A stretch of DNA of 49,852 nucleotides from Candidatus Micrarchaeota archaeon (GCA_013425425.1 JACCLJ010000053.1:1-49852); one strand, 5' to 3'. Positions 1 to 49,852 are shown, counted from the stretch's first letter. A program made the numbers and translations. Notes: generated by a model from the sequence alone, not told the origin.

Positions 1-490
1 CGAAAAGCTGATGAAGGAATTCAACCGCAAGGGGCTTGAAACGGTGTGCCTCCGCTATTTCAATGCATATGGGCCCCGCCAGGACCCGAATTCCCAATAC
101 AGCGGAGTGATAACGCGGTTCATCGGAAAAATGCTGAACGGCGAAAGCCCGCTCATATTCGGTGACGGGAACCAGACGAGGGACTTCGTTTTCGTTAACG
201 ACGTCGTAGAGGCAAATATTCTTGCCGCGGAGAAAAAAGGCGCTGCGGGCGAAGCATTCAACATCGCGACAGGCGTTCCGCTCACGATAAACCAGCTGGA
301 AGGAATACTCTCAGAGCTTACGAGCCATGACATCGACCCTGTTTATGCAGAGAAACGCGATGGCGACATCTACGATTCCTATGCGGACGTCTCGAAAGCG
401 AAGCGCCTGCTCGGCTTCGAGGCGGCCATGCCAATCGCAGAGGGGCTCGGGAAGACGGTCGAGTGGCAGCGAGGCCTTCAGGGCAAATAA
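1..490 (+). CDS. NAD-dependent sugar epimerase/dehydratase (UDP-glucose 4-epimerase-like), C-terminal fragment; 5' end outside window
   Basis: Frame is open to the window edge. Translation (YFNAYGPRQDP...GDGNQTRDFVFVNDVV...) matches the C-terminal half of extended-SDR GalE/WbpP-type epimerases. Stop at 488-490. Confidence 0.85.
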   Translation, partial: EKLMKEFNRKGLETVCLRYFNAYGPRQDPNSQYSGVITRFIGKMLNGESPLIFGDGNQTRDFVFVNDVVEANILAAEKKGAAGEAFNIATGVPLTINQLEGILSELTSHDIDPVYAEKRDGDIYDSYADVSKAKRLLGFEAAMPIAEGLGKTVEWQRGLQGK

Positions 491-518
491 TTTAAACCTC
501 ATTTTGCTTATCTGGAAT

Positions 519-1607
519 ATGGAACACACGATAGCGACAATAGGAAGCCATTCCGCGCTCGATGTCTGCGAGGGTGCGAAGGCTGAAGGGTTCAAAACGC
601 TTGTTGCATGCCAGAAGGGAAGGGATTCCACTTATTCCTCTTATTACAAAACGAGAAAGCGCGGCGAGCAGGAAATAGGCGTCGTTGACGAAGTGCTCAT
701 GCTTGACAAATTCAGCGAGATGGCGAATGAAAAAAACCAAAAGTTAATGCTTGACAGGAAATGCGTATTCGTGCCGAACCGCTCCTTCGCGGTTTATGTC
801 GGCTATGACGCGATAGAAAAGAAATTCTCCGTGCCCGTCTTCGGCAACAAACGCCTTCTGAGGGCCGAGGAGAGGAACGTGGAAAAGGACCAGTATTACC
901 TGATGAAAAAGGCGGGCATACGGTTTCCGAAGCTGATAAAATCGCCGGACAGGATAGATACGCTCTGCATAGTGAAAGTGAGCGAGGCGAAAAGGAGCTA
1001 CGAGCGCGCGTTCTTCCTTGCAAGAAGCTCCGAGGAATATGTGGAAAAGAGCGAGGCGCTCCTCAGGGAAGGGAAAATAACGAAAGAGGGCCTGAGGAAT
1101 GCCAAGATAGAGGAATACGTCATCGGCGCGTACTTCAACTTCAATTTCTTCTACTCGCCGCTGCATGACGAAGTCGAGCTTCTCGGGATAGACACAAGAA
1201 GGCAGACGAATCTTGATGGATTTCTCCGCCTTCCGGCAGACAAGCAGCTCGAACTCCTGAGGCACACCCAGCCGAGCACCATAGAAACAGGACATATAGC
1301 CTGCACAATCCGCGAATCGCTCCTCCAGCAGGCGCTTGAGGCAGGAGATGCGCTCGCAGAGGCCGCGAAAAAAGAGTACGCGCCCGGCTTGATCGGTCCG
1401 TTCGCCTTGCAGGGCGCGATTGAAGAGCGCGATGGCGAGCATTTCGTATGCTTCGATGTTTCGCTTAGAATTCCCGGCTCACCGGGTACGCGCTTCACGC
1501 CGTATTCCGAATATCTCTTCAGGAAAAGCGTAAGCTTCGGCAGGCGCATTGCGATTGAAATAAAGGAAGCCGAGAAGAAGAACAGGATGGACGATGTCAC
1601 CACCTGA
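519..1607 (+). CDS. purP: 5-formaminoimidazole-4-carboxamide ribonucleotide (FAICAR) synthetase, ATP-grasp
   Basis: From ATG 519 (MEHTIATIGSHSALDVCEGAKAEGF...) the protein aligns end to end with my recollection of archaeal PurP (FGNKRLLRAEER, EEYVIGAYFNFNFFYSPL, IRESLL, GLIGPFALQ). The track's upstream extension from 327 overlaps the epimerase and is arginine-rich junk. Confidence 0.9.
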   Translation: MEHTIATIGSHSALDVCEGAKAEGFKTLVACQKGRDSTYSSYYKTRKRGEQEIGVVDEVLMLDKFSEMANEKNQKLMLDRKCVFVPNRSFAVYVGYDAIEKKFSVPVFGNKRLLRAEERNVEKDQYYLMKKAGIRFPKLIKSPDRIDTLCIVKVSEAKRSYERAFFLARSSEEYVEKSEALLREGKITKEGLRNAKIEEYVIGAYFNFNFFYSPLHDEVELLGIDTRRQTNLDGFLRLPADKQLELLRHTQPSTIETGHIACTIRESLLQQALEAGDALAEAAKKEYAPGLIGPFALQGAIEERDGEHFVCFDVSLRIPGSPGTRFTPYSEYLFRKSVSFGRRIAIEIKEAEKKNRMDDVTT

Positions 1608-2148
1608 AGCGCTGAGCGGCCCATGTGCGGAATGCAACGCGAGATGCTGCAGGAATTATACAATCACCATCACTGCGCGCGACCTTCTCCGCCTTATTGA
1701 TTATACGGAGAGCTTCGGCTGGATCGGAACGGCTTCAGCAAAGGGATTCGACCCCGCCCTCGCGCATTCGTTTACTCTTTTTGAAAATAATAAGCCCGGA
1801 AAATTCGTCCTCTGCCTGAAAAGGGACAGGAAGGAAACATGCGTTTTTCTTGGCAAGGGCAACCGATGCGCTGTTTATGCAGCGAGGCCGATGGTCTGCC
1901 GCACCTATCCCTTCAGAAAAGACGAAGGCAGCAGACTCGTTTACAAGAAGAATTACCGCTGCCCCGTTCAATGGAAAATCACCAGCACGCTCCGCAGGGA
2001 ATTCCTGAAAAACCTGGAACGGCAGAAGAAGGAGCTTGCGGAATACGGAAGATGGTGCGGGGAGTGGAATGCATCCGTAACCGAAGGCAGGGACCTCGCA
2101 TCCTTCATCGATTTCATGATTTCAAAAGCGAAAGCGGGAAGTTCCTGA
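1594..2148 (+). CDS. YkgJ/UPF0153-type cysteine-cluster protein (putative Fe-S or Zn binding)
   Basis: N-terminal CAECNARCC cluster plus downstream C..F.....C..Y..RP..CR.YP pattern typical of the CxxCxxCC family. Start overlaps the purP 3' end by 14 nt. Confidence 0.7.
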   Translation: MSPPEALSGPCAECNARCCRNYTITITARDLLRLIDYTESFGWIGTASAKGFDPALAHSFTLFENNKPGKFVLCLKRDRKETCVFLGKGNRCAVYAARPMVCRTYPFRKDEGSRLVYKKNYRCPVQWKITSTLRREFLKNLERQKKELAEYGRWCGEWNASVTEGRDLASFIDFMISKAKAGSS

Positions 2149-2785
2149 AATCCTTTATCACGGCAAGCGCCTCATTTCTGTCTATGTATTCTACCGCAGG
2201 CGAGCGGGCAAGCACCACCTTCATGCCCGCGCTTTTTGCAGCCTTGAAGCCGGAAACGGAATCCTCAAAAGCAAGGCATTCGGCAGGCTTTACGCCGAGC
2301 CGTTTGGCTGCTTCAAGGAAAGCATCCGGATAGGGTTTGCGTTTTTCATAATCCCCGCTGCCGATTATACTGTCGAAATATTTCCCGAGCCCGAGCACGG
2401 AAAGCGCGAGAATTATATTCTCCCTGTGGCCCCCTGAAACCACCGCGGTTTTGATTCCATTCCCCCTGAGCATTTTGAGGAATTCCCCCACGCCGGCCTT
2501 CGCTTTCACCTCTCCCTTCTCAACAAGTCCGCCGTAAGCCTTCTTCCTTTTTTCCACGTACTCTTCTATCTTTTTCGCATCCGTTATGCCAGCCTCGCCG
2601 AGCAGCACGGTGAAGATGTTCCTCGAGCCCGTGCCTGCGAATTCCCGGTACCATCTCTTTTCATCAACGCTTATGCCAAGCGGCTTGAGGAACTGCATGA
2701 ACGTCCTGTGGTGCACAGGCTCGGAATCCACAACCACACCGTCGAAATCGAACAGCACCGCCTTTATCATAAGGAACCCAGCCAT
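2114..2785 (-). CDS. HAD-superfamily hydrolase, beta-phosphoglucomutase-like subfamily
   Basis: MIKAVLFDFDGVVVDSE (DxDG motif I), VVSGG, KPYPDAFL, FEDSVSGFKAAKSAGM. The ATG at 2770 may be the real start. Convergent 35-nt overlap with the previous gene. Confidence 0.85.
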   Translation of the reverse strand: MAGFLMIKAVLFDFDGVVVDSEPVHHRTFMQFLKPLGISVDEKRWYREFAGTGSRNIFTVLLGEAGITDAKKIEEYVEKRKKAYGGLVEKGEVKAKAGVGEFLKMLRGNGIKTAVVSGGHRENIILALSVLGLGKYFDSIIGSGDYEKRKPYPDAFLEAAKRLGVKPAECLAFEDSVSGFKAAKSAGMKVVLARSPAVEYIDRNEALAVIKDFRNFPLSLLKS

Positions 2786-2813
2786 ATTCTAACCTTAAAT
2801 AAGTATTTTAAAG

Positions 2814-3551
2814 ATGGCTATGCAAATATTAGACGTGGTTAAAATGAGAAACATTATCCTTGTTTTTGGGGTTCTTATGCTGTTTTTCGGTTGCATCGGC
2901 GGCGAGCAGCCGCAGGCGCCGCAGGAAAACATAACGCCTCCGCCTGCTCCGCCGGCGGTTCCGTCTTTCGTCATAGTAAGCCCGGATGAAGGCGCGGTGC
3001 TCTCAACCGGAGCGGCTTACGGTTCCGTGGATATCCTTCTCAGCACTTCCAATCTCATCATCAAGCCGGAGGGAAGCATGCCGAACAACGTCGGAGAAGG
3101 GCATTTCGCGGTTTCCATAGACGGCGGCGCGCCAGTCCACATATTCAGCAAAGCATATACCCTGGAGGGCGTCGAGCCGGGGTCGCATACGCTCAGGATA
3201 GAGCTGGTCCATAACGACCATTCCTCATATTCGCCATCCATAGCCAAGACGGTAAACTTCTACATGGAAAAAACCGTGACGGAATACGTCCCGCAGGACT
3301 ATACGGTAACGATACGCGATTTCTCCTACGACCCGGAAACGATAACGGTTAATGCCGGGGACAGGATTACGTGGGTGAATGGGGGAGCATATCCTAGGTC
3401 GGCAACCTACACGGGAGTATTCGATACTGAAATTATCGGGCCAGGCGTAAGCGCAACCGTCACGATGGACGTTCCACCCGGAACTTACGAATATTACGCG
3501 CTCACGCACATGGCGATGAAAGGAACGGTAATTGTTGAAAGGCCCGGCTAG
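2814..3551 (+). CDS. Secreted/lipobox-type protein: beta-rich N-domain plus degenerate cupredoxin-like C-domain
   Basis: Signal peptide MRNIILVFGVLMLFFGC, so the likely start is ATG 2844. Pro-rich linker. GEGHFAVSIDGG region. C-terminal ...ITWVNGGAYPRSAT...GTYEYYALTHMAMKGTVIVE has the plastocyanin/amicyanin pattern but with His->Arg and Cys->Ala. Confidence 0.75.
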   Translation: MAMQILDVVKMRNIILVFGVLMLFFGCIGGEQPQAPQENITPPPAPPAVPSFVIVSPDEGAVLSTGAAYGSVDILLSTSNLIIKPEGSMPNNVGEGHFAVSIDGGAPVHIFSKAYTLEGVEPGSHTLRIELVHNDHSSYSPSIAKTVNFYMEKTVTEYVPQDYTVTIRDFSYDPETITVNAGDRITWVNGGAYPRSATYTGVFDTEIIGPGVSATVTMDVPPGTYEYYALTHMAMKGTVIVERPG

Positions 3552-3609
3552 CGGCATTTTTCCTTTGATTTTTTATTCGTTTTCTGCCAATCTATCAGTG
3601 GGTTTTCAG

Positions 3610-4614
3610 ATGGGTGAAGGGGAAGGAGCAATTGCCATTGACGGAGAGACAATCCGCCGCTACGAGAACGCACATTATGGAATCGCAGGCAGGCATTCCG
3701 CGGTCCAGATATGCGGCTGGACTAGAAAATCGCTCCGCGGGCAGGGAGTATGCTACAAGCAGAAATTCTACGGCATCGACTGCCACCGCTGCGCCCAGAT
3801 GAGCCCGGCATTCGCGTTCTGCCAGGAATGCTGCGTTCACTGCTGGCGGCCTGCGGAATGGATGAAGAAGATAAAGATGGGCGAAAGGGAAACCGACCCG
3901 CCGCAGCTCATCATAGATAAAATCGTGGAAAAAAGAAAACTGCTCGTGTGCGGAATAGGCGGGGCCGGTGACGCGGACAGAAAGCGGTTTGACGAGAGCT
4001 TCAAAAAATTCCCATCCCACTGGGCGATCTCGCTTTCGGGCGAGCCCACCATTTATCCGAAGCTTGGCGAATTGATAAAACTTCTTAGGAAAAACAAGGA
4101 AGTGCGGAGCATCTTCCTCGTCACGAACGGCCAGGAGCCGCAGGCGCTTGCAGCGCTTAAGAGGCGGAAGGCGCTTCCCACGCAGCTTTACGTTTCAATC
4201 AGCGCACCGTGCGAAGAACTTTTCAAAAAACTCAACCGCTCCGTTTACCGGGACGGATGGAAGCGCCTGCAGAAAACGCTGGCGATGCTCAAGACGCTAG
4301 GCTGCAGGACTGTCGTGCGGCTTACGCTCATACGCGGCGTGAACGATTTCGATGCGCACCTGCGCGAATATGCAACGATGCTCGAAACATCAGGGCCGGA
4401 TTTCATCGAGGTGAAGTCATACATGCATCTCGGGCTTTCAAGGGAGCGGCTGGAGAGGGACAACATGGCACCGCACGATTATGTCAAGGCATGGACGAGA
4501 AAACTCGTCGCAGTGATACCCTCTTACCGCACGGAAGACGAAGATTGGGCCTCGAGGATAGTCCTGCTAAAGCGGAAGGGCTCGAAATTCGGCAATATGA
4601 TAAAAAATCCATGA
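3610..4614 (+). CDS. taw1: tRNA 4-demethylwyosine synthase (radical SAM, TYW1/Taw1)
   Basis: GIAGRHSAVQICGWT.K...G.CYKQKFYGI..HRC..MSP, then radical-SAM CQECCVHC (Cx3Cx2C), then FIEVKSYMHLG. Start set at ATG 3610; the track ORF begins at 3532 inside the previous gene. Confidence 0.88.
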   Translation: MGEGEGAIAIDGETIRRYENAHYGIAGRHSAVQICGWTRKSLRGQGVCYKQKFYGIDCHRCAQMSPAFAFCQECCVHCWRPAEWMKKIKMGERETDPPQLIIDKIVEKRKLLVCGIGGAGDADRKRFDESFKKFPSHWAISLSGEPTIYPKLGELIKLLRKNKEVRSIFLVTNGQEPQALAALKRRKALPTQLYVSISAPCEELFKKLNRSVYRDGWKRLQKTLAMLKTLGCRTVVRLTLIRGVNDFDAHLREYATMLETSGPDFIEVKSYMHLGLSRERLERDNMAPHDYVKAWTRKLVAVIPSYRTEDEDWASRIVLLKRKGSKFGNMIKNP

Positions 4615-4635
4615 CGAAATGGCGGGGAACATAAG

Positions 4636-6000
4636 ATGCTGGGATGGAAGATACTCAAGGAGGGCGATTACCGGGTCAGTCTCCCGAGGCTCAGCGATGC
4701 CGAAGAGCAGATGATAGAGAGGGCGGAGGAGCGCTTCAGGGAGGCCGCGCGCGTCCGCGAGCTTGGCAGCGAAAAGGAAAGCGAGGCGCTCGTAAGGAAC
4801 CTGCTCATTTCAGCAGCGGAAGAGGACGGCATAGCGCTCGACAGGGAACAGCTCGATTACCTCTCACGCGCCGCCTTCCTGCACATATACGCATTCGCAT
4901 TCATGGACCTTCTTGTAGCCGACCCGGATATCGAGGAGATAAGCGTCATAGGGACAAACAAGCCGGTTTACGTTTACGTGAAAAACCAGGGGTGGAAGAG
5001 CGTCAACGCATGCTTCACGAGCGAGAAGGCGATAGCGGACGTAGCCAACAAGATGGCGCGTGGCCTCGGAAGGCACATAACCATGCAGAACCCGAGGCTC
5101 GACGCGATGCTGCCGGACGGCTCGAGGCTGCACGCTTCCCTCCCGCCCATCTCGCAGGGCGAGATAACCATACGGAAATTCAGGCAGAGGCCATTCTCCC
5201 CAAGGGAGCTTTTCGAGCTGAAGTCCACTACTGCCGAGGCCCTCGCTTTTCTCTCGCTGGTCATGCAAGGCGACAACTCCGTTCTTATCGGCGGGAATAC
5301 CGGCTCCGGAAAAACAACGCTCCTGAACGCATTGTTCTCGTTCGTTCCGGCAAACGAGAGGATACTGATTGCAGAGGAAACTCCCGAGATAAACGTTCCG
5401 CACAGCCACCAGCTGAGGCTCGTTGCGAACCGCGACATGGAGATCGGCCTCAAGGACCTGATGTATGATACGCTCAGGATGAGGCCCGACCGCATGATTG
5501 TCGGGGAAGTGAGGACCAAGCCGGAATTCGAGGCGCTTTTCGACGTCCTTCTTGCGGGGCAGGCAAGGGGCTGCTACGCGACGTTGCATTCGCAGGGCGC
5601 GGCCGAGGCATGCCAGCGCATAAGGAGCTTCGGCATAAACGAGAGGGACATGGAAAGCGCGGACTGCATCGTCATACAGAGGCGCATGCTTCTTTACGAT
5701 CCGAAGAAAAGGAAGAATGTTGAAGTAAGAAGGATGACCGAGATAGCGGAGATGGACAACGGGCCGAAGCAGCTGTTTTTCCTTGACAGGAAGACGGGGA
5801 GCCTGAGGTTCAAAACCGGAGGGAAGCTCCTCGGCAGGATTGCGGACGGCTTCGGCATGAGCGCGAGGGAGATAAAAGCCGAAATGGAGATGAGAAAGAA
5901 GCTGATTACCGGCCTCGAGCGCGAATTCCAAGGGTTTTACGCCGGCCTGCAGAAGAAGCTTTACGGAATCGTGGAAGTGCAGGGTGACGGAAAGCAATGA
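4636..6000 (+). CDS. Type II/IV secretion-family ATPase (archaeal pilus/archaellum ArlI-VirB11-like)
   Basis: Walker A GGNTGSGKTT, Walker B/Asp box DRMIVGEVR, His box GCYATLHS. Confidence 0.88.
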   Translation: MLGWKILKEGDYRVSLPRLSDAEEQMIERAEERFREAARVRELGSEKESEALVRNLLISAAEEDGIALDREQLDYLSRAAFLHIYAFAFMDLLVADPDIEEISVIGTNKPVYVYVKNQGWKSVNACFTSEKAIADVANKMARGLGRHITMQNPRLDAMLPDGSRLHASLPPISQGEITIRKFRQRPFSPRELFELKSTTAEALAFLSLVMQGDNSVLIGGNTGSGKTTLLNALFSFVPANERILIAEETPEINVPHSHQLRLVANRDMEIGLKDLMYDTLRMRPDRMIVGEVRTKPEFEALFDVLLAGQARGCYATLHSQGAAEACQRIRSFGINERDMESADCIVIQRRMLLYDPKKRKNVEVRRMTEIAEMDNGPKQLFFLDRKTGSLRFKTGGKLLGRIADGFGMSAREIKAEMEMRKKLITGLEREFQGFYAGLQKKLYGIVEVQGDGKQ

Positions 6001-7592
6001 GCCTTCTCGATTTTATCGCGGGCAACGCGCATGCTTTCCCGGAAGTCGGGGTGGGAAGCAGGATGCTCAAGCCCCTTACCATACTTTATCCGGACGCGGA
6101 CGAACACCGCTATGCCGGCGCGGCGGTTTTCATCTCGCTTTTCCTGTCGGTGTTCGCCTTCATCGTTTCGCTTTTCCTCTTCCAGGAAGTTGCGCTGGCG
6201 GTTTTTCCCGTTTCCTTTCTCGCTTTTTTCATCTTCCTGCTCGCCCTTCCCTCATTCGAGCTTAACAGGCGCTCGAAAGTGATGGAGGCGGAGATGCCAT
6301 TTGCGCTCAGGACGATGGGCATGTTCATAAACATGAAGATACCCTTCATGAAATCCCTTACCCTCGTCTCCGAAGAAGAAGGCGAAACGGCAAGGGAATT
6401 GAGAGGGGTCGTGAGGGACGTCAACAGCGGCGTGACCGTTGAAAAGGCGTTCTCCCGCTTAGCCGTATCGTTCAACTCCCTTCCCATAAAGCGCTCCATC
6501 TCCCAGATTCTTTCCGCATACGAAGTCGGAGGGTCCGGGACCGAGATAAAAAGGATAGGCGACGAATTGCTTTCAGTCCAGCAGCACCAGCTCAGGGAGC
6601 ATGCATCGAAAAGCGCGATATTCGGGATGCTCTTCATAATGACGTCCGCAATACTCCCCACGTTCTTTCTCGTTTACGTTATCCTCGGCAAATTCGGGGT
6701 AGGCGGCGCGGTTCCGGAAGCCGGAATAGCAGTCGCGCTCCTGCTTGTTTTTCCGGCCATAAGCGTTCTCCTCCTTCTGCTCAGCAAATCGTCCGTTCCG
6801 TACTCTCCGCTCGCGTCGCGCGGAAGCGCGATGGATATGATGGTGCTCCTGCCGGCGCTGCTGTTCGTCTTCTCATTCCTCTTTCTCGATGGAAGTGCCC
6901 GCCTGATCGCAATCGCAATAGGCACCGCCGTGATGCTCTGGGCGGTTTACAATTCCTACATGAGGGAAAAGAGGACCGAGGAGATAGAGCAGTATCTTCC
7001 GGATGCGCTTTTCACGGTATCCGCGCTTCCGAAATCCACAAGGATAGAAAAGATTTTCGAGGGCATAGAGAAAGGCGGCTACGGCGCCCTTTCCGAAGAG
7101 GCCGCAAAATCGAAAAGGCAGCTTGCGATGAATATTGGGACGGACGCCGTCCTTGAGGACCTGTGGAAACGCAACGAGTCGCCAGCGCTGCGGAAGGCAT
7201 GCACGATGCTGAAGCACGTTTTCGACGCCAACGCCTTCGGCCAGCTCCACAGCATAGCAGAGGACCTGCTCAAGAATTTCGAGATAAAAAGGGAGCGGGC
7301 GAACCTCCTGTCGATGCAGAAGTACACTATACTGTTCGGCGGTCTTCTCATACCGATGATACTGAAGATAGCATTATCGCTCATCGGCAGCCTGGTGGAA
7401 TTCTTCAGCGACCCGTCTGCGCCCCAGCTGATTGCGTATACCCTGTCGCTCATCCCGGCCTATCTCATAATATACTCGCTGGTATCTTCATTCTACATCG
7501 CAGACATCGAAGGAAAGAAATCGCGCGCGGCGGTATACTTCCTCCTGCTGGCGGCGGTTAGCCTATTAACCTTTACTTTCGTAAATTTCTAG
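5997..7592 (+). CDS. Polytopic membrane platform protein (TadC/ArlJ, T2SS-F-like)
   Basis: ATGA overlap with the ATPase gene. Two helical cytoplasmic T2SSF-like modules separated by multiple TM segments. Confidence 0.75.
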   Translation: MSLLDFIAGNAHAFPEVGVGSRMLKPLTILYPDADEHRYAGAAVFISLFLSVFAFIVSLFLFQEVALAVFPVSFLAFFIFLLALPSFELNRRSKVMEAEMPFALRTMGMFINMKIPFMKSLTLVSEEEGETARELRGVVRDVNSGVTVEKAFSRLAVSFNSLPIKRSISQILSAYEVGGSGTEIKRIGDELLSVQQHQLREHASKSAIFGMLFIMTSAILPTFFLVYVILGKFGVGGAVPEAGIAVALLLVFPAISVLLLLLSKSSVPYSPLASRGSAMDMMVLLPALLFVFSFLFLDGSARLIAIAIGTAVMLWAVYNSYMREKRTEEIEQYLPDALFTVSALPKSTRIEKIFEGIEKGGYGALSEEAAKSKRQLAMNIGTDAVLEDLWKRNESPALRKACTMLKHVFDANAFGQLHSIAEDLLKNFEIKRERANLLSMQKYTILFGGLLIPMILKIALSLIGSLVEFFSDPSAPQLIAYTLSLIPAYLIIYSLVSSFYIADIEGKKSRAAVYFLLLAAVSLLTFTFVNF

Positions 7593-7598
7593 GCTGGT

Positions 7599-8072
7599 TT
7601 GATGGACGCGCTATCCTCTTTCGCATTCAACATCAACAATGAACTGCTTACTTCAGCCAGCCGCATCCTCGATAATTACGTGGTTTTCGCGCTGATCGTG
7701 ATAACGCTGGTCCTGGTTGCGGAAAAAAGGAACCCGAAGCGCGTGAAGATTTTCAGCGCCCTTTTGCTGGCAACGGTTTTCGCCGTCATCATAAAATCAG
7801 CCATCGGAATGGAGCGGCCGTGCACCTCCATGGGGCTCGATGGATGCCCGTCCGATTATTCCTTCCCGAGCGTCCATGCGGCCGTCGCGTTCACGCTCAT
7901 GGTCTCGTTCCTCGACAAGAAAAGCTACTGGTTTTTCACGCTCTTCGCGCTCTTCGTGTCTTTCACGCGCCTCGTGCTTGCGGCGCACAGCTTCATAGAC
8001 ATAGCCGGCGCCCTGCCGGTCGCGCTCATCACCTATTATATGGTGGATGTCCTCTGGAGGAGGTTTTTCTGA
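7599..8072 (+). CDS. PAP2-family (type 2) phosphatase, membrane; plausible polyprenyl/dolichyl-diphosphate phosphatase
   Basis: PAP2 motifs K(SAIGME)RP, PSVH, (T)RLVLAAHSFID with flanking TM helices. TTG at 7599 or ATG at 7602. Confidence 0.8.
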   Translation: MMDALSSFAFNINNELLTSASRILDNYVVFALIVITLVLVAEKRNPKRVKIFSALLLATVFAVIIKSAIGMERPCTSMGLDGCPSDYSFPSVHAAVAFTLMVSFLDKKSYWFFTLFALFVSFTRLVLAAHSFIDIAGALPVALITYYMVDVLWRRFF

Positions 8073-8638
8073 TGGAAAACCGGGAGTTCAGGCGCCAGAC
8101 AATCCACCTTCTTCTCGGCCTGCTCGCAGTCGCGGTCCTGCTGCTTTACGGGAGAGGATTCCTCATCGCGTTCACATTCTTCACGGTAATCATCGGCCTT
8201 TTCCTTGTCAACCTCTCGCTGCGCGGCAAAAAAATCTCCCTTGTGGAATGGTTCATACGGAATTTCGAAAGGGATGAGGTGCTGTTCCCCGGATGGGGCT
8301 CCGCCTGCTATGCGACCGGCGTCCTTCTCATCGCAACGTTCCTTAGCGACGTAAACGCAATCGCCGCATCGCTGGTGATAATCGGCGTGGGCGACAGCGT
8401 TTCAACGCTTGTTGGCATGCGCGGCAGGATCCGTTTTCCCTACAACCGGAAAAAAACGCTCGAGGGCAGCATCGCATTCTTCCTTTCGTCGCTTCCCGCA
8501 TATCTCTTTGTCGGAGCCGCCATAATCCCTGCTGCTCTCATCGCTGCATTCGTGGAAAGCCTGGACCTCGGGATGGATGACAACATAACCGTGCCGGTTG
8601 CGGCAGTATTGTTTTTCCTTATTATGGGGGCGGGCTGA
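8072..8638 (+). CDS. Polyprenol (dolichol/phytol) kinase family, CTP-transferase-1 superfamily membrane protein
   Basis: From ATG 8072 (MENREFRRQTIHLLLGLL...). Multi-TM. GDSVSTLVGMRGRIRFPYNRKKTLEGSIAFF resembles the kinase signature. ATGA overlap with the PAP2 gene. The track ORF start at 7820 is an out-of-context extension. Confidence 0.7.
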   Translation: MENREFRRQTIHLLLGLLAVAVLLLYGRGFLIAFTFFTVIIGLFLVNLSLRGKKISLVEWFIRNFERDEVLFPGWGSACYATGVLLIATFLSDVNAIAASLVIIGVGDSVSTLVGMRGRIRFPYNRKKTLEGSIAFFLSSLPAYLFVGAAIIPAALIAAFVESLDLGMDDNITVPVAAVLFFLIMGAG

Positions 8639-9456
8639 TGCCGGTACTGCTGTTCACCTCCAACAACATCGCGAGCAGGAACATCGCAAAAATGCTGATT
8701 GAGAAGCATGGCTTCATTGCGAAAGGCGAAAACAGGTGGGAGAAAAACGGTGTTGCGCTCATCAACACGCACGCACCCTCCGTTCTTGAGGTGCCGACCG
8801 GTTTCGATACGGACTATCTTCTCGTGCTCAGCTCGCACAAGAGCAAAAGCGGGGAGAAGATGCTCACTGCGCATTTTCCGGGCAACTGGAACGAAGCGAA
8901 ATACGGCGGCGATGCGAAAACCCTGAACGTCGCATGCGGCAGCAGGCTGAAAATCCTCGTCCAGGAGCTCGCTAGGGCAAACAAGACAGCATGGCCGGTC
9001 GTCATGGAGGCAGACCATCACGGCCCGACCTGCAGCGTTCCGATTATTTTCGTTGAGATAGGAAGCACGGAAGAGGAATGGAGCGATCCTGCCGCGGCGG
9101 AATCCGTGGCGGTTGCAGTGGCGGCCAGCCTGATGCGGAATGAAAAATACGAATCGGTGCTCGGCATCGGGGGAGGCCATTATGCGAAGGAATTCACGAA
9201 ACTAATCCTCGAGACCGATTGCGCAGTTGGCCACATTGCGCCCAAATACACGCTCGATGCACTCGATGAAGCCGTGTTCAGGCAGGCGATTGAGAAAAAT
9301 GTCGAGCCTGTGAAGAAGGTCTTCGTCCTTAAGGAGAGCACGAACCGGGCGCACAAAAGAAAGATAGAAGAATTCTGCAGGATGCTCGGCCTGGAATACG
9401 CTGAAATGCAGGATAATCCGAATGCAGGCAAATCTAATACTCGGGGAATTTCGTAA
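8638..9456 (+). CDS. dtdA: Archaeal-type D-aminoacyl-tRNA deacylase
   Basis: LSSHKSKSGEKMLTAHFPGNW, EADHHGPT, IFVEIGS are characteristic of the DtdA family. Its start overlaps the stop of the previous gene. Confidence 0.85.
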   Translation: MPVLLFTSNNIASRNIAKMLIEKHGFIAKGENRWEKNGVALINTHAPSVLEVPTGFDTDYLLVLSSHKSKSGEKMLTAHFPGNWNEAKYGGDAKTLNVACGSRLKILVQELARANKTAWPVVMEADHHGPTCSVPIIFVEIGSTEEEWSDPAAAESVAVAVAASLMRNEKYESVLGIGGGHYAKEFTKLILETDCAVGHIAPKYTLDALDEAVFRQAIEKNVEPVKKVFVLKESTNRAHKRKIEEFCRMLGLEYAEMQDNPNAGKSNTRGIS

Positions 9457-10045
9457 GGTCTATGACCCCGACTCCCTTCCGTATTATCTTCTTGTTAACC
9501 AGGTCGACTACATCCGATGATTTCCTGTATCTGGTGGGTCCGTTGTCCACCGCAATGTCGGCCGCCTCCACTATCCCATTCCCTATCTCTTCAAATGCCG
9601 TCGGGGGCAGCTCGCCTGTCTTGTTAGCGCTCGTGCTCACTATCGGTTTAGCAACCTCCTCGCTCAGCCTGTTGCAGAAGTCCGATTCGGGAATCCTTAC
9701 GCCGAGCGTGCCATCGGAGCTCACCGGAAGCGGCTTATTCAGTTTCAGGATGAACGTATGCGGCCCGGGCAGGTATCTTTTCAGTATCATCTCCTCCCAC
9801 AGCCCTATCTCGCAGTATTCCTCTATCATGTTCATATCCGCCATCATGACCGAGAGCGGCTTATCGCTGCCCAGCCCCTTTATTTTCCTTACCCTATCCA
9901 CGGTTTCCTGCCTTGTCGCATCCCCTCCTATGCCGTAAACGGTATCAGTAGGATAGATGAGAACCTTGCCGCTGAGCACGGCATCCTTCGCACGATAAAG
10001 CGCGCGGTCGATGTCGCCGCCCGCATATCTTATTATCTCGGCCAT
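9434..10045 (-). CDS. tsaC: L-threonylcarbamoyladenylate synthase, short YrdC/TsaC-type
   Basis: LIYPTDTVYGIGGDA, KPLSVM, GVRIP, STSANKTG motifs. No Sua5 C-terminal domain. 23-nt convergent overlap with dtdA. Confidence 0.88.
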   Translation of the reverse strand: MAEIIRYAGGDIDRALYRAKDAVLSGKVLIYPTDTVYGIGGDATRQETVDRVRKIKGLGSDKPLSVMMADMNMIEEYCEIGLWEEMILKRYLPGPHTFILKLNKPLPVSSDGTLGVRIPESDFCNRLSEEVAKPIVSTSANKTGELPPTAFEEIGNGIVEAADIAVDNGPTRYRKSSDVVDLVNKKIIRKGVGVIDLTKFPEY

Positions 10046-11560
10046 CTAGACCCCTGCCGCTTCCTTGACTTTCTTCACTCCAAGCGCGTAGATCATCTTT
10101 CCGAGGCGCGGCCCCGCGTCCTTTCCTATCAGCCATCCGTAAATCTCCCTGAAAACCTCTTTAGCTTCGATGCCCTTCTCCTGCGCCACTGCGAATACCG
10201 CGTTGTGTATCGCTTCGGCATCCATGCCCGGCTCCAGCTTTGAAAGGAAATGTTTGACCAACCCGCCCGCCTTTTCCTTCATGCTTATCTCGAACATGTA
10301 CCGGTCAGGCACGAGCCCCCTCTCCATCCAGACGGACAGATACGGCTTGAGGAATCCGACTCCCCCGGCATCCCCTGAAAGCTCTCCGGCTTTTTTCCAG
10401 TCATGATATATATTGTAATAAAGGATGGCGTCGGCTATATCCGCTTTCCAAATTTTCTTCACTTCGCAAAGCTCGAATGCGATGAGCTTCTTGCGGTCCG
10501 CCCTGTTCGACACATCCTGCGTCTCGCGCATCTGCGAAACCCGCCTGAACTCATCGAGAAGCGGGAAAAGCGTTTCCTTGTCCATCACCAGTTCCTTGTC
10601 CTCCTGCACGTCCGGCCTGAACAGGACGTACTTTATGAGTTCCGGGGGCGCGAGCGTAAGCAGTTCGTTCACAGTATGGCCTATCCCCTTGCTCTTGCTG
10701 TATTTCTTGCCCTTGTATTTCAGGAGACCGAACTTGTAGAGATAGGGCGGCTCCTCGTTGTAGATTTTCCTGTGGATTGCGCAGACCGTGCTGAGCGTTC
10801 CGCCGGGCGAATGGTGGTCCACGCTTCCGCCCTCCACCACCACGTTCAGGAATTTCTGGCGGGTGGGCCAGTCGAGCCTGAAAAGCAGTTTGTAATGATG
10901 ATTCTCAATCCTGTCCTCTCCGGCGTGGCTGCATTTGCTGCATTTGTATTTATACCAGCCATCCTTGTATTCGAGCACGACATTCTTGTCTATATTTTTG
11001 CATTTTTCGCAGAGCGGGAGGAGCGGAAACCAGTCCGCCGGCATTGTTTCCCGCATCGAGCTTTCCTGGACGACCTTCTTCACCTCGTCCTTCCGTTCAC
11101 AGAGAATCCGCGCATACTTGTCGTACTTGCCTTTTGAATAAAGTTCGCTCGCCCTCACAAATTCCGGCTTTACTCCGAATGTCTTCATTATCTCAAGCGT
11201 CTCGGCGATGAAATGCTCCGCAAAGCTCTTGTGGCAGCCCTTCGGGTCGCGGGCGTATGCAAGCGGCATCCCCATGTCCTCCTTGATGGTCGCTTCATGT
11301 TCTTTCAGCGGCTCGGGTACGGAATCGAGCGCATCGAAATCGTCCGATATGAAAACGTAACTGGCCTTGCCATGCCTTTTCAGCTGCTCGCTTATGGCAT
11401 GCGCATAAAGGAATTCGCATAAAGTTCCGGGATGGACGGGTCCGCTGGGCGTTATGCCCGCGGCCACAACGAAAGGCGGCTTCCGCTCCCCAGCGACGTT
11501 TTTTGCTATGATTTCGGACCAGTGCATGTTCTTTATTTCTTCCTTTTCGCTCTCATCCAT
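10046..11560 (-). CDS. lysK: Lysyl-tRNA synthetase, class I
   Basis: TPSGPVHPGTLCEF (HIGH-region equivalent), cysteine cluster CEKC...CSKC, KYSKSKG (KMSKS equivalent). Its stop abuts the tsaC start with no gap. Confidence 0.9.
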   Translation of the reverse strand: MDESEKEEIKNMHWSEIIAKNVAGERKPPFVVAAGITPSGPVHPGTLCEFLYAHAISEQLKRHGKASYVFISDDFDALDSVPEPLKEHEATIKEDMGMPLAYARDPKGCHKSFAEHFIAETLEIMKTFGVKPEFVRASELYSKGKYDKYARILCERKDEVKKVVQESSMRETMPADWFPLLPLCEKCKNIDKNVVLEYKDGWYKYKCSKCSHAGEDRIENHHYKLLFRLDWPTRQKFLNVVVEGGSVDHHSPGGTLSTVCAIHRKIYNEEPPYLYKFGLLKYKGKKYSKSKGIGHTVNELLTLAPPELIKYVLFRPDVQEDKELVMDKETLFPLLDEFRRVSQMRETQDVSNRADRKKLIAFELCEVKKIWKADIADAILYYNIYHDWKKAGELSGDAGGVGFLKPYLSVWMERGLVPDRYMFEISMKEKAGGLVKHFLSKLEPGMDAEAIHNAVFAVAQEKGIEAKEVFREIYGWLIGKDAGPRLGKMIYALGVKKVKEAAGV

Positions 11561-11625
11561 GCCCGAATTAGCATAGGTACATTTTTAAAAAGGTTAATGA
11601 AGAAGAGGAATAAGAGGTTGATATT

Positions 11626-11952
11626 ATGGCAGAAGAAAAAAAGGTTCCAAAGGCAGAAGCGGCAGGCGAAACAGACCCGAAACTGCTGGCGCTTCTCGCG
11701 TACATTTTCTCATGGCTCGGGGGCTTGGTCGTATTCCTGATTTCGAAAGACAAATTCGCCAGGTTCCATGCGATGCAGTCTCTCATTCTCGGGGCGATTA
11801 CCCTGGTCTTGATGTTCATACCTATCTTGGGATGGATCATAGCCCCGTTTGTCTGGCTATATGGCATTTACGTAGGGATTGTCTATGCCTACAAAGGCCA
11901 TATGTACAAGATTCCGTACATAGGCGAATACGCCGAGAAATACGCAGGCTGA
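11626..11952 (+). CDS. DUF4870-type small membrane protein
   Basis: LLALLAYIFSWLGGLVVFLISKDKFARFHAMQSL signature, 3 TM helices, GAGG Shine-Dalgarno-like box upstream. Confidence 0.75.
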   Translation: MAEEKKVPKAEAAGETDPKLLALLAYIFSWLGGLVVFLISKDKFARFHAMQSLILGAITLVLMFIPILGWIIAPFVWLYGIYVGIVYAYKGHMYKIPYIGEYAEKYAG

Positions 11953-11969
11953 TGCTCAGGTGATTAAAC

Positions 11970-12047
11970 ATGGCAAAAAAGAAAAAAGCAACAAAAAAGA
12001 AGGCAAAGAAAACGACACCGGGAAAAGGATGCTGCTGCTGCCGCTAG
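11970..12047 (+). CDS. Candidate micro-protein (25 aa): MAKKKKATKKKAKKTTPGKGCCCCR
   Basis: ATG preceded by AGGTGA with a 6-nt spacer. The ORF is followed by an oligo-T tract. It is below the ORF-track size cutoff and was found by reading the intergenic sequence. Confidence 0.4.
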   Translation: MAKKKKATKKKAKKTTPGKGCCCCR

Positions 12048-12058
12048 CGCCGCATTAC

Positions 12059-12071
12059 TTTTCTTTTTTTT
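12059..12071 (+). terminator. Oligo-T tract (TTTTCTTTTTTTT)
   Basis: T-run directly after the DUF4870 gene and micro-ORF unit. Archaeal intrinsic termination uses oligo-T. Confidence 0.5.
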
Positions 12072-12084
12072 GATTTGATTCCCC

Positions 12085-12567
12085 ATGGCTGTCATTTCGG
12101 ATGATGCAAAGAAACAGCTCAGGAAACCCCTGGGAAAGGTTTACCCGGATGCCTCTTTTTTGAAAAATATGCGCAAAAGGATAATTTCGGTGGGCGACGA
12201 ATCCACGGCCAATGTCCTGAGGCTCGGGATAGTGCCGCATCTCGCGGTTTTCGATTTCAGGGTGATGCGGAAAAAAATCAGCGCGGCCAAAAAGCGCATG
12301 CTGCTCTCTTCATTCACAAGCGTCAGAAAATACCGCAACCGGAAGGGCACGCTTTCGGGCCGCATCCTTCGTGACGCAAAGCGCCTCCTGCGCGAGGGCG
12401 GGGCTGTGCTGATAGACGGGGAAGAGGACCTTACCGCGCTCGCGTTCATACTGGCCGGCGGAAAAAAGGACCTGGTGGTATACGGACAGCCGAAAACGGG
12501 CATGGTGGCCGTAAAGCCTGAAAAAGTGAAGAAAAAAATTAAGAAAATGCTGGGGCTTGCCCCTTAG
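12085..12567 (+). CDS. GTP-dependent dephospho-CoA kinase (DUF359 family)
   Basis: LRKPLGKVY, VGDESTANVLRLGIVPHLAVFD, IDGEEDLTALAFIL, VVYGQPKTGMVAV match the archaeal DPCK/DUF359 pattern. Confidence 0.8.
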   Translation: MAVISDDAKKQLRKPLGKVYPDASFLKNMRKRIISVGDESTANVLRLGIVPHLAVFDFRVMRKKISAAKKRMLLSSFTSVRKYRNRKGTLSGRILRDAKRLLREGGAVLIDGEEDLTALAFILAGGKKDLVVYGQPKTGMVAVKPEKVKKKIKKMLGLAP

Positions 12568-12743
12568 CCGCCGGAGCCTTTCGTCATAAAATATAACGAG
12601 GTGCCTGCCGATAATGTGAGCACCACGCCCAGTATTATCATCATGTCCTGCCCAAGCGGAACCAGTGTATTCACGAGGTAGATGACGCCTATCGCTATTG
12701 CTAAGCCGCCTATAATCGCAAAAACCTTCTGGAGACCGCCCAT
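12564..12743 (-). CDS. Small (59 aa) two-TM membrane protein
   Basis: Hand-translated: MGGLQKVFAIIGGLAIAIGVIYLVNTLVPLGQDMMIILGVVLTLSAGTSLYFMTKGSGG. Just below the track cutoff. Its stop overlaps the stop of the DPCK gene. Confidence 0.5.
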   Translation of the reverse strand: MGGLQKVFAIIGGLAIAIGVIYLVNTLVPLGQDMMIILGVVLTLSAGTSLYFMTKGSGG

Positions 12744-12755
12744 CTGCTATCCCTG

Positions 12756-13034
12756 CTAGCTTTCAATGGGTATCGTGGTCGGTCCCTTCATGACAACGAT
12801 GACATCCTCTACAGATTTCACGTTCTTGTACATTATGCTCTTTTCCCTGAGCGCCTTCTTGATCTCCTCTTTTCCGCCAGGCATCGGCTCGGTGAGTATC
12901 CTCAGCACTTCGCCCGTTTCAAAGTCAAGGATGAAGTCCTGCACGTTTCCGAGAAATTTCCCCGTATCGGTGAAAATCTCCATTCCGTATAGTTTTGACA
13001 GCTTGGTCGCCATATTAAACACCTTGAAACCCAT
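12756..13034 (-). CDS. PRC-barrel domain protein
   Basis: LYGMEIFTDTGKFLGNVQDFILDFETGEVLRIL is a typical PRC-barrel core. Start may be ATG 13013. Confidence 0.7.
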   Translation of the reverse strand: MGFKVFNMATKLSKLYGMEIFTDTGKFLGNVQDFILDFETGEVLRILTEPMPGGKEEIKKALREKSIMYKNVKSVEDVIVVMKGPTTIPIES

Positions 13035-13059
13035 TCTCCAATTTTAATTATAAATCTTT

Positions 13060-14319
13060 CTATGTCCCTTCCTGCCAGCTGTGGAGGTATCTGTCCTGCT
13101 CCTTCGTGAGCGCATCCTTCTTCACTCCCATTACTTCAAGCTGTAATTCCGCTATCTCATTGTCCAGCTCTTTGGGAAGTGTAATGACATTCGCACCCAA
13201 CTTTCCCTTATTCTTCACAAGGTATTCGCATGCAAGCGTCTGGCCTGCAAAAGAAGTCGCCATGACTTCGGACGGATGCCCCTCCGCAGCGCCCAGGTTC
13301 ACAAGCCGCCCTTCCGCAGCGAGGTAAACCTTCTTCCCGTCAACGTCGTATTCATCCAAGAACGGCCTTATCCTCCTCTTTTTCCATTTCTTGTTCATGC
13401 CGCCTACGTCGACTTCGTTGTCGAAATGTCCCGCATTCGCAAGAAGCGCGCCGCTCTTCATCGCCTTTACGTGCTCGGTTGTCAGCACGTGCTTGTCTCC
13501 GGTGACTGTAAGGAATATATCGCCAATCTTCACGGCATCCGCAACAGGCATAACCCGGTAGCCGTCAAGCACCGCCTGCATCGCCCTGAATGCGTCCACT
13601 TCCGTGACAACTACGTTCGCGCCCATCCCCTTCGCGCGCATCGCAACGCCCTTCCCGCAATCGCCATACCCGCAGACGACAAAAACAGTTCCCGCAATAA
13701 GGATGTTGCTCGCCCTGAGCAGCCCGTCAATCGCGGATTGCCCTGTCCCGTAATAATTGTCAAGCATGTGCTTCGTCTTATTGTCGTTCACCGCGATAAC
13801 CGGATATTTCAGCGCATTGTCCTTTGCCATCGCATGCAGCCTGATGATCCCAGTGGTCGTTTCCTCGCACCCGCCGATTATTCTCGGCAACAGGTCCTTG
13901 TGCTTCGTATGAATCGCAGTCACGAGGTCGCATCCGTCGTCTATGGTTATGTCCGGATTGTGCGCTATCACCGCTTCTATATACTTGTAATAATCATCCG
14001 TGCCCTCGCCCTTATAGCCGTAAACGGCAAACCCTTCTTTCGCAAGCGCTGCAGCCACGTCATCCTGCGTGCTGAGCGGATTGCAGCTCGCCACCGCCAC
14101 TTTCGCACCACCTGCAGCAAGCGTTTTCACAAGCACTGCGGTTTCCTTGGTTATGTGCAGCGCAAGCCCGATGGTCAGCCCCTTGAAAGGCTTCTCCCTG
14201 GCCACTCTCGCCTTTATCTTCGCCATGAGCGGCATGTGCGCTTCTGCGAACTCGATATTAAGCTTCCCCTGCTCTGCGAGCGATAAATCTTTGACTTCGT
14301 AATTCTCCGTCTTATCCAT
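13060..14319 (-). CDS. ahcY: S-adenosyl-L-homocysteine hydrolase
   Basis: Full-length match to adenosylhomocysteinase (YEVKDLSLAEQGK, HITKETAVL, CNPLSTQDDVAAAL, GYGDCGKG NAD site, GRLVNLG...GHPSEVM). ATG 14319 preferred over the track's GTG 14328. Confidence 0.93.
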   Translation of the reverse strand: MDKTENYEVKDLSLAEQGKLNIEFAEAHMPLMAKIKARVAREKPFKGLTIGLALHITKETAVLVKTLAAGGAKVAVASCNPLSTQDDVAAALAKEGFAVYGYKGEGTDDYYKYIEAVIAHNPDITIDDGCDLVTAIHTKHKDLLPRIIGGCEETTTGIIRLHAMAKDNALKYPVIAVNDNKTKHMLDNYYGTGQSAIDGLLRASNILIAGTVFVVCGYGDCGKGVAMRAKGMGANVVVTEVDAFRAMQAVLDGYRVMPVADAVKIGDIFLTVTGDKHVLTTEHVKAMKSGALLANAGHFDNEVDVGGMNKKWKKRRIRPFLDEYDVDGKKVYLAAEGRLVNLGAAEGHPSEVMATSFAGQTLACEYLVKNKGKLGANVITLPKELDNEIAELQLEVMGVKKDALTKEQDRYLHSWQEGT

Positions 14320-14388
14320 TAGCCTCACCTGGCATAAATTAGGGATTAATCTTTATTAAGTTTGGGTGCAGGCAACGCAGAAAAACAA

Positions 14389-15189
14389 TTAATCGTATCT
14401 TCCTTTCAGCACGTCGAGTATTACGTTTGCAGTAGTAACCGGCCTGTCCAGCGTCACAGTATGGTTTTTCGCACCCCTCATCTGGAAGACATTCGCGAGG
14501 TTCTCTTCCTTCAGCCTCTCTGCATCCAGGGTGGTGCAGAAGCAGTACATTTTTTCCCCGTGCAGAGCATAAAGCGACTTGTAATCTATCCGCCTCATCA
14601 GGCCGAGCCAGTCCTCCATCGCCTTGGACATGAATCCCGGTCCAGCCTGCACGGTCAGCTTTACGATGGCCTCGCGCGCCTCCATCACCGCATCCAAATC
14701 CGGATAGCCGGTTTTTCTTAACTCCCTCTTCGCGTTCCTTACGCTGAAGCCGCTCTGCGAGTCCAGGAATTTCCGGGCAACCAGCTCCATCGCAAGGCTT
14801 CGGAACAATGTGCATTCAACCTGCTTCAATATCTCTATCATGGCGGTGTGCGGTCCCATGTGCTCATCGCACTGCCCGGTATGCAATGAGCAGTTGAAGA
14901 ATATCATCCTGTTTATGTGTTTGGCCAGCTTCGGGTATTCCTGCAGCGCCATCAGCATTATCTCGCCGGGGTTTCCGTTTAGCACGACGCTGGCGTTATC
15001 CATCCCCTGCAGCTCATGTGCCAGTGTTTTAACGTACGGCATCAGCAGGTTCCCACGGTATCTCCTGAAGTCAACTTCAGGCTCGCCCATTATGCGTGCC
15101 CTGCAGCCCAGTTCTTCAAGCAGCTTCTTCACGATTCCGAAAAACAGTTTCGCGGTATTAGGAGCAATCGGCGAGGAAACGTAAAGCAC
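14389..15189 (-). CDS. Orphan protein with degenerate alpha/beta-hydrolase-like pattern
   Basis: GTG start. VVLNGNPGEIMLMAL occupies the nucleophile-elbow position with no Ser. The C-terminal YALHGEKMY...GAKNHTVTLDRP resembles the Asp/His end of the fold. No family recognised. Confidence 0.55.
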   Translation of the reverse strand: MLYVSSPIAPNTAKLFFGIVKKLLEELGCRARIMGEPEVDFRRYRGNLLMPYVKTLAHELQGMDNASVVLNGNPGEIMLMALQEYPKLAKHINRMIFFNCSLHTGQCDEHMGPHTAMIEILKQVECTLFRSLAMELVARKFLDSQSGFSVRNAKRELRKTGYPDLDAVMEAREAIVKLTVQAGPGFMSKAMEDWLGLMRRIDYKSLYALHGEKMYCFCTTLDAERLKEENLANVFQMRGAKNHTVTLDRPVTTANVILDVLKGRYD

Positions 15190-15313
15190 AGGTCCTTCTG
15201 TAAGGGGTTTACGTTTCCCTCTCCATCCGCACGCGGTGTTTCCCTGCCTGTATGTTTTCGAAACCTCGCGTTCTGTCCACTCCTTCCCTTTCGTATTCCC
15301 ACCCCTGATGGAT

Positions 15314-15349
15314 AATCTGTGTTAAACATTAGATGAAAATGTTTAAAAA
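15314..15349 (+). promoter_or_regulatory. Promoter/operator copy 1: ...AAACATTAGATGAAAATGTTTAAAAA (TATA = TTTAAAAA)
   Basis: 20-nt core at 15330-15349 is identical to 17869-17888. Contains the inverted repeat AAACATT-N7-AATGTTT. TATA ends 29 nt before ATG 15379. Confidence 0.65.
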
Positions 15350-15378
15350 ACGTCTGATACAAAGGTTAAACCGATATT

Positions 15379-17844
15379 ATGGGTGGGGAAGGAAATCTGC
15401 AGGAGCTAAAAGCAGCTGAAAGGCCGAGCGTGAGGGAGCGTGTCAAAAACGCTTTCAGGAAAGCATTGCCCATCGTTGTGCCTATCGCACTGGTTGGCGG
15501 GATAGCAATAGGCGCAAGCGTGCGCGGCTGCATGGCGAAAAAGCATGAGAAGATGGAAATCGAGGATTGTATGGCAACCGAACACTGCTACCCGTACACC
15601 CTGAATAATCAGAAGCAGAGTGGAATGCGCGAATTGAACGAAATACACCAGTTGCTCATAAAAAACATCGGCGACAACAACGAAGAGCTCGCCCTTGCAT
15701 TCAAGCACCTCGGCTATATTACGACGAGCTATTTTTTTGACGTTGGGAAAATGCCATTGGTGAAACAGCTTGTTGAAAGTTCCGGCAATAATGCAGTATA
15801 CTCGCTTGAGATACTCTCAAGGCTAACGACAACTCCGGGCTATAATTATAACGCCGGCGGTTACGAAATAACTGCGGATGACGTAACCCGGATTGCGGCG
15901 GCAGTCAACCAGCTTGCGCAAAAATCCGGCGATGCAAAAAAAGACGTTTTCCCGAAGGTTTTGGATTCTGCGAGCACAATGTACTGCTCGAAAGTATGCT
16001 GGTGGTCCATGACTCCGAAAATGTTTGGCGTTGTCGAGGCCATATCGAAGAATTCGGCTTCCAAGGACGACATACTTTACAAAGCCGAAATTATTGCGCG
16101 ATTGAATAGGAGCGGCGAAATGCTCGCAGACCCGGGCGGTTTTGCAAAAAAAATATGCGAAACCGCAGATGCGGTTTCGGCAAAAGCCGGGCCGGGCAAG
16201 GAAGAAGCATTGCGGATTTACCGGACGCTTATGCTAAACCGGCCTTATAGGAACTTGAACGAGAAACCGGAAGATTTCCAGAAGCGGCTGGATGCCTATG
16301 CAGCGAGCGCACAGCCGCAAGGCCTGCTGGATATGATCGGCGTTTTGGCGGAAAGGTCTGCGGACAGCGAAAAATTCACATATGCAATGAAGGTTACGGA
16401 AAAGATTCTGGTTGATAACAAATACAAATCGAAAAAATTCGATGCCGAATTCGCAAACAGGCTTTGCGGCAGCATGGACATGATTGCCGGTGAATCGCAG
16501 GGAAATTGGAAATACGGGCTCGATTTTTTCCTTGCCCTGGTTTCAAATCTGCACTTCGATTTCAACAGCATGAACCCGGAGTTCGCCGGAAAGATAGGCA
16601 AAGCAGCAAATCTCGCTGCCCAGCGCGCAGGAGGGCGGGCCTCGGAGGCGATGGCAAAAATAAATTATTTTGCAGGAGCATATTACACTACGACTGAAGG
16701 GGTGACCCTCTCCACCGAGCAGTACGATTGCGTCGATACGGTGCAAGTTCTTGCGGAAAGGTCGAAAGATGCGGACCAGTTTCTCTGGCATCTCGAGCTC
16801 ATAATCAAATCCGCCTCGCCTCCGGTTAAAGGCAGGGATGAAAAATATGCGATGCTTGCAGGGAAGCTGTGCGACCTCGAGGGCATGATCCTCGCGAGGA
16901 CGAATAACAATCCGGCGGCAATACGCGCGCTTGTCGAGCTGGTAAATAACGTATTCGGCTTCAAACTGGGCGTGGTAAAGCTCGTGGAGATCGGCATAGG
17001 GGACGCGCAGGGGAATGAAGTGATAGATGCAATAAAATCCATGAAAAAAGTCATAGGCTACTCGTCCCGGGAAATTTCCTACAAGGATTATGAAGAGGGC
17101 GCTGCACTCGTAAATGCAATTTTCAGGGCCGAGAAGCCAGACCTTAGGAAGGTGCTGAATTTTTCTTACGGCGTTTCGGTCATCGGAGCCGAGAAAACGC
17201 GCGAAATGTACAAGATATTCGGCATCGAGTACTTTTTCAGGTACCCGGCCGAGCTTTTGGAGGAAGCAAGCAGGAATGCAGACCCCTCAAACCCGTCCCA
17301 GAAGCCCCTTCTGCTTTCAATGGCCGCCAAAACAGACTGGAATAACGCTTTCTCCGGCATCGGCTGGGAGCTGAAAGGGCTTACGAAATATTACAGGGTT
17401 CTGATTGCGGAAACAAACGCCGACCTGACTTTTTACAGCAGGATAAACGAAGTTTCCGCGCTATACAAGCAGCCGATATCCGTGCTTGTCATAAACGGCC
17501 ATGGAACGCCGTACGGCGTATGGCTTGGCAATACGGGCAGCAAAACCGGTGCATTGAGCCATGGCGATGGGCTGGAGGTGGCAAGGCTGCAGGACAGTTT
17601 TGTCAAGAACCCGTTAATCATCTTCAACTCCTGCTCGACGGGAAAGAACCATTCAGCCATCGGTGGGGCATTCTCAAAGCTCCTCGGCGCAACCGTTTTC
17701 GCTCCCACAGACATAAGCTACGGTGCCGATTACATCCTCGACGCTGAGGGCCGGATAATCAGGGCATGCTACAACGTTTCGACAACGGAATACATAAATG
17801 GCATGCCCCATTCCATCCCAGCCGACACCTGCACGAAGAAATAG
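15379..17844 (+). CDS. Membrane-anchored 821-aa protein: N-terminal TM, long helical-repeat region, C-terminal CHAT/caspase-like (clan CD) domain
   Basis: TM at about aa 30-48. Repeated VLAERS.D...F helical modules. C-terminus has SVLVINGHG (His708) ... PLIIFNSCSTG (Cys752) ... LGATVFAPTD, the His-Gly / strand-Cys arrangement of CHAT and caspase-fold peptidases. Confidence 0.7.
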   Translation: MGGEGNLQELKAAERPSVRERVKNAFRKALPIVVPIALVGGIAIGASVRGCMAKKHEKMEIEDCMATEHCYPYTLNNQKQSGMRELNEIHQLLIKNIGDNNEELALAFKHLGYITTSYFFDVGKMPLVKQLVESSGNNAVYSLEILSRLTTTPGYNYNAGGYEITADDVTRIAAAVNQLAQKSGDAKKDVFPKVLDSASTMYCSKVCWWSMTPKMFGVVEAISKNSASKDDILYKAEIIARLNRSGEMLADPGGFAKKICETADAVSAKAGPGKEEALRIYRTLMLNRPYRNLNEKPEDFQKRLDAYAASAQPQGLLDMIGVLAERSADSEKFTYAMKVTEKILVDNKYKSKKFDAEFANRLCGSMDMIAGESQGNWKYGLDFFLALVSNLHFDFNSMNPEFAGKIGKAANLAAQRAGGRASEAMAKINYFAGAYYTTTEGVTLSTEQYDCVDTVQVLAERSKDADQFLWHLELIIKSASPPVKGRDEKYAMLAGKLCDLEGMILARTNNNPAAIRALVELVNNVFGFKLGVVKLVEIGIGDAQGNEVIDAIKSMKKVIGYSSREISYKDYEEGAALVNAIFRAEKPDLRKVLNFSYGVSVIGAEKTREMYKIFGIEYFFRYPAELLEEASRNADPSNPSQKPLLLSMAAKTDWNNAFSGIGWELKGLTKYYRVLIAETNADLTFYSRINEVSALYKQPISVLVINGHGTPYGVWLGNTGSKTGALSHGDGLEVARLQDSFVKNPLIIFNSCSTGKNHSAIGGAFSKLLGATVFAPTDISYGADYILDAEGRIIRACYNVSTTEYINGMPHSIPADTCTKK

Positions 17845-17850
17845 CCTCCT

Positions 17851-17888
17851 TATCTATGTGGCAAACGCTAGATGAAAATGTTTAAAAA
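17851..17888 (+). promoter_or_regulatory. Promoter/operator copy 2: ...AAACGCTAGATGAAAATGTTTAAAAA
   Basis: Identical 20-nt core TAGATGAAAATGTTTAAAAA. TATA ends 24 nt before ATG 17913, which implies a leaderless mRNA. Confidence 0.65.
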
Positions 17889-17912
17889 CCCGACTTGACA
17901 TAAGATAGTGTA

Positions 17913-19469
17913 ATGAGCGGAAAACACGTTGAAAAGCAGGAGGCAGTCATAGCACGCCCAATCCGTGTCATAGGCGACTGGTCAAAAGCGCATCTGTCCT
18001 CAATCGAGCTTCCAGACTACAAGATGAAGCTCATCGAAGCGGTTACCCGCTCGAGAAGGAAAGACGAAGCGATCGGAATTCTCAAGGGCATGCATCCCGG
18101 AGCGAGGGAGCTGAAGCTGAGGACCGAAATAGCAAAATTATATGGCGAGGACAACTGGGAGCAGGATGTTGAAAGATATACGAAAGCAATGGGCGAACTG
18201 CGCTGGGAATACGGATTGAGGAGCCCGGACTCCGACGAAAAGCTCGAAGCGGTGCGGAATGAAGACAATTTAAGCGAAGCGCAGAAAATTGCACTTGCAA
18301 ACAGGTTCAAAATGGGAATAAGCAATCTTGAGATTGCAGCTTCAATCCAGCTCAAGCTCAGGAAAACGGACGGGAAAAAACTTTCGCTTAAAATGTTTGA
18401 TGAAAATGAGAGGAAAATACTCAATGTTCTTCTGCCAGGCAAATCGCCTCTGGAAGAGAAAGCTTCTAGTGAGGAACTGGAGAGGCTGAAAAAAGAACTC
18501 ATCGAGAAATTTTATGTGAAAATCGAAAATAGGAGCGGCATATACCTGGAAAGAAAAGTCATCTACCCTGCTGCGCTTGCGCTCTATAACAGCGGAGAAT
18601 GCGGAATCGAAACATTGCGCCAGGCGGTGAGGGAAAAGAAAGAGGCGGAAATCCTGCTTGAATTCATGGGGAGGGAACCGCAGCACAAGGTTGAATTCGT
18701 TGAAAGAGGCCTTACGCGCAGGAAAAATGACGTGAACGAAGATGCGCTAAACCGCGTGAACGAGGACGCGCTGCTGTCGGCGGATATTCATGTAAACGGA
18801 AAAATAAAACGGCTGGATGCTGTTTTCGACGGGGTCGGAAGCTCTAACAAGGCATCTTCGGCAAGCAGCATGGCGGTAGAAGTCTTCAAGCTTGGCCTGC
18901 TCCTGAAGCCGCCGAAATCGACGGCTGACCTGGAACTGCTGATGGGCATGGCCGACCTCGCGATTTTCACATGCAGGGCCGCGAACGTCGGGCTGGACGC
19001 ATCAGCAACAACCGCCGCAGTATTCCTATTGGACGGAAAGAATGCAGCCGCAAGCCATGCGGGAGACAGCGGGTGGAAGGTTTTCAGGAAAAATAAGGCC
19101 ATATACTCCAGCATAGACCATTCGGTGGCTGCAGAGCTTGAAAAAGACGGACATCCGAGCGAAGGCCCGCGGTCCAGCGTGATAACCTCGGCGCTAGGGA
19201 CGAGCTTCAACCACCTCGATTCGTGCATCCTCGATTTGAAAAAAGGGGACGTATACGTGCTCTACACTGATGGGGTAGGCGATACCGTAAAAAACGAGGA
19301 AATGGGGAAGATATTTTCCGAAGAGGACGATGTTGCTCTTTCGGAAACGAGGATTTTCACACTGGCGCGTTCGAGGAACGAAAATGATAAAAAGTATCCT
19401 TCGCTCACCGGCGGCATTGTTTACGGAAAATGCGACGACGATACTGTTATTGCCGGCAGGGTAGAATAA
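17913..19469 (+). CDS. PP2C/PPM-family Ser/Thr phosphatase with a roughly 265-aa helical N-terminal extension
   Basis: PPM motifs in order: NEDA (present twice), DAVFDGVGS, HAGDSG, LYTDGVGD, CDDDTV. Confidence 0.8.
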   Translation: MSGKHVEKQEAVIARPIRVIGDWSKAHLSSIELPDYKMKLIEAVTRSRRKDEAIGILKGMHPGARELKLRTEIAKLYGEDNWEQDVERYTKAMGELRWEYGLRSPDSDEKLEAVRNEDNLSEAQKIALANRFKMGISNLEIAASIQLKLRKTDGKKLSLKMFDENERKILNVLLPGKSPLEEKASSEELERLKKELIEKFYVKIENRSGIYLERKVIYPAALALYNSGECGIETLRQAVREKKEAEILLEFMGREPQHKVEFVERGLTRRKNDVNEDALNRVNEDALLSADIHVNGKIKRLDAVFDGVGSSNKASSASSMAVEVFKLGLLLKPPKSTADLELLMGMADLAIFTCRAANVGLDASATTAAVFLLDGKNAAASHAGDSGWKVFRKNKAIYSSIDHSVAAELEKDGHPSEGPRSSVITSALGTSFNHLDSCILDLKKGDVYVLYTDGVGDTVKNEEMGKIFSEEDDVALSETRIFTLARSRNENDKKYPSLTGGIVYGKCDDDTVIAGRVE

Positions 19470-19489
19470 TAAAAGAAAAAAATATAAAA

Positions 19490-20161
19490 CTACGAACTGT
19501 TAGACTGTGCGCTGGGCGTCTGCGTATCCAGGCCCTCTGTGCCGAACGGCTCTTCCGTTTCTATCTGGAACAAGCCGGCAAGCTGCTCCTCAGTTATGTT
19601 CGTTCCGCCAGCCCCGCCGCCGGTTTCGTTATCCCCGGAAGTCCCGTTTTCAGGAATAATCAGCCCCGTGCATCTCCAGTTTATTTCCGCAGTTCTGGTC
19701 AGCTCGTCAACAACGCATGCTGGAGAGCATCCCTGCCGCACTATGTCGGTTTCGAACCACCATGTGTGCGTATTCTCGTTGTACATGTACTCGTCCGTGA
19801 TGCCTCCCTCCCCCATGCAAGCACTGCCAAGCGCTATCGCGCGCGCCTCGTCAAGCGTGATGCTGCCTTCGACACATGGCTCCTCCCATGTCCTGAGGCA
19901 TTTCTGCTTTACCTCGCACCAGCTATACCCTGCAGACCCTATGCAGCCATGCTCGTCCCTGTCCCCGCCAAGCGGCGTGGCTTCGGTGCAGTTCTCCTCC
20001 CACGAGCGGATGCATTTCTGCTTCGCTTCGCACCAGGAGTATCCCGCAGACGGGATGCATCCATGCCCATCGCGGTCGCTTCCCGGCGGCCCCTGCTGCG
20101 CGCATCCGAAGAAAAGGAACAAACCGCCAACCAACAACAATAGTATTATCCTTGTTTTCAT
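19490..20161 (-). CDS. Secreted/lipobox cysteine-rich protein with two tandem roughly 38-aa Cys4 repeats
   Basis: Start ATG 20161 (MKTRIILLLLVGGLFLFFGC). Repeats are G.DRD.HGCI.SAGYSWCE.KQKC.R.WEE.C. C-terminal Cys-containing domain, then a Thr/Gly/Asn-rich tail. Confidence 0.75.
   Translation of the reverse strand: MKTRIILLLLVGGLFLFFGCAQQGPPGSDRDGHGCIPSAGYSWCEAKQKCIRSWEENCTEATPLGGDRDEHGCIGSAGYSWCEVKQKCLRTWEEPCVEGSITLDEARAIALGSACMGEGGITDEYMYNENTHTWWFETDIVRQGCSPACVVDELTRTAEINWRCTGLIIPENGTSGDNETGGGAGGTNITEEQLAGLFQIETEEPFGTEGLDTQTPSAQSNSS
19853..20083 (-). repeat. In-frame tandem duplication (2 x about 115 nt) encoding the Cys4 module
   Basis: GSDRDGHGCIPSAGYSWCEAKQKCIRSWEENC versus GGDRDEHGCIGSAGYSWCEVKQKCLRTWEEPC. 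Confidence 0.8.
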
Positions 20162-21075
20162 TCGAACATCCCCTCCAGTATCAATGCCCTTATGGAATTG
20201 AAATCGTTCGCAATCACCAGCCCGTCGGTCCAGCACCCGAGGTTCTGCCTGCTGTACTCCGCGTTGTTTTCCACGCCAGCGGAATATTCGCATTCCTCGA
20301 GCAGGTCGTCTATGTCCTCTTCAAGCTCATCGCCTCTTTCGAGGATTTCCTCCCTGTTGCCGTTGTTGCCCTCTTCGATTATCGGCCTTGCATAATCTAT
20401 GACCGCCTTCATCTGCTCAGCCCTGAAGAGCAGCATGAGCCTGGAATGCCTGAGGTGCAGTTTTTCGATCTCCTTTGTATCATGCGTATCATACACGGCA
20501 TCCGCATCGTCTACAAGCTCTTCGCCATATTCGATGTTCTGTTCCATCCCGGACGTATCCGCGCCAAGGTCCTGCAGGTCTTCTATCTCCTCATTGCCCT
20601 TTTCAAGTTCATTATTCACATACTCCTTTGCGGCGACCTTCTCCTTGTCAAGCGCTGCGGCTACGCATTCGTCCCGCATACTCTTGAGCGGCTCGTCATT
20701 TTCGTCGACGCAAGCGAAGAAGCCGAGAGTCTTGTTCCTGAACGCGTCGCCCACTATTGCGCCTATCAGCGCCAGGGAATCGAGCCCGAGCTTAAAAGAA
20801 GCGGCACCGAATTCAGGCTCGTCCGCATCGTCCGCGGCCTCCCTGAGGTCTGCCAGGTCTCCATCAAGCGTATCCACGTAATCTGAAGAATCGAACACAG
20901 TTACGTTCTCCTCAATCCCGCACTCCTCCCGCATGGAGAGGAATTCCTTCCCGAAATCCACGTTGCATGCCGCAAGGTCGTACCGTGCATCGAGCATGGC
21001 AGGCGTTGCCTGATTATACCATGCGGAAGCCAGGCCGGACAAGGCGACAAGAACAAAGGCCAAAACCCATTTCAT
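20158..21075 (-). CDS. Secreted, highly acidic protein (orphan)
   Basis: Start ATG 21075 (MKWVLAFVLVALSGLASA signal peptide). Asp/Glu-rich with paired cysteines. Its TGA overlaps the ATG of the downstream Cys-rich gene (ATGA), which implies an operon. Confidence 0.7.
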   Translation of the reverse strand: MKWVLAFVLVALSGLASAWYNQATPAMLDARYDLAACNVDFGKEFLSMREECGIEENVTVFDSSDYVDTLDGDLADLREAADDADEPEFGAASFKLGLDSLALIGAIVGDAFRNKTLGFFACVDENDEPLKSMRDECVAAALDKEKVAAKEYVNNELEKGNEEIEDLQDLGADTSGMEQNIEYGEELVDDADAVYDTHDTKEIEKLHLRHSRLMLLFRAEQMKAVIDYARPIIEEGNNGNREEILERGDELEEDIDDLLEECEYSAGVENNAEYSRQNLGCWTDGLVIANDFNSIRALILEGMFE

Positions 21076-21120
21076 AGAATCACTTTCTCCCAGCAAGCTG
21101 TTATCCCTAACATTACCCAA

Positions 21121-21132
21121 CCTTTAAAAATA
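21121..21132 (+). promoter_or_regulatory. TATA box (CCTTTAAAAATA) for psmB
   Basis: AT-rich box about 45 nt upstream of ATG 21177, in the divergent intergenic region. Confidence 0.5.
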
Positions 21133-21176
21133 TTATTATTCACAATAATTCCACTTGTTCTCCCAATGTGATAACT

Positions 21177-21809
21177 ATGAATAATGAAACAGGTGCTATG
21201 GAAGCCAGGAAAACAGGAACCACTACGGTGGGCCTTGTTTTTAAGAGCGGAGTCGTTCTTGCCTCGGACAGAAGGGCCACTATGGGCTATTACATAGCAA
21301 GCAAGGACATAGACAAGGTTTATCAGATAGCGGACAACATAGCGATGACCATAGCCGGCAGCGTCGGCGATGCGCAGACGCTCATACGATGGATGAAGGC
21401 CGAGCTGAAGCTTTACCAGCTCAAGCATGACAAGAAGCCGAGCGTGGAGGCTGCGGCAACCCTGCTTGCGACGATACTTTCGCAGTACAAATTCTACCCG
21501 TTTTACGTCCAGCTCCTTGTGGGCGGGATTGACGCCAAGCCGAGGCTTTTCAGCGTCGACATGCTCGGCGGCATCACCGAGGAGAAGATAACCTCGACGG
21601 GCAGCGGCTCGCCGATAGCCATAGGCATCCTTGAAGAGTTTTACAAGGAGGGCGCATCCGAGGAGGAGTGCCTTATCATCGCAGCGAAATCGGTCAGTGC
21701 GGCCATCAAGAGGGATGCCGGAAGCGGCGAAGCGGTAGATCTGGTAGTGGTTGATGATAAAGGCTTCAGAAGGCTCCACAAAGAAGACGTCAAGAAACTG
21801 CTCAAATAG
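21177..21809 (+). CDS. psmB: 20S proteasome beta subunit
   Basis: Propeptide then G|TTTVGLVFKSGVVLASDRRATMG (Thr1 nucleophile). GTG 21168 is an alternative start. Confidence 0.93.
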   Translation: MNNETGAMEARKTGTTTVGLVFKSGVVLASDRRATMGYYIASKDIDKVYQIADNIAMTIAGSVGDAQTLIRWMKAELKLYQLKHDKKPSVEAAATLLATILSQYKFYPFYVQLLVGGIDAKPRLFSVDMLGGITEEKITSTGSGSPIAIGILEEFYKEGASEEECLIIAAKSVSAAIKRDAGSGEAVDLVVVDDKGFRRLHKEDVKKLLK

Positions 21810-21820
21810 CCATTTACAGG

Positions 21821-21865
21821 TTTATTTTTGTTTTTTGCGGATATTTTTTTGGCATACGTTTTTCG
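21821..21865 (+). terminator. Series of oligo-T runs (T5, T6, T7, T5)
   Basis: TTTATTTTTGTTTTTTGCGGATATTTTTTTGGCATACGTTTTT directly after the psmB stop. Confidence 0.6.
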
Positions 21866-21888
21866 AAGACTAATAAAAAGGTGTTTTT

Positions 21889-23784
21889 TTGCACTATAAA
21901 GAGATAATAAAGAAAGTAAGCGAGATGATGCCCAAGGAATGCGAGGTGACCAAGATTGAGCCGGAAGGGCTTTCCATGGTCATATACCTCAAGAACATAG
22001 AGGCATTCTACAAGAGCGACACGCTCATCAAGGAGCTTGCGACGGCGATAAAGAAGAAGGTTACGATACGGACAGACCCGGCAGCGCTTGCTCCGGTGGA
22101 TAAGGCGAAGAAGCTAATAGAGTCGCTCATACCGGCCGAAGCGGGGGTGAAGGGCATATCATTCGTCCCGGAAATGTCAGAGGTCCATATCGAGGCAATG
22201 AAGTCCGGCCTCGTGATCGGGAAGGGCGGTTCGCTGCTCAAGGAAATCATGCTGAAAACGGGCTGGTCGCCGATGGTCATAAGGGCGCCGACCATGCCCT
22301 CCGTTACCCTGGACGGAGTCAGGAAGATAACCGTGGTCGAGGCCGCGGAGAGGAAGAAATTCCTCATAGAAATCGGAAAGAAGATATGCCAGCCAAACCC
22401 AACAAGCGACTGGATACGGGTGGTGGGCCTCGGGGGTTTCAAGGAAGTGGGCCGTTCCTGCCTTCTCGTCCAGACGCAGAACAGCAAGGTGCTTATCGAC
22501 GTTGGCGTTAACGCATCTACAAGCGATACCGCAAGGGCGTATCCATACCTCAACATGCTCGGATTTTCCATGGGCGAACTCGACGCGGTCGTGATAAGCC
22601 ACGGCCACATGGACCACATGGGCTTCCTTCCGTATCTGTTTGCATACGGATACGAAGGCCCGGTCTACTGCACGCCGCCCACAAGGGAACTCATGGTCCT
22701 TCTCCAGCAGGATTACATAAACCTGTGCAAGAAGTCGCTCAACATCGAGCCTTTGTATTCGAAAAAGGACATACACAACGAGCTGAAGCACATAATACCC
22801 GTCGATTACGGAGAGGTGGTCGACATAACCCCGGAAATAAAGATGACGCTTTACAACGCGGGGCACATCCTGGGGAGCTCTTCGGTCCATCTCCATATAG
22901 GGGAAGGGGCGCACAATCTCGTTTACAGCGGCGACCTCAAATTCGGATTTACGCGGCTTTTCGATCCCGCCAACATACGATTCCCGAGGCTCGAGACGCT
23001 GCTCATAGAAAGCACATACGGAGGCAGGAACGACATCTCGCTCAACCGCTACGACAGCGAGATGAGGCTCACGAACATAATCGAGGAGACAATCGCGAAA
23101 AGGGGCAAGGTGCTCATACCCGTTTTCGCGGTGGGAAGGAGCCAGGAAATACTCCTGGTTCTGGAAGAATACGTGAGGAAACATCCCGAGTTCCAGATTC
23201 CGATATACATAGACGGCATGGTTCTGGAGGCATCCGCAATCCACACCGCATATCCGGAATACCTGCGCGAGCAGCTCCAGAGAAGGATACTGTCCGACAG
23301 GAGCCCGTTCGAAAACCCGCTCATACGGATTGCAAAGGGAACCGACAAGGAGACGATAGTGGGAGGCGAGCCGGCGATAATCCTTGCGCCTTCCGGTATG
23401 CTTGCCGGCGGGCCGTCTGCCGAATATCTGAGGATGATGGCTGACGACGAGAAGAACTCGCTCATATTCGTAGGCTACCAAAGCTCGCTGTCGCTGGGCC
23501 ACAAGATACAGAACGGGATGAAGGAGGTCCCGACGATAGGGGACGACGGAAAAACAAAGCTGCTCAAGATAAACATGAGGGTCGAGACCGCCGAAGGGTT
23601 TTCGGGCCACAGCGACAGGGCGCAGCTTATGGCATATCTCAAGAACCTCCGGCCGACTCCGGAGCGCGTCATCACCATGCACGGCGACCTGAACAAAACC
23701 GAGGATTTCGCCCGGTCCGCGGGCATGCTTCTGAGGAAGGAATCCAGGGCCATGGGAGACCTTGAGGCCTATCGGCTGAGATGA
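21889..23784 (+). CDS. aCPSF1/FttA: KH-domain beta-CASP metallo-beta-lactamase ribonuclease (transcription termination factor)
   Basis: Two N-terminal KH-like segments, HGHMDH (HxHxDH), beta-CASP region, C-terminal HGD. The TTG start at 21889 is supported because the conserved N-terminal helix (EIIKKVSEMMP) lies upstream of the first ATG. Confidence 0.92.
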   Translation: MHYKEIIKKVSEMMPKECEVTKIEPEGLSMVIYLKNIEAFYKSDTLIKELATAIKKKVTIRTDPAALAPVDKAKKLIESLIPAEAGVKGISFVPEMSEVHIEAMKSGLVIGKGGSLLKEIMLKTGWSPMVIRAPTMPSVTLDGVRKITVVEAAERKKFLIEIGKKICQPNPTSDWIRVVGLGGFKEVGRSCLLVQTQNSKVLIDVGVNASTSDTARAYPYLNMLGFSMGELDAVVISHGHMDHMGFLPYLFAYGYEGPVYCTPPTRELMVLLQQDYINLCKKSLNIEPLYSKKDIHNELKHIIPVDYGEVVDITPEIKMTLYNAGHILGSSSVHLHIGEGAHNLVYSGDLKFGFTRLFDPANIRFPRLETLLIESTYGGRNDISLNRYDSEMRLTNIIEETIAKRGKVLIPVFAVGRSQEILLVLEEYVRKHPEFQIPIYIDGMVLEASAIHTAYPEYLREQLQRRILSDRSPFENPLIRIAKGTDKETIVGGEPAIILAPSGMLAGGPSAEYLRMMADDEKNSLIFVGYQSSLSLGHKIQNGMKEVPTIGDDGKTKLLKINMRVETAEGFSGHSDRAQLMAYLKNLRPTPERVITMHGDLNKTEDFARSAGMLLRKESRAMGDLEAYRLR

Positions 23785-23788
23785 TAAC

Positions 23789-24049
23789 ATGCAGAAAGTC
23801 TTTCTCAGGATAAAGCCGTGCAGGATGATGGTTCTTCTAAAAGAATCCGGCTCGAAGTACATATCCGAATTGGCGAAGGAAAGCGGAGCGACTTACGTCC
23901 ATGCGACGAAGCTCATAAGGCACCTTGAGAAGGAAGGAATCGTGACGATAGAGCAGAACGGAAAGAAGAGGATGGTAAAACTCACCGAAAAAGGAATGAA
24001 GATTGCAACCGCGCTTTCGGAGGCAACGAACTCATTTACCGCTGTTTGA
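23789..24049 (+). CDS. Small winged-helix (MarR/ArsR-like) DNA-binding protein
   Basis: YISELAKESGATYVHATKLIRHLEKEGIVTIEQNGKKRMVKLTEKG is an HTH plus wing. Starts 5 nt after the aCPSF1 stop. Confidence 0.75.
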   Translation: MQKVFLRIKPCRMMVLLKESGSKYISELAKESGATYVHATKLIRHLEKEGIVTIEQNGKKRMVKLTEKGMKIATALSEATNSFTAV

Positions 24050-24149
24050 TGAAATGTAAATTTCATCAATGTCAAGGTCGACGAATCGACCTTGAGCATG
24101 TTCATGAATGATGCGTCGTTCATGACATCGTGAACGATTCGTCGTTCAC
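24047..24149. other. Three consecutive perfect hairpins with stable tetraloops, plus an alternative pairing
   Basis: Hairpin 1 (24047-24068): TGATGAAAT-GTAA-ATTTCATCA. Hairpin 2 (24074-24093): AAGGTCGA-CGAA-TCGACCTT. Hairpin 3 (24130-24149): GTGAACGA-TTCG-TCGTTCAC. TGAACGA can also pair with TCGTTCA at 24116-24122. Confidence 0.7.
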
Positions 24150-24159
24150 GGCTTGACAA

Positions 24160-24612
24160 TCAGACTATCCTCAGGCTCGTTTTCGTCTTCATGTAATTCA
24201 GTACCTTTTCGTATCCTATATAATGCGCGTAGGCATTCACCGCGATACCGTGCACTCCTGGTCTTGTCTGGGTGCTTGCCCATATCGGGATTGCGGCACG
24301 CGCCGTTTCCCCGGGCCTTACCTCCCCCAGCCTCTTTTCCATCGCCTTGTTTATGCAGGTCGGCTCGAATCCTATAAGGGCTTCCTTCGGAAGAAGGACG
24401 TCAACCGACACCAGCTGCGGGTCTTTTGTCAGGTTCGTCAGCTTTACGACGAGATTAACCGAATTCTTCTGATTGGCGCTCAGCCTGAGCGGCGTGAAAG
24501 ACATGCTTATATTGAACGGTTTCGCGAGTATCCTTCCACCGGTTATCTCCCGTTTTCCTTCCTCAGCCTTCTTCTCTCCTGTTAACCAGTCCATAAGTCC
24601 CATAAACACCAC
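24160..24612 (-). CDS. Orphan protein, about 147 aa, predicted beta-rich
   Basis: ORF with plausible composition. ATG 24603 is likely (GTG at 24612 in the track). TATA-like AAATATAAGG about 45 nt upstream. No family recognised. Confidence 0.55.
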   Translation of the reverse strand: MVFMGLMDWLTGEKKAEEGKREITGGRILAKPFNISMSFTPLRLSANQKNSVNLVVKLTNLTKDPQLVSVDVLLPKEALIGFEPTCINKAMEKRLGEVRPGETARAAIPIWASTQTRPGVHGIAVNAYAHYIGYEKVLNYMKTKTSLRIV

Positions 24613-24662
24613 ATGGCCTTTTGGCCGCTCATCGTTTGCGTTTACCCTTATATTTAGCAGGG

Positions 24663-24672
24663 TATTTAAAAA
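24663..24672 (+). promoter_or_regulatory. TATA box (TATTTAAAAA) for the 24713 gene
   Basis: Followed by GAGGTG (24702-24707) and ATG 24713. Confidence 0.5.
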
Positions 24673-24712
24673 TGTTTTTCAATTAACCTATTTCTTATCG
24701 AGAGGTGTTAGA

Positions 24713-26140
24713 ATGGACGTTAAAGAAAAATTGCTTATTACGGCATTTATCGCACTTGTGGCAGTAGCGGTTTACCTAGCTTTCATCGCCCCGCAGCCCC
24801 CGCCTCCACCGGACAGTGGCCCCGCAGAGGGGCTTCTGGCAAAGGCAGTGGAAGTTGGAAAAGGGCAGAACGAATATTTCTTTTCATTCAGGGAAACGAG
24901 CGACGGCTATTCCGCCGAATATGATCTGCTCGCGAAAAACGGGCAGAAGATGATGGAGGTACGCAACCCGCTCGCGACAAAACAGCTCTATTTCCTCAGC
25001 AACGACATCGTGCTATGCGCGCAATTCATGAACGTCCAGGGCTGCTCATCCGTGATAAACAACACCGATGCTGCATTCCAAAACTACCTGCTCTCCCTCC
25101 AGTCGCGTTTCTTTGACAACACGAGCATGGACACGGAGAAGGAGGATATGGACTATTTCATCCAGCACGGCTATCTCACCATCTCACCGGAGATTGCGGA
25201 TAAGAGCGTGAACGGCCATGCATGCAGCGAGATAAGCTATGCCATGGATTTCACGAACATGACCTCCGGGGAGCTCTACCGCTTCGGCATCTCGCCCGAT
25301 TCGCCCCAGCGTTTCGACTGGAAACTCTGCATTGACAATTCAACCGGCCTCGTCTATTCGAAGCATTTCAGCTATTCCTACCAGGGCAAGGAACACCAGT
25401 GGGAGTTCATTCTCCTCGGTGCTGACTGGAACCCGGCGCAGCAGATTGCCCCGCCGGAAAACCTTACCGAAGGCCTCGCATACGAGATATTGGTAGAAGA
25501 GATGGAATGGCAGGCGGAGCTCAGGAGCTGCTACGATGAGACCGGAGATACGCGGGACAAATGCTTCTCCGACCTTGCGCTCGAGCTCAAGATGAGGAGC
25601 ATCTGCGAACTTGCAGGCGCGAAGAGGGACCAGTGCATCGTCAGGCTTGTGCCCATGCTGCTGGACGACAGCCTCTGCACGCTGATCAACAATGCCACAT
25701 TCAAGGACGACTGCTACGTGGAGCTTGCAGGCGGCAATAAGGAAAGCAGCTACTGCTCCATGATTGCAGATGCAACCAAAAGGGAATTCTGCATGAACAT
25801 ATCCGTGCCGACGAACCAGACCGGCATCCCCAACCCCGCGGCGGTCAATTGCGAAAACAAAGGATACGCATATGAGATACGCTCGAATGAAGCAGGAGAA
25901 TACGGCGTCTGCAGCTACGGCGGCAGGGAATGCGAGGAATGGGCATTATATCGCGGCGAGTGCTGCCTCCTGGCTGAAGACTGCTCCGGCGGTGTCTGCA
26001 CGAATGGCATCTGCATCGTGCCCGAAACAGGCAATGCAACCGGCGGGAACAGCACGGATCCCGGCCAATTCATGCAGTACATAGACCCCTTCGGAGAGGA
26101 CAACGAGACCGGCAATACGACGAATTCGAGCGGCGGGTAG
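24713..26140 (+). CDS. N-terminally anchored extracellular protein with Cys-rich helical repeats and a C-terminal DUF333-like module
   Basis: Start ATG 24713 (MDVKEKLLITAFIALVAVAVYLAF, then PQPPPPPD). NPAAVNCENKGYAYE...GVCSYGGRECEEWALYRGEC matches the DUF333 consensus as I recall it. The tail carries NxS/T sequons. Confidence 0.75.
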   Translation: MDVKEKLLITAFIALVAVAVYLAFIAPQPPPPPDSGPAEGLLAKAVEVGKGQNEYFFSFRETSDGYSAEYDLLAKNGQKMMEVRNPLATKQLYFLSNDIVLCAQFMNVQGCSSVINNTDAAFQNYLLSLQSRFFDNTSMDTEKEDMDYFIQHGYLTISPEIADKSVNGHACSEISYAMDFTNMTSGELYRFGISPDSPQRFDWKLCIDNSTGLVYSKHFSYSYQGKEHQWEFILLGADWNPAQQIAPPENLTEGLAYEILVEEMEWQAELRSCYDETGDTRDKCFSDLALELKMRSICELAGAKRDQCIVRLVPMLLDDSLCTLINNATFKDDCYVELAGGNKESSYCSMIADATKREFCMNISVPTNQTGIPNPAAVNCENKGYAYEIRSNEAGEYGVCSYGGRECEEWALYRGECCLLAEDCSGGVCTNGICIVPETGNATGGNSTDPGQFMQYIDPFGEDNETGNTTNSSGG

Positions 26141-26146
26141 GAGTTT

Positions 26147-28672
26147 CTACTCCAAGGGGCAGACATATAAGTACGATGCGGCAGAGGTCGAACCTACATA
26201 AGTTACCGCCGTTCGACCAATTGCCAACGCACCTAGGTACATTGTTCCTTCCCTAAAAATATTTGTTATCGTACCGGCACTAAGGTCAGCTATGAATAAA
26301 CCCGTTCTTTCCCCATCACCGCCATAGAAAACTACTTTATTTTCCCATATATCGGACCGTTCAGCAAATGAAAAACCATCTGCCAGCAAAGTGGTTTCTC
26401 CACTTGGTATATCGTATAAAAATACGTCGCTGTCATGAACTGCACGCTCGACATCAAAAACTATTTTATCCCCATAAATTACGTTGACACGACCGCCGAT
26501 TTCACCGTAGCTAGGTATGTGTTGCAGGTTTCCAGAATCAAAATCATAAATATATAACTCAGGCCTCCATTCAACTGCTTCCCTGTCACGGATTACGGCC
26601 GTTATTTTCGAATCATAAACTCCAGTAGGTGGTATGTCAAACACTTCAAAACTCTCAGGTAAGATGTATTCCTGAACATCACTCGTAACGAGGTCGTACA
26701 TCTTAAGAGTCCACGGCTCGCCAGGAGTTTGTTTCATATAACCCATTCTGTTTCCCTGTATGCCCGGCCAGCTGCCTTCATCAACCATCTCTATATTCTC
26801 TTCACCCAATCGATAAACACAAACACCGTCGCAAGACGTGCCACTGCAGTTCATTACTATCGTATTCTCCCAAATATGTGGCCATAGAGCCGTAGGACTG
26901 CATTCTTCCGTAGCAGGTACGTCCCTGATTTCCTTAGTCTGCACGTCGCCATACTTTAAGATGCCGTCTTGAAAGAAAACCACAGTATTCTCATAAATAT
27001 CTGGTGCGCTAATCGAAGTGCCCGATGCGAGTTCGTAGCAGACCTCCTCATTTGCCAGTTCTAAAGCTCCAGCAACATCCAATACGCCCGCCCCTACATC
27101 CCGGCACCCATCTCCTTTCCTTGCCGACCTCATCAAGATATCTTTCACTTTTACTGGCCGAAATTGTGGATATTCTCCAAAAACTAGTGCAGCAGCACCT
27201 GCAACCATGGGTGCCGAAAGGGAAGTGCCGTTACCTATAACAAGACTCCCATCTGTTCTTTCCCAGTCAGGCATGGCTATGCGATATCCGGGTGCCGAAA
27301 GTTCTACGACTGTTCCTTCTACTGTAAAGTAATGGCCTAGTGTAGAAAGATCGCTGCAAGACGCGCATTCGCATCTGTGTAAATATCGTCTTGGTTCGCA
27401 TAGCGGACCGAGCGCAACCCAATCCATCGTGCACGTCGGATCATCCCAGTCATCTGTCGCTCCAACTAAAATGGCGTTATCCACATAATAATACTCGGAA
27501 GCGCTATGATCTTCGGGAAGCCATTTATCGTCATGCTTAAAACCGTCATTTCCTGCCGCAAAAACAACCAATACATCGTTTTTATATGCCAAACGCATCG
27601 CAGGAAGAAACTCATTTCTAAAATAAGCGCGATCCTCCAGCGTTGCTTGTCCGGTGCATGCATCATTATGGCATGCAGACAAAGATATATTCATGACCTT
27701 CGCGCCCATCCTAATAGCTAATTCTGCAGCTGCTTGAACATCTCCCATTATTACTCCACGTGTGCTGTTAACGACATCTACCGTTATGAGTGGGTTCTTC
27801 CAAGCAATTCCAAAACCACCAACACCATCGTCACCTCTTGCTCCCGTCATTGCTCCAACTACCGTCCCATGTTCTCCCTCTGAAGATTTGATGATACAGC
27901 CTTCAATTGGCTCAATATCACTGCCATAATAAATAGTTCCATCTTCGAAAATGCATCTTAATCCTACTCTTATATCTTTACCAGAAAAATGGCCAGAACC
28001 TACTCTGATACCCGAATCGAGGATAGCGATGGGAACTTCCGACGAGCCAGTCGTTATATCCCACGCTTCTCTCAAATCTATTTTATCAGCCCAATAAAAA
28101 CCGTTTATTGCATCTCCAACGATATTGGGATTTGGATCCAAAAGCGGAGTAAGTACGGTATTCGGCGAAGCGATCCAAACACCTTCCTTTTCTTTCAACT
28201 CATCCAAGATATTTGATAAATCGTCTCCATTTCTAAGTTCGTATTGTACCATCTTCATATCGGGAATCTGACCAACATGTTTTGCTCCTCTTGCAGCTAA
28301 CCACTCCTTTACTTCTTGTATATGAGGGAGGGTTGCTTCTTCCGTGAAGGTTACAAGTACTTGATTCTTTGCAACCTGTGTTGGTGACAAACCCTCTTGC
28401 TGAAAAGACATAAATTTATCTGTAGTTTTGATGTATGTTGCATTAGGAGGCATCTCTGGTATTTCTACATTGTCATTTTTTGCACATCCCGCGATTCCAA
28501 GGAATGCAGAAAGCCCAGCAGTTAAAAGAAATTTACTTAATTCTCGAAAACGTTTAAGCGTCTTTTTGGTCTCTCCCCTTTCAAAAGCAGATTTCCTTCT
28601 AACAGCATCAAATTCATTTTTCTCTTCTATTCTTTCATTATTCCCCATCGCTTTGGTATGTCGTAAAAACAT
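26147..28672 (-). CDS. Subtilisin-family (S8) serine protease, lipobox/TM-anchored, with I9-like propeptide and C-terminal beta-propeller-type repeats
   Basis: Catalytic D (AILDSGI), H (GEHGTVVGA), N (AAGNDG), S (GTSLSAPMVAGAAAL). N-terminal LSAFLGIAGC. C-terminal repeats of the type (I/W)(Y/E)(G/N).(K/T)(I/V)V(F/M)....D(I/V)(F/Y)(L/I).D. Confidence 0.88.
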   Translation of the reverse strand: MFLRHTKAMGNNERIEEKNEFDAVRRKSAFERGETKKTLKRFRELSKFLLTAGLSAFLGIAGCAKNDNVEIPEMPPNATYIKTTDKFMSFQQEGLSPTQVAKNQVLVTFTEEATLPHIQEVKEWLAARGAKHVGQIPDMKMVQYELRNGDDLSNILDELKEKEGVWIASPNTVLTPLLDPNPNIVGDAINGFYWADKIDLREAWDITTGSSEVPIAILDSGIRVGSGHFSGKDIRVGLRCIFEDGTIYYGSDIEPIEGCIIKSSEGEHGTVVGAMTGARGDDGVGGFGIAWKNPLITVDVVNSTRGVIMGDVQAAAELAIRMGAKVMNISLSACHNDACTGQATLEDRAYFRNEFLPAMRLAYKNDVLVVFAAGNDGFKHDDKWLPEDHSASEYYYVDNAILVGATDDWDDPTCTMDWVALGPLCEPRRYLHRCECASCSDLSTLGHYFTVEGTVVELSAPGYRIAMPDWERTDGSLVIGNGTSLSAPMVAGAAALVFGEYPQFRPVKVKDILMRSARKGDGCRDVGAGVLDVAGALELANEEVCYELASGTSISAPDIYENTVVFFQDGILKYGDVQTKEIRDVPATEECSPTALWPHIWENTIVMNCSGTSCDGVCVYRLGEENIEMVDEGSWPGIQGNRMGYMKQTPGEPWTLKMYDLVTSDVQEYILPESFEVFDIPPTGVYDSKITAVIRDREAVEWRPELYIYDFDSGNLQHIPSYGEIGGRVNVIYGDKIVFDVERAVHDSDVFLYDIPSGETTLLADGFSFAERSDIWENKVVFYGGDGERTGLFIADLSAGTITNIFREGTMYLGALAIGRTAVTYVGSTSAASYLYVCPLE

Positions 28673-28696
28673 CTTCCCACCGACTTAATTTGACCA

Positions 28697-29197
28697 TCAT
28701 CTTTTCCTTTTCTGATGCCAACTCACTATTCTTAAAATCACAGCCAATAACAACAAAATAAGGAGGACAGGTGTAAACCACGAGGTGTTTCCTTTTTTTA
28801 GCTCTGGGAAGCACATGCTTAGCCCAGTCGTGGGCGAAGCAGTCAACACTTCCTTCCTGTTCCTTAGAATTTCCAAGACCTCGGTCAGATTATCATCCTC
28901 TCCAAGCTGATACTGATATGCTCTCATATACGACACATTTCCAATGAACCTCGCCCCTCTTTCTGCAAACCAATTCTGAAGATTATTTACGTCCTCTCCG
29001 GTCGTATTTTCCGTTAAAGTCACCAAAATGACGTGGCACTCGATGTTATTAGTAGGCGGCGGTGTTATGATATTGAATTTATACAATACAATCGGCATCG
29101 CTAAATATGCCGCGACCAGCAAAATCGCTAAAATAAACAACCAAAGAGAAGCTTTATCCAGTATCTCCGGCCAGTTTCGCTGCGAACCCATGCACAT
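28697..29197 (-). CDS. Free-standing propeptide (I9-like) paralogue flanked by two TM helices
   Basis: aa 55-126 (VILVTLTENTTGEDVNNLQNWFAERGARFIGNVSYMRAYQYQLGEDDNLTEVLEILRNRKEVLTASPTTGL) aligns by hand with aa 104-175 of the S8 protease. TM helices at both ends. 24 nt upstream of the protease gene. Confidence 0.65.
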   Translation of the reverse strand: MCMGSQRNWPEILDKASLWLFILAILLVAAYLAMPIVLYKFNIITPPPTNNIECHVILVTLTENTTGEDVNNLQNWFAERGARFIGNVSYMRAYQYQLGEDDNLTEVLEILRNRKEVLTASPTTGLSMCFPELKKGNTSWFTPVLLILLLLAVILRIVSWHQKRKR

Positions 29198-29386
29198 TAT
29201 TCCCTCGAAACGTCTTTTAACGGCTTCGAAATTACTGCCTCAGTAAACCGCAGCATAATCCCTCTTTTTTCTTCTTTTTCCGGTCTTTTTCTACGCCGTG
29301 GTATACGCCACTTTTTAACCCTAAAATACACAAAAACCAACCTTTAAATAAGGTTTCGGACACAATTAACTTACCGGGTAATAAGT

Positions 29387-30229
29387 ATGAGCAAGGAACT
29401 GCAAAAGCAAAGAATACCTAACGAAGTCCATCCCGTTCGTTCAGTCAAATCCATAATCAGCAAATATCTGGTAACCGGGGCGGCAGTGCTTGCGCTCGGC
29501 TGCGGCGCGCAGGCGACAGGCAACCTAGTCGCAAGCCTCGTGAATGTTCCGATGGGAACCACCAAGACCAGCACCACGCAGGTCATACCCGATAAAAACA
29601 AAGTAGCTGAGACAGACAAGAAAGAGGAAAAGAAAACCGAGATTTCAATCAATGAGTTGAAGGGCTATCAGCTGAAATTCAAAGAGAAACAGGGAGCGTA
29701 TTATGACCAACTTTTCGAAAATGAGAACGGTTTCTATTCTGATATAGGTTTCAAGAAACCGATTCTTCTCGAGAACGGGAAAAAGTCTGTAACAGCAATA
29801 CTATCAATATCCTATGCTACTGAAGTAGTTAAAAAAGGAGGAAACGATGCCGCCAGCGTGCTAATCAGAGTGTACGATATCAAAGAAGATGATTTAGCAA
29901 TGACCGGCAAAGTGACGAGTGGCTGGGTGCTAGATTTTGACAAATTAAGAAAAGAATACAAAGCATTGACCGGTAAAGAACTGAAATACGTGCATACTAT
30001 CGTCGAACACGATGGTAAAGGCAAAGACGAATATATTCAATTCTATGTAATACCTGCTACTTCCAAGAAGATGGTCGAGAAAGGCATTGTAGAGTTGGGA
30101 ATGCCAATCGAGATATTGAATTTGAAATATGATTCAGAGGCCGATAAATATAAGTTGACGACCTTCTCAGATTTTATAACTTCTTCTTCAGCGCCTAATG
30201 TGAGTAATGAAGTATTAGTAAAGAAATAG
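29387..30229 (+). CDS. Lipobox-type secreted orphan protein
   Basis: VTGAAVLALGCG signal, Lys/Glu-rich linker, beta-rich body. TATA-like CCTTTAAATAAGG about 35 nt upstream. Confidence 0.6.
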   Translation: MSKELQKQRIPNEVHPVRSVKSIISKYLVTGAAVLALGCGAQATGNLVASLVNVPMGTTKTSTTQVIPDKNKVAETDKKEEKKTEISINELKGYQLKFKEKQGAYYDQLFENENGFYSDIGFKKPILLENGKKSVTAILSISYATEVVKKGGNDAASVLIRVYDIKEDDLAMTGKVTSGWVLDFDKLRKEYKALTGKELKYVHTIVEHDGKGKDEYIQFYVIPATSKKMVEKGIVELGMPIEILNLKYDSEADKYKLTTFSDFITSSSAPNVSNEVLVKK

Positions 30230-30265
30230 AAGCATTTTATTTCTTTTCCTCTTTAATCTTAATTT

Positions 30266-31348
30266 ATGGTAGATATAGCTAAAACAAAAGAAGGTAAAGA
30301 AGCAGTCGAAGCTCCAGAAGAACAACTTATCCAAACTGCTAATAATAAGTTGGCAATATACACAAACCCATTCACTCACTCTGCTCCCATAGAACAAAAA
30401 GAAAAGTTGAACACCCAGATGGGCAACCTTATCAAAAATCAGACGGAAGGGCAGTTCAAGACGACCCATAAGGAATTTGCGGATTATTTCGAAATGCTTG
30501 CAAAGAACGATACCGGAATGTTCAATAAGCTGAGAACCGATGCCGGCCTGACCATGATACACGTATCCGACCCGGCGCTTATGCACGCCGCCGCGAACGA
30601 GCTCGCCACCACCGTTCTCAAGGAAACGCTCAGAAGGCAGGAAACGACAGTCACCTGGCTGAAAGAGATAGAGAAGATAAAGAAATTTGGAGATGCGGAG
30701 GGCGCGAAAGAACTCGACAACATGCTTGAGCAGGCGCTGAAAACGAAAAACAAGGCCGACTGGGACCTCTACGTGCAGGAACAGAAGACGAAACTCGTGG
30801 AAGAGGGAAAGACCGACCTGGCGGCTTCGCTGGGGGAGGTCCAAGAGGCTTCGGCAAACAAATGGCTTGAATTGAAGAGCTGGAAGCCGCTCTCTGCAAT
30901 GAAAGATTTCATACCCGCCATGCTGGCAAAGCATGCAGGCGAATACGCCGCCAAGCTGATGGAAAATATTGACGGCTACCTGAGGGAATACCTCGAAAGA
31001 TCGACCGCTGTTTTTGACGGAAAGAAGGACATGAGCAGGGAAGAAAAGAAAATGATGGCCCATGAACTGGAAGAAGCGCAAAAGGCAATGGAAAAACTGG
31101 AAGAGAAGGGCGGAAACAAAAAACTGTTCGAGAAAAATTTCGAGAAGCATCTCAAGATGGAGTTAGCTGCGATGCAGAAGAGCATCAGCGATGAAAGTAT
31201 CCTGAAAGCCGTAAATAAGCTGAATTCCGATGCTTCAAAGCTGGACTCTGCCGACCTTATGCTTGAGAATATGCATCCTTCCGTGGCAGGCGGGGTTTTG
31301 AGGGCTTATCGTAAATCAGCCGCTGACACGGCCATGGCGATGGCATGA
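30266..31348 (+). CDS. Orphan coiled-coil/helical protein
   Basis: Long Lys/Glu/Ala-rich heptad-like sequence. ATGA overlap with the downstream glycosyltransferase. Sharp base-composition step inside the ORF near 30540. Confidence 0.55.
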   Translation: MVDIAKTKEGKEAVEAPEEQLIQTANNKLAIYTNPFTHSAPIEQKEKLNTQMGNLIKNQTEGQFKTTHKEFADYFEMLAKNDTGMFNKLRTDAGLTMIHVSDPALMHAAANELATTVLKETLRRQETTVTWLKEIEKIKKFGDAEGAKELDNMLEQALKTKNKADWDLYVQEQKTKLVEEGKTDLAASLGEVQEASANKWLELKSWKPLSAMKDFIPAMLAKHAGEYAAKLMENIDGYLREYLERSTAVFDGKKDMSREEKKMMAHELEEAQKAMEKLEEKGGNKKLFEKNFEKHLKMELAAMQKSISDESILKAVNKLNSDASKLDSADLMLENMHPSVAGGVLRAYRKSAADTAMAMA

Positions 31349-32496
31349 AAATAGCAGTATTCACCGAAACTTATCATCCGCAGGTAAACGGCGTCGTCGT
31401 CTTCCTTTCGGACATCCTTCCTCTTCTTTCAAAAAAAGCCAGGATAGTGTTATTCGCGCCGGGCGGAAACAGGCTGAAAATGGAGAATATAAACCGCAAT
31501 TTCAAAATTTACTGGGTGCCTGCGCTTCCATTTCCTTTATACGAAGGATACAGGATGTCAACAATCCTGCCGAAGGAACTGAAAAAAATACTCAAAGAGG
31601 AGAAGCCGGACGTCGTCCATCTCCATGCGCCGGTATTGATGGGCCTGAACGCGATGCGGGTTTCAAGGAAGCTCGGGCTGCCCGTCGTTGCGACGTACCA
31701 TACCCATTTTCCCGATTACATTCCGCATCTTTTCATGGGGCATCTGCCCAAATCCCTTGCAGAGCTTGCGAAATCACCTGTAAAAAAGATGATAGCATAC
31801 GTATTTTCGAAAGCAGACTGCACAACCGCGCCTACTGCCGAGCTTAGGAAGGAGCTCGAAGGCTACGGCGTAAGAAACGTCCTGCACGTGCCGAACGGCG
31901 TGCGTTTTGACAAATTCGGAAAAAGCAACGCAACGGGTTTTCTGAAAAAATACAAAATACCGGAGGACAAGCCGGTAGTCCTGTATGTCGGGAGGGTAAG
32001 CTTTGAAAAAAAGCTCGAAGTCCTCTTGAATGCTTTTAAGAAAATCAGGAATGCCACGCTCGTTATTGTCGGTTCGGGGCCATCGCTGAAGGATTACAAA
32101 AAATTGGCAAAATCGCTGGAACTGGAAAACGTAGTTTTCACAGAGTATGTGGGCGCCAGCAGCCTTCCTGACGCATACGCGGCAGCGGATATTTTCGCTT
32201 CGCCTTCGGACAGCGAGACTTTCGGTCTTACATTCGTAGAAGCGATGTACTTTGGTCTCCCGGTAATAGGCGTAAACCGGCTTGGCGCAAAGGAAGTCAT
32301 ACGCAACAAAAGCAACGGTTTTCTCGTAAAGCCGGACGATGCGGATGGGTTTGCAGAAAAAATAACCCTCCTGCTTGAAAAACCGGAACTTCGCAAAAAA
32401 CTTGGTGCACAGGGCAAGAAGGATTCAAAGAAATACGATATGGAAAGGGTAGCCGAAAAATTCCTGAAGCTTTACGGAAAGCTGGCTAAATCCTGA
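31345..32496 (+). CDS. Glycosyltransferase family 4 (GT-B fold)
   Basis: IAVFTETYHPQVNGV N-terminus. GRVSFEKKLEVLL, PSDSETFGLTFVEAMYFGLPVIG (E-x7-E region). Confidence 0.88.
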   Translation: MKIAVFTETYHPQVNGVVVFLSDILPLLSKKARIVLFAPGGNRLKMENINRNFKIYWVPALPFPLYEGYRMSTILPKELKKILKEEKPDVVHLHAPVLMGLNAMRVSRKLGLPVVATYHTHFPDYIPHLFMGHLPKSLAELAKSPVKKMIAYVFSKADCTTAPTAELRKELEGYGVRNVLHVPNGVRFDKFGKSNATGFLKKYKIPEDKPVVLYVGRVSFEKKLEVLLNAFKKIRNATLVIVGSGPSLKDYKKLAKSLELENVVFTEYVGASSLPDAYAAADIFASPSDSETFGLTFVEAMYFGLPVIGVNRLGAKEVIRNKSNGFLVKPDDADGFAEKITLLLEKPELRKKLGAQGKKDSKKYDMERVAEKFLKLYGKLAKS

Positions 32497-33670
32497 ATTT
32501 CTTCTCGTTCTCTTCCAATGCCTTTATTCCCGGCAGCTCTTTCCCGGAAAGATATTTTATCAGCGCTTTTCCCGAAAGGCTCACATAACCGAACTTTTTC
32601 TTATCCATGCCGAACTTCGCAAGCGCGCTTATGGTATGCCCTCCTCCGATAAGGGAGAATGCCTTAGAATGCATTATCGCTTCGAGAACCCGCCTCGTTC
32701 CATAAGCGAATTCTTCCATCTCATAAACGCCCACCGGCCCGTTCATCACGACGGCTTCGGATTCCGATATTATCCTGGCATATCTCTCCGCGGTTTTTCT
32801 GCCTATGTCGAATATCTTGCCATTCGCTATCTTTCCGGAATCGCACTCGACGCGCCTATCCTCAATATTCAGCCCTACGTCTTCCGGAAGCTCGATGCTG
32901 TTTCCGAATTCGGCAAGCATCTTTTTCGCATCCTCAAAATGTTCGTTAAGCCCGGTTTCCTCGAGGTATTCGTTTGATTCGCCCACCTGGAACCCCTTCG
33001 CCTTAAGGAAAAGAATGGACAATGCCCCCCCGATAAGGACTTTCTTTGCCTTGCCTTCCCTAAGCCAGTTTTTCATTATGCCGAAGGAATCATTCCCCTT
33101 CGAGCCCCCAAGCACGAACGTGACGCCCTCCACATGCCTCAACGATTCCAGCGCCTTCACCTCATCGGCAAGCACGTCCCCATAAAAAGAAGGCAGTTTC
33201 CTCGCAAACCCGACAACGCTCGAATGCGCCCTGTGCGCAACGCTCAGCGCATCAAGCACGAAATAATCCGCAAGCGGGGAAAGCTCCTTCACTATGCTGC
33301 CCTCTTCCATCGTTTCGCAGTCAAGCATCCGCACGTTCTCAAGCAGAAGCACTTCGCCGTCCTTCAGGCTTTCAATCGCCTTTTTCGCCTTCTCCTCGAC
33401 AAGATTATCCACGTAGGTTAGTGATATTCCCGTGGTTTCGCTCAAAACTCCCGCATGCTGCTTCAGCGTCATGAAATCCTCGCCGCCCTTCCTTCCCTGG
33501 TGCGCAAGCACGATTATCCTGGCTCCGCGCGCTGCAAGCTCCTTTATCGTTTTTGAATGCGCTTCAATCCTCTCGCCCGGAACTATCCTGCCGTTTTCTA
33601 TGGCGCAGTTACAGTCAACCCGCAAAAGTATCTTCTTTCCCTTTACCGGATAGCCGGAAATCCTTCTCAT
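32486..33670 (-). CDS. pgk: Phosphoglycerate kinase
   Basis: KKILLRVDCN, ILAHQGRKG, GGSKGNDSF, NGPVGVYE, GGGHT motifs. 11-nt convergent overlap with the GT4 gene. Confidence 0.92.
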   Translation of the reverse strand: MRRISGYPVKGKKILLRVDCNCAIENGRIVPGERIEAHSKTIKELAARGARIIVLAHQGRKGGEDFMTLKQHAGVLSETTGISLTYVDNLVEEKAKKAIESLKDGEVLLLENVRMLDCETMEEGSIVKELSPLADYFVLDALSVAHRAHSSVVGFARKLPSFYGDVLADEVKALESLRHVEGVTFVLGGSKGNDSFGIMKNWLREGKAKKVLIGGALSILFLKAKGFQVGESNEYLEETGLNEHFEDAKKMLAEFGNSIELPEDVGLNIEDRRVECDSGKIANGKIFDIGRKTAERYARIISESEAVVMNGPVGVYEMEEFAYGTRRVLEAIMHSKAFSLIGGGHTISALAKFGMDKKKFGYVSLSGKALIKYLSGKELPGIKALEENEKKFRI

Positions 33671-33676
33671 GCCAAC

Positions 33677-35758
33677 TCACCCAGTCTTTTCGGTTTTTTC
33701 CGCGGTCTTCTCCGTATCCTCCTTCTTTTTCTCCTCGCTTCTCTTCTTCCACTTGTCCTTTGAAGGGCAATTCGGGTCTATGCACATCTCAAATCTCATC
33801 CTCTCCCTTGCAACGAAAACGACGGCCTTGCCGCAGACCGGGCATGCCTTTTCGGTCGTTTTGACGAACGCACCCGTAGGCAGCGGATAGGCATTCCTGC
33901 AGTCCGGATATCCGCTGCAGCCTATGAACTGCCTCCCGGCCTTCAATCTTATTATCCTGAGGTTTCCGCCGCACTTGTCGCACTTGCCTATGGCACTCTC
34001 CTTCGCCTCGGTTACCTCGAGCCCGACCCCGATCTCCTTTCCTATGTTCTCTTCGTTCTTCTTCCATTTCTCAAGGATGCGGACGAGCATCCCCTTTCCC
34101 TCCTCGGTAACTTCCTGTTCGCCTATCTTTCCTTCCTGTATCTTTTCCATGTCATCTTCGATTTTTCTCGTAAGCTCATCGTCAAGTATCTCGGGCGCGT
34201 ATTTGTTCAGCACGTCCCTTACCTTCAGCCCGAAATCGGTGACCTCGATCGGCTTTCCGGTCGCGTATCCCCTCTTGAACAGCGTATCGACAACAACGCT
34301 TCTCGTGGCTTTGGTTCCGAGGTGCCGTTTTTCAAGCTCCGAAACAATCGACGCCTGGGTATACCTTTTCGGAGGCTGGGTGTCCTTCTTCGTTTTCCTC
34401 TTTTTCTTTACGCCGACTTCCTCCCCTTCCTTGAATTCCGGAAGCTCCTTGTCCGCGAATTTGAAATACCTGCCGTAGAACTCCGTCCATCCCTCCTTGG
34501 TTATCCTGCCCCCCTTTGCGACATACGGCTCTCCCCCCGCATCCACTTCGATAGTGGTATTCTCCCTTTCCGCAGGCGGCGCAAACGCGGCAAGGAACCG
34601 CCTCACGATCAGGTCATACAGCCTTTCCTCGTCCTTCCCCAGCTTTTCCCTCGGCTTCATTCCGGTCGGATGGATTGCGGGATGCGCGGGGTCGGTTTTC
34701 TTTCCCTGGAATATGCTGAACCATCTGTTTCCGATTATCTTTGCCGCGATGTCCGCATACTCCCCGTTTTCCTTAAGCTTCTCGATTATCCCGGGAAGGT
34801 AAATGCTCGGCGGAATCTGCTGCGAAGACGTTCTCGGGTATGTGATGAGCGAATCTTCATAGAGCGATTGCGAGACTTCAAGCGTTCTCGACGGATTGAA
34901 GCCGAACGTCCGGTGCGCCTCGACCTGCAGGCTCGTCAAATCAAAGCAAGGCCCGGGCCATATCTTTCCCTCCCTTTTCTCCATCCGCGTAACCTTTCCA
35001 CTGCCAGCGGTCCTTTCGAGGCTCCCGTCCGCTTCCTTCTCATCCATGAACTTGTCTTTCTTGTGCGTAAACTGGGCTTCCTTCATCTCTGCGGTGAGAA
35101 CCCAGTAGGGAACCGGGACGAACGCCCTTATCTCCTTCTCAAGCGTTGCAAGTATGTTGAGCGCCGGCCCCTGCACCCGCCCGATGCTCATGATTTTCGC
35201 ATGATGCGCCTTGCGCAGGGAACCCATAAGCGCCCTGCTCAGGTTTATGCCGTAGTACCAGTCGAGTATGTGCCTTGCCTCTCCCGCATAGGCGTTGTTG
35301 TAATCAAAATCGCTTCGGTTCTCATACGCTTCCTTCAGGTCCTTATCCGTCAATGCGGAGAACTTCATCCTCTTTCCTTCCTTTATTTTCGTCGCAAAGC
35401 GGAATATGTTGTATGAGATGAGCGTGCCTTCTATGTCATAGTCGCAGGCGGATACGAACCTGTCCGCCTTTTTCCCGAGCTCTTCAAGAAGGCTGAGATA
35501 GGGCTTTGTGAATGCGGCTCCCTTGGATGCCTTGTAGGAAGGAACCCATTCGATATCGAAAACCGGGTATCCCCTGGATTTTTTGCTCTCAGCCAGCGTG
35601 TAGATATGGCCTACCGCAGGAGCCACGATTATCTCCTTGCCGTCCATCTCTATCTCATAATAACTGACGTTGCCCTTCGCCTTTCTCGTTACCCTGCCGC
35701 CTATGGCCATGGCTATCTTCTGGGTCACTTTCGGCTTTTCCGCTACTATTAATTCCAT
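33677..35758 (-). CDS. topA: DNA topoisomerase, type IA (archaeal TopA/Topo III-like) with C-terminal zinc ribbons
   Basis: Toprim MELIVAEKP... and ACDYDIEG. Active-site LITYPRTSS. CDKCGG...GCSGYPDC and CPVCG...CIDPNC fingers. ATG 35758 preferred over TTG 35764. Confidence 0.9.
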   Translation of the reverse strand: MELIVAEKPKVTQKIAMAIGGRVTRKAKGNVSYYEIEMDGKEIIVAPAVGHIYTLAESKKSRGYPVFDIEWVPSYKASKGAAFTKPYLSLLEELGKKADRFVSACDYDIEGTLISYNIFRFATKIKEGKRMKFSALTDKDLKEAYENRSDFDYNNAYAGEARHILDWYYGINLSRALMGSLRKAHHAKIMSIGRVQGPALNILATLEKEIRAFVPVPYWVLTAEMKEAQFTHKKDKFMDEKEADGSLERTAGSGKVTRMEKREGKIWPGPCFDLTSLQVEAHRTFGFNPSRTLEVSQSLYEDSLITYPRTSSQQIPPSIYLPGIIEKLKENGEYADIAAKIIGNRWFSIFQGKKTDPAHPAIHPTGMKPREKLGKDEERLYDLIVRRFLAAFAPPAERENTTIEVDAGGEPYVAKGGRITKEGWTEFYGRYFKFADKELPEFKEGEEVGVKKKRKTKKDTQPPKRYTQASIVSELEKRHLGTKATRSVVVDTLFKRGYATGKPIEVTDFGLKVRDVLNKYAPEILDDELTRKIEDDMEKIQEGKIGEQEVTEEGKGMLVRILEKWKKNEENIGKEIGVGLEVTEAKESAIGKCDKCGGNLRIIRLKAGRQFIGCSGYPDCRNAYPLPTGAFVKTTEKACPVCGKAVVFVARERMRFEMCIDPNCPSKDKWKKRSEEKKKEDTEKTAEKTEKTG

Positions 35759-35820
35759 AGGCAATCAGGATTTTATCTAAATAGGACAATCATTAAAAAG
35801 CTAAGGTGCAAAAATCACCC

Positions 35821-36291
35821 ATGGAATTCCTGAGAATCTCATGGGAGGAAGCCGCCAAGCTTTGCGAGGAGCTCGTCCATAAAACCGAGTACTACAAGCC
35901 GGATATCCTTGTGGGGGTTTCACGGGGCGGCCTTGTTCCGCTGCGCATCTTCTCGGACGTGTTAGGCATAAAGAGGCTGGGCGTTTTGGGCATCCAGTTC
36001 TACAAGAAAATAGGCGAAACGAGCGATTTCCCGGAAATAACGCACGACCTGCCGATAGACGTACGGGGCAAGAAAGTGCTTATCATAGACGACGTCGCCG
36101 ATACGGGAAAGAGCCTCATCGCTGCAAGGGAATACGTTAACAGGAAAGGGGCGAAGGAAATAAAGACCGCGACAATCCATTTCAAGCCGCATTCAATCCT
36201 GAAGCCGGATTATTTCGTCGCGGTGACCACTGCATGGATAATCTATCCATGGGAACGGCATGAAGTAGAAAGAGAATTGAAAAAGAAATAA
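35821..36291 (+). CDS. Purine phosphoribosyltransferase (Hpt/Gpt-like)
   Basis: VLIIDDVADTGKSL PRPP motif. ISWEEAAKLCEEL...GVSRGGLVP. ATG 35821 lies about 25 nt after TATA CATTAAAAAG, implying a leaderless mRNA. The track's GTG is at 35806. Confidence 0.85.
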   Translation: MEFLRISWEEAAKLCEELVHKTEYYKPDILVGVSRGGLVPLRIFSDVLGIKRLGVLGIQFYKKIGETSDFPEITHDLPIDVRGKKVLIIDDVADTGKSLIAAREYVNRKGAKEIKTATIHFKPHSILKPDYFVAVTTAWIIYPWERHEVERELKKK

Positions 36292-36316
36292 ATAAAAAAA
36301 AAGAAAAAATTGCCGC

Positions 36317-37690
36317 TTATATGTTGTAGTAGTTCTTGTGGTCCTGCATGCTTATCGCTTTCCTGTCCTCCTTGTGCTGCCTCAGCTTGAGGTCCAGGTA
36401 GTCTTCGAGAAGCTCCGGCGGGATGACGCCTTTTATGAACTTGGTGTCGCTTTCCAGCGCCTCGATTGCCTCATAGAGGCTTGTGGGCAGTTCCTTCGTG
36501 ATCCTCTTCTTCCTGCCTTCCTTCTCCTCTTCGGTCGGGTCGCCGGGGTCTATCTTGCTCTTCATGCCATCCAGGCCCGCGGCCACAACGGCGGCATACG
36601 CGAGATAGGCGTTTACAGACGGGTCCGCTCCGGCATAGACGATCCTCTTGGTGTCTTTCGTGTTCTTCTTCGCATACGGAACGGTAACAATGGCGTTCCT
36701 GTCGGTTGCGCTCCATCCGACCACCTTCGGCTCCGCAGCCATCTTCTTGTAGGAATTCGGCAGCGGGGCGGTGAATAGCGAGAGTGCCGGACTATGCTCC
36801 AGAAGGCCGCCTATGTAGTACCTTGCCATCTGGCTCATCTGCGCATAATCATCCTTCGGGTCGTAGAATATATTGTTGTCAGCCGTCTTCCAGAGGCTGG
36901 TAGCTATCTTGAGGTTGTTGCCCTTTTCCCCCTCTATCGGATACGGCATGAAGGTGCATGAAGCGTTAACCGCAGTAGCCAGGTTCCTCAGGACGAATTT
37001 GAATGTGTTAAGGCCGTCCGCCGCTGCCTTCAATCCCCTTTCTGCAAGGTCGAAGGTCTGCTGCGCGGTAGGCGATTTGCCGTGCCTGTGCCCGTCCACC
37101 ATTATGCCGAAGCTGTCTTCGAGCGTTTCGGACGCCTGGCACCTTGCCGAATAGAGCGAATCAAACGGCTGGGCTGCATATGCTCCGGCCTTGTTTGAAA
37201 GCGGGGATGGCCCCCAGAATGCTTCCCTCGAGTCCAGAAGCGCGCCCACCCCCCTGCCCGGGGCGGTCCTGTCCACCGTTACGGTATCAAGTATGTGGCA
37301 GTCGACTTCCGTTCCGAGCTTCGAGTATGCGATTCCCGCGGCGCTCAGGTTGGTTTCCATGCGCTCAGCCACGTATCTCGAATCCTTCAGGAACCTCTCC
37401 TTTTCAGGCATGGCGACCACGTCGCAAAGGAATCTTACGGTTGCAGGTTCCCACGGAATCCTTGCGAGGGTGTCCGGATCGGGGAGAAGCACCAATTCGC
37501 CCTGGGCGCTTTTTCCGAAAACATCGTCAAGGTTCGCGGCATGCACGCCCTTGCCGAACGTGTCCTCCTCTATCTTCCTGTTGGAAATGCTGACCCTGTG
37601 AATCGTTCCATCCACCGCAAAGAACTGGAGGTCTATCCATCTTATTTCATTTGTAGCTATATATTTCAAAACATCGTCTATGGCTGCCAA
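36317..37690 (-). CDS. Glutamine synthetase-fold protein with substituted catalytic motifs (GS-like, probably not a canonical GlnA)
   Basis: Collinear with type I GS (N-terminal beta-grasp WIDLQFFAVDG, PDPDT...PW, NSYKK, ADPSVNAYLAYAAVVAAGLDG). However, GSGMHxH is GNNLKIA, HHE is RHG, and NRSAxIRxP is DRNAIVTVP. TTG start. Confidence 0.8.
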   Translation of the reverse strand: MAAIDDVLKYIATNEIRWIDLQFFAVDGTIHRVSISNRKIEEDTFGKGVHAANLDDVFGKSAQGELVLLPDPDTLARIPWEPATVRFLCDVVAMPEKERFLKDSRYVAERMETNLSAAGIAYSKLGTEVDCHILDTVTVDRTAPGRGVGALLDSREAFWGPSPLSNKAGAYAAQPFDSLYSARCQASETLEDSFGIMVDGHRHGKSPTAQQTFDLAERGLKAAADGLNTFKFVLRNLATAVNASCTFMPYPIEGEKGNNLKIATSLWKTADNNIFYDPKDDYAQMSQMARYYIGGLLEHSPALSLFTAPLPNSYKKMAAEPKVVGWSATDRNAIVTVPYAKKNTKDTKRIVYAGADPSVNAYLAYAAVVAAGLDGMKSKIDPGDPTEEEKEGRKKRITKELPTSLYEAIEALESDTKFIKGVIPPELLEDYLDLKLRQHKEDRKAISMQDHKNYYNI

Positions 37691-37760
37691 AACACCACCT
37701 CAATTTTGATTTAATAGAGATAAATAATAATAAATAGGTTTCGATACGATTTTCTTTCTA

Positions 37761-39062
37761 ATGTTCGGCACTTCAGGAATCAGGGGGCTTTACGGCAGCG
37801 AAATCGACGAAAAGCTCGCGATTATCGTTTCAAACATCTTCGCCGATTGCGATGTTGCTGTCGGAAGGGACATTCGGAAAACCGGCCTGCCGCTCGCCCA
37901 TGCGGTTTTTTCCGGCATAACTTCAGCAGGATCGGATGCCATAGACCTCGGCATCGTCCCCACACCCACGGTCGCTTTTGCGGCAAAAACCAGGGGGATA
38001 AAGGGCATGATGATTACCGCATCCCACAATCCTCCGGAATACAACGGTTTGAAATTCATCAGCAACGGCATGGAAATCGGAAAAAGCGACGAGAGGGCAG
38101 TGGAAGCGAAATACAAAAAAAAGGAGGTCCGCCTCGCTTCGTGGGACGGCACGGGCAGGCTCATAACCGACAATTCCTTCATCGCAAAGCACAAGGAATC
38201 CGTAAAATCGCTCGTAAGCATCCCGAAAAACAAAAAACCCAAAATCGTTATCGACTCAAATGGTTCGGGTGCAGTCATTACGCCCTCGTTGTTCCGCGAA
38301 CTCGGTTGCGATGTGATAAGCATCAACGATTCGCTCGAAGCGTTTTCCCGCCCGTCCGAGCCGAATGCGAAGAACCTTGAGGGGCTTTCCAAAAAGATAG
38401 TTGAAACCAAGGCGGATTTCGGGATAGCGCATGACGGCGATGCGGACAGGTGCGTAATCATCGACGAAAAAGGCGAGATGATTCCGTTCGACGTCCAGCT
38501 TTCCATGATGATTGAGCACGAGCTTGCGAAATCAAAAAACAGGAAAATAGTTTCCACAACCGAATCCTCGCTTCTCATCCGCGAGACGGTTGAAAGCAAC
38601 GGAGGCGAGTTGATCGTCACTCCCGTGGGCAGCGTCTATGTAGGCGAGACGCTCGAGCGGGACGTGGCGGTTTTTGGAGGAGAGCCGTGCGGGGAATACA
38701 TCTACCAGCAGGGCGTCCATCTTCCCGATGCCATCCTTGCAGCAGCGAAATTCCTTGAGATTTATCTGGAGAAAGGAAAATTCTCCGAGCTTAAGAAAAG
38801 GTATAAGACGTATCCCATCCACCGCGACAAATTCCCTGCAAAAAACAAGCGCGAGTCCATGGAAAAAATAAAATCGCAGATAAAGACAGAAGGAAAAGTC
38901 AATGATGAAGATGGCATCCGCGTCGATGAACAAGATGGCTGGTTCCTCATAAGAGCGTCAGGAACAGAACCAATAGTACGGCTTACAATGGAATACAAGG
39001 ACAAGGAAAAACTGGAAAGAAAAAAGAAAGAATTGATTGAAATTATCAGGAAATCTATTTAG
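37761..39062 (+). CDS. glmM: Phosphoglucosamine/phosphohexose mutase
   Basis: MFGTSGIRG, TASHNPPEYNGLK (active Ser), GIAHDGDADRC (Mg site), GGEPCGE, RASGTEP. Confidence 0.9.
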   Translation: MFGTSGIRGLYGSEIDEKLAIIVSNIFADCDVAVGRDIRKTGLPLAHAVFSGITSAGSDAIDLGIVPTPTVAFAAKTRGIKGMMITASHNPPEYNGLKFISNGMEIGKSDERAVEAKYKKKEVRLASWDGTGRLITDNSFIAKHKESVKSLVSIPKNKKPKIVIDSNGSGAVITPSLFRELGCDVISINDSLEAFSRPSEPNAKNLEGLSKKIVETKADFGIAHDGDADRCVIIDEKGEMIPFDVQLSMMIEHELAKSKNRKIVSTTESSLLIRETVESNGGELIVTPVGSVYVGETLERDVAVFGGEPCGEYIYQQGVHLPDAILAAAKFLEIYLEKGKFSELKKRYKTYPIHRDKFPAKNKRESMEKIKSQIKTEGKVNDEDGIRVDEQDGWFLIRASGTEPIVRLTMEYKDKEKLERKKKELIEIIRKSI

Positions 39063-39828
39063 ACTTCTCGTTCATGAAGTCGTCGAACTTTTCCTCAGTA
39101 GTTTTTGGTTTTGCTTTCTGCTCAGGCTCTTCTGGTTTTTCTGATGCTAGTCTCCAGTCTCTCTCTTTATAGTATTCTGACCGTAGCTTGATATCATCAG
39201 ATGTTGATGGGCTGAATCCTGGCTTATTTATTGGTAGGCCGGATCTCGAATGAATTATCTCACCGCCGTCCTTTGGGGTAAGGGGGTCTTCCCTCCACGG
39301 CTTCAGCCGCTCTACAAGTTCTTCTGGCGCCATTCTGTTTCTTAGAAAGTCTAAAAGCTTCTGCGGTATTTCCACTTCAGGCTCTTCTGGTTTTTCTGAG
39401 CTCTCTTCTTTAAAACGCTCTTTAACCAACCTACAAATCGCGCTAGCTTCTAGCTCTATGGGCGGATGGTCATAGAGTGAATCTTCAAAGTCCTGGATAG
39501 TCAAATCTGAAACATCCTTTCCCAAGCGCCTTGCAAGTTCTTTTTTTGTGCTTTCTGGAGTTATACTCAAAATTCCTTCCTCGGTTCTTTTAATCATCCT
39601 TGTTTTTTCTTCAGATGTAAGACTATCCCACTGTTTCTTGGCTTCATTGCCTTTATCGCTAGGTCTATATGCACGAAGTATCCTATTCGCTTTCTCAGTA
39701 TCGCTCTCCAGCCTAGGTTTATCTTCTACCATTCGGTTCCCAAACTGTTTCTCCGGAGGTTTAGAAGTGTTATCTCTCTCGCCTTTCCTTTCCGGTTTTT
39801 TCTTCTCTCTCATACCCATAAATATCAC
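39055..39828 (-). CDS. Orphan, highly charged low-complexity protein with internal SEKPEEPE repeat
   Basis: AT-richer than its neighbours. ATG at 39819 or 39813 likely (track GTG 39828). 8-nt convergent overlap with glmM. Confidence 0.55.
   Translation of the reverse strand: MIFMGMREKKKPERKGERDNTSKPPEKQFGNRMVEDKPRLESDTEKANRILRAYRPSDKGNEAKKQWDSLTSEEKTRMIKRTEEGILSITPESTKKELARRLGKDVSDLTIQDFEDSLYDHPPIELEASAICRLVKERFKEESSEKPEEPEVEIPQKLLDFLRNRMAPEELVERLKPWREDPLTPKDGGEIIHSRSGLPINKPGFSPSTSDDIKLRSEYYKERDWRLASEKPEEPEQKAKPKTTEEKFDDFMNEKSK
39121..39399 (-). repeat. Two exact 23-24-nt direct repeats (39121-39144 and 39376-39399), 255 nt apart and in frame
   Basis: TCAGGCTCTTCTGGTTTTTCTGA occurs twice on the + strand. 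Both copies encode SEKPEEPE. Confidence 0.8.
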
Positions 39829-39960
39829 TTTTTGTATATTTAATTGTGTGCGGAAGGTTTTATAAATGTTGCTAAAAATGGAAAATGCAGGTTTATGCGG
39901 GCGCGCAGGGGCAGGTGGCGAAGGTTAACAAAACAGTTAACTTTCAGAAAAGCGTGGCGT

Positions 39961-39992
39961 AAGAAAAAGAAGATAAAATAAAAAGAAAAAAA
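39961..39992 (-). terminator. Oligo-T runs downstream of the thermosome gene
   Basis: The minus strand reads TTTTTTTCTTTTTATTTTATCTTCTTTTTCTT immediately after the stop at 40001. Confidence 0.6.
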
Positions 39993-40000
39993 CCAGGGAA

Positions 40001-41656
40001 CTAATCCATTCCCATTTCTCCGCCCGGACCGCCCATTCCGCCGGGAGGCATTCCGCCTGATTTTCCTCTCGAACTGATTATATCGTCAATCCTCAGGATG
40101 AGCCTTGCGGTTTCGGTTGCCGAGCTTATCGCCTGCTTTTTCACTTTTGCAGGCTCAAGAACGCCGATTTTCTCAACGTCGTCAACCCTTCCTCTCAGGA
40201 CATCGACACCATAGCTGTTTCCTTCCTTGCTTGCCTTGTGCCTGGTTCTGAGGGTAACGAGCGTGTCTATCGCGTCCATGCCCGCATTCTCCGCAAGCGC
40301 CTTCGGAATCGCTTCAAGCGCCTCTGCGAATGCCTGTATCGCAAGCTGCTCGCGGCCCCCCACCTTTATCGCATAGTCCTGCAAGGCAGAGCTTATCGCC
40401 ATCTCCGCGCTTCCGCCTCCTACGACGTATTTGCCGTATTCGATGGTTGCGCCCACAGCGCCTATGGCGTCCTTCACAGCCCTTTCAACCTCGCTCACGA
40501 CATGCTCCGTTCCGCCGCGCACGAATATGGAAACGCTCTTCGGATCCTTGCACTCCCTTACGAAAACCATCGCCTCGCCGCCTACCTTCTTTTCCTCCAC
40601 AAGGCCTGCGTTCCCGAGGTCGCTCTCGTTCAGGTCGTCAAGGCTGGATGCAACCTTCGCACCCGTCGCCCTTGCCAGTTTTTCCATATCGCTCTTCTTG
40701 ACGCGTCTTACCGCCATTATCTTCATCTTGGCCAGGTAATGCTGCGCAAGGTCGTCTATTCCCTTCTGGCAGAATACGGCGGTAGCACCGGACCTCTGTA
40801 TTTTTCCAACCATCTCCTTGAGCATCTTCTCCTCCTGCTTGAGGAAGGATTCCATCTGCTCAGGCGAGGTTATCTCGATTTTGGCATCGGTTTCGGTCTT
40901 CTCGATTTCGAGCGCAGAATCAATAAGCGCTATCTTCGCCGCCTTTATCGTCTTTGGCATCCCGGCATGGACGATCTCCTTGTCAACGATTATGCCGTTT
41001 ATGAGTTCGGTGTCCAGCACATCTCCGCCTGCTTTTTTCTCTATCTGGATGAAATCCGAATCAACGACGTACTTGCCATCCCTCTTCTCGGCCACCTGCT
41101 TCAGCGCCGTTACAACGATATTCGCTATCTTGGTCTTCTCCTCCTCGCTTCCGACTCCCTTTGAACCCATCGAAATCATTGCTATCCTGTTCAGGGTTTT
41201 TGCGTCTTCCGGGGTGACGTCCTTGCTTATCCTTTCGAGAATCTTCATGGCTTCCTGCTCTGCCACTTCGTATCCCTTGATAATCGTTGTCGGATGGATT
41301 CCCTGCTCAAGAAGCGTTCCCGCGTTCTTAAGGAGGTTTCCGCCTATTACAACGGAAGTGGTCGTTCCATCGCCTACCTCCTTGTCCTGCGTCTTTGCAA
41401 CCTCGACCATCAGCTTCGCTGCGGGATGGTCAACATTCATCTCGTCGAGAATCGTGGCGCCATCGTTTGTTATGACTATGTCACCAAGGTCGCTTACGAG
41501 CATCTTGTCCATTCCCTTCGGGCCGAGCGTGGTCTTGACTATGTTAGCCACCGCATACCCTATGGCGATGTTTATCCTCATCGCATCCCTGCCCAGTATC
41601 CTTTGCGCCCCTTCCGGAAGCACATACATCTGTTCACCTGACATTTGTTTTGCCAT
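40001..41656 (-). CDS. ths: Thermosome subunit (group II chaperonin)
   Basis: Full-length match: [35 protein letters not shown]-terminal [18 protein letters not shown] tail. GGTGG Shine-Dalgarno-like box upstream. Confidence 0.95.
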
Positions 41657-41799
41657 ATTCCCACCTTTTTTCAGAGTATTAATATTCGGTTTTTATTCGC
41701 TTCAAGATTCGAATTATACCCTAAAAGTTGTAAATTGAATATGGGAAAAAGACTTTTTAAAGGTTGTGAAGCGCCCCAACCCGCATATTTCTTCCCTCT

Positions 41800-42159
41800 C
41801 TACGGCATTTTCCGCATTATCTGGAAGTGCGGATGCAACACATCTCTTGTTCCCATGCTGGCATCGCAGCTGGAATCTACGGGCCTGTACTCCTGTTTCG
41901 GAATATCCGCGGTTCTTGCTATTCCCACTGGGCTTCTTACTGCCATCCGTCCGGAATACATCCTCCGGGTATAGCTCTTTACGAGGCTGCTGATGCTCGA
42001 ACTTTCTGACAAAACCGGCCTGATGTTTCTCTCCTGCCCGCCCAGGCCCTTTCCTGCGTATTTGTCAAAAATATTATTCAGAACAGAAGCCGGACTCGTG
42101 GATACGACTGCATCCCTCATCCGCTGGAGTTCAAATTCCATTTTTGCCATTCTGTTCAT
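41800..42159 (-). CDS. Orphan basic protein (119 aa)
   Basis: ATG 42159 lies 24 nt downstream of TTTATAAA (42183-42190, minus strand), a leaderless geometry. More protein-like than the overlapping + strand ORF 41645-41974. No family recognised. Confidence 0.45.
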   Translation of the reverse strand: MNRMAKMEFELQRMRDAVVSTSPASVLNNIFDKYAGKGLGGQERNIRPVLSESSSISSLVKSYTRRMYSGRMAVRSPVGIARTADIPKQEYRPVDSSCDASMGTRDVLHPHFQIMRKMP

Positions 42160-42218
42160 GTTATTATATATGTCTGAAACTGTTTATAAATGTTGTGGTT
42201 TAAGGTGGAACTGAATGT

Positions 42219-42240
42219 TAAAATAGAAAAAGAAAATATT
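42219..42240 (-). terminator. Oligo-T tract after the tRNA (minus strand AATATTTTCTTTTTCTATTTT)
   Basis: Immediately 3' of the tRNA discriminator base. Confidence 0.55.
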
Positions 42241-42241
42241 A

Positions 42242-42403
42242 TGCAGGGGGAAGGATTTGAACCTTCGAAGGCACTAAGCCACAGGATTTCACGAGAGCAT
42301 GAGGAAGACCTCACGGCTTTTCGTTAACGTTTTGCCATCGGAAAAACCGAAGACAAAAGGTTACTTAAGTCCTGCACATTTGACCGGGCTTTGTTACCCC
42401 TGC
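42242..42403 (-). tRNA. tRNA-Leu(UAA), class II, with a 76-nt intron at position 37/38 (intron 42288-42363); CCA not encoded
   Basis: Hand-folded. Acceptor GCAGGGG/CCCCUGC plus discriminator A. D-loop AGCCCGGUCAAA. Anticodon stem CAGGA/UCCUG with loop CUUAAG|A. Long variable arm. T-arm GAAGG-UUCAAAU-CCUUC. Confidence 0.85.
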
Positions 42404-42523
42404 AAGAAGGGCTACCCGTGCTTCTCGTATGTGCCCTATCTTTGTACCCACCTGAGAAAGAACCCAGATGACTATAATCGCCGAGGGCAGGATTTTCATG
42501 CGTTTTAGCATGCCCGTTTTTGG

Positions 42524-42544
42524 GCGCTTTTTACTAAAAAGCGC
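42524..42544. terminator. Perfect 9-bp hairpin GCGCTTTTT-ACT-AAAAAGCGC with T-runs on both strands
   Basis: Lies at the 3' end of the 42534-42740 element; that element's stop codon sits in the loop. Confidence 0.55.
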
Positions 42545-42740
42545 AATTTGAACCTGCAATCCCAGAGGGATCGGTTTTCCCGTTATCCGGTTCGAGATTC
42601 GTCCAGTTAATTGTCCGACGCACTACCGGATTGCACGCGAACCGCGGGCAAATTTCGAACGCAGTTCGATGCTTTATGCGACCTCGGCGAATGGATATGA
42701 GACGAGGGATTTGGCCAAAGCCAAAACGACCTCGGCGCAT
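42534..42740 (-). CDS. Either a leaderless 68-codon arginine-rich ORF or a roughly 200-nt structured ncRNA (unresolved)
   Basis: ATG 42740 is 23 nt from the TATA box and the 3' end is a hairpin plus T5. The sequence is also packed with helices (TCGAAC-TGC-GTTCGA, TTTGGC-TTTG-GCCAAA, GCAATCC...GGATTGC, TCCGGT...ACCGGA) and has an 11-nt direct repeat CGCCGAGGTCG. Confidence 0.4.
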   Translation of the reverse strand: MRRGRFGFGQIPRLISIRRGRIKHRTAFEICPRFACNPVVRRTINWTNLEPDNGKTDPSGIAGSNCAF

Positions 42741-42762
42741 AAGCTATAGAACACACGAACAA

Positions 42763-42773
42763 ATATTTTAAAA
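42763..42773. promoter_or_regulatory. Shared bidirectional TATA box (ATATTTTAAAA)
   Basis: Centred in the 56-nt gap. 23 nt to ATG 42740 (minus strand) and 24 nt to ATG 42797 (plus strand). Confidence 0.55.
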
Positions 42774-42796
42774 CATCATCGGAGATAACCCCACCC

Positions 42797-43201
42797 ATGC
42801 ACGAATCAGCCGCCCTCACAAACAGCCTTGCCAACGAAGACTGGCAATCACTGGCGCATCTTCTTATGACGGTAGACACGGGGCTGAACGGGGCGAGGAA
42901 CATAAAACGGCTCAGAAAAAAAGTCGGGCTTGTGAGGCACATCCTGCACGGTTTCATGTCCGGCATGGATGGTTCGGAATATCTCGACCTCTCCTTTCTC
43001 GTGGGAAGCATAAAAACAATCGAGCATCTTGAAAGGGATTTTGATACGCACGGCATAAGGGAAAGGGAGTTCTTGATTTTCCTTAAGCTTCTCCTGTATA
43101 AATTCGAAAGGCAGAAGCTGGTTGCCAAGAAGCCGATGGAAAGGCGGATCGAGCTGATAAAGCTGAAGGGGGCCATTGAACGTGGAAACGATTTACAGTA
43201 A
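42797..43201 (+). CDS. Orphan helical protein (134 aa)
   Basis: ORF with leaderless geometry. Its 3' end overlaps the start of the PGI gene by 26 nt. Confidence 0.55.
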   Translation: MHESAALTNSLANEDWQSLAHLLMTVDTGLNGARNIKRLRKKVGLVRHILHGFMSGMDGSEYLDLSFLVGSIKTIEHLERDFDTHGIREREFLIFLKLLLYKFERQKLVAKKPMERRIELIKLKGAIERGNDLQ

Positions 43202-43895
43202 TCCGCTGCACATAGAGCTTTCCGGCCCGAAACTCTTTGTGGACGGCAGGGACCATGCTCCGTCCGTAAGGAAGCTTTCCGAGCTGGGGGACGTCATGCT
43301 TAATGACATCGAAGTGGAAAAGCACGGCGACATAATAATGTATTACATGTTCAGGAACATCGATGGAAAAAACGGCCTGCGCTACGACATCACTTTAATC
43401 CCGGGCAAAAAAATCATGGGGGAGTGCGCAAAGACCTACGGCCACTGCCATCCGATTGCGGAAGGCAAACTAACCTATCCGGAAATATACCAGGTGCTTG
43501 AAGGAAACGCCGTTTTCATACTGCAGACGGAATCAAGGAGCAAGGGAACGGACGTTTCGGTCATCGATGCGAAGAAGGGAGACATCCTCCTCATCCCGCC
43601 GAACCACTGCCACGTTTCCATAAATCCCGGCAATGAAAAGCTCCTGCTGGGGAATCTCGTCGCTGATGATTTCGAATCCGATTACAGGATTTTCAAAACG
43701 AACCGCGGAGCCGCATACTATTATATGGAAAACGGCGCGCTTGTCCACAACACGAATTATTTCATAGGCAAAATGGAACGGATACGGCCGAAAGAGATGA
43801 ACGGCAGATACGGCTTCAGCTGCACGGATATCCTCCGCGAATTCCACAGCAATCCCGGAAAATTCGAATTCCTGAAAAAACCGTCTCTTCTATAG
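43176..43895 (+). CDS. pgiA: Cupin-type glucose-6-phosphate isomerase
   Basis: TYGHCHP...EIYQVLEGNAVFILQ...GDILLIPPNHCHVSINPG matches the cupin PGI metal-site pattern (TKGHFH...E.Y..L.G...PP.WAHR.VN.G). TTG 43176 or GTG 43182 start. Confidence 0.8.
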   Translation: MNVETIYSNPLHIELSGPKLFVDGRDHAPSVRKLSELGDVMLNDIEVEKHGDIIMYYMFRNIDGKNGLRYDITLIPGKKIMGECAKTYGHCHPIAEGKLTYPEIYQVLEGNAVFILQTESRSKGTDVSVIDAKKGDILLIPPNHCHVSINPGNEKLLLGNLVADDFESDYRIFKTNRGAAYYYMENGALVHNTNYFIGKMERIRPKEMNGRYGFSCTDILREFHSNPGKFEFLKKPSLL

Positions 43896-46613
43896 CCTGA
43901 ACAGCGATGCCTTCTTTACCTTGCCGGACGCGATCCTGTCGCTTCCGCCGCCGTTTCCGCCCAATTCCGCTATCGCCCTGGCCATCATGTCCTTTGCCTT
44001 ATACTGCGATTTGGCGCCGCAGACGCATACCGCGTCGCCCTGCTTGTTGATTATGCATGCTGCGCATTTTTCCTCTTTCCCGAGTTCCTGCGCGAGTTTC
44101 CTCAGAAGCTGGATATCGACGTCCACTATCTTCACGACCGGCTTTCCGGCCATGCATTCCATGGCAATGCTCTTCGCCTCGCTGGACATGACCAATTCGC
44201 CCAGCTCCTCCATCTTCTTTCTCTGCTGCTTCCATTCCGTGAAGAATCTTTCCACGCTCCTGACGAGCTCGGAATCGGAAACGCTCAGGGCGCCTGCAGC
44301 ATCCCGGATCATCCTGTCCCTCTCCTGCATATATTCCATAGCGACGTTGCCCGCCTTAAGCGTCAGCCTCTCAACGCCGTCCTGCACGCTTTCCCTCTTG
44401 ACGATTTTGAATGCGCCGATCTCGCCCGTGCTCCTTATCATGTGGTGCGTTCCGCCGCATGCCTCATGGTCGATGTCCCCCATGCTTACTATGCGGAGTT
44501 CCTTTCCCGGCACGACGCCGCCCTGGTAAAGCCTGAAGCCGTACTTCCCCTCCGCCTTGTTCCTTGGAAGGACTTCTATTTTTATCGGCATGTTCCTCAT
44601 TACGTATTCGTTGACCTTTTTCTCTATCCTTTCTATCTCCTCATTCGTTATTCGCCTGTAATGCGTGACATCCAGCTGGCCCTTGTGCTCGTCCTTGTAT
44701 GCGCCAGCCTGCCAGATGTGCTGCCCGAGGATCTCCCTGCACGCCGCATTGAGAAGATGAACGCATGTGTGGTGCCTCGTTATCGTTTTCCTCCTTTCCA
44801 TGTCCACATCGCATTTCACGTCCGCCCCCTTCCTGAATTTGGATGCATCCTTTACCTCGTGCAGGACGACGCCCGCAGCCTTCGACACATGGACGACCGG
44901 AACGCCGTTTATCGTTCCGCTGTCCGCAACCTGGCCTCCGCCTTCCGGATAGAACGCGCTGCTGTCGAGAACCACGTACCTGTCCTTTACGACCCCCAGA
45001 ACCTTCGCACCAAATTTTCCTGTTTCCTCATAATAAAGGAGCTTTGTCTTCGGGAATTCCGGAAGCTCTGAAACCAGCACTTTTTTCTTTTCCTCCTCCT
45101 TCCTGGTTTCTCCCTCCCCTGCCCTAACGAGCTCGTAGAAATTGCCCGGCATCTTCACCGAAACGCCGTTTTCCCTTGCAACCTCTATTATATATTCCGG
45201 GGGAATGCCATTGCTTTTATACATGACTATGAGTTCATCGCTGCCCACCGCACCTGCCGATTCCCTCTCCTTTTTGCTGACGGCGCCCATGTCCTTCTTG
45301 GCCCTGCTCACGAGGCCGGCGACTATGGTCCGCGCCTTTTCCTTTGTCGCGGCATATTTTTTCTTCTCCTCTTCCACGATGTCAATGGTGGTTCCGACAC
45401 CCTCCTTCAGATGCGGGAATATATAGTTCAGGTGCTCCGCATGGCCGTTTATTATTTCAGCATAATCCATTTCCAGCCCGTGCCTTTCTGAGAATCCGAA
45501 AACCCTCCTGAGAATCATCCTGAGATTATATCCGCCGCCTGAATTGCTCGGAAGCATGCCGTCCGTGACGGTGAAAAGCAGGGTGCAAAGATGGTCGGCG
45601 CTCGCATAAAGGGCCTGCAGCGGCTCCAGCGTTCCGAACAGCTCCTCCTTCGCCATGCCCAGCGATTTGGCAACGCGCTCCTTCTCGATCTCTATATCCT
45701 CCACCTCGTCTATATTCAGGCTCCCCGCTATCTTCGAGAATTTAAGCATGAGTTTCGGGTCGATTTCGATGCCGGCCTTTTTCTTCATCCTCTTTATGAC
45801 GTCGCCGAATACCGCATCATAGCTCATGAGGTCGCCGGACGTTATCCACGACAGCCTGCTCAGGCCGGCGCCCATGTCTATGACCTTGGTTTTGAGTTCC
45901 CTGTTTCCCGAAGGCGTGACTTCGTATTGCATGAAAACGCAGTTGCCAAGCTCAAGCCCGCGGACGAAATATTCCATCGAGGGGCCGAAATTCCCCCCGC
46001 CTGCCCAGACGTCCTCCTGGAAGACTATCTCCTTTTCAGGGATGCCCAGGGCCTTCAGGTAGCTCAGGTCGTGCTCTATCGCCTCGTTTTTCCAGTAGAA
46101 TAATCCGGTCTTTTTAGTGTTGAAGGAATGCTGCCCTATCATGACGAAATTCGTATAATGCGAACCGGTCACGCCGACATTGGCAAGGTCGGGAAAGCGT
46201 ATGCACGGCTGGGGGACTATCAGCGGGTTATGGGGCGGCTCGAGCTCGCCGTTGACGACATACGGCTGGAAATCGTTTATGCTCGCTATCGTGAAATACA
46301 AATCGTCCCTCCATCTCGCAACCGTCGGATACGGCTTAACGTATCCATGGCCGTTGGAGGTGAAATACTTCTCTATGAGCTTCCACGTGTCTATATAGCC
46401 GAGCTTTTTCTTTACGGGAGTATCCCCTATGAACTGGAAGCCTATGCATCCGGCATCCGCGCAGAGTTGCCGCGGTTCGATACTCCAGAACATCCTCCCG
46501 CATTTGCCGCACTTCTGCCTTTTGTAGCCCCTGCTGACAAGCGCTTCGAGCAGGTAGTGCTTTTTCCAGTCTTCGGAGAATTTCTTCCTGAGCTCTTTCT
46601 TATCGACATCCAT
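43890..46613 (-). CDS. alaS: Alanyl-tRNA synthetase (archaeal type)
   Basis: 907 aa, with catalytic core, editing domain HxxxH/CxxxH (TRHHTCVHLL...HEACGGTH) and a C-terminal DHHA1-like domain. Confidence 0.93.
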   Translation of the reverse strand: MDVDKKELRKKFSEDWKKHYLLEALVSRGYKRQKCGKCGRMFWSIEPRQLCADAGCIGFQFIGDTPVKKKLGYIDTWKLIEKYFTSNGHGYVKPYPTVARWRDDLYFTIASINDFQPYVVNGELEPPHNPLIVPQPCIRFPDLANVGVTGSHYTNFVMIGQHSFNTKKTGLFYWKNEAIEHDLSYLKALGIPEKEIVFQEDVWAGGGNFGPSMEYFVRGLELGNCVFMQYEVTPSGNRELKTKVIDMGAGLSRLSWITSGDLMSYDAVFGDVIKRMKKKAGIEIDPKLMLKFSKIAGSLNIDEVEDIEIEKERVAKSLGMAKEELFGTLEPLQALYASADHLCTLLFTVTDGMLPSNSGGGYNLRMILRRVFGFSERHGLEMDYAEIINGHAEHLNYIFPHLKEGVGTTIDIVEEEKKKYAATKEKARTIVAGLVSRAKKDMGAVSKKERESAGAVGSDELIVMYKSNGIPPEYIIEVARENGVSVKMPGNFYELVRAGEGETRKEEEKKKVLVSELPEFPKTKLLYYEETGKFGAKVLGVVKDRYVVLDSSAFYPEGGGQVADSGTINGVPVVHVSKAAGVVLHEVKDASKFRKGADVKCDVDMERRKTITRHHTCVHLLNAACREILGQHIWQAGAYKDEHKGQLDVTHYRRITNEEIERIEKKVNEYVMRNMPIKIEVLPRNKAEGKYGFRLYQGGVVPGKELRIVSMGDIDHEACGGTHHMIRSTGEIGAFKIVKRESVQDGVERLTLKAGNVAMEYMQERDRMIRDAAGALSVSDSELVRSVERFFTEWKQQRKKMEELGELVMSSEAKSIAMECMAGKPVVKIVDVDIQLLRKLAQELGKEEKCAACIINKQGDAVCVCGAKSQYKAKDMMARAIAELGGNGGGSDRIASGKVKKASLFRL

Positions 46614-46622
46614 TGTGATTCC

Positions 46623-47111
46623 TCATCCCTTTCGTGCACTCGCCCATGCAGGCACCATGCCCGACATCACTATCGTTCTTGCCGATTCTATGAAAACCTC
46701 TGCGAGCGACAGGGCCTTCCTTGCCCCCAGTTCGGCCTCCATCTCTTTTTTCCTGCCAAGCCCGAGTGCCTCCGCAATGCGCGCTATCGCCCCCCTGTTT
46801 TCCGGAGAGTCCATATCCACGCTCTTCCATTCCCTGACGAGCTGGGCCCTTCCGTACTTCTTTTCCATGAACCCGTAGGCGCCTTCCGGGGTATTCGCAA
46901 CATATCCGTCATTGTACATTATGGCCGCGGCGGCCATCATTATGGCGTTTTTAGAATCGCCATAGGCGTCTTCATATCTTTTTTCGCCTATCTCGCTTTT
47001 TGCCGCCTCCAGCAGGTTAAGCGCGGCTTCCAGTGCGAAAACGGCCTGCGACGGTTCAGGGGTTATCCTGATGGTGCCGATTATTGTTTGTTCCGTGCTC
47101 TCAGCAGGCAT
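46623..47111 (-). CDS. Orphan all-helical protein (possibly HEPN-like fold, unconfirmed)
   Basis: Immediately upstream of alaS with a 9-nt gap. Ala-rich helices. No Rx4-6H motif seen. Confidence 0.5.
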   Translation of the reverse strand: MPAESTEQTIIGTIRITPEPSQAVFALEAALNLLEAAKSEIGEKRYEDAYGDSKNAIMMAAAAIMYNDGYVANTPEGAYGFMEKKYGRAQLVREWKSVDMDSPENRGAIARIAEALGLGRKKEMEAELGARKALSLAEVFIESARTIVMSGMVPAWASARKG

Positions 47112-47172
47112 GAAGAGCTTTTCAACGATAACGCTTTTAACTGCTTTTATGCTTTTTCGGCCCTGTCTTTTC

Positions 47173-47460
47173 CTACTCGCGTATCGCTTTGAGAATCTGA
47201 TAAAACCTGCTTCCTATGGGCGTCTGGCATTCTGCGAGCTTGTCCGCATTCGCAGCGATTTTGAGGTGCATGTCCGCGTCGCCTGGCTTGAAATACGCCG
47301 ATTCGGATTTCCTTGCCGCGTTCTCGGCCATTCTTGACAGCGTTTCAACAGGGTGGTAAGCCGGTTTTTCAATCCTTTCCGGAAGCTCCACTTCCTTCGC
47401 CGGTTTTTCGTATTTTTTCTCCGCGATTAAGCCCTCTTTCATACTACCACATCTTTCCAC
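47173..47460 (-). CDS. Orphan small protein
   Basis: ORF only. ATG 47442 is more likely than the track's GTG 47460. Confidence 0.4.
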   Translation of the reverse strand: MERCGSMKEGLIAEKKYEKPAKEVELPERIEKPAYHPVETLSRMAENAARKSESAYFKPGDADMHLKIAANADKLAECQTPIGSRFYQILKAIRE

Positions 47461-47519
47461 TTACGATAATATAATATGGAGAGAACTCTTTATAAACCTA
47501 CCTACGGCTATTTATCGTC

Positions 47520-48023
47520 ATGGGGGAGTTCGAGAGGGCCAGAAATCTCATATCCGCCGGGAAATACGACGAAGCCGGCAGGCTGCTTAACCGCCTTATA
47601 AGCGAGGACAGGGAAAACGACCGGCTGTGGTACCTCCTGGCAATCCTCGCCGTCAAGCTCAAAAACCACGAAACCGCGCAGGAATATCTTGAACGGGCGG
47701 TTTCTCTAAGCAAAAAGCCCGAATACCTCTGGCTGCGCGGCATGGCCTACATGGAGCTTCTCGAAATAGACGAGGCAATACGGGCGTTCAGGGAGCTTCT
47801 GGAAGTCAATCCAAGCAGCGTGGAAGGGAATTTTTTCCTTGCGGTGTGCTACCTCCTTGTAGACGACCCCCAGAGCGAGCGTTTCATGAAAAAAGCGTAT
47901 TCGCTGGACAAAAAGAAGACAAGGCAGCTTCTGGGCAATTTTTTCGAGGCTTTCGTCAGCAAATCCCCGGAAACGAGGCGCACCCTGAAGGCGAAGATAG
48001 AAAAAGAACTCGCTTCCCTCTGA
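47520..48023 (+). CDS. TPR-repeat protein
   Basis: Several 34-aa repeats with the W/L-G-Y-A-F-P pattern (ARNLISAGKYDEAGRLLNRLI, WYLLAILAVKLKNHETAQEYLERAV, and others). Confidence 0.8.
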   Translation: MGEFERARNLISAGKYDEAGRLLNRLISEDRENDRLWYLLAILAVKLKNHETAQEYLERAVSLSKKPEYLWLRGMAYMELLEIDEAIRAFRELLEVNPSSVEGNFFLAVCYLLVDDPQSERFMKKAYSLDKKKTRQLLGNFFEAFVSKSPETRRTLKAKIEKELASL

Positions 48024-48926
48024 TCAGGAAATCCGTTTCCTCATCCTCTCAAGCCACACCTTCTCGCGTATCCTTCTTATCGGTATACCCTCGGCAATCT
48101 CCTTCATCGGGTCCTTTTTTCCCAGGGACCATCCCTTGCTCTTTTTCAATGCGGAAACGAAATCCGGGTTCGTAAGAAGGATGTGCTTTATCATCTTTTC
48201 GGCATGGCTCTTCTCGCTCCCGAGCGCCTCAAGATTCTTCTTCGCGGAATATTCCGCGGAAGTCCCGCGCCCCTTCGCCGCTTCGTATGCCTTCGTCTTT
48301 TCAACCACCGCAAGCTCGAGCATCCTCTTTTTTCCGAGAAGCGCGTTCAGCGGCCCTGCGGCAAGCTGGCTGTTTATCAGCACCATCCATCCCTTTTTCC
48401 TCTTCTCCGCATCCGCGCGCCCGACTATCTCCTCCGCCTCTTCCTTGTCGACCGTGCCCTTTACCGCATCCTTCAATATCGTGTAGGTGGCGCCGAGCTG
48501 TTTCCCGCTTATCGTTCCCGTCCACCTGTGCAGGAATTTTTTTGCATCCCTGAGCTGCCTCCTCTCCATGCGTATGATGTTCAGTTTTTCCCGGGCTTCC
48601 TTGTCGCCCAGCTGCTTCAGATTCTCGAAAAGAAATGATTTTTTCCTCATTATCGCGCCTATGCTTTCGTCCTCCATGAAAATTTCCAGAAGCTCGGGAA
48701 AATATTTCTTCAGGTGCCTCAGCTCATCCACATTTTCGTAAAGCGTCTCGACGATTTCCGTTTTTTTCCTGCGTATCCCGCTCCTGACCTGCTCCATTTC
48801 CTCCCTTATCTGCTTGTCGTACACCTCGCGGTATTCCCTGCTCAGCTCCCGCAGCCTCTTTTTTTTCTGCGAGAGGAACGCGGCGGATTCCTCAAGATAC
48901 TCGACGAGCAGTGGGTCTTCCGGCAT
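48024..48926 (-). CDS. Orphan helical, Lys/Glu/Arg-rich protein (300 aa)
   Basis: ORF starts 1 nt after the stop of the upstream endonuclease IV-like gene, so it is probably co-transcribed. No family recognised. Confidence 0.55.
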   Translation of the reverse strand: MPEDPLLVEYLEESAAFLSQKKKRLRELSREYREVYDKQIREEMEQVRSGIRRKKTEIVETLYENVDELRHLKKYFPELLEIFMEDESIGAIMRKKSFLFENLKQLGDKEAREKLNIIRMERRQLRDAKKFLHRWTGTISGKQLGATYTILKDAVKGTVDKEEAEEIVGRADAEKRKKGWMVLINSQLAAGPLNALLGKKRMLELAVVEKTKAYEAAKGRGTSAEYSAKKNLEALGSEKSHAEKMIKHILLTNPDFVSALKKSKGWSLGKKDPMKEIAEGIPIRRIREKVWLERMRKRIS

Positions 48927-48927
48927 C

Positions 48928-49770
48928 TCAAGGCCTCTTTTTCAGCAATGCGCGGTACTCCGCCTGCATCTTCAATGCGTCCAGGTCAAGCTTCGGGCTC
49001 TCGCATATTATCACGCCGGAATAGCCGTTTTCCGCAAGCACTTTCATCAGCGGCTTGAACGGCGGGACGTTTTTCGTTCCGAGCGGGATGTGGTTCCTCT
49101 CCCCCTTCCCGGTGTATTCTATCTCCGAAAAATGCGAATGGAAATGCTTCACATAATCGCCAAGCTGCTTCTCAAGCTTCGTAAAAATCACGCGATAATC
49201 GTTCTCACCCTTCAGCACGGCGTCCCCCCGCGCGTGCATGTGCGCGAAATCTATCACCGGCTCGACGAAATCCAGCTCCTGCGAAAGGCGTATCACTTCG
49301 TCGAATCCACCGAACTGGGAGCGCTTCCCGACGGTTTCCGCGCCGAGCGCGATTTTTATCCCCTCGCCGTGTATCTTCTCCCACGCACCCCGCAGGCTTC
49401 TCTTCGCAATCTCGTACGCCTCCTCTTTCGTCAGCTTCTGGTAATATCCCGGATGGAAAACCGTTATGCGCCCGCCTGCGGCATGGGTTATCTTCGCCGC
49501 TTCATAAATATTCCTCAGGGTGGTATCCTGCTTCTCCTTTATGACCGAGCAGAAATTCACAAAATATGGTGCGTGCGACGAGAGCGAGATGTCAAGCTTT
49601 TCGGCAACCTTGCCTATCTCAACGGCGTTCTTTGCCTTTAGCTTTACCCCCTGCACGAATTCCATTTCCATCGCTTCAAGGCCGAGCTCCCTGCAGCATT
49701 GCACGCCCTCAAGCGTGCTGTTTCCCTTGCATTGTATCGGTATTCCGGCAGGCCCGAATCTAATATTCAT
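48928..49770 (-). CDS. nfo: Endonuclease IV-family / xylose-isomerase-like TIM-barrel protein
   Basis: HAPYFVNFCS, VFHPGYY, LGAETVGK, DFAHMHARG, HFHSHFSEIEYT..GERNHIPLG follow the Nfo metal-ligand pattern. Confidence 0.8.
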   Translation of the reverse strand: MNIRFGPAGIPIQCKGNSTLEGVQCCRELGLEAMEMEFVQGVKLKAKNAVEIGKVAEKLDISLSSHAPYFVNFCSVIKEKQDTTLRNIYEAAKITHAAGGRITVFHPGYYQKLTKEEAYEIAKRSLRGAWEKIHGEGIKIALGAETVGKRSQFGGFDEVIRLSQELDFVEPVIDFAHMHARGDAVLKGENDYRVIFTKLEKQLGDYVKHFHSHFSEIEYTGKGERNHIPLGTKNVPPFKPLMKVLAENGYSGVIICESPKLDLDALKMQAEYRALLKKRP

Positions 49771-49852
49771 GATAAGAAAAGGAAAACAAAAGATAAAAGA
49801 ATATTGTTTTGCAGTCCTGCGAGCATATCTGCTTAGTTCACACGTAGGTCGG

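Follow-up and report, generated by a model that had tools for sequence, protein, structure and literature searches.

A predicted signal-anchored solenoid protein with a clan CD peptidase-like domain and its probably independent PP2C phosphatase neighbour in a Micrarchaeota genome

Two large genes lie side by side on one strand in a 49,852-nt stretch of DNA from Candidatus Micrarchaeota archaeon (GCA_013425425.1 JACCLJ010000053.1:1-49852; hereafter the window, meaning the whole stretch analysed), and each is preceded by the same short TATA-containing box. The first-pass annotation saw in them an orphan two-gene signalling or defence module, composed of a caspase/CHAT-like protein and a PP2C phosphatase. 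The locus raises the question of whether the two genes belong together at all, and of what the first one encodes. Our analysis makes it likely that they are two independent neighbouring genes, gene 1 encoding a putative signal-anchored solenoid-protease and gene 2 a PPM phosphatase.

15379-17844, + strand: gene 1, 821 aa (NCBI H0O02_02150, annotated as hypothetical protein)
17913-19469, + strand: gene 2, 518 aa, the PP2C phosphatase gene

Both open reading frames were found as first described, as were the N-terminal TM helix, the recurring helical modules and the GHG...SCSTG motifs of gene 1, whose order is a predicted signal-anchor, alpha-solenoid repeats and a C-terminal clan CD cysteine-peptidase-like domain.

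15463-15519, + strand: single N-terminal hydrophobic helix of gene 1, ALPIVVPIALVGGIAIGAS (aa 29-47)
15946-17133, + strand: helical repeat region of gene 1, at least three modules of ~130 aa, alpha-solenoid/HEAT-like (aa ~190-585)
17101-17841, + strand: conserved C-terminal family domain of gene 1 (aa 575-821)
17500-17502, + strand: His708 codon of gene 1, within NGHG, after strand 3
17632-17634, + strand: Cys752 codon of gene 1, within NSCSTG, after strand 4

The hydrophobic helix is preceded by six Lys/Arg within 15 residues, is invariant in gene 1 orthologues and is kept in the 31% identical protein P0014. By the positive-inside rule it probably serves as a signal-anchor, with the N-terminus on the cytoplasmic side; across the gene 1 family, an N-terminal hydrophobic segment is present in only ~29% of members. 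Profile–profile self-comparison with hhalign matched aa 190-315 to aa 315-448 (probability 92.6%, E = 5e-7) and aa 315-448 to aa 448-585 (probability 86.7%, E = 4e-6), so that there are at least three repeats of ~130 aa. Designed helical repeat proteins, alphaRep and importin-beta matched the repeats weakly, and the module recurs in 21 of 151 family proteins, with up to six copies in each.

The C-terminal domain was modelled by AlphaFold (AF2) from a 107-sequence alignment with a pLDDT of 95.8 and a pTM of 0.93. It is built from a small helical subdomain carrying an invariant YF.RY motif, followed by an alpha/beta core in which, in domain numbering, strand 126-132 leads to G-H134-G and strand 167-176 to S-C178. 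The top Foldseek match in the PDB was 9qpe_G, Tce1 (PA0256) of Pseudomonas aeruginosa (E = 3.2e-6, probability 1.0, target-normalised TM 0.64 across 183 aligned columns). It was followed by caspase-3/-7/-8/-9/-11, legumain, PIGK/GPI8 and C11 protease with probabilities of 0.96-1.0, the TM-scores against caspases being modest (0.33-0.42); asparaginyl ligases were also among the matches, and a BFVD search returned caspase, metacaspase and clostripain. Among 142 domain sequences, H708, C752 and E678 are conserved in 100%, D653 and R621 in 99%, and D730 and G709 in 97%; H708 and C752 are likewise invariant in the 107-sequence alignment. Clan CD is defined here by an alpha/beta sandwich around a central sheet of mostly parallel strands, with the His after strand 3 and the Cys after strand 4. 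The AF2 model gives this strand order, the Foldseek matches include clan CD peptidases, and the dyad is conserved across homologues. As modelled, the C-terminus of gene 1 adopts the clan CD (caspase-hemoglobinase) fold with the His/Cys dyad in the expected positions, which bears out the layout proposed in the first-pass annotation. The register of caspase-3 H121/C163 agrees with that of gene 1 in a non-significant hhalign comparison with an approximate caspase-3 sequence. We predict that His708 and Cys752 form the catalytic dyad, and the domain would act as a peptidase; the putative roles of D653, E678 and D730, like the dyad geometry, are read from the secondary-structure register. D653, an acidic residue conserved after strand 1, hints that basic residues are preferred at P1.

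The same motifs could be read as those of an alpha/beta-hydrolase, with HG as the oxyanion hole, S-C-S-T-G as the nucleophile elbow and Ser753 as the nucleophile, a reading that we find scarcely credible. A strand followed by HG and the S-x-S-x-G around Ser753 do resemble that pattern, and one weak sequence match to a dienelactone hydrolase was seen (E = 0.86, in a different region). However, this was the sole alpha/beta-hydrolase encountered, whereas the high-probability fold matches are clan CD peptidases. Moreover, Cys752 is fully conserved while Ser753 is kept in 85% of the 142 domain sequences, and the conserved Asp/His pair that the alpha/beta-hydrolase order would place after the motif is missing.

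Of the earlier caspase/CHAT assignment, the caspase-like fold stands and CHAT does not. Gene 1 scored 11.6 bits (E = 0.19) against the CHAT family PF12770, whose gathering threshold is 24 bits, and only 2 of 29 family members matched PF12770 at E ≤ 1. PF14252 (DUF4347) was matched at E ≤ 1 by 20 of the 29, with a best E of 6.5e-6. Relative to its gathering score of 24.6 bits, gene 1 (12.5 bits) and its orthologue on contig L001 (17.2 bits) fall short, while the family proteins P0017 (27.3 bits) and P0075 (25.8 bits) lie above it; P0160 has a precomputed PF14252 match. The PDB entry of Tce1, the closest structure, names it a 'DUF4347 domain-containing protein'. The family HMM places the GHG histidine of Tce1 at chain residue 77 of 9qpe_G; this would be His186, provided that the chain begins at residue 110, as the resolved C-terminal domain of Tce1 does (PMC13323088). 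Since gene 1 is below threshold while some members of its family pass, the family appears to be a divergent sister or sub-branch of DUF4347; the gene 1 domain falls outside CHAT by the Pfam threshold and reads as a divergent DUF4347-like branch.

A clan CD fold need not imply a hydrolytic endopeptidase. The domain might instead be a transamidase or ligase, as in GPI8 and the butelase-type legumains, or a strict autoprocessing domain freeing the solenoid from its anchor, as in C80 of MARTX and TcdA/B; we consider this unlikely. It would agree with the presence of PIGK/GPI8 and asparaginyl ligases among the Foldseek matches, with the location of the family domain, which always forms the very C-terminal end of multidomain proteins, and with a published structural comparison in which the TcdB autoprocessing domain is nearest to Tce1 and Tce2 (PMC13323088). 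However, we saw no conserved site at which cleavage might occur, and Tce2 needs its catalytic Cys to be toxic in yeast (PMC13323088), arguing for action in trans in Tce2. At the sequence level, nothing tells endopeptidase, ligase/transamidase and autoprocessing chemistries apart. In the reading that we prefer, gene 1 would be a single-pass, signal-anchored protein whose large domain is most likely extracytoplasmic and whose alpha-solenoid repeats would form a binding or recognition platform, and its DUF4347/Tce1-type peptidase most likely cleaves a bound protein substrate or the gene 1 protein itself.

The description of the locus as an orphan does not survive a wider search for gene 1. A word-indexed search gave just two relatives; an exhaustive HMM search found 928 cluster representatives with the C-terminal domain at E ≤ 1e-3, 291 of them at E ≤ 1e-10. 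All 13 of the 13 matches with a named source belong to Micrarchaeota, Micrarchaeia or Bilamarchaeaceae, and a scan of GTDB species genomes placed the family at 11 Micrarchaeota loci and one Woesearchaeota locus. Tandem arrays are frequent, with seven paralogues in a row on one contig, and a second paralogue (H0O02_04475) is encoded in the window's own genome. The family is large, fast-diverging, paralogous, undescribed and almost confined to Micrarchaeota, which are tiny symbiotic archaea. Within it, gene 1 represents one orthologue group, linked to AdoHcyase.

For gene 2, the phosphatase assignment of the first-pass annotation is upheld by Pfam, NCBIfam and PDB matches.

17913-18707, + strand: lineage-specific N-terminal domain of gene 2 (aa 1-265)
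aa ~266-518 of gene 2, + strand: bacterial-type PPM/PP2C phosphatase domain

Pfam PP2C_2 matched aa 281-463 with 31.2 bits (cut-off 24), the NCBIfam Stp1 PP2C model matched with E = 1e-21, and solved bacterial-type PPM phosphatases matched with E from 6e-17 to 1e-8. N283-E-D285, D306-G-x-G, D453-G and D508-D-x-T are invariant in nine of nine homologues, so that the metal-binding Asp of motifs I, II, VIII and XI are all kept. By these matches and motifs, gene 2 is a bacterial-type PPM/PP2C phosphatase. The window copy has an 8-aa duplication at motif I. The nine full-length Micrarchaeota homologues that were aligned all retain the N-terminal domain of gene 2, for which neither Pfam nor the PDB gave a match; with a probability of 0.1% in hhalign, it is unrelated to the repeats of gene 1. 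Gene 2 lacks TM and signal segments.

Each of the two genes has a copy of a common upstream element.

15318-15349, + strand: second copy of the PP2C promoter/operator element, TGTGTTAAACATTAGATGAAAATGTTTAAAAA, with BRE-like GAAAAT and TATA box TTTAAAAA
17857-17888, + strand: ancestral copy of the PP2C promoter/operator element, TGTGGCAAACGCTAGATGAAAATGTTTAAAAA, upstream of gene 2

The 20-nt core, TAGATGAAAATGTTTAAAAA, occurs exactly twice (15330-15349 and 17869-17888), once per gene as first noted; no further copies were found at up to three mismatches, with 0 expected in shuffles. Its TATA box lies ~30 nt upstream of the gene 1 ATG and ~24 nt upstream of the gene 2 ATG. In an alignment with PP2C upstream regions from five other contigs, the similarity of the gene 1 element reaches upstream to TGTGTT. 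The element is kept upstream of PP2C in L001 and in L003-L008, the orthologues of gene 1 in L001, L002 and L026 lack it upstream, and it fronts gene 1 in the window genome only. From this distribution, the box is an ancestral PP2C promoter element that was copied before gene 1 in a recent, local event, and not the mark of a module for which it had been taken. Because of the copying, the two genes may be co-expressed here.

In a small sample of ~14 distinct contexts, the window and L001 are the only ones where gene 1 and PP2C lie side by side; the L001 proteins are 45-59% identical to the window pair. Orthologues of gene 1 in L002 and L026/L027 have no PP2C neighbour and adjoin AdoHcyase instead, PP2C occupies its usual syntenic position, promoter element included, in L003-L008, where gene 1 is missing, and a PP2C homologue is absent from all other family loci (L009-L025). 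Neither conserved adjacency nor co-occurrence of the pair across genomes was found. The window neighbours are housekeeping genes (AdoHcyase, proteasome beta, aCPSF1, tRNA synthetases and similar), PADLOC gave nothing credible at the locus, and neither a defence-system match nor a defence island was seen. One PADLOC match, to Cas5a (E = 6e-4), spans N-terminal aa 18-97 including the TM helix and was judged spurious.

These observations weigh on the proposal that both genes form one signalling or abortive-infection/defence module, the phosphatase controlling the protease or the reverse, with co-regulation via the identical promoters. Their adjacency on one strand, the identical promoter core and the persistence of adjacency in L001 despite the sequence divergence speak for it. 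Proteases combining helical repeats with a caspase-like domain, such as TPR-CHAT/Csx29, serve as effectors in some bacterial conflict systems, and with the same element on both genes here a lineage-specific functional link is conceivable. However, each gene occurs without the other, gene 1 orthologues lack the promoter copy, the flanking genes are housekeeping, and gene 1 is probably extracytoplasmic whereas the phosphatase has no segment that would bring it to or across the membrane. We regard a common module as improbable. In the reading of two independent genes, gene 2 stays at one genomic position in its clade, with its promoter/operator conserved, and the sequence comparisons make it a separately conserved neighbour of gene 1, not its partner.

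Among known systems, separase (C50) and TPR-CHAT/Csx29 (Craspase) have long alpha-helical repeats followed by a C-terminal clan CD protease domain, and gene 1 has the same architecture, with no sequence match to C50. Unlike these proteins, gene 1 is predicted to be membrane-anchored, carries family-specific repeats of ~130 aa and stands outside any CRISPR or cell-cycle context. The C80 domains of TcdA/TcdB and MARTX have the clan CD fold in common with gene 1 and are not among the best 50 Foldseek matches listed for it; they are InsP6-activated and cleave after Leu, whereas the conserved putative pocket residues of the gene 1 family are acidic. Gene 2 has its catalytic domain and metal-binding Asp in common with tPphA, Stp1 and PstP, and the 265-aa N-terminal domain is its own. 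Structurally, gene 1 is closest to Tce1, which, like Tce2 (PA2372), is described as a putative protease only (PMC13323088). The strand-(G/T)HG...LG histidine motif is common to Tce1 and the gene 1 family, and the dyad residues are 44 aa apart in gene 1, 54 in Tce1, 50 in Tce2 and 45 in TcdB. Tce1, a T6SS effector, and Tce2 are small Hcp-loaded toxins, whereas the gene 1 family is archaeal and without T6SS or Hcp, no such families appearing in Pfam scans of the window and loci. The extra N-terminal helical subdomain with YF.RY and the fusion to alpha-solenoid repeats are the family's own, and the membrane anchor is a feature of gene 1.

The region flagged in the first-pass annotation, part of a contig from a Candidatus Micrarchaeota archaeon, holds two ORFs on one strand:

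15379–17844, plus strand: gene 1 (NCBI H0O02_02150), 821 aa
17913–19469, plus strand: gene 2, a PP2C phosphatase, 518 aa

Gene 1 has a single hydrophobic helix at aa 29–47 and carries the motifs NGHG, which contains His708, and NSCSTG, which contains Cys752. Profile–profile comparison of aa 190–315, 315–448 and 448–585 gave probabilities of 92.6% and 86.7%, showing that the recurring VLAERS motif marks true internal repeats. As the ORFs, the motifs, the repeats and a 20-nt box in two copies were all found, along with the transmembrane helix, the observation behind that annotation is confirmed. Sequence searches with gene 1 gave no match in Pfam, NCBIfam or PDB. Its N-terminal repeats showed weak matches to designed helical repeat proteins, alphaRep and importin-beta, and for this reason are predicted to be alpha-solenoid-like. 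The repeat module is present in 21 of 151 family proteins (those sharing the C-terminal domain of gene 1), with at most six copies each. The tetrapeptide C-T-K-K ends gene 1 (window 17830–17841) and both of its close orthologues.

An AlphaFold model from gene 1 and its orthologues only (three sequences) was unusable, with a pLDDT of 36. The usable model of the C-terminal domain rests on a 107-sequence alignment built from an exhaustive HMMER search, and reached a pLDDT of 95.8 and a pTM of 0.93. The predicted structure opens with a small helical subdomain, and next comes a beta–alpha–beta core, in which strand 3 runs directly into His708 and strand 4 directly into Cys752. When this model was compared with the PDB by Foldseek, the best match was 9qpe_G, the C-terminal domain of Tce1 (E 3.2e-6, probability 1.0, TM 0.64 on the target), followed by caspase-7, -3, -8, -9 and -11, legumain, PIGK and a C11 protease with probabilities of 0.96–1.0; matches in BFVD were caspases, metacaspases and clostripains. 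These results support the clan CD fold that had been proposed for the C-terminus from its His–Gly and Cys motifs, and the fold search ruled out reading HG...SxSxG as the signature of an alpha/beta-hydrolase. An hhalign comparison of the family with caspase-3, which served as a register check only, was not significant (probability 0.6%) and paired H708 with H121 and C752 with C163. The proposed dyad is invariant among homologues, as the following residue frequencies show.

Conservation of gene 1 residues in 142 aligned domains
His708, Cys752, Glu678: 100%
Asp653, Arg621: 99%
Asp730, Gly709, Ala775: 97%
Pro776: 96%

A near-invariant G-I-x-Y-F-x-R-Y motif lies in the helical subdomain preceding the protease core (gene 1 aa 615–627, approximately 17221–17259), where Phe619 is conserved at 97% and Tyr622 at 96%, beside Arg621 at 99%.

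The first-pass annotation had named CHAT as a possible class for this domain, a label that the E value of 0.19 against CHAT does not sustain. The Pfam family DUF4347 matches 20 of 29 family members, two of them above the gathering score, and gene 1 itself scores 12.5 bits, below it. Profile searches with 3, 29 and 107 sequences gave sub-threshold DUF4347 and CHAT matches and, for the N-terminal parts, matches to helical repeats; the same profiles found no significant match to the catalytic domain in PDB sequence searches. The structure 9qpe_G was deposited under the name 'DUF4347 domain-containing protein', and the family profile places the GHG histidine on its chain residue 77. Tce1 is a putative T6SS cysteine-protease effector with a putative dyad of His186 and Cys240, whose resolved C-terminal domain begins at residue 110 (PMC13323088). 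If the 9qpe_G chain also begins at residue 110, chain residue 77 is Tce1 His186. The C-terminal domain of gene 1 is thus assigned to a divergent DUF4347/Tce1-like branch, and DUF4347, whose first structure dates from 2026, gains an archaeal branch that is deep and bears a clear catalytic signature.

Gene 1 had been described as an orphan, which does not hold. A word-indexed search returned only two orthologues at 45–47% identity and a word-prefiltered profile search only 10 proteins, but exhaustive HMMER searching with the three-sequence profile recovered 928 cluster representatives at E ≤ 1e-3, with 291 at ≤ 1e-10, so that no fewer than 928 clusters formed at 50% identity belong to the family. 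All 928 matches run through the last ~235 residues of gene 1, and the domain forms the extreme C-terminus of proteins of 200–1300 aa with variable N-terminal regions. An uncharged N-terminal hydrophobic segment is found in about 29% of members, several of these segments resembling lipoprotein signals. All 13 of the 13 matches with a named source come from Micrarchaeota, Micrarchaeia or Bilamarchaeaceae. Scanning 185,579 GTDB species genomes for patterns from a six-sequence alignment, which samples only members with GIEYFARY or LIIGGHG-type words, found 11 loci in Micrarchaeota and one in Woesearchaeota. Together these data point to a family almost confined to one phylum, Micrarchaeota. Within it, paralogues number up to nine or more per ~1-Mb genome: contig JAFGCC010000014.1 carries seven head to tail in an array of ~14 kb (100.2–114.6 kb) as well as another copy at 166.7 kb, and contig 24 of that genome holds a further paralogue. 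The window's own genome encodes a second paralogue, H0O02_04475. Our literature search turned up no publication that connects Micrarchaeota with cysteine or caspase-like proteases of this kind, and the family is large and apparently undescribed.

The assignment of gene 2 to the PP2C phosphatases is secure, as it passes Pfam PP2C_2, matches the NCBIfam Stp1 model (E 1e-21) and solved bacterial-type PPM phosphatases (tPphA, Stp1 and PstP, down to E 6e-17), and keeps the metal-binding residues of motifs I, II, VIII and XI, which are invariant in nine full-length homologues. Its N-terminal domain of 265 aa is kept in those nine and matches nothing known; an hhalign comparison found no homology between it and the gene 1 repeats (probability 0.1%). 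An in-frame 24-nt tandem duplication at window 18733–18780 (GTGAACGAAGATGCGCTAAACCGC / GTGAACGAGGACGCGCTG...), limited to the window's PP2C, makes the residues NEDAL in PPM motif I occur twice. In one relative (L007 7776–9296 and L008), the PP2C is split into ORFs of 52 and 431 aa, either through a frameshift, which would make it a pseudogene, or through misassembly.

The two genes had been proposed to form a module, and gene order argues against this. Full-length PP2C homologues are present in related contigs, where the downstream order is constant: a small lipoprotein-like gene, a gene of ~305–328 aa, proteasome beta and aCPSF1. Gene 1 is absent from L003–L006, where a phosphoribosyltransferase lies upstream of PP2C, and from L007/L008, where AdoHcyase is directly upstream. 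Conversely, in L002 the lipoprotein-like gene directly follows the gene 1 orthologue and PP2C is absent there, and no other family locus has a PP2C homologue. The arrangement of the window recurs in L001 only. A colinear orthologue with 31% identity to gene 1 (P0014; L026 4585–8424 and L027, Bilamarchaeaceae) is divergently adjacent to AdoHcyase, followed by DNA polymerase B, and likewise has no PP2C beside it; the linkage of the gene 1 subfamily to AdoHcyase has therefore persisted across a wide evolutionary span. It is AdoHcyase and not PP2C that stably neighbours gene 1, and gene 2 is a PPM phosphatase in its own right, with a fixed syntenic position. The suggested defence context fared no better, with no credible PADLOC result and a window that is otherwise housekeeping; a PADLOC Cas5a match to gene 1 aa 18–97 (E 6e-4), an N-terminal stretch including the transmembrane helix, was judged spurious. 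The data lend no support to a new protease–phosphatase module, whether for defence or for signalling.

Three other features lie nearby:

14389–15189, minus strand: 266-aa ORF in the gap of ~1 kb that separates AdoHcyase from gene 1
19490–20293, minus strand: lipoprotein-like protein downstream of PP2C, with two copies of the Cys-rich G.DRD.HGCI.SAGYSWCE.KQKC.R.WEE
26000–31000: segment in which GC falls from about 0.52 to 0.41–0.47, including an 841-aa subtilase (26147–28672, minus strand)

The 266-aa ORF has no Pfam, NCBIfam or PADLOC match, and since the gap of ~1 kb is only about 120–160 bp in L001 and L026, it is either an insertion specific to this lineage or not a genuine ORF. The acidic C-terminal tail of the lipoprotein-like protein is kept in L002; in L003–L007 its place is taken by genes of 111–204 aa lacking a Pfam match. 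The low-GC segment may be foreign or fast-evolving.

The 20-nt box TAGATGAAAATGTTTAAAAA occurs in exactly two copies, one before each ATG, with no further copy in the window even when three mismatches are allowed. It belongs to a conserved element of ~32 nt, TGTGTnAAAnnCTAkATGAAAATGTTTAwAAA, which every related contig has in front of PP2C though the PP2C proteins are only 46–61% identical to that of the window.

Positions of the PP2C upstream element
Window: 17857–17888
L001: 8300–8332
L003: 7940–7971
L005: 7931–7962
L007: 7720–7751

Within the element are a BRE-like sequence and a TATA box whose position suits a leaderless or near-leaderless transcript. As about 18 further bases are conserved, far beyond what BRE and TATA need, it is probably an operator for a regulator. 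What lies upstream of the gene 1 orthologues in L001, L002 and L026 is unrelated to the element, and both window copies carry a derived G (TAGATG, compared with TATATG elsewhere), which indicates a recent duplication or conversion within the window's genome. Of the co-regulation proposed from the identical boxes, co-expression of gene 1 and PP2C is plausible in this organism, but the shared box reflects local acquisition and not the signature of a conserved system.

In summary, the protease–PP2C pairing is not a conserved system and ought not to be listed among new defence modules, and what remains of interest is the family itself. Gene 1 is most likely a signal-anchored, alpha-solenoid protease of the clan CD/DUF4347 type, whose activity, P1 preference and orientation we infer. 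At P1, Arg or Lys would be favoured, provided that D653 lines the S1 pocket. Micrarchaeota, like other DPANN archaea, rely on archaeal hosts, and to our knowledge almost none of the proteins mediating this dependence have been characterised. A large family nearly restricted to one phylum fits the profile expected of host-interaction factors, and in some members it occupies around 1% of a tiny genome. A bolder, and in our estimate rather unlikely, reading is that these solenoid and Tce1-like proteases form a diversified effector repertoire acting on the host archaeon in episymbiosis. They would then act on the host's surface or in its cytoplasm, about 30% of them having export signals, with the variable solenoid choosing the target and the conserved protease cutting it; gene 1 would be the membrane-anchored, AdoHcyase-linked member of the set, and the set would be to Archaea what secreted protease effectors are to bacteria. 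The family couples a variable recognition scaffold with a conserved caspase-fold protease, which among solved structures is closest to an effector of a bacterial secretion system. Tce1 has no counterpart of the G-I-x-Y-F-x-R-Y motif. Separase and TPR-CHAT proteins also combine a helical solenoid with a C-terminal caspase-fold protease, and the parallel with the layout of gene 1 is architectural only.
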